A DNA stretch of 64,000 nucleotides from TPA_inf: Saccharomyces (lineage: Eukaryota), in assembly GCA_000146045.2 (NCBI GenBank), contig BK006940.2:192001-256000 (forward strand), read 5' to 3'. The stretch's first letter is position 1; each line of letters begins with the position of its first letter. This document shows positions 1 to 64,000 of this stretch, piece by piece. The position numbers and the translations under genes were made by a program. The notes under the pieces were generated by a model. That model ran no database searches. It saw only the letters and a program-made list of their open reading frames with translations, and was not told where the DNA came from.

Positions 1-9959: not shown

Positions 9960-11433
9960 TTAAACTAGTTCAACGTAATTTGCTGGGAATATACCTTCTC
10001 TACCGTTGACTCTTCCGGTCCACCAGTCATTTTGAGAATCTGATTTTTTCAAAATTGTGATCACGTCACCCTTTCTGAATGGTAAATCTCCGGACTCTTC
10101 TCCTGCAAAGCTATATAATGCCACGGCCTTTGGAGAAGACGTGGATGGGGATGTTGGAGCAGTGAATCTGCCCTGACTAGTTTGCGGTGTTGAAGCGGAC
10201 GAGATTCTAGATTTAGAAAATCTGTTCGACAAGTCATCGACTTCACGGTCTTTTGTCCTATCTCTTCCATTCCCGCGTCTATACCCGGATTCATAATCAT
10301 CATCATAATCATCGTATTCATCATCAGCCCAACGATTTCTTGAAGAACGAGCCCTTGACTGAGCAGTTCCTGATCTTCTGTGGCTGGCATAATAACTTGA
10401 AGCTCCAGATGGGTCATCCAATTTACCACCACTACCGCCACTGTTGGTAGGAGCCAGTCTTGAATTCCTTGAATAGCCAGTACCATAATCATCATCGTCA
10501 TCATCATCGTCGAACGTATAACGAGAACCGCTTTGGGCTCTTCTCCTTGTGGATCTTGTGTTAGGTCTAGTGGAGGAAGCATCTGTAGAACTGAATGAAC
10601 TAGGAATGTCATTATAGTAATCGTCGTCGTCATAGTAATCGTCTTCGTCGTCATCGAAACTGCCACGACCACCGTTGGAGGGTCTGTAATTAAACGCCCT
10701 GGACTCTAAAACACGAAACAATGGATCAACTGCTGGAGGCGGTCTTATCCTACCAGACAAAATCATTTTCGCGGTACAATTGTCACCATAAAATTTTCTG
10801 TTAGCCTCTCTTCTTTCTATAATAGCCGAACCTTCCACAGAAACCCCTGCAAATAGACCTTTACTCTTAGAATAGGCAAAAACTGCAGCCACACCACCGG
10901 CGGAGGCTGATGCAGCTGCTTCTGCACTTCTACCAAGAGGCCCAGCAGAAACGGAGACGTTACCACCCAACGTGATGGTCCCAAATTCAGAAAACGACTT
11001 AACAGCATCCTGAGTATTTAAAATGAAAACAAAATCAGTCAATTCTATACCAACCATCCCACCGGCACCAGCACCTGCCATGGCAATGGCAGATGGAGCT
11101 GACCAAGTACCATCCTTTAATCTTGCGACAATCACACCAGAACCAGCTCTACCTGAAAATAGAAAACCTGCTTTTAAGATCGTTATGATAGCCAACCCTT
11201 TAGCTCTTTTCAAAACGTCTGGAGGAATGACTTGGTCCGCACCAAAAACTTGGTTTGGTTTGACAAAACTAGCCAAAATCTTCGCTGCTTTTCTTTATTA
11301 ATTGTTTATTACTAGTTAGTAAATGATGAACAAATTAAGGGAGAACTTTTTTAAAGGTTTCCCAGCCAAACCCGTATAAAACATACTTTGTCTCACTCTT
11401 TAAACTCCTTGGAATAGGATTGTTAATACCCAT
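9960..11433 (-). CDS. LSB3: Lsb3, an Ysc84-family actin-binding protein with a C-terminal SH3 domain, 459 aa. The gene is spliced: exon 1 is 11387..11433 (MGINNPIPRSLKSETK), the intron is 11293..11386, and exon 2 is 9960..11292.
   Basis: A minus-strand ATG at 11433 is followed by a GTATGT 5' splice site. A TACTAAC branchpoint is seen as gttagta on the plus strand near 11325. An AG acceptor lies at 11293-11294. The 94-nt intron fits the known size. The joined length is 1380 nt, giving 459 aa. An SH3 motif (ALYSFAGEESGDLPFRKGDVITIL...WWTG) is present. The track ORF's 'M' is really a TTG Leu codon. Confidence 0.88.
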
Positions 11434-11742
11434 TGCGTGTGATACAGCTTTTGTTTTTGATTTCTTTGCCACCCGTGATCCAAAGCCGTTCTAGATTTCT
11501 TCGATAGTTTATACTCTTTCATGTTGAACTTCCAGATGCGGCCGAGTCGGCGAGCAAACAGGGTGCTGCTACTAAACGAACAATAAAGAAAGACAATTTG
11601 GGCACCCAATATAAAATGAGCAGTCAATTCAATCAATTCAGTGTGAAATTTTTTTCTTGGAAAGATCATTCACTTCTACACAGCTGTACATGAGTTTATA
11701 TGACAGTTTTTTTTTATGTACATCCAGTTCAAGATAATCAGA

Positions 11743-12750
11743 TTATATATTGGCCCAAAAGGGATCATTAACGAATTGCGAAATGGGTAATCTCTTTACA
11801 GTTAACAGATTCTCTGGTGATTGGCTTTCCTCAAGGTAGCAAATATACTCTAATTGTAGCACGTCTACTATGTATTTCTTTACCTTGTCATAGCACACAC
11901 CCACTTGCGCCACGCCGTGTGCGTCATCACTTAGAACAAATCTGGATCCACAGTGCTTCTTGACCAGATTACATAAGGTTTTGCTGGGGTACGGCTCCTC
12001 GAGGCGCTTTCTTAATGCGGACGTATTGATTTCAATTGCGCCGCCATAGGAGTCTATAAATTGTAAATTTCTTACAACTGCATCGTATATTTCTGGCCAT
12101 TCACTGATGACGTCCAGTGAAGCTACAGGAACTCCGGTTTCTTCGTTGCAGTTGCCCGATTTCTGGTTTACTAGCATGTCATTGGGCAAAAATAATTTGT
12201 AAAGGTCGAAGTGACCCACGACCAACGGTTTAATATTGATCAGCATTTCGTACTGTGATTGGAAGTAAGACAGGAGAAAATGTTTCAAATTATCATTGAA
12301 GGAATGCAATGAATTGTACCATTGTTGTTGGTCGAAATCAATAGGGATCCCGTTGACGTGATGGACCGAACCCACACAAAACTTCAAAATATCATTATTC
12401 TCCTTCATGAGTCGCTTTGCATATTCGATATGAGCCATGTCACAACTTTCGATCTCCATTCCTATAATGAATTTAGTCCGCACATCGGGTCTATCAGCAT
12501 AACGAGTCTTGATTTCTTGCGCATGACTCATGAAATTCTTGAACGATGTTTCTAGCTTGGTTATGACTTCCTCAGGATTCTTGCCCAATGACTGCTCTTC
12601 GGGGTATATAAACTTGGCCTCAATTCTTGGTATGTGCTCTGTCAAACAGTACGTGTGAAAGTTGAGGTTGACCACTTGATCGACCACGGAATCCAAAGGG
12701 TCCGTACCGTGGGCACTATAGTCACCGGAGTGTGAATGGTGTGAGTGCAT
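11743..12750 (-). CDS. HIS2: Histidinol-phosphatase (PHP family), 335 aa
   Basis: 335-aa ORF with an MHSHHSHSGDY N-terminal His-rich PHP signature. Position matches YFR025C. Confidence 0.93.
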   Translation of the reverse strand: MHSHHSHSGDYSAHGTDPLDSVVDQVVNLNFHTYCLTEHIPRIEAKFIYPEEQSLGKNPEEVITKLETSFKNFMSHAQEIKTRYADRPDVRTKFIIGMEIESCDMAHIEYAKRLMKENNDILKFCVGSVHHVNGIPIDFDQQQWYNSLHSFNDNLKHFLLSYFQSQYEMLINIKPLVVGHFDLYKLFLPNDMLVNQKSGNCNEETGVPVASLDVISEWPEIYDAVVRNLQFIDSYGGAIEINTSALRKRLEEPYPSKTLCNLVKKHCGSRFVLSDDAHGVAQVGVCYDKVKKYIVDVLQLEYICYLEESQSPENLLTVKRLPISQFVNDPFWANI

Positions 12751-12923
12751 GACCTCGAGGATTTTTACTGAATTGTACGTATCAAGAAGTACTAAAATGT
12801 GTTTGAAAGGGAAAGATTGTACGGGAAATGGAAAATGTACATATAATATCCAGTATCATTTGAGTTGATAGAGATTATCTCTATAGATAGAGAGATTTGA
12901 CAAAAAAAATAAAAAAATTTAAA

Positions 12924-12996
12924 TGGACGAGTCCGGAATCGAACCGGAGACCTCTCCCATGCTAAGGGAGCGCGCTACCGACTACGCCACACGCCC
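12924..12996 (-). tRNA. tA(AGC)F: tRNA-Ala (anticodon AGC), 73 nt
   Basis: Reverse complement reads GGGCGTGTGGCGTAGTCGGTAGCGCGCTCCCTTAGCATGGGAGAGGTCTCCGGTTCGATTCCGGACTCGTCCA. It has a canonical cloverleaf with A and B boxes and an AGC anticodon. Confidence 0.9.
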
Positions 12997-13189
12997 GAAC
13001 GTTTGTTGAAATCTTCCAAACAGAAATGATACAGGTTTACTTTACAGCAAGACATTAGTAGTTTCATTAGCTTATCAACATGTATGAAACCGGCAAGATT
13101 GAAAGCTTGATTGCCCTTGACGAGCTACTCAAATGTGTAAATATCTGCACAATCAGTTTACACTCATGTTTCCGCGCTTTTACCCTCCA

Positions 13190-13525
13190 TCTAGATTAAA
13201 ATCTTATATGGATTATTTGGGATAAATAGCATTTAGTAAATCAAATTGATAAAAAAAAGAATAGCATTTAGGTATGCAGAATATACTAGAAGCTGTCCTC
13301 ACTGATCCTGAATCCAAAAAAGAGAATTCTACGTAATAATATTATCACCTCTTCCTCCATTTTATATGCTGTCATTCATTATCCTATTCCATTACCAATC
13401 CTTGCATTTCAGCCTCCATTAAATCCGATGGTTGTTTCTCAACTTTTATGCCATCTTCTTATACCCATATAATGATATATTAGTAGGAAGAAACACTAAT
13501 CGATAGATGATAATTATCATTTACC
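13190..13525 (-). mobile_element. Ty1/Ty2 delta solo LTR, about 335 bp, degenerate at its ends, lying about 200 bp upstream of tRNA-Ala
   Basis: Strong similarity to the reverse complement of the delta consensus. Examples are GGTATGCAGAATATACTAGAAG against GGTATACAGAATATACTAGAAG, and ATCAATCCTTGCATTTCAGCCTCCATTAAAT against ATCAATCCTTGCGTTTCAGCTTCCACTAAT. Boundaries are approximate. Confidence 0.5.
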
Positions 13526-13599
13526 TACGCATTCGTATTATCGTATTCGCAGCTAGAGGCCAGTGCAACCATATAGATATTGCTATTAACTTCATTGTA

Positions 13600-13735
13600 G
13601 CTAAAGCACCCTGGGTGTTAAGGAGAAACATCAATAAGAGAATAGTTTGTAGTATTCTGTGAAATTTTCGGTGACCATGGTCTTCAAGGAGAATTCTTTA
13701 GTATATTCTATGTATCTATAACTAATTTCCAAAAA
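13600..13735 (+). mobile_element. Partial delta LTR fragment (3' portion) abutting the 3' end of ULI1
   Basis: GGAGAATTCTTTAGTATATTCTATGTATCTATAACTAATTT resembles delta GGAGAACTTCTAGTATATTCTGTATACCTAATATT. Weaker similarity continues upstream. Confidence 0.35.
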
Positions 13736-13747
13736 ATGACATGTCAA

Positions 13748-14257
13748 TCACTTTCCAGAGCTATAAGATATATTCAGGTTTATCCCAAAAATATTTACAG
13801 AGAAATAACCCTTGCAAAACCTTTTGGTACACGAACAGGCCCCTTTAAAAGTTTCTTGGCAGTTTTTTTCGTCTTCCTTCTTTTCCGGCCATAGCATCGT
13901 TTGCGGATCGTTCAAACTCCTATTATCCGATGAGCTACCCAACTGCCCTCCCATTAGGTAGTGGTTATTAGGGCACTTATTGTCTCTTGTGGTGTTGTAG
14001 TAATGGTTAATATAATTTTCGAGCAAATAGAGTGCAACTTGCGGTTCGAGTTCAATAAGATTAATATCCCTCAATGACTCAGGAGGTCCATTCCAGGGAA
14101 TAGAAAGTAGTGCAGTTGCATACTGTTCATTAGTACCGTCTCCATTTTTGCCTCTGAGATTTGATGGCGGAAAAGCGACACATGAATTGTTGACCTGGAG
14201 TGCGCTCACTGTTACAATTAGTAAGGCCACGGTAATTGCTACTGCATAGGGCGTCAT
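13748..14257 (-). CDS. ULI1: Uli1, a small ER/secretory-pathway protein induced by the unfolded protein response, 169 aa from the first ATG. It has an N-terminal hydrophobic segment.
   Basis: The track ORF is 176 aa with a non-ATG start. The first Met (MTPYAVAITVALLIVTVSALQ...) gives 169 aa. Position between HIS2 and ECO1 matches YFR026C. Confidence 0.55.
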   Translation of the reverse strand: MTPYAVAITVALLIVTVSALQVNNSCVAFPPSNLRGKNGDGTNEQYATALLSIPWNGPPESLRDINLIELEPQVALYLLENYINHYYNTTRDNKCPNNHYLMGGQLGSSSDNRSLNDPQTMLWPEKKEDEKNCQETFKGACSCTKRFCKGYFSVNIFGINLNISYSSGK

Positions 14258-14779
14258 CACCTTTTCGAAATTTGACACTGCTAATTTGGCGCCAGTATAG
14301 AGTTTCTTTCTCTTGAATCCAATGAGATCATTATCCTAGTATAGAGCTTGTAAGTCCAAGCTGCACTTAAATATACAACGATCAGAAAAAACTCGTATAG
14401 TCTGTTGAAAATGCAACACGTATACCTCCGGAGAAGTATCTTTGGTTTTGATTTGCCGCGCAGCCTGTGTAAAATGGCGCACACAATCACGTTACTTGAA
14501 TCTCAGTTCAGAAGTTTCTTTCAACACAGCCAATTGCATTTAGTCTGCTATGCTTAATATTGTAGCTACTACGTGGCAAACATAGCTGCCCGAACTACTT
14601 TATGCGTACGTGTCCACAGCAATTTGTATAACGACTCAATCAAAATTCTCTCAAACACCTTCATGGGAATCTGTCGACAATGTAATCAGATCTCAGCCCA
14701 ATTGCCAGTATGTGTTCATATCTTATTCCGTGGCCGCCCCTCCAAAAAGCTTCAAAATACACTCACCAGGCTTACTTCT

Positions 14780-15146
14780 TGTTGGGAGAAGAACCGTTAT
14801 CGTTCACTTGATAATATTCCTACCAGTATGTTGTCCTATATGGAGTCATGAGCATACATGGTGCAAAATTATGGAATTAGCGCAATGAGTTTCAAACAGC
14901 AATTTGATCTTTTTATAAACACTGAAATGCCAGAATTGATAATGTAATAGGAAAAAAAAATGAAAAGATTCAAAACCGAAGATAAAATGAGATTATTTTT
15001 TTCTTTTATGTAGAAACATCGATTCGCTTCTGTGGGTTCCCATATCCTCGAGGAGAACTTCTAATATATTCTGTATAATTAATATTATAGCATTAACAAC
15101 GGTATAATCTCAGTCATTATCCCAAAATTCACCTATTTTCCCATCA
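14780..15146 (+). mobile_element. Diverged full-length delta solo LTR in the ULI1-ECO1 intergenic region
   Basis: Begins TGTTGGGAGAAG (delta starts TGTTGGAATAGA). The 3' half is highly similar to delta: CATATCCTCGAGGAGAACTTCTAATATATTCTGTATAATTAATATTATAGC and ...CCCAAAATTCACC. Confidence 0.55.
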
Positions 15147-15451
15147 TACCGATCTTTGCGAATACTTGAGCATGTAAATCAGAGATTCTATGTAACAGCT
15201 GCCCAGAAACCAGAAAACGTCTCTTAACCACTTCCATTGTTGGCATGTTGAAACCTCCTGCCGCCTTGATCATCCTTCGACTTAGGGAAGAATCTTAACA
15301 AATGAAATTTAACGTCAACGCGTAATAGAAAAAAAGCCTTTCGCGTACTGTAATCAGTAATAATACATAAGGAGATGCCAGCTACAACGGACATCAACAT
15401 ATATCTATGTTTACATATTAGGGTTCAACAGAATATAAATCGTTGCACAAA

Positions 15452-16297
15452 ATGAAAGCTAGGAAATCGCAGAGAAAAGCGGGCAGTAAACCAAATCTTA
15501 TCCAGTCTAAATTGCAAGTTAATAATGGTTCGAAATCGAATAAAATAGTCAAGTGTGATAAATGTGAGATGTCATATTCCTCGACATCAATAGAAGATCG
15601 CGCCATCCACGAGAAATACCACACTTTACAGCTGCATGGACGTAAATGGTCGCCGAATTGGGGTTCTATAGTATACACAGAGCGAAACCATTCAAGGACG
15701 GTGCATCTATCAAGATCGACAGGGACAATAACGCCATTGAACTCCTCACCTTTGAAAAAAAGTAGTCCGTCTATTACCCATCAGGAGGAGAAGATTGTAT
15801 ATGTGAGACCAGATAAGTCGAATGGTGAAGTCCGAGCCATGACGGAGATAATGACACTAGTGAATAACGAGCTGAATGCGCCACACGATGAGAATGTCAT
15901 TTGGAACAGTACCACAGAAGAAAAAGGCAAAGCGTTTGTATACATAAGAAATGACAGGGCGGTCGGAATAATAATTATAGAGAACCTTTATGGGGGCAAT
16001 GGTAAAACATCTAGTCGTGGACGTTGGATGGTTTATGATTCTAGAAGATTGGTACAGAATGTGTACCCCGATTTTAAGATTGGCATATCGAGAATTTGGG
16101 TGTGCAGGACAGCAAGGAAGTTGGGTATCGCAACCAAATTGATTGACGTTGCAAGAGAAAATATTGTTTACGGTGAAGTTATTCCTAGGTACCAGGTAGC
16201 ATGGTCGCAACCCACAGACAGCGGTGGAAAACTGGCTAGCAAATACAACGGCATTATGCATAAATCAGGCAAGTTACTATTGCCGGTATACATATGA
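15452..16297 (+). CDS. ECO1: Eco1/Ctf7, a cohesin acetyltransferase with an N-terminal C2H2 zinc finger and a C-terminal GNAT fold, 281 aa
   Basis: The track ORF starts at a TTG at 15443. The first ATG at 15452 (MKARKSQRKAG) gives 281 aa. A zinc finger (CDKCEMSY...HEKYH) is present. Confidence 0.88.
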   Translation: MKARKSQRKAGSKPNLIQSKLQVNNGSKSNKIVKCDKCEMSYSSTSIEDRAIHEKYHTLQLHGRKWSPNWGSIVYTERNHSRTVHLSRSTGTITPLNSSPLKKSSPSITHQEEKIVYVRPDKSNGEVRAMTEIMTLVNNELNAPHDENVIWNSTTEEKGKAFVYIRNDRAVGIIIIENLYGGNGKTSSRGRWMVYDSRRLVQNVYPDFKIGISRIWVCRTARKLGIATKLIDVARENIVYGEVIPRYQVAWSQPTDSGGKLASKYNGIMHKSGKLLLPVYI

Positions 16298-16412
16298 CTC
16301 TTTCGAAAAGACAGCGAGAAGGGACACTGGAAAAATGGCATAAAACTTTTCAAGGTTATTATTAGTAAGTTTTTTTATTATATGATATATATATATATAA
16401 AAATGAAATAAA

Positions 16413-18068
16413 TTATTTCTTGATGGAGCCACTTATTTTTCTTATACCACCGGCGGCGCTTGTAGTCCTTCTCCCTGACGTTACTCTCCTATTCTTGGGC
16501 AATAGTTGTCTTAGTATGGTATCATCTGCGGCATTATTGATGTTCGTTGCGCTGGGTTCGTTATCTTCCATTCGGGACGATGAAGCAGAGGAGATATCAT
16601 TTTTCTTGCGCGAAACTTTGGGATAATGATTACTTGTGCCGTTGGTATCCTGCATGGATTCGTCATCTGAGTTGTTGCTTTCTATTACTACCTTCCTATT
16701 CGCATGGGAAGTTGGATTACGATTATTGTTGATATCTTCTATAGTATTAGAACCGTTTTGGCCCTTTCTCGGCTGACCAGGCGAAGTCTGTGGGACGGCT
16801 GAGCTCTTGAATGAATTACTTCCATTATTCGCCGTAGAAGGTTGGCTCGAATTTCTGGCACTAAGCGCCCCATGACCGTTGGATGGCGGCGTCATGGTTA
16901 AATCTCTTAATTCACCTTCAATGTTATTTTGCGCAACCCTCTTGTCGTCTTTAAGTTTCTTTTTTTGTAAGCGGTATTCTTCTAAACTTATTAAGGGATA
17001 TAAGCCGCCAATGGCCTCACTAGGCTTCAAAGAAATTCTGGTTGTGTACTTCCATTCTCTAAAATCATTCTGGTGTAAATATAACCAATGCTGTTGAGGG
17101 CCAACGACCATTCCCGGCCTTATAAACCTTAAGAAGCCAATACACTCGTTAGCGGTAAATCCATACGTGTATATTAAGTGAGCACCAATTAAACAACCAG
17201 TTCTACCTAGCCCAGCCTTACAGTGCACAGCAATTTTACCTCCCCTTTTAATTATCGTTTCAGCAGCACCAACAAAGTTTTTTACAATGGAAAGATCAGG
17301 ACATGTACCATCTTCGAAAATTAGATCCAAATGTTGAATGCCAATGTCTTCAAAATGCTTTTTATTATATAAATGAGAATTCAACCTTACCACTAATTGG
17401 ACGTTATTGTTGGCGAAAAAATTCAGAACTGACTTAAACGGCTGGTTCAAATGTGAAGATTTGGTAGCGAGATAGCCCTTTGGATGGTCCTCTTGTGGTG
17501 ACGCAAATGCAATAAAATCTGGGGTGAGTACATTGAAGTCTCCAAACTCCACGTGTTCGTATTTCTCGTAACTCTCCAAATTGAAGGAATGCAAATCAAT
17601 AAGGCCTTTTTCCTTAGCCCTCCAAACGCCATAAACCACATCTTGAATTGTGATTTCGAAATCCGCATTAGAATAACCGGCATCTCTAAATGGCATGAAG
17701 GGAGGGTCTACTTGCGCCAACGGCTGAAGCACTTGATGCGGAGTCCATGCCTGAACGAGGATCATATAACAGCAAAGCATACATGCGGCGTTAGCACGTT
17801 GTCTGGTCGATGCAGATGAATAGAAAACAACGGCTTTATTGGCATTTTCTGGGTCATTCAAGATTTCATGGAAAATAACGGCAAAACGATATAGATGTCC
17901 AATGTTCATGGGACCGAAATCCAAATGGAAACTGTTGTAAAAGATTGCGTCCTCCACGGTAAAAAACACCAGCTCATCAGTATCTTCCGGCGTGTAATCA
18001 TATGCACCGAGATATACTCTGCCTCGCAGGAACTCGATCGTGTTGTCGAGGTATACACTCCTACGCAT
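16413..18068 (-). CDS. CDC14: Cdc14, a dual-specificity protein phosphatase that acts in mitotic exit, 551 aa
   Basis: 551-aa ORF with the catalytic HCKAGLGRTG P-loop. Confidence 0.93.
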   Translation of the reverse strand: MRRSVYLDNTIEFLRGRVYLGAYDYTPEDTDELVFFTVEDAIFYNSFHLDFGPMNIGHLYRFAVIFHEILNDPENANKAVVFYSSASTRQRANAACMLCCYMILVQAWTPHQVLQPLAQVDPPFMPFRDAGYSNADFEITIQDVVYGVWRAKEKGLIDLHSFNLESYEKYEHVEFGDFNVLTPDFIAFASPQEDHPKGYLATKSSHLNQPFKSVLNFFANNNVQLVVRLNSHLYNKKHFEDIGIQHLDLIFEDGTCPDLSIVKNFVGAAETIIKRGGKIAVHCKAGLGRTGCLIGAHLIYTYGFTANECIGFLRFIRPGMVVGPQQHWLYLHQNDFREWKYTTRISLKPSEAIGGLYPLISLEEYRLQKKKLKDDKRVAQNNIEGELRDLTMTPPSNGHGALSARNSSQPSTANNGSNSFKSSAVPQTSPGQPRKGQNGSNTIEDINNNRNPTSHANRKVVIESNNSDDESMQDTNGTSNHYPKVSRKKNDISSASSSRMEDNEPSATNINNAADDTILRQLLPKNRRVTSGRRTTSAAGGIRKISGSIKK

Positions 18069-18343
18069 TTTTTTTTTTTTTTTATAAGCGTACTTTGTAG
18101 TCCCAGCCTCTGTGCAATTGTTTCGTATTATACCTCGAACGAATCGGAAATATTTGGTACATTATTGTTTCAATTTCAATTTGTTTACCTTTGAACCAAG
18201 TGAAGAAAAACTTATGGTGCTAAAAGTACATTCCCCGTTGAAAGTGATACAGCTTTCTTGATTGACACAATAGCAATGGCCTTCAAATGCATATCTCTAC
18301 TATCGGCTAAAAAACGAATGACTCACGTTATCAGGCTCATAGC

Positions 18344-18344
<1 letters not shown>

Positions 18345-18406
<62 letters not shown>
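18345..18406. repeat. (TG)31 dinucleotide microsatellite
   Basis: Uninterrupted tgtg... run seen directly in the sequence. It sits between the CDC14 5' region and tRNA-Tyr. Confidence 0.95.
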
Positions 18407-18407
<1 letters not shown>

Positions 18408-18618
18408 TTGTTGTTCTAGTCGCTTGCTTTATAAAGTAACGACACTTTCTGGTGCCAATATGTGAAAACGCATTACAGAAAAAAACAGTTGTATTCTACT
18501 AAAAACACATCAGTAGTCACAGAAGTCACAGAAGTCACGTATATAAGCTAGTGGCAATCATAACTAACACAGGTGTATTAATGAAAAAATAAAGCCAAAA
18601 AAATTTCAGAAAAAAATA

Positions 18619-18707
18619 TCTCCCGGGGGCGAGTCGAACGCCCGATCTCAAGATTTCGTAGTGGTAAATTACAGTCTTGCGCCTTAAACCAACTTGGCTA
18701 CCGAGAG
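18619..18707 (-). tRNA. tY(GUA)F1: tRNA-Tyr (anticodon GUA) with a 14-nt intron
   Basis: Reverse complement reads CTCTCGGTAGCCAAGTTGGTTTAAGGCGCAAGACTGTAA[intron]...GATCGGGCGTTCGACTCGCCCCCGGGAGA. This matches yeast tRNA-Tyr including the anticodon-adjacent intron. Confidence 0.9.
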
Positions 18708-18936
18708 TCGTTTTTGTTGATTACTTTGCTATATAAAGATTCCTTTATCATTATTTCATGAGGCGCACTTTTGATTTTCACACCTTTTTCAAGCGGAGGA
18801 GTTATTCGTCTTATTAACATTACCATTACAGTAGTCATCAATGATTACCTTATCAGCACTGAAAAGATACCCGTAAAATTTAGCACACGCACACTCACAC
18901 ATACATAGGTACGAAATACACAACTGATAGGCGTTC

Positions 18937-20973
18937 ATGCACTCTCATAGACAAAAGTGGGGCCGCCAGACGGATATAGCGAGGGTGCTCGACGATATAG
19001 AACACGACCTCTATCTACCGCAACGGCTATCACTCGATGGTGCAACTGGTACTGACGAATCACATGTGCAATACGGTATAGTCAAAGACTGCTCTGTGCT
19101 TACGTGTGGCTGCTGTATATCTGAATCGCTATTCAATGATTTATGCAGGGAAACTTCGAACAAGCAAACTGCGTGTCCCATCTGTCAGCGAGAAAATGTT
19201 CGACTACTTTCAGCCATCAAGCCGCTGCGAGATTTGGCTCGTCAGATTGACTTCTTCAGAAGTACTACCGGACAGGGCGAAAGCGAAAGCGATGAGCTCC
19301 CCGCTATAGTAAAGACTTCACCATCATCATCATCACTATCGCTAACGCCATCGCGCTCTTCCTCCACTGCTGGGCTAGAAGCTGATAACAAGACACTATC
19401 AGACCCTACAGTTAAGGAGAAATCATCACTGCTCGAACTCTTCCATATTGTGGCTTCGAAGATGCATAATGCGAATACAGAGGTAGGGTCGGACCACCCA
19501 CTCACGACTGGCACCACCCGTGATCAAGAAGAACACACCACTAAGGAGAATTACTCAAGCAGCTTACTCGAGCCCAACTATGACGACCACGCGAACTGGA
19601 AAATCCTGGATAATGCCTCGAACACAAGAACTGTGCCGATAGATAACAACTTCTCTTTGATGTCTACGGACGTTACAATACCTTCCACAGCAAACTACCA
19701 AACAAATAGTGCACATGATCTGGACGAAGAAAAGGAGTACTTTTTTGCCAACTGTTTCCCCATGTACAGAAAAAAATTTCAGTTCAACACACACCCCAAA
19801 TTCCTAGGGACGAAATCCAAATTATTCATCAACCAAAGCATTTCTCCCGATTGCACCAAATTTGCTCTAATTACTGAACACAAGTGGGAAATTTATTCGA
19901 TTAATCCGAAGGACAACTCTCCTCAACTAGTATCATGTGGCAAGTCTAGTGGAGAATATGGTCCCAACTTCAACCAACTAACAGAGCAATCGTCATCTTC
20001 ACTCTCCACTACTTCTCAAGCGTCAAAAAAGAAAAAGAAAAACTGGAGCCAACGTTTTTGCAAACTTTCCAATGATTTCTTGATAATATCGGGTTCGCAA
20101 AACATTCTTAATGTACACGACATACACCAAAACGGCAAACTCATCTATACCTACGTGTCGAGATTCCCCATCCGATGCATAGACATAGATCCAAGGTCGC
20201 AGATAATAGCCTACGGAATCACCGGAAAGGATAGACATACAGGCGCGGAACAAGCATTAGTCGTGATCCAACAAATTACCAGAAATAAAGTGACTTTGGA
20301 GCCCGAGTTCCCCCCACCAATCACCATAACACTTCCATACAGAGATCCCATCAATACCATACAACTTTCGCACGACGCCAAGTATCTGACATGTTCGACC
20401 GCGCTAGAGTCGCGGTTCTTGATCATATCTTTGCAGAAAATAAACGAACCAAGACTGATAATGAAAAGTGTTCGGTCCATAGACACTTCCTTAGAATCTG
20501 AAGGTATCACTGACACAAAACTTTTCCCAGGAAATCCAAATCTGATGTGTATCACATCAACAGCATTCAATTCATCTCCACTGGTCATAAACACCAAAAT
20601 CACCCAAATTAACGGTGTACGGACCGTGGCACAACCATCCATGCTTATAAGGGTAGATGAGATTGGATGCAAGATTCACAAGTGCGAAATATCACCAAGA
20701 AACGACGCAATTGCCTTCCTCGACCGCAACGGATCAGTTTACATCATGTGTGCCCCCACCATGATGGACAACAACGAAAAAAGAAGGACAATCCTCGTTG
20801 AAACCGTGGCAAATGCCTACAGGGCTTATGAATCAGCTACTTTGCGGTTTAACCCAGAGGGCAACAAGCTTTATATTCTCGACAGAAAGGGGACTTTCTT
20901 TGTGGAAGACTTTGCATATGGCTTGCCCCAATCTCGCGAAATCACCAAATGTAAGCAAATATTCCACAAATAA
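18937..20973 (+). CDS. PTR3: Ptr3, a component of the SPS (Ssy1-Ptr3-Ssy5) amino-acid sensor, 678 aa
   Basis: 678-aa ORF. Position and length match YFR029W. It has a C-terminal WD-like region. Confidence 0.88.
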   Translation: MHSHRQKWGRQTDIARVLDDIEHDLYLPQRLSLDGATGTDESHVQYGIVKDCSVLTCGCCISESLFNDLCRETSNKQTACPICQRENVRLLSAIKPLRDLARQIDFFRSTTGQGESESDELPAIVKTSPSSSSLSLTPSRSSSTAGLEADNKTLSDPTVKEKSSLLELFHIVASKMHNANTEVGSDHPLTTGTTRDQEEHTTKENYSSSLLEPNYDDHANWKILDNASNTRTVPIDNNFSLMSTDVTIPSTANYQTNSAHDLDEEKEYFFANCFPMYRKKFQFNTHPKFLGTKSKLFINQSISPDCTKFALITEHKWEIYSINPKDNSPQLVSCGKSSGEYGPNFNQLTEQSSSSLSTTSQASKKKKKNWSQRFCKLSNDFLIISGSQNILNVHDIHQNGKLIYTYVSRFPIRCIDIDPRSQIIAYGITGKDRHTGAEQALVVIQQITRNKVTLEPEFPPPITITLPYRDPINTIQLSHDAKYLTCSTALESRFLIISLQKINEPRLIMKSVRSIDTSLESEGITDTKLFPGNPNLMCITSTAFNSSPLVINTKITQINGVRTVAQPSMLIRVDEIGCKIHKCEISPRNDAIAFLDRNGSVYIMCAPTMMDNNEKRRTILVETVANAYRAYESATLRFNPEGNKLYILDRKGTFFVEDFAYGLPQSREITKCKQIFHK

Positions 20974-21311
20974 TGCATCTAAATATATACGTATGTTTAA
21001 GGTTCTGGTATACAGGTATTAAAAGAAAACACTATCAACATTCCCAATAAGATATACCACACCACGTGAGCTTATAGAAGCACGTGACCACAATTCACCC
21101 CACAGGTGTGGCTTTTTTGGTGCCGTAGAAAAGACTCATTCATGAATCGTCGGAAACCCATAGTCATCTTCGAGCAAAAGGTATATATAAGCAACAGAGG
21201 GCAGTAGTTCTCGAGACCACCATCTTTTGATTGGAAATAGTTTCGTTTAGATGGGGTGCACATAGTTTTTTTCAACTGCTTTTCCTCGAGGTCACCCAAA
21301 TATACAACGAG

Positions 21312-24300
21312 ATGCCAGTTGAGTTTGCTACCAATCCTTTTGGCGAGGCCAAAAATGCAACTTCACTGCCAAAATATGGTACACCCGTAACTGCCATTTC
21401 ATCTGTGCTGTTCAATAACGTGGACTCCATTTTTGCTTACAAGTCCTTTTCTCAACCCGATTTGCTACACCAAGATCTAAAAAAATGGTCTGAAAAGCGT
21501 GGTAACGAATCACGTGGGAAGCCATTTTTCCAAGAGCTGGATATCAGATCTGGCGCTGGTTTGGCTCCTTTAGGGTTTTCTCATGGATTGAAGAACACTA
21601 CAGCAATTGTTGCTCCAGGGTTTTCGCTGCCATACTTCATTAACTCTTTGAAAACCGTCTCTCATGATGGTAAGTTTCTTTTGAATGTTGGTGCTTTAAA
21701 CTACGACAATGCTACCGGCTCTGTCACCAACGATTATGTAACCGCATTGGATGCTGCTTCCAAGCTGAAGTATGGTGTCGTGACTCCGATTTCCGCTAAC
21801 GAGGTACAAAGTGTCGCCTTACTGGCATTGGCGATTGCCACTTTCAGTAATAACTCCGGAGCTATCAATTTATTTGACGGATTAAACTACTCGAAAACCG
21901 TCTTGCCGTTGGTCGAATCTGTTCCTGAGGCATCTATTTTGGCAAAACTATCCAAAGTTATTGCACCAGATGCTGCCTTTGATGATGTCTTGGATAAGTT
22001 TAATGAATTGACTGGATTGAGACTACATAATTTCCAATACTTTGGTGCTCAGGATGCTGAAACTGTGTTTATCACTTATGGGTCTTTAGAATCCGAATTG
22101 TTCAACTCTGCGATTAGTGGTAATAATTCCAAAATCGGGTTAATCAACGTCAGAGTGCCATTACCTTTTAACGTTGCTAAGTTTGTCACTCACGTTCCAT
22201 CCACTACCAAACAAATTGTTGTTATAGGCCAAACTTTGGATGGTTCTTCGCCTTCTTTCTTGAGATCTCAAGTTTCAGCCGCCTTATTTTACCACGGCCG
22301 CACCTCAATTAGCGTTTCTGAGTACATCTATCAACCAGATTTCATTTGGTCCCCAAAAGCTGTCAAATCAATTGTATCGTCATTCATCCCTGAATTCACT
22401 TACAATGCCGATTCATCTTTCGGCGAAGGATTCATTTATTGGGCCTCTGATAAGAGTATCAATATTGATGTTGCCTCCAAACTTGTGAAAGCTCTGTCTT
22501 TGGAAGATGGGAAATTTGTGTCTTTGAGAACGAAATTTGATAACTTGGCTAATGCTGGTACCTTCCAAGCTCAATTTGTGACCTCGAAAGAACAGATACC
22601 TGTTTCAAACATCGATTCTACGAAATTATCAGTCGTTGAAGATGTCAGTTTATTGAAGCATTTAGACGTAGCTGCTACCGTCGCAGAACAAGGTTCAATT
22701 GCGTTGGTTTCCCAAAAGGCAGTTAAAGATTTGGATTTAAATTCTGTAGAAAGTTACGTCAAGAATTTGGGAATTCCTGAATCATTCCTAATATCTATTG
22801 CGAAGAAAAACATCAAATTGTTTATCATCGATGGTGAGACCACTAACGACGAGTCCAAATTGTCCTTGTTTATCCAAGCCGTTTTCTGGAAATTGGCCTT
22901 CGGTCTAGATGTCGCAGAATGTACCAACCGTATCTGGAAAAGCATTGATTCAGGTGCAGACATTTCAGCAGCCTCGATTTCTGAATTTCTCACTGGTGCA
23001 TTCAAAAACTTCCTCAGTGAGGTTCCGCTAGCGCTGTACACTAAATTTTCTGAAATAAACATTGAAAAGAAAGAGGATGAGGAAGAGCCTGCAGCTTTAC
23101 CAATTTTCGTTAATGAAACATCTTTCCTCCCAAATAACAGTACCATTGAAGAAATACCATTACCTGAGACCTCTGAGATCTCTGATATTGCCAAGAAGTT
23201 GTCCTTCAAAGAGGCATATGAAGTTGAGAATAAACTAAGACCCGATTTACCCGTCAAGAACTTCGTCGTGAAAGTTAAAGAAAATAGACGTGTTACGCCT
23301 GCTGATTATGATAGATATATTTTCCATATTGAATTCGATATTTCTGGTACTGGAATGACTTATGACATCGGTGAAGCCCTCGGTATTCATGCCAGAAACA
23401 ATGAATCTTTGGTCAAAGAATTCTTAACCTTCTATGGTCTAAATGAATCCGATGTTGTCTTAGTCCCCAACAAGGACAACCACCATTTGTTAGAAACAAG
23501 AACCGTCTTACAAGCATTTGTGGAAAATTTGGATATTTTCGGTAAACCACCAAAAAGATTTTACGAATCATTGATTCCATATGCCTCTAACGAAGAGGAG
23601 AAGAAAAAATTAGAGGATTTGGTTACTCCTGCCGGTGCAGTAGATTTGAAGAGATTTCAAGATGTGGAGTATTATACATATGCTGACATTTTTGAATTGT
23701 TCCCATCTGTTCGCCCATCTCTTGAGGAACTTGTTACTATCATTGAACCATTGAAGAGAAGAGAATACTCAATTGCCTCCTCTCAGAAAGTTCATCCAAA
23801 TGAAGTTCATTTATTGATCGTTGTTGTTGATTGGGTGGATAATAAAGGAAGAAAAAGGTACGGTCAAGCTTCTAAGTATATCTCAGACCTTGCTGTCGGT
23901 TCAGAATTGGTCGTTAGCGTTAAACCATCTGTTATGAAATTACCACCATCTCCAAAGCAACCAGTTATTATGAGTGGTTTAGGTACTGGTTTGGCACCAT
24001 TCAAGGCCATTGTTGAAGAGAAATTATGGCAAAAGCAGCAAGGTTATGAGATTGGTGAAGTCTTCCTATATCTAGGTTCAAGACACAAAAGAGAAGAATA
24101 TTTATATGGTGAGTTATGGGAGGCTTACAAAGATGCAGGTATTATCACACACATCGGCGCTGCTTTCTCAAGAGACCAACCTCAAAAAATTTACATTCAA
24201 GATCGTATCAAAGAGAATTTGGATGAATTAAAAACTGCAATGATTGATAATAAAGGTTCATTTTACTTGTGTGGCCCTACTTGGCCAGTTCCAGATATTA

Positions 24301-24419
24301 CTCAAGCTTTGCAAGACATTCTGGCTAAAGACGCCGAGGAAAGAGGCATCAAAGTCGACTTGGATGCCGCAATTGAAGAATTAAAGGAAGCATCAAGATA
24401 CATTTTAGAAGTCTACTAA
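21312..24419 (+). CDS. MET10: Met10, the sulfite reductase (NADPH) alpha subunit, a flavoprotein with FAD/NADPH-binding and flavodoxin-like domains, 1035 aa
   Basis: The track ORF starts at a non-ATG at 21231. The first ATG at 21312 (MPVEFATNPFGE) gives 1035 aa. The C-terminal FNR-like region has RxYSIAS and GTGLAPF motifs. Confidence 0.93.
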   Translation: MPVEFATNPFGEAKNATSLPKYGTPVTAISSVLFNNVDSIFAYKSFSQPDLLHQDLKKWSEKRGNESRGKPFFQELDIRSGAGLAPLGFSHGLKNTTAIVAPGFSLPYFINSLKTVSHDGKFLLNVGALNYDNATGSVTNDYVTALDAASKLKYGVVTPISANEVQSVALLALAIATFSNNSGAINLFDGLNYSKTVLPLVESVPEASILAKLSKVIAPDAAFDDVLDKFNELTGLRLHNFQYFGAQDAETVFITYGSLESELFNSAISGNNSKIGLINVRVPLPFNVAKFVTHVPSTTKQIVVIGQTLDGSSPSFLRSQVSAALFYHGRTSISVSEYIYQPDFIWSPKAVKSIVSSFIPEFTYNADSSFGEGFIYWASDKSINIDVASKLVKALSLEDGKFVSLRTKFDNLANAGTFQAQFVTSKEQIPVSNIDSTKLSVVEDVSLLKHLDVAATVAEQGSIALVSQKAVKDLDLNSVESYVKNLGIPESFLISIAKKNIKLFIIDGETTNDESKLSLFIQAVFWKLAFGLDVAECTNRIWKSIDSGADISAASISEFLTGAFKNFLSEVPLALYTKFSEINIEKKEDEEEPAALPIFVNETSFLPNNSTIEEIPLPETSEISDIAKKLSFKEAYEVENKLRPDLPVKNFVVKVKENRRVTPADYDRYIFHIEFDISGTGMTYDIGEALGIHARNNESLVKEFLTFYGLNESDVVLVPNKDNHHLLETRTVLQAFVENLDIFGKPPKRFYESLIPYASNEEEKKKLEDLVTPAGAVDLKRFQDVEYYTYADIFELFPSVRPSLEELVTIIEPLKRREYSIASSQKVHPNEVHLLIVVVDWVDNKGRKRYGQASKYISDLAVGSELVVSVKPSVMKLPPSPKQPVIMSGLGTGLAPFKAIVEEKLWQKQQGYEIGEVFLYLGSRHKREEYLYGELWEAYKDAGIITHIGAAFSRDQPQKIYIQDRIKENLDELKTAMIDNKGSFYLCGPTWPVPDITQALQDILAKDAEERGIKVDLDAAIEELKEASRYILEVY

Positions 24420-24593
24420 ATTAATATAGTAATAAAAACTAAATATCTATTTATTGAACCTGTCTTGAACATTTCTATTTTTTTTTTACTTTTAGTTTTC
24501 TTCTATGCGCAAGCTTTTCTATTGGCTGCCAAATAGAAAATTATTGAAATATGATTACATTACAATATTTATTTGTCTTATGAAAACTAACCA

Positions 24594-27500
24594 TCACATT
24601 ATACTAACTACGGAGGTACCATCTTGAAATCTCGTCCTGAAGACCCTATTAGCATTGGCAAACATACCTTCTTTAAGCGAGACTACAATGAACTGAGATC
24701 CTTTAAACCTTGTTTTAATCAAATGACCTATATTTTGCGTATGACTTAAATCAAGAGCAGCATCAACTTCATCCAAAATATACATAGGCGCTGGTCGAAA
24801 TTGCAACAATGCCATAATCAATGACAAAGCAATCAACGACCTTTGCCCACCGGACAATTCAATCAAACTTTCCTTCCATATATTACCAAGCTTTACTTTA
24901 ACCTCTAAACCCTGCGTTACGTCCTTACCTTCGCATGGAACCAATTTTGCAAATGAATTTGGTAAAAGGTCTGCAAAAATATTACCAAAATCAAGTGTCA
25001 CTTTCTCCCATGTTTTGACTAAAGTTTCTCTTTTATATTCGTTCAACTTCGATATAGTCTCTTGGATTTTCATCTTATCTTTTTCAATCGTTTTAATCAT
25101 TGTTTTTAATGCTGCCTCCTTTTTCTCAACATTTTCTATCATATTCATAATATTTGGATTAACTTTTTTTCTGAGCTCTTGAAACTTCTCGTTCAATTGT
25201 TTACTCCTTTCTCTGTAAGTATCCAAATCGATACCCTCATTTTGTTTGACGATATTTCTCACCAGATCAAAATCCTCAAGAAATTCGTGTTTCTGTCGCA
25301 GATCTTCAATTATCTTTTCCATGTTGTTCGTATTAGACTTATATTTGTTCAAGTCATGGACCAATTTTTGTAGTTCTAATTCACTGCTTTTTTTCTCGTC
25401 CTGTTTTTTCTTTATCAATGTTTCTAATTCATTTAGTTCATCATCAATGTCCATCAACCTTTTCTTTTCTTCGTTCAGTTCTGTCTGGACTGTTACAAGG
25501 TCGTCTTCAACACCTCGTATCTTTCCCTCCAAATCAGAATTTTCCAATTTCAAACTTTCAATAGATTTCAAATGGTTATGCAATAGCGTCTTATTAGAAT
25601 CTAGTTCTGAGCTCAATTGCTCTGTTTCTAATTCCAAGTTTTGAAACAAGTCATATTTACGTTCTGACTCCGATTCCTGCTCCTCCAGCTCTTTCGCCAA
25701 TAGTTTCAATTCCTTCTTTAATTCATTTAACTTGGATCCTTTATCGCTATCGTACTCCTTCATGTCTTTTTCAATGGTCGAAACTTCTTCTTGACATTTC
25801 TTTAAGCTCATTTGCTTGGTTTTGATTTCATTCTCACACTCTCCAATGTCCCTCAAAATTTCTTCATTCCTAGCAATTATTTGGGAAGATGGATTCGCGT
25901 CGAGATTACGCTTAGCCAAATCCAATTTATGCAACGAGAGATTTAAATCACTTTGAATGGTCTTTGTTTTTTGCGATGTAGCATATTGCGTCTGTAGCTC
26001 TTCCGTTACATGGTTGAGATCAGCCTGAATGGTCTCAATTTGTTTTTGAATTTGATTGTATTTTTGAATATCAACTAATAACGATTCAGAGGTATTTCTA
26101 CTACCACCAGACAATGTACCCTCTGGGTCGTATACATCACCTTGAAGGGTGATACTTCTAGCGCGGATCTTTGGATGGAAGGTAATTTTCTTTGCTGTTT
26201 CCGGATCTTCACAGATTAAACTATTTCCAAAAATAAATTCCATCGCTTTAGTGATAGATTCATCAAACCTTATTAAATTTATTGCCAATTCAACTTTCCC
26301 AGGAGCAATTTTCTTGGCTAAATCAAGCACTTGAGAACTTATTGGCCTCGTATATATCTTATCAAGAGGTATGATGGTAACACGCTTGCGTAATCTTCCT
26401 CTTTCTAATAGCTGAGTGGCCGTCTGAGAATCTTGAACAACAACATTGAATAGCCTACCTCCGGCACAAGTTTGCAAAGCAGTAGCATAGCGAATATTAT
26501 CATTATCTATCTGGAAAAGTTGACCCACCACCCCATGGACAAAGCTGGCTTCAAAATTAGGATAAGGTTTCGTATAGTTAAATTCCAGATTTGTTACGCG
26601 TCTTTTTAAATATTCAGAGTTCTTACATGTTTGATAATAATGGCTCTTCAATTTATCCTCTCTTTGCTTCAGGTCTTTAATTCGTGATGGATCAAACCCA
26701 TATTCGACTAGTCGGGCTCGTAGTTTATCGCACGTTTCTTGGCATTGTTTAACATGCTTCACATTTAACTCGTTATCTTTCGTGGCCTCCTTTAATTTAG
26801 GTTCAATTGTCAATAGCTCTTTCTTCAACAACTCCATTTTCATGCTTGATTTTTTTATCGCCAAGGAGACTTCATTCAGCTCAGTCTTTGCCTTGGCCAA
26901 CTGTGCGTTATAACCACCGTCTGCGGCACCGGTCGAGGAAATACCTGTGGTTAAAGTGGAAACTAATTCTTCTTTTCGTTTATAAAGATCCCTTTGTTTA
27001 CTGAGTTGTTCCTGCACCATTTTATAATCCTTTTCAGTGTTAGCGTATGCCGATTTTTTTTCGATTAGCTTTGCAGAGGAACTTGCAATTTCTGACTCCA
27101 GAGCCTTTGATTTTTCAGTAGTATCATTCAAATTTTCTACTTTTATCGACAGTGAAGTTTTCAAACGAGAAATTTCATTTAAAAGACCGTTCTCCTTATT
27201 TTCCAACTTGGAGATTGTGCCTTCTTTGTGTAGTTCTTTTTCTTTCTGAAGTTTGATTTCCTCGACATCCTCATTCAAACTGTCTATTTCTTCGGAAGTT
27301 TTCTTAACAAATTCATTTAACATTTTCATACGAGTCTCACCGTTCTCCAGAGTTTCTCTTATTGATGTATGTTTATGTTTAATGTTATAGTATTCATAGG
27401 ATACAACAATTCGTTCAGTTTTTTCCAAATCAGTCTGAGTAGACTGAAATTCTAGGAACATTCTCTTTTCGTTTCGAAGTTTTTCCAGTTTAGGTTCGAT

Positions 27501-28106
27501 CTCTTCAGTTAACAGAGTCCTGTTCTCCTGTAATTTAGTTTCTTTCTTAGACATTGTTCTTTCTGCCTTTTCCCTACGATCCTCGAACATTTTTGTCCCT
27601 GCTGCCTCTTCAATCAGTGATAAGATCTCTGAGGGTTTCATATTCAAAACCTTGGTAATTTTACCTTGCATGATTAAAAAATTAGGATTATTGATATTTA
27701 ACTGCACGGATTGAAATAGTTGCAAAACCGACTGTTGAGGTGCCCTATGCCCATTTATCAGATATTTAGAAGTTCCACCAAGCACGACTTGCCTTGTAAC
27801 AGAGATTTGAGGAGAGTTAGTGAACCCAATGGGAGAATTTGATTTATCGGTATTATCAAAAACAATGGTTACGCTTGCCTTGGTAACACCTGCTTGACCA
27901 CGCTTATAGATCAAATCTTGCAGGCTAGATGCTCGCACAGTGCTCATTGATGCTATACCGAGCACGAAGCAAATGGCGTCCAAAATGTTCGACTTACCGG
28001 ACCCATTTAGACCTGTAATAGCATTGAATTGAGGGTCCCAATCAGTAATGACTGTTCTTGTAGCGTATGATTTGAAACCATCAATAATCAATTCCTCTAC
28101 CTTCAT
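24594..28106 (-). CDS. SMC2: Smc2, a condensin SMC ATPase with long coiled coils and a hinge, 1170 aa
   Basis: 1170-aa ORF. An N-terminal Walker A motif (GLNGSGKSN), a C-terminal LSGGQ signature plus Walker B (LDEVDAALD), and an extensive coiled coil. Confidence 0.95.
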   Translation of the reverse strand: MKVEELIIDGFKSYATRTVITDWDPQFNAITGLNGSGKSNILDAICFVLGIASMSTVRASSLQDLIYKRGQAGVTKASVTIVFDNTDKSNSPIGFTNSPQISVTRQVVLGGTSKYLINGHRAPQQSVLQLFQSVQLNINNPNFLIMQGKITKVLNMKPSEILSLIEEAAGTKMFEDRREKAERTMSKKETKLQENRTLLTEEIEPKLEKLRNEKRMFLEFQSTQTDLEKTERIVVSYEYYNIKHKHTSIRETLENGETRMKMLNEFVKKTSEEIDSLNEDVEEIKLQKEKELHKEGTISKLENKENGLLNEISRLKTSLSIKVENLNDTTEKSKALESEIASSSAKLIEKKSAYANTEKDYKMVQEQLSKQRDLYKRKEELVSTLTTGISSTGAADGGYNAQLAKAKTELNEVSLAIKKSSMKMELLKKELLTIEPKLKEATKDNELNVKHVKQCQETCDKLRARLVEYGFDPSRIKDLKQREDKLKSHYYQTCKNSEYLKRRVTNLEFNYTKPYPNFEASFVHGVVGQLFQIDNDNIRYATALQTCAGGRLFNVVVQDSQTATQLLERGRLRKRVTIIPLDKIYTRPISSQVLDLAKKIAPGKVELAINLIRFDESITKAMEFIFGNSLICEDPETAKKITFHPKIRARSITLQGDVYDPEGTLSGGSRNTSESLLVDIQKYNQIQKQIETIQADLNHVTEELQTQYATSQKTKTIQSDLNLSLHKLDLAKRNLDANPSSQIIARNEEILRDIGECENEIKTKQMSLKKCQEEVSTIEKDMKEYDSDKGSKLNELKKELKLLAKELEEQESESERKYDLFQNLELETEQLSSELDSNKTLLHNHLKSIESLKLENSDLEGKIRGVEDDLVTVQTELNEEKKRLMDIDDELNELETLIKKKQDEKKSSELELQKLVHDLNKYKSNTNNMEKIIEDLRQKHEFLEDFDLVRNIVKQNEGIDLDTYRERSKQLNEKFQELRKKVNPNIMNMIENVEKKEAALKTMIKTIEKDKMKIQETISKLNEYKRETLVKTWEKVTLDFGNIFADLLPNSFAKLVPCEGKDVTQGLEVKVKLGNIWKESLIELSGGQRSLIALSLIMALLQFRPAPMYILDEVDAALDLSHTQNIGHLIKTRFKGSQFIVVSLKEGMFANANRVFRTRFQDGTSVVSIM

Positions 28107-28506
28107 GCGGTAACGATACTAAAATTGACTTGTATTTACGTGGTCTGCCTCGAGATTTCTTGACTGCACCGTGTGTTTACTGTTGTTGATCTTAAAATTA
28201 GAAATGCCCATCATCAGAGCCACGCAACACGGTAATCACTATAAACGCGTAAGGCAGAAAGCCATTTTATTCAAGAAGTCAACCCCCTCCATGAAGCAAT
28301 GCTTCACAGGGGAGAAGGGGGGAGCTTATGAGAGTATATTAAAGTTTACTTTGAAGAAATATTCTATTACTACAGAACAAAATCTAATTTAGAAATTTTT
28401 CTTTAAAAATAAGTGTTATGTTATATTGTATTGTTTGCTTTGAGGAATTTTTTGAGTTATCTTTTTTTTTTTAGATCTTGCTTAAAGAATGACTATTTTA
28501 CATAAT

Positions 28507-29418
28507 CTAATCTTGGGTCTTTTGAGAACCACGTAACAAACCAGTTCTTCTGGCGGCAATCAAACCGGCCTTTTGACCAGAAACAGCACCTCTAGAGATG
28601 GTAGAAGCCTTACCAATATGTTGATGGTTACCACCACCGTGAGGGTGATCAACTGGATTCATGGCAACACCACGGGTCTTTGGCCAAGAGTTTCTCTTCA
28701 ATCTGTACTTGTGGAAAGCACGACCAGCCTTCAACAATGGTTTGTCAACTCTACCACCACCGGCAATGACACCGATGACACCTCTGGCATCAGAAGAGAT
28801 AACCTTCTTGGCACCGGATGGTAATCTGACTCTAGTCTTGTTTTCGTCTGGGTTGTGACCGATGATAATAACGTAGTTACCGGAAGCTCTGGCTAGGGCA
28901 CCTCTGTCACCTGGCTTTTCTTCAACGTTGGAGACAATGGTACCTTCTGGGACAGAACCCAATGGCAAGACGTTACCGACGTTCAAAGAAGCCTTCTTAC
29001 CGGCGTAAATGAATTGACCAGTGTGGACACCTTCGTTAGCAATAAAGATTTCTTCACGCAATCTGTACTTGTATGGGTCACGGAAGACAACCTTGGCCAA
29101 TGGGGCACCTCTACCGGAGTCGTGGACAATTTGCTTAACGATACCACGAATGTAACCGTGACGTTCAGCATAATCCAAAGTTCTCAACTTGGCAGCACCT
29201 TGTCTCAATCTGGTGTGGGAGGTAAAGATAGAACCAGCACCCTTTCTTTGGTTACGAATAACTCTACCTGAATAAAAAATAATGAGAAAAAACACAGTTC
29301 TGTTAGTATACACGATACATTTTCAACAAAAGGAATAAAAAGACTGTAAAAGGGTGTGATGACATTGCGCCATTACGACAATCACATGGTTGTTAAATCA
29401 CGGTGCTGACATACCCAT
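28507..29418 (-). CDS. RPL2A: Ribosomal protein uL2 (RPL2A), 254 aa. The gene is spliced: exon 1 is 29415..29418 (ATGG), the intron is 29268..29414 (147 nt), and exon 2 is 28507..29267.
   Basis: Minus-strand ATGG is followed by GTATGT, seen as acatac on the plus strand at 29409-14. A TACTAAC branchpoint is seen as gttagta near 29302. The acceptor is ttcag|GTAGAGTT. The joined ORF encodes [16 protein letters not shown]..., matching uL2. Confidence 0.9.
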
Positions 29419-30089
29419 TGCTTATTGATCTAATGGTTTCTTAGTTTGCTCAGAAATGGTTATTAGTCGCTAAAAAATGACCCAATAATAAAAAAAACGA
29501 GGTAATGATATTGAAGGAGGGGAGGGGCAGGGTTCAATCGATTATGCCTATGCGATAGTGCATTGCGTAGTAATCCATAGGTTCACATCCATGTGCACTG
29601 GTGCTGCGTTTGGCAATTCCCATACTATTCCAGATTGATCTGATCGTGCAGAGCAATGCCAAACCATCGACCGTAGGCCCAACGGTGAAACAATACGCGG
29701 AGAACGCTTAGCCGCTAGGCAGAACGCCTAGTTTACACAGTGGGAGAATGAGGATAGGCCTCTGCCTACGGTACCTTCGAATACAGGGAAAGTGGGAAGA
29801 GTGAGCTGCCGAAGTGAAAGAGGCTTACGCATTTTTTCTTTGGGAAGCGGACGCAGGACTAAGCTCATCATTTTCGAAAAAAAAAGAAAGTTGGAGCCGG
29901 AAAGGAATTGGGTGTTAAAAATGTACGGGTGAAAAAAGTCTTATTTTGTCTTAAAAGGGGTTCCCCCAGCCGCAAAAGAAAAGAAAAGAAAAATAATAGA
30001 TCAATTTTAGTTTACTTAGCAATAAACGAATATATGTATTTTATGTTAAGTTCTCACTGTTTATACCCCCTTTTCAATTTTATAAAGAT

Positions 30090-30959
30090 CTAAGTAGCAG
30101 CCACGGTTGGACGATCGGAAGACGAAGCAGGCGGAGGTGGGACATCATTGGTTTCCGCATTGTCTTGCCCTTCCTGCACTTGCTCCGCTGGCTCTACTGG
30201 CGCTGGCGCTGGCGCTGGCTCTGCCAATGCTGCTGGAGGTGGGTCGCGCGCATTGGTTAAGTTGTCCTTGACCAATTGTTTAATTTCTTGAATCTTAGAG
30301 ACGTAAGCGGGCTTCACTATTATCGATTTGCCCCTCAAAGTAGCTGTCTTGGCCACACTGTCACAAATGTCCCCAATTGGGGTTTCAGATTGCAAAGTGA
30401 CCAAAGCGGCAGTAATTTGGTGTGGAGCAAAAGGAATACACTTTCTCCTGTACACCTTGGACCTGTAAATCCAGATTTCTTGAGGCGAGTAGAGCTGGAA
30501 CAACTCACGGATCTCACTGTCGGTTATATCGTCTGGCAGGTCGTGACAGTAAACCGTATCCGCGGCAGTCTCTGGTGTCTTCTTAACCTTATTTTTTTCT
30601 TTGGGCTTCTTTACATCCGTGTCTGGAGTAGAGTCTGCCTCGTAAGGAACGTGTAACTTTAGAAATAGTTTCTGATTTTGGAAAACGGTTCCGTTCAAGT
30701 CTTGAATGGCCTTCAAAGCCAGAGTATTGTTTGCGAACTGGGCAAATGCTATGCCTAGTGGTTTGCGAGGGTTGCTATTGTGCCTTTTGCTGAATCTGCG
30801 GACGGTCTGCGTTGGAATCAACACTGAACTGGCGCCATAGTTGTTTAGGAAGGCATGTAGGTCTCGCTCACTCGCCGTGAATGGCAGGTTCGAAATGTAA
30901 ACTGTGGTAATGGTAGTGGTAGTGTCACTGGTAGTGTCATTGTTAACTTGTTCTGTCAT
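30090..30959 (-). CDS. RRT5: Rrt5, an RRM-containing protein (regulator of rDNA transcription), 289 aa
   Basis: 289-aa ORF with two RRM-like segments (VYISNLPFTASERDL; VYCHDLPDDITDSEI). Position matches YFR032C. Confidence 0.78.
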   Translation of the reverse strand: MTEQVNNDTTSDTTTTITTVYISNLPFTASERDLHAFLNNYGASSVLIPTQTVRRFSKRHNSNPRKPLGIAFAQFANNTLALKAIQDLNGTVFQNQKLFLKLHVPYEADSTPDTDVKKPKEKNKVKKTPETAADTVYCHDLPDDITDSEIRELFQLYSPQEIWIYRSKVYRRKCIPFAPHQITAALVTLQSETPIGDICDSVAKTATLRGKSIIVKPAYVSKIQEIKQLVKDNLTNARDPPPAALAEPAPAPAPVEPAEQVQEGQDNAETNDVPPPPASSSDRPTVAAT

Positions 30960-31257
30960 TGCGGGCTTGTTTGTATGCTTATGTGAGGCCTTATACTTCT
31001 CTATGTGTTGCTACTCAGTAGAAGGTCAACACCATTGTTTTATACATCATTTATCTTTTGTTATTAATTTGTGACGCTTCCATTTTGTGGCACATAAGGA
31101 GGAAAAAGAAAATTAAAAGAAAAAAAAAAAGAAATAAAAAAAGAAAACGGTACTGGATATTGAGATAAATTTTCCTTCAATTAAGATAATAAAACATGTT
31201 ATATAAAATCAGACAAAATAATATGTAAATTTTTAACGTATTATAATCTTAAAAAGT

Positions 31258-31437
31258 TTATTTCTTGGCAGCAGCCAAAGCCTTAGCAGTGCCGTGTAGG
31301 GCATGCTTGTGGTTTCTTCTAAACTTTGGATCAACACCTTTCAAAGAAGGGTACTTGTAGGTCTTTGGCTTCTTGATACCGTTTCTGTGAGCCTTTCTGG
31401 TTTGGTTGTGAGCGGTATGGTTCTTAGACTTAGCCAT
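31258..31437 (-). CDS. RPL29: Ribosomal protein eL29 (RPL29), 59 aa. It is too short for the ORF track.
   Basis: Minus-strand ATG at 31437. The translation [25 protein letters not shown]...AKALAAAKK is confirmed codon-by-codon at both ends. Stop TAA is at 31258-60. Confidence 0.85.
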
Positions 31438-31709
31438 TTTCTGGAGAAGACGATGAATGTACGCAGAAATTGCGAATGGTCATTAAAGGTTAGTAAAAAT
31501 GATTCATAACGGTGGAGGGGAGTAGCGTGGCAGCTAACTGCCAATCTGAAGTGGTGCTAGCGGGGGCAACTTCGAACAAGGGTATGCTAAAGGTAATTGA
31601 ACGTTCGAGAAAGAGCGTTCGCTATAAGTTCAAACACTGGTAACTTTCCATTATTTTCCCTTCTCTCTTTTTTTCTTTATATCCTCCACTATATGCCACT
31701 CAGCGCACC

Positions 31710-31973
31710 TCAGATTTGGCTACCTGCATTTCCAATGGGCGAAATGGGGACTTCATGATAATATAACGTACTTTCTAACTGTATTGTTGTTCCGGGGTTC
31801 TTGAATATTGAATGAAAAATGTTATAAAATAATGGGTTGAATCTTGAAATATGCAGTATTGAAATATTCTGAAATTGTATGTATCCAGAGATTATGGCAA
31901 AGCCTAAAGGGAAAATGGTAGACTTCCTACATTGAGAATATCGCTGGTTTTCCCGAGCGCGGCTAGCGACCAT
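31710..31973 (-). CDS. Small ORF of 87 aa, corresponding by position and size to the uncharacterised YFR032C-B. Coding status is uncertain.
   Basis: 87-aa ORF in the RPL29-QCR6 intergenic region. No recognisable domain. Recalled SGD annotation only. Confidence 0.25.
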
Positions 31974-32325
31974 TTTTCTTTGTCCTTACAGAACTAAAAA
32001 AAAAAAACCAAAAAAAAGTCGAAAACAAGAATACATGCGCTGTATGGGTCTAAGAGTATGTACGGATGTAAAAGAAAACAGTACTAGACAGAGCGCATAA
32101 AAAAAGCCTAATCCCTTTTCCGTCTGTATACTTGTGCTCCCTTATAAAAAAAATTAAAAATTAAAAAATAAAAATAAGAATAGTGTATAAAATTATTTTT
32201 GCTTTGATTTTAGTTTATTTATTTACTTTCTAAATACAGTAGGTTAAATAAGGATCGGTTTCTTGAAGAAATTGTAACAAGACTCAGAATAAATATGAAT
32301 ATAGGGAATATGACGGATAAACAGA

Positions 32326-32769
32326 CTACTTTAATTTGTCAAATAATCTAGGTGCCGTGGCAGTGTCCAAATAGTGCTGTAGATGGAAAAACTCCTCCAC
32401 ACAGTCCTCCTTGTGTTCAAGATCCGCGTAGCCGGGTTGTTGTTGCTGTATCTTGACTCTCTCAGCACACTCCTCGTAGTGGTGCACAAGGGCCTTACCC
32501 TCCTCCGTGTTCTTGAAATGTTCTCTCAAATCTTCCAACTGATCAGTGACTTCTTCCTCTTCTTCCTCATCTTCGTCGTCATCATCATCATCATCTTCGT
32601 CTTCGTCTTCATCCTCATCTTCATCCCCATTTTCTTCTTCTTTTTCTTCTCCTTCTGCTGCCTTTTCTTCATGCTGCTCGTTATCGTCATCTTCGGCCGC
32701 GGCCACAACAGGCACAACGGTTATCTTTAGTTGTTCCCAGTACTCACCAACTAGTTCCAACATGCCCAT
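32326..32769 (-). CDS. QCR6: Qcr6, the acidic hinge subunit 6 of ubiquinol-cytochrome c reductase, 147 aa
   Basis: 147-aa ORF with an extreme Asp/Glu run (EDEDEDEDEDDDDDDDEDEEEEEE) that is characteristic of the bc1 hinge protein. Confidence 0.9.
   Translation of the reverse strand: MGMLELVGEYWEQLKITVVPVVAAAEDDDNEQHEEKAAEGEEKEEENGDEDEDEDEDEDDDDDDDEDEEEEEEVTDQLEDLREHFKNTEEGKALVHHYEECAERVKIQQQQPGYADLEHKEDCVEEFFHLQHYLDTATAPRLFDKLK
32556..32645. repeat. Imperfect GAA/GAT triplet-repeat tract inside QCR6 encoding the poly-acidic hinge
   Basis: The plus strand reads cttcctcttcttcctcatcttcgtcgtcatcatcatcatcatcttcgtcttcgtcttcatcctcatcttcatcc. Confidence 0.9.
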
Positions 32770-33019
32770 TTTCTATTTCTTTTTCTTTATCCGTGTGTGT
32801 AGGTGTAAGTGTATATGTGTGCTTCTGTTAATGTGAGTGCGTGTATACAATATGTGCAAATAAGCGCCAACCAATACTGCCCTTAAGACTGAGTAGGTCC
32901 TAATCTCGAAAACCCGGTGTGGGCCACTTTCCAGCAAAGCGCCTCTTATAACAAGCACCGCGCAGGGGAGGCGCGCCCCAGTCCGATATGCCCGGAACGT
33001 GCTTCCCATTGGTGCACGG

Positions 33020-33958
33020 TCACGTGCTCACGTTCTGCTGTAGGTGACGGATGTACCGGCAGGCCGCCTCCACGGTGGTCGCTTTGGACGGCGCGGCCGA
33101 CACATTTTGCTGTTTCCACTCCGCGGGGATTAAAGACGCCAGTTCGTGCAGCGCGACCGCTAATCGATTACGCCGTGCTTGCTCTGCATGCTTGTGTGAT
33201 TCGCGCTTGTCATCGTCCACGAGCGCGCCCGATGACCGTCGCTTACTCAGCGACCGCGAATGGCTCGATCCGTGCGGCGCGATTACAGGAGACTCACTTG
33301 CTACGACCACGCCTTCTGCGCTGCTGCTGGTCTTGGCCGTGACCGGTGATACGCGTCTTGTGCTGTTCGACGGCAGAATAACTTTCGGATATTGCTTTGG
33401 TTTCGGTTTCGGTTTCGGAGTTGGGATAACGCTGTCGGGCAATTCGAACAGCGAAGTGGCCGAATCCGGCCCGGGTTTACCTCTGCGCTTGTTCAAATAC
33501 GGACTACTATTACTCTTGTTTTTAGTGACTTTGTTAGCGGATGTGGTGGAAGTAGCAGTAGCGACCAAGTTCGGCGAAATGGTTACGGGAACCGCACTTT
33601 GCGTGTGTATTAGCGGCGAATATAATAGCCGCGGCTTGATTGTAGCAGTTGTAGCTGGGGAGTGGTGCGCATGCGAGGGCATCATCCAGTCCATATCCAT
33701 ACCTTCCACCAGCTCAAAGGCGCGGTCTAGGTCGTCCAACGCGAGACTGTCTTGTTCATTTTCATTCTCGTTCCCATTCTCACTGCTGTTGTGGTTCTCT
33801 TGACTGTTCAGCTCGTCGTTTTGCTCGTTGAAGTCCTCGCGCCCATCATGCCGTTTCGTGTTTACGGTGATAAAGTCTCCGACTTTATCAAGAATGCTGC
33901 TCTTGGGCTCTAGATCGTCCACAAAACCGTGTATTCCCTCAGAAGTTGTACGGCCCAT
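33020..33958 (-). CDS. PHO4: Pho4, the bHLH transcription factor of the phosphate (PHO) regulon, 312 aa
   Basis: 312-aa ORF with a C-terminal basic helix-loop-helix (KRESHKHAEQARRNRLAVALHELASLIP). Ser/Pro-rich phosphorylation region. Confidence 0.9.
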   Translation of the reverse strand: MGRTTSEGIHGFVDDLEPKSSILDKVGDFITVNTKRHDGREDFNEQNDELNSQENHNSSENGNENENEQDSLALDDLDRAFELVEGMDMDWMMPSHAHHSPATTATIKPRLLYSPLIHTQSAVPVTISPNLVATATSTTSANKVTKNKSNSSPYLNKRRGKPGPDSATSLFELPDSVIPTPKPKPKPKQYPKVILPSNSTRRVSPVTAKTSSSAEGVVVASESPVIAPHGSSHSRSLSKRRSSGALVDDDKRESHKHAEQARRNRLAVALHELASLIPAEWKQQNVSAAPSKATTVEAACRYIRHLQQNVST

Positions 33959-34120
33959 GACTTTCTGCTACTCTTGTTCTGTCTCCTTTGCTCATCTCTT
34001 CTCTTCTGGTCCTTCCGAAGCATGACTTCTTCCCTGGTTATATACATTTTTCTATGGTCAAGACTCATTTGCCAAATATTTCCGTGCGAGCGGCCGGGTC
34101 AGCCTTTCGCCTACCACATA

Positions 34121-34465
34121 TTAGGCGAGGCAAAAAAAAAAAAAAATAGAAAACGAGAAAATCGCACTTGCAGCATAGGAAATACTTGCACACAGACATA
34201 CACATACACACCGTACGCAAAGAAGGCAAGGCAGCAAGAAAAACTGTGGGAACGTAGAAATGAACGTACCTACGGCGCCAACTCCCAACAAACATTTGAA
34301 CATACCTGATTTGAGGTTCGAGAAAGTGTTCAAGAAAGCTTTACACAGGGAATTGGCACCCTCATCGTCTCTCTCACGGAAGGCGGGTGTGATTACGAAA
34401 GTTGTGGTTCGCGATGTCCTGCTCATGCCCTTATTGCAGAGCTTTGTTTTGTCACTCGCGCTCAT
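34121..34465 (-). CDS. Small ORF of 114 aa, matching uncharacterised YFR035C by position. It overlaps the convergent YFR034W-A-like ORF.
   Basis: 114-aa ORF. Cys-rich and low complexity, with no domain recognised. Recalled annotation only. Confidence 0.3.
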   Translation of the reverse strand: MSASDKTKLCNKGMSRTSRTTTFVITPAFRERDDEGANSLCKAFLNTFSNLKSGMFKCLLGVGAVGTFISTFPQFFLLPCLLCVRCVCVCLCASISYAASAIFSFSIFFFFCLA

Positions 34466-34550
34466 GGGTGTGAAGGAATGGTTGTCTTACATACGCTTGA
34501 AAGGACGAACCCTAGGTGACCGCATTAGACAGAGACTTTTTCCGATCTAA
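34260..34550 (+). CDS. Small ORF of 96 aa, YFR034W-A-like. It has a predicted C-terminal hydrophobic segment.
   Basis: ATG-initiated 96-aa ORF that overlaps the 114-aa ORF convergently on the opposite strand. Coding status is uncertain. Confidence 0.3.
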   Translation: MNVPTAPTPNKHLNIPDLRFEKVFKKALHRELAPSSSLSRKAGVITKVVVRDVLLMPLLQSFVLSLALMGVKEWLSYIRLKGRTLGDRIRQRLFPI

Positions 34551-34687
34551 ATAATGCATATAACCGTATCTTTTTTATATGAACCTAGTTTTGCTGTATA
34601 AGAGCCGAGAAAAAAATATAGGAAAATATAGGAAAATATGCAAAATAGAAACACGAATTTTTTTTTTGTTAGAGAAAAAAAGAGATA

Positions 34688-34760
34688 AGCCCTGTAGGGG
34701 GCTCGAACCCCTAACCTTATGATTAAGAGTCATACGCGCTACCGATTGCGCCAACAAGGC
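34688..34760 (-). tRNA. tK(CUU)F: tRNA-Lys (anticodon CUU), 73 nt
   Basis: Reverse complement reads GCCTTGTTGGCGCAATCGGTAGCGCGTATGACTCTTAATCATAAGGTTAGGGGTTCGAGCCCCCTACAGGGCT. Anticodon loop is CTCTTAATC. Confidence 0.9.
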
Positions 34761-34962
34761 ATTTTAATCTCTGGCTACTCGGCACTAAAAGATGCACCAC
34801 ATCCGATGTTTAGGCCGCACCATAATTTTTTCTTTTTCCTGTCTCTTTGTCCTTTCACATTGCACAAAAGTAGAGGAATAATGGATGGATCTAGGATGTA
34901 CGTATATATGATATTAGCGGTCTGAAGAGAAAAAAAAAACAGCAACAATAACATCGCACTTG

Positions 34963-35337
34963 ATGATCAGAAGGGCCCCTACCACCTTGCAGCTCAGTCA
35001 CGACGACGTAACCTCTCTGATCGATGACCTGAACGAGCAGAAACTCAAGCAGCAGCTGAATATCGAGAAGACAAAATACTTCCAAGGAAAAAATGGCGGA
35101 TCGCTGCACTCCAATACAGACTTTCAGGACACATCGCAGAATATCGAAGACAACAATAACGATAACGATAACGATATCGATGAAGATGACGACATGTCAT
35201 CTTACAACGACAAAGCAGCCTCGGTAGCGCACACCAGAGTCCTCAATTCCTTGCATCTGTCCACCGACAGCAATACCGCCCACGAGACGTCCAATGCAAA
35301 CGACAACCACAACCCCTTCTACATCCGCGAGGAATAA
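34963..35337 (+). CDS. CDC26: Cdc26, a small APC/C subunit, 124 aa
   Basis: The track ORF starts at a TTG at 34960. The ATG at 34963 gives MIRRAPTTLQLSHDD... and 124 aa. Confidence 0.85.
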   Translation: MIRRAPTTLQLSHDDVTSLIDDLNEQKLKQQLNIEKTKYFQGKNGGSLHSNTDFQDTSQNIEDNNNDNDNDIDEDDDMSSYNDKAASVAHTRVLNSLHLSTDSNTAHETSNANDNHNPFYIREE

Positions 35338-35347
35338 TAGCATATCC

Positions 35348-35381
35348 GCATACGCACACGCACACGCACACGCGCACGCAT
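35348..35381. repeat. (CACACG)n-like hexanucleotide microsatellite 3' of CDC26
   Basis: gcatacgcacacgcacacgcacacgcgcacgc seen in the sequence. Confidence 0.85.
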
Positions 35382-35478
35382 CCACATTCACTTTCACTTA
35401 TAAAATTTCTTCTCTCTAGTTTTATATACGTTGTATTAGAAATATAAAATATGACAATAGTACACTTTGTAGGCTCTC

Positions 35479-35499
35479 TTTTTTTTTTTTTTTTTTTTT
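35479..35499. repeat. Poly(dT) tract of 21 nt in the convergent CDC26/RSC8 3' intergenic region
   Basis: Homopolymer run seen directly in the sequence. Confidence 0.9.
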
Positions 35500-35512
35500 C
35501 TTATATATTTTT

Positions 35513-37186
35513 TTACAATGACCACGGTTTGTACACCTGGGGCTGCAATTTTGCAATGGAGTCGCCTTCGCCTACTTCCTCGCCTTCCTTGCCTACACGT
35601 TTCACGCCATGTCCTGTGGCCGTATTGCCGTCTTCGTCATCGCCCTCCTGGTCCTTCTCCACTAGTTGTATGCCCGAGTCTACTTGCTCCGAGATCAGTA
35701 CCAGTTTCTTCGACACATTCAACTCCTCCAGCGACTTGTTCAGGTCAAGAATCTGTTTACTCAGTGATAATCGGTCGTTCAGCATCTTTTCAGATTCCTT
35801 CACATATTTCAGTTTTTCCATCTCCAGTTGCGTTTCTAGATCGCACAGCTTTGTAAACTTGCTCTCTAATTTCTCCATGGTCAGCTTGACTAACTCTTGG
35901 ATTATCGCTTGGCTTTCTTCAATGTACTTTTCGGAGATCTCTCTCGACTTATCAGAGACCTTACCCAATTTGTCGTCGCCTTGCAGTAGCGTCTGGACAG
36001 CATCATTCACGCATTCCATCAACTTCGAACCGGACACACTACCATCGCGGCTGTCGCCACCCTTACCATTCAGCGTTGAACCAACAACTTCTCGGATGTA
36101 GTTGTCCTCGATCGGTAAGCTTAGGAATTTTTCAATGCAGTCTTCTACACGCTTGTGCCCACCCACGTGGTCAGCAATCTTCTCCCACTGGTCTTCATAC
36201 ATTTCAATACCCTCCAGCAATAGTAGCATCTCCTGGTCTGACCAGTTTTTTTTAACCGAGTTTCCGTTGTTTTCTAATCTGATGAAATCTGAAGATTGAA
36301 AGTTGGCACCGAAATGACCCTCTTGGAAACAACGGGAGCACAGGTTGGTGTCCCGTGCACGCAAATTGTGGTAGCGCACATTGATTGACTCGTTACCGCA
36401 TGTATGGCAAATGTAAACTTTGTGAATCTGCCTGGAGTTTCTACTTTCGTCTTGTAATGCATTGAAGTCTTGTGCAGAATCGTAAACGTTCTTCTTGATT
36501 GTGAGATTAACGGGAAATTCCTTCTTGACTTGTGGTTCCGCTCCATCTCCTCCTTCCACTTCTTGCTTGATCACATTCTCTGGTAAAAATGGCTTTAACC
36601 CCTGCGGAGTGTCCAGAACCACTTGGAAGTGGCCCGTAAAACTTGGCCCAATAAGACTGGGCTTGGTCCTGGGGTCAATCTGATAATTGATTAAGCCCCA
36701 TTTTTCCAAGAACGCGTGAATCTTCACTATCGAGGCAACATCCATGGCAACATTTCTTCTCACAGCGGTAATGGTCAAATATTCGTACGGCGAAAGACGG
36801 TACGTGTTGATGATAAAATTTCTTGTGTCCTTATATGCCTTTGGTGTCTTGAACCTTGATGAATCGTTGAAAAAGTCGGGATTGGATCTTTTTTCGATCT
36901 CGTGGATCTTCGAAATATCAAACCAAGAGGCAAACGACGGAATAATCACCGGGTGAGTTTGCTTTGCCAGGAACCTAAGGGCCTTCTCCTCCAGTTTCTG
37001 TGCTTCTTGCTCGTAATTGATTTTCTTATGAGCTACTTCTGCTCCCAATGTGGCAGATTCCTCCTTCGCCTGTTCCTGTGCTAAGTGAGGGAAAGATGGC
37101 GTGTTGGTGCTTGTGGTGGGTGGCTCCTCGGTCGCTTCGTGCGAGTCTACCATAGGGACATCCTTATCCTTTTCAGTGTCGCTCAT
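35513..37186 (-). CDS. RSC8: Rsc8, an RSC chromatin-remodeller core subunit with SWIRM, ZZ zinc-finger and SANT domains, 557 aa
   Basis: 557-aa ORF. It has a ZZ-type Cys cluster ([33 protein letters not shown]), a SANT-like region ([16 protein letters not shown]) and a C-terminal coiled coil. Confidence 0.9.
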
Positions 37187-37379
37187 TATCCTGGCCTTCT
37201 ATCTACTCTTTGCTTCTCTGCTCTACCCTTCTCTCTATAAACCTCACGAACTAATTCAATGTTGATGAAACTTATTTTTTCCAACTTTTTTACATCAAGC
37301 GGGTGACAAAGAGAACGCCGTAATTAAATTATCATAGAAAAGAGTAACGGATTAAGGAAGTATCAAATTTGGCGATGAG

Positions 37380-39941
37380 ATGAGCAGATGCTCAAACGCG
37401 GCGCTGATGACTGTTGTTGAGGATGCTGTTGGGGCCAGGGTGGCTGCAAGGACGAGAAACATGAGCAATGGCGTCAATTACCGGGAGAAGGAAGTCAATG
37501 ACCTAACGGCTGACATTTCAGATTCAGATTCAGATTTGGATTCAGAGGACAATAAACATGGCAAAGGCGACAATGACACTGCCCCCATATGGTTACAAGA
37601 TGATGTGCATTCAGACGAAGATATTCAGCTGGACTCAGAGGACGATTCCGATACAGAAGCTGTTCAAGCCCAAGTGGTGGATAAATTGGCAAAAGACACG
37701 AAATCAGAGCAAAAATCCTTGGATGATGAGCTCTCCGAGATGGATACCAAGACGGTTTCTTTAAAACTTAAGAAACTAAACGAGTTTGTGAGGCAGAGTC
37801 AGGTATATTCCAGTATAATCGCCGATACTTTACTACATCGATCTAATGAAGTGGCTAACGCTAATACAAAAGATAACAGCAACTCTGATGATGAAGAACA
37901 TTCTTCAAAAAAACGTAAAACAAAAAAAAAATCAATAACAGATTTCTTCAAAAAACAGAAAAAGAACGAAGATACAACCACCCAAAACGGCGCACCAGAC
38001 GATGCAGCAATAAAGCAACCTCGCCTATTGAAAAACTGTATTTTAAAACCTTACCAACTAGAAGGTCTTAACTGGCTGATCACTCTTTATGAAAATGGCC
38101 TGAACGGAATTCTTGCCGATGAAATGGGTCTTGGTAAGACTGTTCAAAGTATTGCTCTTTTGGCGTTCATATATGAAATGGACACAAAGGGTCCTTTTCT
38201 AGTGACTGCACCATTAAGCACCCTAGATAATTGGATGAACGAATTTGCAAAATTCGCTCCTGATCTACCAGTTCTAAAATATTATGGGACCAATGGTTAT
38301 AAGGAACGTTCTGCCAAGTTGAAAAATTTCTTTAAACAACACGGCGGCACGGGGATCGTCATCACATCATATGAAATTATTTTAAGAGATACCGACTTAA
38401 TCATGAGTCAAAATTGGAAATTTTTAATTGTTGATGAAGGCCACCGTCTGAAAAATATAAACTGTAGATTGATTAAAGAGTTAAAAAAAATCAATACTTC
38501 CAATAGACTGCTACTAACAGGGACGCCTTTACAAAATAACCTAGCTGAATTATGGTCACTTTTGAATTTCATAATGCCCGATATCTTTGCCGATTTCGAG
38601 ATATTCAATAAATGGTTTGACTTCGACAGCTTAAATTTAGGCTCCGGTTCCAACTCTGAAGCATTGAATAAGTTAATCAACGATGAACTACAGAAAAATT
38701 TGATTTCCAATTTACACACAATTCTGAAACCATTCCTTTTGAGAAGATTGAAAAAAGTTGTTTTGGCTAATATTCTGCCGCCAAAGAGAGAATATATCAT
38801 AAATTGTCCGATGACGTCTGCACAGGAAAAATTCTATAAGGCTGGATTGAATGGAAAGTTGAAAAAAACCATGTTCAAAGAATTAATCAAGGATTTTTTC
38901 ACATTGAACGATGAATACATCGGCCACGTTTCTAATCGGTCCATACGAGATTTCATCAATTATAAACTATCTGGTAATGAAACTTCAAATACAGACAATA
39001 AAATCAATCCAACCTTGTTGCAAATGGACAAACTATATAAGAAGAACCTGCAAATGGAAATTTCAAATAAGAAATTGCAAAATATGATGATGCAATTGAG
39101 ACAAATCATTGACTCAACTTTTTTGTTTTATTTCCCATATTTACACCCAGAAGACTTGACTTTGGAAACTCTTTTAAAGACGTCTGGGAAATTACAAATC
39201 TTACAAAAATTAATCCCCCCATTAATATCTGAGGGGCACAAAGTGCTTATTTATTCTCAGTTTGTTAACATGCTCGATTTGATCGAAGATTGGTGTGATT
39301 TAAATTCGTTCGCGACATTTCGAATTGATGGTTCAGTAAACAATGAAACAAGAAAGGATCAACTCGAGAAGTTTAATAGCTCGAAAGATAAGCATAACAT
39401 TTTCCTATTGTCCACAAGGGCGGCAGGACTGGGTATTAATCTAGTCGGGGCAGATACAGTTGTCTTGTTTGATAGTGATTGGAATCCACAGGTGGATTTA
39501 CAAGCCATGGACAGGTGTCACCGTATTGGCCAAGAATCACCGGTTATAGTATATAGGTTGTGTTGTGATAACACCATTGAACATGTTATATTGACCAGAG
39601 CGGCCAATAAGCGAAATTTGGAAAGAATGGTTATCCAGATGGGAAAATTCAATAACCTGAAAAAATTGGCGTTAAATGAAGGTTCTTTTTTGAAGGCAAA
39701 CAAAGCGGGTGTTAATGTCACTAATAAGGACTTAGTCCAGGAGTTATCTATGCTTTTAATGAGCGATGAATCCAATATAGGCTTTGAAAATGGGGGACAG
39801 AAAGAAAATAAGGCTACTGAGGGCCAACTGACTGATAAGGAGGTTGAAGAATTGACCAACAGATCTCTTGAAGCGTACAAGGCCAACAGAGTCGTAGATC
39901 TGCCGCACGTCAAGCTATTTGAAACAACCTCCGGTCTTTAA
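37380..39941 (+). CDS. IRC5: Irc5, an Snf2-family DNA-dependent ATPase (LSH/HELLS-like) with an acidic Ser/Asp-rich N-terminus, 853 aa
   Basis: 853-aa ORF. Helicase motif I ([10 protein letters not shown]), a DEGH box ([11 protein letters not shown]), and the C-terminal helicase domain ([11 protein letters not shown]). Confidence 0.9.
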
Positions 39942-40011
39942 CTTGGTTATCATACAATATTGTTTTTATTAAATGTTTGTATATATGTACATATACATAC
40001 CTATATATTGA

Positions 40012-41544
40012 TCAATGTTCTTGCCGTACAAATTCTTCCTCTAGTTGTTCCTTTAGTTCACGGTTTTTGAATAAAGTATCCGCAGTATTCATTCGTTGCA
40101 GAAAGGTATCTTGAATATTATTTTTTGTGTTCTGGAAATCAGCTTTTAGTTTAGTAATCCATTCCAGTATCAAAGTCATATCCAGATCATGTTTTACCAG
40201 ACGGTTCCTCTCAGAAATAACTTTCTTTTTCAATTCCATGAAACGGAGCCAGTTGGAATGATTCTCTTCTATATAGGCAGGATCGTATTGATCTTCCAAA
40301 TGGAGACCTCTGACGTCCATATATGCCATTCTTTGCGACCATTGACTTATCATTACATCGCCCCACTCTTCGTACACTTCGACGTTTTCAAGACGAATCG
40401 ATTCTGCCAGTTTAGCCATTTCGGTAAGAAAAGAATCTAATGAATGAAACAGTGATTTTTCAAAGTCTAACAAATGTATTTTATAATTCTTCAGTATCGA
40501 TGTGATAGATGATTTGGTAATGTAAGCTTCCAGTTCAACTTGACCCGATTCATCAAAATACTTTATTTTATTTTGCACAGGATCGAATTTAGAGGTACAA
40601 TTAATATCTTTGATTTTTGAATCTAGAAACACTAATTGCTCATTAACGGTAGTGTTAAGGTCATCAAGATTCCTAGTGATTTCTATAGATTTATTTTGCA
40701 CCTCGGCCTCGAACACAGACTGTATCTCTGAATCCAAAAGTGCCATCGCACTGTGTATTTTCGAATCTATAGCCTTAATCCATGCTTCATATTCCATTTT
40801 TAATGATTCTGCCTCGTAAGTTTCCAATTCTGCATGGCTATTGGAACCAATGATAATCTTTGACAAATCCTGCAAAATAGCAGCAGTGACGAGTTGTGAG
40901 TTCCCGTGGCCATCCTGTACTCCATCGAACTCGTATTCTTTATTTTCATCCTCAATTCCGACATCATCCTCATCCTCATCTTCATCCTCATCCTCATTTT
41001 CATTCTCATCATCCTCATAATCCTCTGTTTCCGAGTCTGTCTCAAAAATGGGTTTGGTGAGCGTGCCATCAGCGCTAAAGGAGCCGTATTTCATCCAATC
41101 CGTAGAGGAGTTAAATGGATTCTCTAGTACATTCTTCACATTGTCTGTATATGGCTTTAAATAGTACCAGGCAATCCTTAGATGATTTAATAAAGGTCCC
41201 AACTTGGAATGTAGCGAACAGCAGAGCTCATTTAGCCTTAGAAAAGAGAAAATATTGTACCAAAAGCGGTAAAAATATCCCATAATTCTCTTCAAGGATG
41301 AGTTGGGGTATCTTTCAATCAGTGGTTTTATCGATTGTGAGTACTTTCCAACTAAATAGTCAGAAACCGCTGAACCTTCAACCAATTTAGAATCGAATAG
41401 TGAGCCAACTGAAAATTCAGTATGCCGGCAAATGGGCTGTAAATCTGTGGCAAAGCTTCCCAGACCATTTTGCTGACAGACCAGATACCTTGCAATAAAC
41501 ACGCAAGCCAGCAAAGCAGTCGTTACTTTGAAAACGGCCTTCAT
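40012..41544 (-). CDS. OSW7: Osw7, an outer spore wall protein, 510 aa from the first ATG, with an internal Asp/Glu/Asn-rich tract
   Basis: The track ORF is 544 aa with a non-ATG start. The first Met (MKAVFKVTTALLACVF...) gives 510 aa, matching YFR039C. An N-terminal hydrophobic segment is present. Confidence 0.78.
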   Translation of the reverse strand: MKAVFKVTTALLACVFIARYLVCQQNGLGSFATDLQPICRHTEFSVGSLFDSKLVEGSAVSDYLVGKYSQSIKPLIERYPNSSLKRIMGYFYRFWYNIFSFLRLNELCCSLHSKLGPLLNHLRIAWYYLKPYTDNVKNVLENPFNSSTDWMKYGSFSADGTLTKPIFETDSETEDYEDDENENEDEDEDEDEDDVGIEDENKEYEFDGVQDGHGNSQLVTAAILQDLSKIIIGSNSHAELETYEAESLKMEYEAWIKAIDSKIHSAMALLDSEIQSVFEAEVQNKSIEITRNLDDLNTTVNEQLVFLDSKIKDINCTSKFDPVQNKIKYFDESGQVELEAYITKSSITSILKNYKIHLLDFEKSLFHSLDSFLTEMAKLAESIRLENVEVYEEWGDVMISQWSQRMAYMDVRGLHLEDQYDPAYIEENHSNWLRFMELKKKVISERNRLVKHDLDMTLILEWITKLKADFQNTKNNIQDTFLQRMNTADTLFKNRELKEQLEEEFVRQEH

Positions 41545-42241
41545 GATTTTTAGTAAAGAACTAACCACCTTTTTCTTAGTTAAGAAAAGGTCAATCAGTA
41601 ACAGAAATATGATAGTAGCAACACCCAAAAAAATGCTATCTTCCAATAGTCAAAAAGGAAGCCTCGATGCCATACAAGTCTCTTCTAAAGTACTATTATG
41701 TAATTCCTGTTAAATGATACCTGTATTGTGGCTTAAAAGGGCCGAAATGACAACAAAATGAGTAGGGTTAATTTAATTTTTAAAGAGGGCATTTATCTAA
41801 AAAATGAAAGACAACTATAGGGCTGGTAATTATAGAATAGGTCTTAGTAGGGTTATCCCTTCCTCTAGAAAAAAAGAAAGAAAAATAATTTTAAGTGGCC
41901 AATTAGAACCAAAACCAACAGTATCGTGGTATCATACGCTCCAAAGCAACTAGAAGAAAGGCCTTATTTGACCATTGGATTCAGTATTTTTTCTCCAAGT
42001 AGCGGTTAAAAGACTGAGAGACTAAAGCTAGATAGTGGGTTTGAGTGACTATCCCCTTTTTTCCTCCTCTTTTTTTATTATTTTGATTTTATTTCATTTT
42101 GATTTTATTTCAACACGATTAAGACACAAGCGTTACTTCCCTAGACTATAGTCTCTGCCGTTCCCATTCTATTGATTTTTGGAGCAGCAGTTTTTACAAA
42201 AGAAAAGAAAAAAAAGACGAAAACAACAAGCCAGAGTAAAG

Positions 42242-45200
42242 ATGTCGTTTTGGCCATTTGGACAGAATCTTAATCACTCTAATATTAATAAGATCCTAGA
42301 TGAATATTTTCATGTGCTACACGAACTGGAAAGGATTAACCCAAGCGTTGGTAAAGCCATTCCCGCTATTTTCAACAACGTTCAGGAACGAGGTACAAGT
42401 GACTCCCTAGATTCTATTCCGGAGGAGTATAGTCATGGTGATGAAGTGAAAACGGCACGTGGAGATCAGAAGAGTCGATTTGAGAAGGATGATCAGCAAG
42501 AACGGTATGAGAAAGAGGAAGAGGAACGGAGCATGAACTCTAGCGAATCTTCCACTACATCTTTTTCTTCTGGGTCAACTTCTAAAACTGATTTAGATGA
42601 GGAGGATATCAGCAATGCTACTGCTCCCATGATGGTCACCACAAAGAATTTGGATAACTCTTTTATTGAAAGAATGCTTGTAGAGACAGAGCTACTGAAC
42701 GAATTATCGAGACAAAACAAGACGCTACTTGACTTCATTTGCTTTGGATTTTTCTTTGATAAGAAAACTAATAAGAAAGTGAATAATATGGAATATCTGG
42801 TCGACCAACTGATGGAATGTATCTCGAAGATTAAAACCGCCACCACAGTGGATTTGAATAACCTGATAGATTATCAAGAACAGCAACAGCTTGATGATAG
42901 CTCACAAGAGGACGTTTATGTGGAATCTGATACGGAGCAAGAAGAGGAGAAAGAGGACGATAATAACAGCAATAACAAGAAGAGACGAAAACGCGGAAGC
43001 TCCTCGTTTGGTAACGATGATATCAACAACAATGACGACGACGACGATGCGAATGAGGACGATGAATCTGCTTATTTGACAAAGGCCACCATAATATCTG
43101 AAATCTTTTCCTTAGACATATGGTTGATTAGCGAGTCATTAGTTAAAAACCAATCATACTTAAACAAGATTTGGTCTATCATCAACCAGCCAAATTTCAA
43201 TTCTGAAAACTCTCCCTTGGTACCCATATTCTTAAAGATTAACCAAAATCTGTTGTTAACCAGGCAGGATCAATATTTAAATTTTATTCGAACGGAGAGA
43301 AGCTTTGTTGATGATATGTTAAAGCATGTTGATATTTCCCTATTGATGGATTTTTTCTTGAAAATAATATCCACAGATAAGATTGAATCACCCACGGGAA
43401 TAATTGAATTAGTATATGATCAAAACTTGATCAGCAAATGCTTAAGCTTTCTAAATAACAAAGAGTCCCCAGCTGACATCCAAGCATGCGTGGGTGATTT
43501 CTTAAAGGCTCTGATTGCCATTTCTGCTAATGCACCCTTGGATGATATTTCCATTGGTCCAAACTCCTTGACGAGACAGCTAGCATCTCCCGAATCCATT
43601 GCAAAGCTAGTCGATATCATGATCAACCAAAGAGGTGCCGCATTAAATACCACAGTTTCGATTGTCATTGAGCTGATAAGGAAAAACAATTCAGACTACG
43701 ATCAAGTTAATCTTTTAACCACTACTATAAAGACTCATCCACCTTCAAATAGAGATCCAATATATTTAGGCTATCTACTTCGGAAATTTTCAAACCATTT
43801 GTCCGATTTTTTCCAAATCATTCTAGATATTGAAAATGACGCCAACATCCCATTACATGAAAATCAGTTGCACGAAAAATTTAAACCTTTAGGATTTGAA
43901 AGATTCAAAGTGGTGGAATTAATCGCCGAGTTACTGCATTGCTCTAATATGGGATTAATGAATTCCAAAAGGGCAGAAAGAATAGCCAGAAGAAGAGATA
44001 AAGTAAGGAGCCAGTTATCCCATCATTTACAAGATGCATTAAACGATCTGAGTATCGAAGAAAAGGAGCAACTTAAAACGAAGCACTCTCCAACACGTGA
44101 CACTGATCACGACCTAAAAAATAACAACGGTAAAATAGATAACGACAATAATGATAATGATGATGAAAGTGACTATGGCGACGAAATAGACGAGAGCTTC
44201 GAAATTCCATACATCAATATGAAGCAAAACATAAAACTTAGGACCGACCCCACGGTCGGGGACCTATTCAAAATCAAACTATATGATACGCGAATTGTTT
44301 CCAAAATAATGGAACTATTCTTAACACATCCTTGGAACAATTTTTGGCATAATGTTATATTCGACATAATTCAGCAAATCTTCAATGGAAGAATGGATTT
44401 TTCCTATAATTCCTTCCTTGTTTTGTCTCTGTTTAACTTAAAGAGCTCCTATCAATTTATGACTGATATCGTCATATCAGATGAAAAAGGAACGGATGTT
44501 TCCCGATTTTCTCCCGTTATTAGAGACCCAAATTTTGATTTCAAAATAACTACAGACTTCATATTAAGGGGCTACCAGGATTCATATAAATTTTATGAGC
44601 TAAGGAAAATGAATTTGGGATATATGGGCCATATTGTCTTGATTGCCGAAGAAGTGGTCAAATTTTCTAAATTGTACAAAGTGGAACTAATATCTCCCGA
44701 TATTCAAGTAATTTTACAAACCGAAGAATGGCAATACTACTCCGAAGAAGTCTTAAACGAAACAAGAATGATGTACTCTAAAATTCTTGGCGGTGGAAGT
44801 TATATTGATGATGGAAATGGTAACATCATTCCGCAGCTGCCTGACAATACTACTGTATTAACTCCAAATGGTGATGCAAGTAATAATAATGAAATCCTTG
44901 ATTCAGATACCGGGAGTAGTAATGGAACAAGTGGTGGCGGCCAATTAATCAATGTTGAGTCTCTAGAAGAACAGTTGTCCTTATCTACAGAATCTGATTT
45001 ACACAACAAGTTAAGGGAAATGTTAATCAATAGGGCTCAAGAAGACGTTGATAATAAGAACACGGAAAATGGGGTTTTCATACTGGGGCCGCCGGAGGAC
45101 AAGAACAGTAATAGTAACATTAACAATACCAACCATAATAGTAATAATAGTAATAACAACGATAATAACGATAATAATGATAATGACAATGATAATACTC

Positions 45201-45250
45201 GTAATTATAATGAAGATGCTGATAATGATAATGATTATGATCATGAATGA
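42242..45250 (+). CDS. SAP155: Sap155, a Sit4-phosphatase-associated protein (SAPS domain), 1002 aa. Its C-terminal tail is low-complexity and rich in Asn and Asp.
   Basis: The track ORF starts at 42179 with a non-ATG. The ATG at 42242 (MSFWPFGQNLNHSN) gives 1002 aa. Confidence 0.85.
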   Translation: MSFWPFGQNLNHSNINKILDEYFHVLHELERINPSVGKAIPAIFNNVQERGTSDSLDSIPEEYSHGDEVKTARGDQKSRFEKDDQQERYEKEEEERSMNSSESSTTSFSSGSTSKTDLDEEDISNATAPMMVTTKNLDNSFIERMLVETELLNELSRQNKTLLDFICFGFFFDKKTNKKVNNMEYLVDQLMECISKIKTATTVDLNNLIDYQEQQQLDDSSQEDVYVESDTEQEEEKEDDNNSNNKKRRKRGSSSFGNDDINNNDDDDDANEDDESAYLTKATIISEIFSLDIWLISESLVKNQSYLNKIWSIINQPNFNSENSPLVPIFLKINQNLLLTRQDQYLNFIRTERSFVDDMLKHVDISLLMDFFLKIISTDKIESPTGIIELVYDQNLISKCLSFLNNKESPADIQACVGDFLKALIAISANAPLDDISIGPNSLTRQLASPESIAKLVDIMINQRGAALNTTVSIVIELIRKNNSDYDQVNLLTTTIKTHPPSNRDPIYLGYLLRKFSNHLSDFFQIILDIENDANIPLHENQLHEKFKPLGFERFKVVELIAELLHCSNMGLMNSKRAERIARRRDKVRSQLSHHLQDALNDLSIEEKEQLKTKHSPTRDTDHDLKNNNGKIDNDNNDNDDESDYGDEIDESFEIPYINMKQNIKLRTDPTVGDLFKIKLYDTRIVSKIMELFLTHPWNNFWHNVIFDIIQQIFNGRMDFSYNSFLVLSLFNLKSSYQFMTDIVISDEKGTDVSRFSPVIRDPNFDFKITTDFILRGYQDSYKFYELRKMNLGYMGHIVLIAEEVVKFSKLYKVELISPDIQVILQTEEWQYYSEEVLNETRMMYSKILGGGSYIDDGNGNIIPQLPDNTTVLTPNGDASNNNEILDSDTGSSNGTSGGGQLINVESLEEQLSLSTESDLHNKLREMLINRAQEDVDNKNTENGVFILGPPEDKNSNSNINNTNHNSNNSNNNDNNDNNDNDNDNTRNYNEDADNDNDYDHE

Positions 45251-45367
45251 TACATTGTTTTGTACTTTTCTTTAATTTGTATATATATATATTAATTTAT
45301 ATGTATAAGTACCATGTAGTTTTCTATTCATTCATTCATTCATCATGATAATATTACTTCTTACGTA

Positions 45368-46255
45368 TCATTTACGTGAATAGATCACTTTACCGTTAGG
45401 CAATTCCATTTTCTTTTGGCCTTTCTTTGCAGAACCCTTTTTTACTTTGTTCCCCTTTTTTGTTTGGTTACCATCATACTTTTTACTATCCGTTATTATT
45501 TCTTCTTTTCCTGCGCTACCAACAGATTTGCCAAACGTCATGTTCCAAACCGAAGCAGGTATTCTCCAAAACAAACAGTTCTTTACTGAAGGTTTATCCA
45601 AGGTATCTGGCGAAATTAGTGTTTCACTTCCATCAGGCTCTACAACATAGACATCGCTAAACCTTACAACCAAACTTTTACCCTCATCCTTTTCATGTTG
45701 TTTAAACGTTAGTTGTTTTACGCCTAGTCCATTGGTATCATCCTGTTGTTTACACTGACTGATGAAGTTTTCAATTCTTGATCTTTGAGAACGATATTGA
45801 ATAATAGAAATGATATACTGCCCAATATTAACGACTATCCAAATAAAGGCCAGCAGGAACCAAGTCTTAGGCTTCATTCTGGAAAAATAAAAACCACCCT
45901 TATGGAAATCATAGTTTGGAAAGCCATTCTGTAGATAATAATCATAAATCTTACGATTAGAGCTGTTTGAAAGAATTTGAGTAGCGAGGTTTAACCTTTC
46001 ATACAATTTACGGTATTTAGGGTTCTTATCCGGATGGTACTTCTTGGATAGCTTTCTTAAGTTTTTTGTAATCTCCTTTGTACTAGAATTCTGCAGTTTA
46101 GGTAACTTCAAGAACTTGTAGAAGTTCATATCTGGGCCATATTTCGTACTTATTTCATTTTGTAATTGGAAAATTTCTGTTTCAATGGTGGTAAAAGCAT
46201 ATGATAGAGATACCAATCCCAGGACAACCAACGCAGGTTTCCAGTAACCGTTCAT
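45368..46255 (-). CDS. ERJ5: Erj5, an ER type-I membrane J-domain co-chaperone, 295 aa
   Basis: Signal sequence, then a J-domain with the HPD motif (KKYHPDKNPK), then a transmembrane segment (WFLLAFIWIVVNIGQYIISII). Confidence 0.85.
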   Translation of the reverse strand: MNGYWKPALVVLGLVSLSYAFTTIETEIFQLQNEISTKYGPDMNFYKFLKLPKLQNSSTKEITKNLRKLSKKYHPDKNPKYRKLYERLNLATQILSNSSNRKIYDYYLQNGFPNYDFHKGGFYFSRMKPKTWFLLAFIWIVVNIGQYIISIIQYRSQRSRIENFISQCKQQDDTNGLGVKQLTFKQHEKDEGKSLVVRFSDVYVVEPDGSETLISPDTLDKPSVKNCLFWRIPASVWNMTFGKSVGSAGKEEIITDSKKYDGNQTKKGNKVKKGSAKKGQKKMELPNGKVIYSRK

Positions 46256-46457
46256 TCTTTTAGTGATCTTGTAACCTTGATTTTTTGTTCGTTTTCTATT
46301 CTTTTGGTACGTGTTATTTTGAAAATCTCATTTTTTTCGTGATTATTAATTTTGAATATGGAAATTAAATATGATTTACCTTCAAATTGGGAAATAATGT
46401 AAATACAACGTCAATAAAAGTATTTGTTCGGTCACATATATTTAACTAGCATTGAGG

Positions 46458-47060
46458 ATGGCAGGTATCAAGTTGACGCATAAGCTTTATCAGTATTATC
46501 AATTAGCCACAAGCTTTTTGTATGCTGCATTATTGATACGGTGGCTGATATTAATGCCACTGGTAGGGTCTCGGTTTTTACCGGGAGGAATCCACGAATT
46601 CTTGATATATTTGATGTTTTATTCCAGCATCATGGAAGTTATTTGGTTGCTTAGATTCCACGGGTTCAAATATGGTTTGCTTTCAAGAACGTTTTTGAAA
46701 GACCTAAATTTTATCTATTTAGTCAGCGTGATCCATTTTTATGACGATTATGAGCATGCATTGATCCTCAAGAATGCATCATATTCTAGTTTCATTATTT
46801 CCTTATCTTTATCACAGGCATATTGCCATTGGTGCAAACTTTTTAAACGTAAGGGCGTAAAGGAAAGAACACTTGTATGGAAGGTTAACACATTTGTTAC
46901 ATTGCCAATTCTCTACCTGAGTGAATTTGCATTGCTACTATTAAATATCCAGGTTAAGAACTATCATTCTACCCCGACTTTGGACATAATCAACAGGGTG
47001 GTTTTACTAGCATACTTCCCTGTACTACTAACAGCATACAAAAAACTATTAACAAAATGA
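46458..47060 (+). CDS. KEG1: Keg1, an ER multi-pass membrane protein that acts in beta-1,6-glucan synthesis with Kre6, 200 aa
   Basis: The track ORF starts at a TTG at 46452. The ATG at 46458 (MAGIKLTHKLYQYYQ) gives 200 aa. Several hydrophobic helices are present. Confidence 0.8.
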   Translation: MAGIKLTHKLYQYYQLATSFLYAALLIRWLILMPLVGSRFLPGGIHEFLIYLMFYSSIMEVIWLLRFHGFKYGLLSRTFLKDLNFIYLVSVIHFYDDYEHALILKNASYSSFIISLSLSQAYCHWCKLFKRKGVKERTLVWKVNTFVTLPILYLSEFALLLLNIQVKNYHSTPTLDIINRVVLLAYFPVLLTAYKKLLTK

Positions 47061-47113
47061 GCAATCTTATTGGTTTAATACATATGTATACACATATACA
47101 TATCTGTACATAC

Positions 47114-47827
47114 TCATAAATATCTGGATAGTTCGTCAGCCATTTCATTTGCAAAAGCATCAGCTTCACTACTATTCTCGATAGACTTATATTTTAGCCT
47201 TGCACTTTGCAAATTCCTAATTATTTGTTCGAGGGGCATTTCATTAGGAATTTCCTCCCTTATTTTAGTAGCCGGTTGAACTTCACAATTTAACCAGTCG
47301 TGGGTATCTATAATCTCCTGGATCCTATCAAGCCCCAATTTTTCTCCATAGTCGTTATGATTAACAGTTGGTTTTGACCTTTTCCAGTTTACGAATTCGA
47401 TGACGTTTGTAAAGGCATTGCTCCATATCTCATTCAGTTCATCAATTTCATCTTGCTCGACTTCTTCGTTCACATTGGCCAACACAACAAAAGTATTTCG
47501 ATGGGCAGCTATCATGAATTGGTGCAGCAGTTCTTGAGGTTTTGTTTGCCGGATGTCCGTTATTAAGATAATTCCTGCCATGACATTTCTAAGCGGTTCA
47601 CATTCAGGCGTTATAAATTCTTCCACCCATACTGGTATCTCTTTGCAAGAGTCAATATAAAGATCAAAATGGACTTTATAGTATCTATTTTCCCAAGTTT
47701 GGTCCTTAACTATACTGATGCCCGTGCTAGAGCAATGAAACAGGTCTTGCAAAAATTGTGTTTTTAAAAAGTTGTGTGGGTGATCTGATAAAACCAATAT
47801 TTTATTCTGGGGGTATTGAAGAACCAT
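47114..47827 (-). CDS. IRC6: Irc6, a clathrin-adaptor-associated protein with a small-GTPase-like fold, 237 aa
   Basis: 237-aa ORF. Position and length match YFR043C. No strong motif visible by eye. Confidence 0.78.
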   Translation of the reverse strand: MVLQYPQNKILVLSDHPHNFLKTQFLQDLFHCSSTGISIVKDQTWENRYYKVHFDLYIDSCKEIPVWVEEFITPECEPLRNVMAGIILITDIRQTKPQELLHQFMIAAHRNTFVVLANVNEEVEQDEIDELNEIWSNAFTNVIEFVNWKRSKPTVNHNDYGEKLGLDRIQEIIDTHDWLNCEVQPATKIREEIPNEMPLEQIIRNLQSARLKYKSIENSSEADAFANEMADELSRYL

Positions 47828-47991
47828 GGTAGATTGGTATTTTTGCGTATATATACTTGCTATCTTGCTGCATCAGATTTTCTCTATAAAGAGTTTTCTG
47901 TTTTTCCTCTCTTTTCAGAATTCGAATAGGAATGAGTAAACTTGAATGACATGGAATTTACACATATATACACATATATAAATAAGATGAC

Positions 47992-49437
47992 TTAGTTTTC
48001 TGGCGATTCAGAGTAATATTGCAAGTAAGCAGCCATCGTCTTCATACCACCAACAAAATTTGAAATATCTAACTTTTCATTGATTGAATGAGCACCATCA
48101 TCGCCTCTACCCATTGGCAGCAATAAGACACTAGTGTTCAAGGCATCTTGGAAAGTCAAAGTGATAGGAATGGAACCACCTTCCCTGGTAAAATCAGGAT
48201 CGACACCATAGACCAGTTTTGTGGCCTTTTTAGCAGCAGTAAATTGGGCGTTGAATGGATCAGAAACCCAATAAGCACCATCATGGATCAATTCTGTTCT
48301 GCACTTGTTTGGAGAGTTCAAGGACTTGAATTTGGCATCACAATGCTTCTGGACCAAAGAGGTCAGTTTCTCAGAATCCATGTCGGGGACGGTTCTAATG
48401 GAAAACTTACCGAAGACCTTAGCTGGAATGACAGTCTTTGCACCTTGAGCGGAAAAGGCGCCTTCCACACCATGAATGGACAACGAAGGATACCTCCATC
48501 TGTGCATCAAGATGTCTTCCTTCTTGTCGTACAAACTTGTCTTAGAGCCAGTTGCAGCGTTCAATTCTTCGACGCTAAATTCGATATCCTTGTATAGAGC
48601 CTTCTCCTTTTCGGTTAGAGGAGCAACCATTTCGTCAATACCGTCAATCAGGATCTTACCCTTAGAATCCACAAGGGAACCGAGAACTTGCATTAAATCG
48701 ATCATTGGTTCAGCAACAACACCACCAAAGATACCAGAGTGTAAATCTGCACTTGGACCCTCAATGATGGTTTGATAGTAGTTGCAACCTCTTAGACCAT
48801 AAGTCAAAACAGGCTTCTTAGTGCCTAGCCAGTAATTATCGGAAATACAAACGGCATCTACACCTTTAAAGTAACCATTAGCTTCCTTTTTAATCAATTC
48901 ATCCAATTTCAAAGAACCACTTTCCTCCATTCCTTCGAAACAAGTAACTAAGTTAACGGGGAATTCTTGTCCGGAGGCTTTGAAGGCGTCCACAACGTTA
49001 ATCCAAGATAATAAGGGACCAGTGTCATCGGTGACACCCCTTCCTTTCATGATACCTTTAGCCTCATCAATGACAAGCTTGAATGGCTCAGTATCCCAAC
49101 CATCTTCCAATTGAGCAGGTTGCACATCATAGTGACCGTAAACCAACACAGTCTTTTTTGAAGGGTCGCTGCCGAACCTAGACAGAATCACAGGAGGTAG
49201 AGACAGATTTGGCGTAGAAATTGGTGGAGGTTGAATGCCCAGATCCACCATTTTAATGTCATGGAACCCCGATTGTGATAATTGCTCGGAGATAAACTTG
49301 GCCTTATCGAAGACTTTGGACCTTAGTGATTCATCCGAAGAAACAGCGGGGATTTGAATAGCCTTAGTCAGTCTGCTGAAGAACTGAGGCTTTAAAGAAT
49401 CAATCTTTTGGAAAACGGAAGTAAGTGAGTGAGACAT
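47992..49437 (-). CDS. DUG1: Dug1, a Cys-Gly metallo-dipeptidase of the M20 family, 481 aa
   Basis: 481-aa ORF with M20 metal-binding motifs (YGHYDVQP; GRGVTDDTGP; EGMEESGS). Confidence 0.93.
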   Translation of the reverse strand: MSHSLTSVFQKIDSLKPQFFSRLTKAIQIPAVSSDESLRSKVFDKAKFISEQLSQSGFHDIKMVDLGIQPPPISTPNLSLPPVILSRFGSDPSKKTVLVYGHYDVQPAQLEDGWDTEPFKLVIDEAKGIMKGRGVTDDTGPLLSWINVVDAFKASGQEFPVNLVTCFEGMEESGSLKLDELIKKEANGYFKGVDAVCISDNYWLGTKKPVLTYGLRGCNYYQTIIEGPSADLHSGIFGGVVAEPMIDLMQVLGSLVDSKGKILIDGIDEMVAPLTEKEKALYKDIEFSVEELNAATGSKTSLYDKKEDILMHRWRYPSLSIHGVEGAFSAQGAKTVIPAKVFGKFSIRTVPDMDSEKLTSLVQKHCDAKFKSLNSPNKCRTELIHDGAYWVSDPFNAQFTAAKKATKLVYGVDPDFTREGGSIPITLTFQDALNTSVLLLPMGRGDDGAHSINEKLDISNFVGGMKTMAAYLQYYSESPEN

Positions 49438-49997
49438 GCTTGTGTACGATGCTCTGGAGCAACTGAACTAACAATGAAGGGAGATTCAATTGATAAGAAC
49501 AACATGTTGCTATTATAGTCTCTCTTTTTTTTTTGACACATTTTCTTGTAGCCGTTTTGAATGACGAATATAAGGGATATTGCTAAAATATGCTGTGGCA
49601 TTGGTCAACTTAAAAGAATACGAATACTTATTCTAAAAGATGTGCTCGAGTATTTAACCCACCGATTGGCGCACAAAATGTGTTGTGGAGTTATCAATCA
49701 CTCGAGGGATTTAATCGACTTCTTGTTTAGTTCGCCTTCGCTAGTCATAATAAAATCGACTTATTAATCCAAAAATTTCAAACTTTCTTGTCAACATAAC
49801 TTCTGGAAAGGGTGTCAGAGGTTTTTCCTTCTTGCGTCTGCTGATTTTATTAGGTTGTTTAATTTAAAGGGCTTTGAACAGAAGTGGGAACTTCTTCCGC
49901 CTTATTAAGCTATTTTTCAATCGAATATAATTGAAAAAGTAATTGCTCTCACAGGTAGTCGAATCGTAAAAAAAGGGCAGTAAGAACAGCACCCGAC

Positions 49998-50999
49998 ATG
50001 GCTAACCAGGTAAGTAGTAAACTGTTTCGTTCCAAGACGCTAATGCTATTTTATTAACGCTCTCTTTTTTCTCGTTTGCAGAACTCTGACCTTTACAAGC
50101 AAATCACTGCCGGCAGTGTAGCTGCTGTGTTTCAAACGACAATGACATACCCATTTGAGTACTTAAAGACTGGTTTACAATTGCAACCGAAGGGTACCGC
50201 TTTCGAAATCATTTTACCTCAGATTAAGTCGTACTTTGTTGGCTGCTCTGCCCTAAACGTGGCCGCATTTGGTAAGACTATTTTAAGGTTCGTTACGTTC
50301 GACAAGTTATGCCACTCCCTGAATAATAACATTGATAATAATGATAATTTTCAAAGACTGACTGGTTATAACCTTTTGATCGCTGGTACGTTGACAGGAA
50401 TAGTAGAAAGTTTGTTTATTATCCCTTTTGAAAACATAAAAACCACCCTTATCCAATCGGCGATGATCGATCATAAAAAATTAGAGAAGAATCAACCTGT
50501 AGTTAACGCAAAGGCAACCTTTCACAAGGTGGCGACTAAATCTACTCCTGTGGCTCGTATCGAGAAACTACTTCCAGCGGTAAAACACATGTATCAAACA
50601 AGAGGCCCTGCTGCGTTCGTCCAGGGAACAACAGCCACCATATTTAGGCAGATAGCTAACACCTCTATTCAATTTACTGCATACACAGCATTTAAACGGT
50701 TGTTACAAGCAAGAAACGACAAGGCATCCTCAGTAATAACGGGGTTAGCCACATCTTTTACACTCGTGGCAATGACTCAGCCCATTGACGTCGTAAAAAC
50801 AAGGATGATGAGTCAAAATGCCAAAACTGAATATAAAAATACCTTAAATTGCATGTATAGAATATTTGTTCAAGAAGGCATGGCCACATTCTGGAAGGGC
50901 TCCATCTTTAGGTTTATGAAAGTCGGTATTTCAGGAGGCTTAACGTTCACTGTTTATGAACAGGTTAGTTTGTTACTAGGCTTCTCTTCCAGGTCTTGA
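49998..50999 (+). CDS. Mitochondrial carrier family protein of unknown substrate (YFR045W), 309 aa. The gene is spliced: exon 1 is 49998..50009 (MANQ), the intron is 50010..50081 (72 nt), and exon 2 is 50082..50999.
   Basis: ATGGCTAACCAG is followed by a GTAAGT donor. A TTTGCAG acceptor sits before AACTCTGAC. Exon 2 carries three carrier signature repeats of the P-x-[DE]-x-x-[KR] type: [18 protein letters not shown] and PIDVVKTRM. Confidence 0.8.
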
Positions 51000-51073
51000 T
51001 AATTTTGTGGATCTTTTACTCTTTTCTGTACATAAATTGCCACTATTTAATTATTTTCTCTACGGTATCTTTT

Positions 51074-52159
51074 TTAGAACAAATAACTTTCAATTCTTGA
51101 TTGAAGTTCTAAGGGAAGCAATTCGTGCGCGAGCTCAAACATATCATCAACGTTATTGATAATACCCATATCGATAAACGAATCTACCAATTCCTGTTTT
51201 TGTAACGTGCCGATTTTTTGTTTCAAGAAATCCATTATATTTAAAGATTCCTCCTGTATAGTAGACCACGTTTGTTTCGGCAATATTATCCTATTCTCAT
51301 TCAAAAATTGCCTTGTAAGATGTTTTAGATCCATTATTTGCAGCGGTTTTATAGAAGAACGTCTCACCGCAGGGACATTTAAACGGATAGGATCGTTGCC
51401 TATATCATCCAAATTTTCGTCACTGGTGTTTTCAAACGAATAATCTTCGTTTTCTGCTTCTTCTGTCTCCTCTTTATCGTCGCTTGGTAAATCTTCAGAT
51501 AGTGGTTCTTCCTGTTGCGTTATGGAAATTGGTACCGGATCACGTACTGGCGGTTCATCTACCTGATCCATTCCAATGCTTGGCGACGTGCGCAAAACTT
51601 CCATAGAGATACTGTTAGCTTTATCTGGAGAGTGCACTGTCAATTCATCCTCGTGTCCTGTCGTGGGAACATCTTGTATTATTATCGGGTCAATCTTCCT
51701 ACTTTTCAAGCCTTTGTCTCTTTCCTGCAATTTTGCAAATACTGTTTGCGATAAGGAAGTATAATCAGGTTGCGTTTCATTGCCAATGTTGTTATCTGTC
51801 AGTTTCTCACTTCTGCTCCGAAGAAGCTCATTCTCCTCTGGTTGGCTCTCTTCGTACGCTAATTCATCTATTAGATTCCGTGCTTGAGTTTTATTAGTAG
51901 TTGTATCGTTGCCTTGTGATTTGCGTGCTAACACTTGGCTTAAGTCTTGTAAAAAACTTCGTACTTCGTTCGGATCTTTATTGAGGATGTCATGAGACTT
52001 AGTAGAAGCAGATAAAAGTTTTCTATAACCTGGCGTATTTCTGATCAGTACCTCATCCTTGAGACGTTGTTCTTCAAGGGCTCTCTCCCGAAAGGGGGTT
52101 CTGATCTCTGAGACTTCTGTATTCTCGTTGTTACCGGCGGCCTTCCTGGGAGTGCTCAT
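51074..52159 (-). CDS. CNN1: Cnn1, a kinetochore protein (CENP-T-like), 361 aa
   Basis: 361-aa ORF. Position and length match YFR046C. Acidic and Ser-rich, with a C-terminal histone-fold-like region. Confidence 0.82.
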   Translation of the reverse strand: MSTPRKAAGNNENTEVSEIRTPFRERALEEQRLKDEVLIRNTPGYRKLLSASTKSHDILNKDPNEVRSFLQDLSQVLARKSQGNDTTTNKTQARNLIDELAYEESQPEENELLRSRSEKLTDNNIGNETQPDYTSLSQTVFAKLQERDKGLKSRKIDPIIIQDVPTTGHEDELTVHSPDKANSISMEVLRTSPSIGMDQVDEPPVRDPVPISITQQEEPLSEDLPSDDKEETEEAENEDYSFENTSDENLDDIGNDPIRLNVPAVRRSSIKPLQIMDLKHLTRQFLNENRIILPKQTWSTIQEESLNIMDFLKQKIGTLQKQELVDSFIDMGIINNVDDMFELAHELLPLELQSRIESYLF

Positions 52160-52278
52160 TATTCATTTCTTATTTCGTTACTAATCGTCGTGTGTGTCAT
52201 TAATCGGTAACGCGTAGCTTCTTAATCTTATTTAGAATATGTAAATAAAAAAAAGTAAAAATCGAAGCCTAAGCATTT

Positions 52279-53166
52279 TCAATGAGCCAGTTTCAATGAG
52301 AAATCAATCACTGGTGTGCCTTGATGAATGCTACTAGTGCTGTAAATGTCAATGTCATCGCACAAATACTCCTCGAGGTTGTCCAAATTCAAGCCTCCAC
52401 TACATTCCAAGAGGAAATGCTTTTTACCATTCCATTTGTTCTTAAGACTTTGGGCGCACATTTTCAAACCGTCACCTTTGAAATTATCCAACATGATAAC
52501 GTCTGCACCAGCTTCAATGGCCTCTGTGGCTTCATCTTCACTCAAACACTCCACTTCGATCTTCACAGCAAACCCGCACACGGCCCTGGCGTTCTTAACT
52601 GCGTTTGTTATAGAACCAGTAGCCCAAATATGATTATCTTTGAGCATGACCATAGAGGAAAGGTCGTATCTGTGCGTGTCGCAGCCACCTACAAGCATGG
52701 AATACTTTTCTAATCTACGTAAACCTGGTGTAGTCTTTCTTGTCCCCGCAATGGTCCCCTTGTAACCAGTCGAACGCGCCAAACTGATTATCTTATGTGA
52801 GGCGGTGGCAATTCCACTACTTCTACTAAGGATGTTCAAGGCGGTTCTTTCAGCTAATAGAATGTTTTTAGCGGGCCCAGTAATTTTAGCTACAACAATC
52901 TTACCAGAGTCATTCTTCGAAGGCTCCAAGAAGGAGCCTTCCTTAAACAACCACTCAACTTGCAATTCGCACTGATTAAAGACTTCTTGCGCAAAGGGGA
53001 CACCACACAGCATACCATCCTGCTTACAGTACAAATTGGCCTCCTTTAGGTCGGAACCAACAACATATCCACCAAAATCAAAAGAAGGAACGTCCTCGCT
53101 CAGCCAATTGGTGACGTCTTGTCTCCATGCTCCATTAACGGGCAATAAGTGTTCATAAACAGGCAT
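52279..53166 (-). CDS. BNA6: Bna6, a quinolinate phosphoribosyltransferase in de novo NAD synthesis, 295 aa
   Basis: 295-aa ORF with the type II PRTase/QPRTase fold. Conserved segments include [12 protein letters not shown] and VMLDN. Confidence 0.93.
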
Positions 53167-63780: not shown

Positions 63781-64000
63781 AAGTAAAAAAATGAAAAAGA
63801 TGTAAAAAGAAAAGTTCGAGGTAAGACCAGGTGCAAGGAGAATACTGGGCGCCAATGCTTTTACTGCAGCGAAGAAAAATTCTAACCGTCTGTTTCGGTT
63901 GCTAATTTTTGTCTTACTTTCGATGGTTAGGCTTCGTGGGGTAAAAGTCGAGCTTGTTTTCTGAAGCGGAAATTACAGCAGTTTGCTAGGTGAGTTTTAA

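Follow-up and report, generated by a model that had tools for sequence, protein, structure and literature searches.

Why do several Ty long terminal repeat (LTR) remnants lie around one small gene, ULI1, on S. cerevisiae chromosome VI, and has any of them contributed to that gene? A first-pass annotation of 64,000 nucleotides of this chromosome (the window, in whose positions coordinates are given below) described a tRNA-anchored Ty integration hotspot with three delta remnants bracketing ULI1. The locus is very probably a Pol III-targeted retrotransposon landing zone, with LTRs around an older ULI1. The reference haplotype comprises a Ty3p-type LTR at the tRNA gene, two old deltas in inverted orientation (A and B) and a distant, fixed delta (C):

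12924-12996, minus strand: tRNA-Ala(AGC), Pol III gene and integration target (ARAGORN; Rfam RF00005, 59.5 bits)
13004-13253, plus strand: Ty3p-type (Ty3-like) solo LTR remnant, LTR positions ~1-260 of 365 (z-scores, nhmmer)
13246-~13531, minus strand: delta A, truncated Ty1/Ty2 solo LTR, LTR positions ~1-289 (z = 40, nhmmer)
~13537-13750, plus strand: delta B, ancient Ty1/Ty2 LTR remnant with internal deletions, lying antisense to ULI1 (orthology)
13748-14257, minus strand: ULI1 (YFR026C) coding sequence, 169 aa, N-terminal signal/TM segment (ORF; Uli1p identity)
14258-14779, minus strand: unique ULI1 promoter, with three UPRE-2 cores TACGTG (14417-14422, 14570-14575 and 14607-14612)
14780-15146, plus strand: delta C (YFRWdelta10), full-length Ty1-type solo LTR, ~26% diverged (z-scores, nhmmer)

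LTR references were the published Ty LTRs of Carr et al. 2012 (File S1), each score being a Smith-Waterman z-score relative to 100 dinucleotide shuffles. Control segments (the ULI1 ORF, its promoter and the region upstream of ECO1) gave |z| ≤ 2.3 against these references. Alignment was strong for A, C and the Ty3p-type remnant, and B was recognized via its orthologue. In an nhmmer scan of the 64-kb window, LTR matches at E ≤ 1 were confined to this locus; the second tRNA gene of the window is without LTRs and no other intergenic region has any. An ungapped repeat finder applied to the whole window did not link the LTR segments, which are too diverged and indel-rich, and the conserved delta box had 0 exact matches in viral contigs.

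ARAGORN and Rfam agree on a minus-strand tRNA gene exactly where one had been proposed, with an AGC anticodon in its cloverleaf and a score above the Rfam gathering threshold. Lying beside HIS2, it is 99-100% conserved in S. kudriavzevii, S. arboricola and S. uvarum. The secure core of the neighbouring Ty3p-type remnant (13085-13253) scored z = 24.8 against TY3p and 24.2 against TY3, and nhmmer favoured TY3p (E = 2.9e-12; 41.6 bits, vs 34.1 for TY3). The remnant is listed as chrVI_s157+_TY3_1p, 205102-205241, equivalent to window positions 13114-13253 (Carr et al. 2012, PMC3511429); its assignment to Ty3p and not Ty3 draws on the phylogeny in that study and on the 5' part described next, the core being equal for Ty3 and Ty3p and the present scores favouring Ty3p slightly. 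A decayed 5' part appears to start with TGTTG at 13004, which puts it 7 nt from the 5' end of the mature tRNA. LTR positions 1-70 align weakly to this segment (13004-13090; z = 5.3, 0/500 shuffles; only z = 2.3 for Ty3), which suggests insertion a few bp upstream of the tRNA start, as is typical of Ty3-type elements. This LTR adjoining the tRNA gene had been overlooked in the first-pass annotation.

A minus-orientation delta had instead been placed at 13190-13525. The delta itself is real and on the minus strand, at ~13246-13531, but the proposed interval was composite: 13085-13253 is Ty3/Ty3p-type sequence on the plus strand, so 13190-13245 belongs to the Ty3p solo LTR. Delta A (tested as 13246-13536) scored z = 40.2 against TY1 and 39.7 against TY2, both on the minus strand, with 199/281 identities; nhmmer placed LTR positions 16-278 at 13267-13516 (E ~1e-23). 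It lacks the 3' ~45 nt, has a decayed 5' end, adjoins the Ty3p fragment and starts ~250 bp from the tRNA gene by alignment (271 bp by nhmmer). It is listed as chrVI_st80-_TY1, 205256-205503 (Carr et al. 2012, PMC3511429).

For delta C, the coordinates first proposed for a diverged plus-orientation delta were essentially exact. It scored z = 49.5 against TY1 on the plus strand, with LTR positions 2-335 at 14781-15139 (nhmmer, E = 1e-27) and ends TGTTGG...CCCATCA, and separates the divergent promoters of ULI1 and ECO1. It is listed as chrVI_s159+_TY1 / YFRWdelta10 and fixed in 26/26 strains (Carr et al. 2012, PMC3511429), although that annotation covers only 217 bp of it. Delta C was present in all S. 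cerevisiae-type haplotypes examined and absent from the assemblies L023, L024 and L026 and from S. kudriavzevii, S. arboricola and S. uvarum; it is S. cerevisiae-specific and fixed. It lies 1785 bp from the tRNA gene, and still ~1.1 kb once the other LTRs are subtracted. As this is beyond the Ty1 window of ~1 kb upstream of a Pol III gene (PMC5911963), within which A and B fall, delta C is not clearly tRNA-anchored.

No 5-bp target duplication was found for A, B or C. None survives around C (CTTCT vs TACCG), and A and B have other LTRs on their flanks; such loss is expected because these are old or recombined solo LTRs. Young polymorphic copies at this locus (in assemblies L015 and L021) have perfect LTR ends.

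Tested alone (13537-13755), delta B scored z = 5.4 against TY1 and 3.8 against TY2 on the plus strand, with other families and strands ≤ 0. It was not reported at E ≤ 1 in the 64-kb nhmmer scan and has no entry in Files S2/S3 of Carr et al. Its LTR similarity is accepted because the orthologous copy on an S. paradoxus-like contig (L026:6575-6835), which also abuts the ULI1 stop, is better preserved (z = 15-16 against TY1/TY2; nhmmer E = 2.5e-12). Similarity to Ty1/Ty2 LTRs extends over most of their ~332-338 bp directly in A and C, and in B only through this orthologue. The 211 nt past the S. cerevisiae ULI1 stop match the equivalent L026 stretch with z = 31.6 and 68% identity, both copies have three internal gaps in common relative to young deltas, and one continuous alignment runs in both lineages from the ULI1 ORF through the stop to the end of the element. 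A plus-orientation delta fragment had been proposed to abut the stop at 13600-13735; orthology confirms it and carries it farther, to ~13537. Delta B starts ~540 bp from the tRNA gene and lacks the 5' ~15 nt, and at least ~24 nt of its 3' end are unaccounted for. The orthologous positions indicate that it was inserted antisense at the ULI1 3' end before S. cerevisiae and the S. paradoxus-like lineage diverged.

ULI1 had been described as a small, lineage-restricted gene with a signal/TM-like segment, and this description holds. Its 169-aa product is 98-100% identical to proteins named Uli1p, and matches no Pfam family, and an exhaustive profile search over 1.84 billion representative proteins turned up only 5 relatives; a 19-aa signal sequence has been reported (PMC4508530). 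The coding sequence showed no similarity to any of the LTR references (|z| ≤ 1.8). Orthologues lie between ECO1 and the tRNA-Ala gene in four sister species or hybrid subgenomes and in two further lineages. Comparison across species bore out variable presence and absence of LTRs, but ULI1 is syntenic also in species without these particular LTRs; the LTRs came to the gene and not the reverse. ULI1 is an older, Saccharomyces-restricted gene that predates them.

L026, L024 and S. arboricola, whose promoters are LTR-free, retain UPRE-2 motifs at two of the positions in the unique promoter, ~-155 and ~-315. By the published UPRE-2 definition (PMC509306), the TACGTG cores and their conservation across species mark ULI1 as a predicted target of the unfolded protein response (UPR), and DTT induction of YFR026C has been reported (PMC509300). 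UPR control of ULI1 would thus come from conserved UPRE-2 elements in unique promoter DNA and not from the LTRs, and the suggestion of LTR-influenced regulation found no support. A candidate UPRE-3 8-mer (AGGACAAC) occurs once inside delta C; PMC509306 gave no confirmation of it and it was given no weight.

Independent additional LTRs occur upstream of the tRNA gene in other S. cerevisiae assemblies. They include a Ty1 LTR 178 bp upstream (L015; target duplication GAAAC/GAAAC), another in the opposite orientation 78-80 bp upstream (L021; ATAAG/ATAAG), a Ty2-type LTR nested in delta A 306 bp upstream and, in L020, a Ty3 sigma 15-16 bp upstream that is 99.4% identical to the reference. Ty3 fragments lie 17-21 bp upstream in compared assemblies; one variant (L025) has acquired a young Ty1 LTR within the promoter of ULI1, 1019 bp from the tRNA gene, and a deletion allele, of the L020 type that also carries the Ty3 LTR, lacks A, B, the Ty3p fragment and the 3' part of ULI1. 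Identity to the references is 96-99% for the young copies. A highly divergent haplotype is also among the natural alleles, and in sister species the interval is occupied by separate LTR sets, among them a full Ty4 tau as well as fragments of Ty3p. The assemblies were picked for differing neighbourhoods, and these occurrences are not allele frequencies. They show directly that the tRNA-Ala gene is a hotspot and that the locus is structurally polymorphic. The predicted strain-to-strain polymorphism is thus borne out by independent Ty1, Ty2-type and Ty3 insertions 16-306 bp upstream and by the ULI1-truncating deletion. The idea of a tRNA-anchored hotspot stands for these insertions, at family-typical distances, and for A and B, but not clearly for C. 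Since C and the L025 delta lie at or beyond ~1 kb, not every element need be tRNA-directed.

By the mechanism established for these Ty families, the transcribed tRNA-Ala(AGC) gene would recruit Ty integrases. Ty3-type integrase would be brought to the Pol III start site via TFIIIB, and those of Ty1, Ty2 and Ty4 to nucleosomal DNA within ~1 kb upstream via Pol III subunits. Solo and truncated LTRs would remain once elements had inserted repeatedly and then undergone LTR-LTR recombination and small deletions.

The cluster might instead reflect tolerance, elements landing widely and persisting only in a harmless interval made up of a tRNA gene, a dispensable gene and divergent promoters. The distances of C and the L025 insertion, both more than 1 kb from the tRNA gene, would fit this, as would the truncation of ULI1 in many natural strains (127-130-aa alleles), which suggests weak constraint. 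It is nevertheless an unlikely explanation, as the young insertions at 16, 80, 178 and 306 bp upstream fit family-specific target preferences and as the second tRNA gene and all the other intergenic regions of the 64 kb lack LTRs. Targeting and tolerance are mutually compatible. LTRs might also regulate ULI1, with delta C acting as a stress-responsive enhancer or as the distal start of a 5'-extended isoform. An NMD-sensitive, 5'-extended ULI1 transcript does exist, its start site not being reported (bioRxiv 10.1101/2025.08.15.670413), and delta C is located 523-890 nt ahead of the ATG, with 13 upstream ATGs between it and the ORF. Against this, the UPRE-2 cores are outside C and conserved in species that lack it, and C itself is antisense to ULI1 and ~26% decayed, leaving a regulatory role improbable.

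An LTR origin of delta B might be doubted on the grounds that B alone reaches only z = 5.4 against TY1 and is missing from the RepeatMasker-based annotation; its delta likeness would then be due to chance and the LTR in L026 to an independent insertion. This is very improbable given the single alignment spanning ORF, stop and whole element in both lineages, the z = 31.6 match strictly downstream of the stop, the three common internal gaps and the fact that plus-strand Ty1/Ty2 was the sole scorer in 12 family-by-strand tests. Even harder to sustain is a derivation of ULI1 itself from LTR or Ty sequence, or its carriage as a composite element between the plus-strand deltas B and C, as might be read from an orphan gene flanked by two elements in the same orientation. 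Neither ORF nor promoter has LTR similarity (|z| ≤ 2.3), species without C also have orthologues at this ECO1-tRNA-HIS2 position, and the ages of B and C differ greatly, B being common to the S. paradoxus-like lineage and C confined to S. cerevisiae. Synteny effectively refutes this origin.

What the LTRs may have given ULI1 is its 3' end. From the stop codon onward the DNA is LTR-derived for ~210 bp; therefore the 3' UTR and terminator should be LTR-derived, and this geometry supports the earlier suggestion to that effect. Delta B probably supplies the ULI1 3' UTR, poly(A) signals and terminator. Candidate poly(A) elements inside it are TTTTTT at +12, TACATA at +34 and AATATACTAAAGAA at ~+41 from the stop; as delta B is antisense, the LTR's own poly(A) signal would not be the one used. 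ULI1 extends 8 residues past the conserved core in S. uvarum, 24 in S. kudriavzevii and 35 in S. arboricola, and 3-4 in the B-bearing lineages. It is conceivable, if only tentatively, that insertion of delta B created the present 3' end by cutting off a longer ancestral tail, and now provides the 3' UTR and poly(A) signals. A weaker addition to this proposal is that delta C hosts the distal start of the 5'-extended isoform. Two related ideas were rejected. The stop TGA is the reverse complement of the LTR-terminal TCA, but with ~24 nt of the LTR end unaccounted for, and with the last codons before the stop aligning to the conserved core of other species, derivation of the stop from the LTR was discarded. 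So was an age for B greater than the S. arboricola/S. kudriavzevii split: the antisense deltas downstream of ULI1 in these species keep segments that are deleted in S. cerevisiae and L026, and score far better against young LTRs.

The significance of the locus is small. Ty LTR pile-up upstream of tRNA genes is textbook biology, and the cluster is ordinary and largely annotated already, 3/4 of its elements being in the published re-annotation (Carr et al. 2012), one under its SGD name. The local gain is a corrected map, in which the Ty3p-type LTR reaches the tRNA gene and the delta A claim proves composite. Of modest novelty is an unannotated ancient delta forming the ULI1 3' flank. The natural alleles (insertions, the ULI1-truncating deletion and the divergent haplotype) could form a series for testing LTR effects on ULI1 and ECO1 expression.

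Ty1/Ty2 delta LTRs were reportedly annotated genome-wide by Kim and colleagues in 1998. Deltas A, B and C conform to the Ty1/Ty2 consensus, like the solo LTRs annotated upstream of tRNA genes throughout the genome (Carr et al. 2012, PMC3511429), and A and B are < 1 kb upstream of a tRNA gene; in contrast to that catalogue, delta B is an addition and delta C lies 1.8 kb from the tRNA. All three resemble 'inactive clade' deltas in being degenerate, solo or truncated, and fixed. The element at 13004-13253 is Ty3-like with its 5' end toward the tRNA, as are Ty3 sigma and Ty3p at Pol III start sites, but is a degenerate fragment cut at ~position 260 by delta A. Host genes with transposon-derived 3' UTRs and poly(A) signals are familiar, and mammals and plants provide well-known cases of LTR exaptation. 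ULI1 likewise has LTR DNA starting at its stop codon, although its LTR is antisense and use as a terminator is predicted from position. Classical Ty1 hotspots occur near tRNA genes and pre-existing LTRs, for example on chromosome III. The evidence at the tRNA-Ala gene comes from natural variation, and it likewise reveals repeated multi-family insertions, nested LTRs and LTR-mediated rearrangements at a single tRNA gene.

The first-pass annotation's proposal that three delta (Ty1/Ty2-type LTR) remnants, A, B and C, bracket ULI1 (YFR026C) beside a tRNA-Ala(AGC) gene on Saccharomyces cerevisiae chromosome VI described something real and was largely correct in its interpretation. An ungapped repeat finder left the segments unconnected; gapped comparison related 13150-13560 to 14760-15170 in inverted orientation (E = 1.8e-13). 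LTR references were taken from young insertions at the same locus in S. cerevisiae assemblies reached via the HIS2 protein (96% identical to TY1-LTR) and from the published Ty1-Ty5 and Ty3p (Ty3-like) LTRs of Carr et al. 2012 (File S1; PMC3511429), whose sequences and coordinates fit the window once 191,988 is subtracted from their sacCer2 positions. Smith-Waterman z-scores, each from 100 dinucleotide shuffles, were computed for every segment against both strands of these six families, and all three proposed deltas matched Ty1/Ty2-type LTRs. The ULI1 ORF, the ULI1 promoter and the region upstream of ECO1 showed no similarity to any of the six families on either strand (|z| ≤ 2.3). Features are as follows, with HIS2, ECO1 and CDC14 named from database proteins of 98-100% identity.

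11743-12750, minus strand: HIS2 ORF
12924-12996, minus strand: tRNA-Ala(AGC), as proposed; found by both ARAGORN and Rfam
13094-13255, plus strand: Ty3-like LTR (TY3p z = 24.8, TY3 z = 24.2)
13246-13536, minus strand: delta A (TY1 z = 40.2, TY2 z = 39.7, both minus)
13537-13755 as tested, ~13537-13750 final, plus strand: delta B (TY1 z = 5.4, TY2 z = 3.8, both plus)
13748-14257, minus strand: ULI1, 169-aa ORF (database proteins 98-100% identical are Uli1p)
14417-14422, 14570-14575 and 14607-14612: UPRE-2 cores (TACGTG) in the unique ULI1 promoter, within < 200 bp
14780-15146, plus strand: delta C (TY1 plus z = 49.5)
15452-16297, plus strand: ECO1 ORF
16413-18068, minus strand: CDC14 ORF

Across the whole 64 kb, nhmmer LTR matches were confined to this locus. 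Unlike the crowded tRNA-Ala locus, the second tRNA gene, tRNA-Lys(CTT) (34688-34760, minus strand), has no Ty LTR detectable near it within the window.

By itself delta B is marginal (z ≤ 0 against every other LTR family and strand) and the comparative evidence is decisive. One contig (L004/L026) is considered S. paradoxus-like because its CDC14 is 92.2% identical to the window, versus 84-85% in S. kudriavzevii, S. arboricola and S. uvarum. Its ECO1 is 89.8% identical, its ULI1 orthologue has 53% protein identity and it also carries a well-preserved Ty3p LTR. Directly 3' of its ULI1 stop lies an antisense delta (LTR positions 16-325; nhmmer E = 2.5e-12, z = 15-16). A single unbroken alignment starts in the ULI1 ORF, crosses the stop and the whole element and reaches window 13537, the sequence strictly 3' of the stop is 68% identical (z = 31.6), and both elements show the same three internal gaps when set against young deltas. 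These results make B the decayed orthologue of this delta, and the insertion behind it predates the split of S. cerevisiae from the S. paradoxus-like lineage. Antisense deltas also lie downstream of ULI1 in S. arboricola and S. kudriavzevii; as these retain segments deleted in B and score far better against young LTRs, they are treated as separate copies. A plus-strand delta had been proposed at the ULI1 stop, and this stands, with greater extent and age than stated. Delta B is missing from the published annotation and, as the 3' flank of ULI1, is a modest new point.

The ULI1 stop codon marks the start of LTR-derived DNA, which runs for ~210 bp. Candidate yeast 3'-end elements (TTTTTT at +12, TACATA at +34 and AATATACTAAAGAA at about +41) all fall within the best-conserved box of the LTR, present there as an antisense copy. 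Because LTR DNA begins at the stop and holds these elements, the geometry argues strongly for an LTR-derived ULI1 terminator. In the two B-bearing lineages the conserved core GYFS.T.FG..L..SFN is followed by a stop within 3-4 residues; 8 residues follow it in S. uvarum, 24 in S. kudriavzevii and 35 in S. arboricola. This is compatible with, and not proof of, shortening of the C-terminal tail by the B insertion. The final ~24 nt of B's LTR are untraceable, and later insertions have overwritten any ancestral tail that may have been displaced.

For delta A the proposed family and strand were right; the lower ~55 nt (13190-13245) belong to the Ty3-like LTR, so the segment as drawn was composite. 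A truncated TY1 (st80, minus) is published at 13268-13515 (PMC3511429). The Ty3-like LTR, absent from the first-pass annotation and added here, is listed in the same re-annotation as TY3_1p s157 (plus) at 13114-13253. It probably extends to TGTTG at 13004, leaving 7 nt to the mature tRNA end; Ty3p positions 1-70 align there (z = 5.3, 0/500 shuffles; Ty3 z = 2.3). The coordinates proposed for delta C were exact. It is published as YFRWdelta10 (TY1 s159, plus) at 14922-15138 (PMC3511429), only 217 bp, and the present alignment covers LTR positions 2-335. It is a delta, but at 1785 bp it lies outside the usual tRNA-proximal window.

With tblastn, ULI1 orthologues turned up in the ECO1-tRNA-Ala interval of S. 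arboricola, S. kudriavzevii and S. uvarum (25-36% identity), and likewise in the S. paradoxus-like contig (L026 stops short of the tRNA) and a divergent haplotype (L023-L025). HIS2 adjoins tRNA-Ala in those three species and in L023-L025. Delta C is absent from all of these loci, and the gene predates the LTRs. Its proposed lineage restriction agrees with two independent papers calling it genus-restricted and with a profile search run exhaustively over 1.84 billion representative proteins, which found only five family members.

LTR-influenced regulation of ULI1, also proposed, found no support. Delta C contains a single AGGACAAC 8-mer (14829-14836), which may be a UPRE-3 and was given no weight. 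The UPRE-2 core (PMC509306) occurs 19 times in the window (roughly one per 3.4 kb), and its positions near -155 and -315 are seen again in promoters that lack LTRs: those of S. arboricola, the divergent haplotype and the S. paradoxus-like contig. YFR026C is strongly induced by DTT (PMC509300), with no link to an LTR. A 5'-extended, NMD-sensitive isoform is described in a preprint that does not give its start site (bioRxiv 10.1101/2025.08.15.670413); a possible role for delta C in it is unsupported.

The predicted hotspot and structural polymorphism were confirmed by Ty1, Ty2-type and Ty3 insertions at differing distances in other assemblies. These were chosen for differing neighbourhoods and therefore give no allele frequencies.

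LTRs at the locus (distances in bp upstream of the tRNA 5' end)
Reference haplotype: Ty3p 8 (secure core 89); A ~250 (alignment) to 271 (nhmmer); B ~540; C 1785
Other S. cerevisiae-labelled assemblies, Ty3-type: Ty3 at 16; Ty3 fragments at 17-21
The same, Ty1: 78-80, 178 and 1019 (ULI1 promoter)
The same, Ty2-type: 306, nested in A
S. paradoxus-like contig L026 (span 1.2 kb): B orthologue, second delta fragment, two Ty3p fragments and a full Ty4 tau (E = 1.5e-66)

Two 332-bp TG...CA elements have perfect 5-bp duplications (GAAAC in L015, ATAAG in L021), and L020 carries a 340-bp Ty3 sigma element 15-16 bp from the tRNA (99.4% identical to TY3-LTR). In L020 (9280-9760), deletion between 10-nt microhomologies (GTAGCTC[A/G]TC) has removed window ~13122-13940, taking out deltas A and B, the greater part of the Ty3p fragment and the final ~60 codons of ULI1; a 127-aa product is left. 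This type is one common allele; many strains have annotated Uli1 proteins of similar length (127-129 aa). The sole Ty3p copy tabulated as 'polymorphic' by Carr et al. is the present copy, with a secondary deletion in RM11-1a (PMC3511429).

Other rearrangements were also seen. L023-L025 (S. cerevisiae-labelled; CDC14 99.6% identical) carry a divergent block reaching from the 5' region of ECO1 to that of HIS2 (L023:6700-12000, L024:6900-9200, L025:6900-9200; window ~12500-15900). Over ULI1 and its promoter its identity to the window is only 68-75%. The block includes ECO1 5' coding sequence in L023 (~88-90%), encodes a truncated Uli1 of 122-130 aa and is about as far from the S. paradoxus-like contig as from the window. 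Introgression from an unsampled lineage is one possible origin, an old divergent haplotype another. L023 (8654-11320) contains a tandem duplication of 1093 bp (99.8% identical) between ULI1 and tRNA-Ala; its 207-aa ORF matches Pfam DUF6736 (E = 1.8e-18), and the insert is non-Ty cargo at the same hotspot. In the BJ4 assembly (L001, LR813522.2; 5150-7550) the locus is rearranged, either really or by assembly artefact: window 14416-14709 is missing, as are tRNA-Ala and the first 385 nt of HIS2, ULI1 (nt 1-433), B and part of A are partially duplicated in tandem, and a younger Ty2-type delta is present (E = 2.8e-67). BJ4 is also missing 359 bp of the window in the region of LSB3, a Ysc84-family gene (11005-11363 vs L001:8549-8550), which may be intron presence/absence or an assembly or annotation difference. 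In S. uvarum (L010:3700-6750) the ECO1-ULI1 gap is ~3 kb, versus ~620-670 bp in other species without delta C; the extra DNA includes a repeat of part of the ECO1 5'/upstream region (about 5977-6185) as well as a delta-like LTR (4704-4983).

The set of natural structural alleles is a modest new point. The build-up of LTRs here is a textbook phenomenon, mostly annotated already, and the probable start of the Ty3p LTR, 7 nt from the tRNA, is at the canonical Ty3-type target position (PMC5911963).
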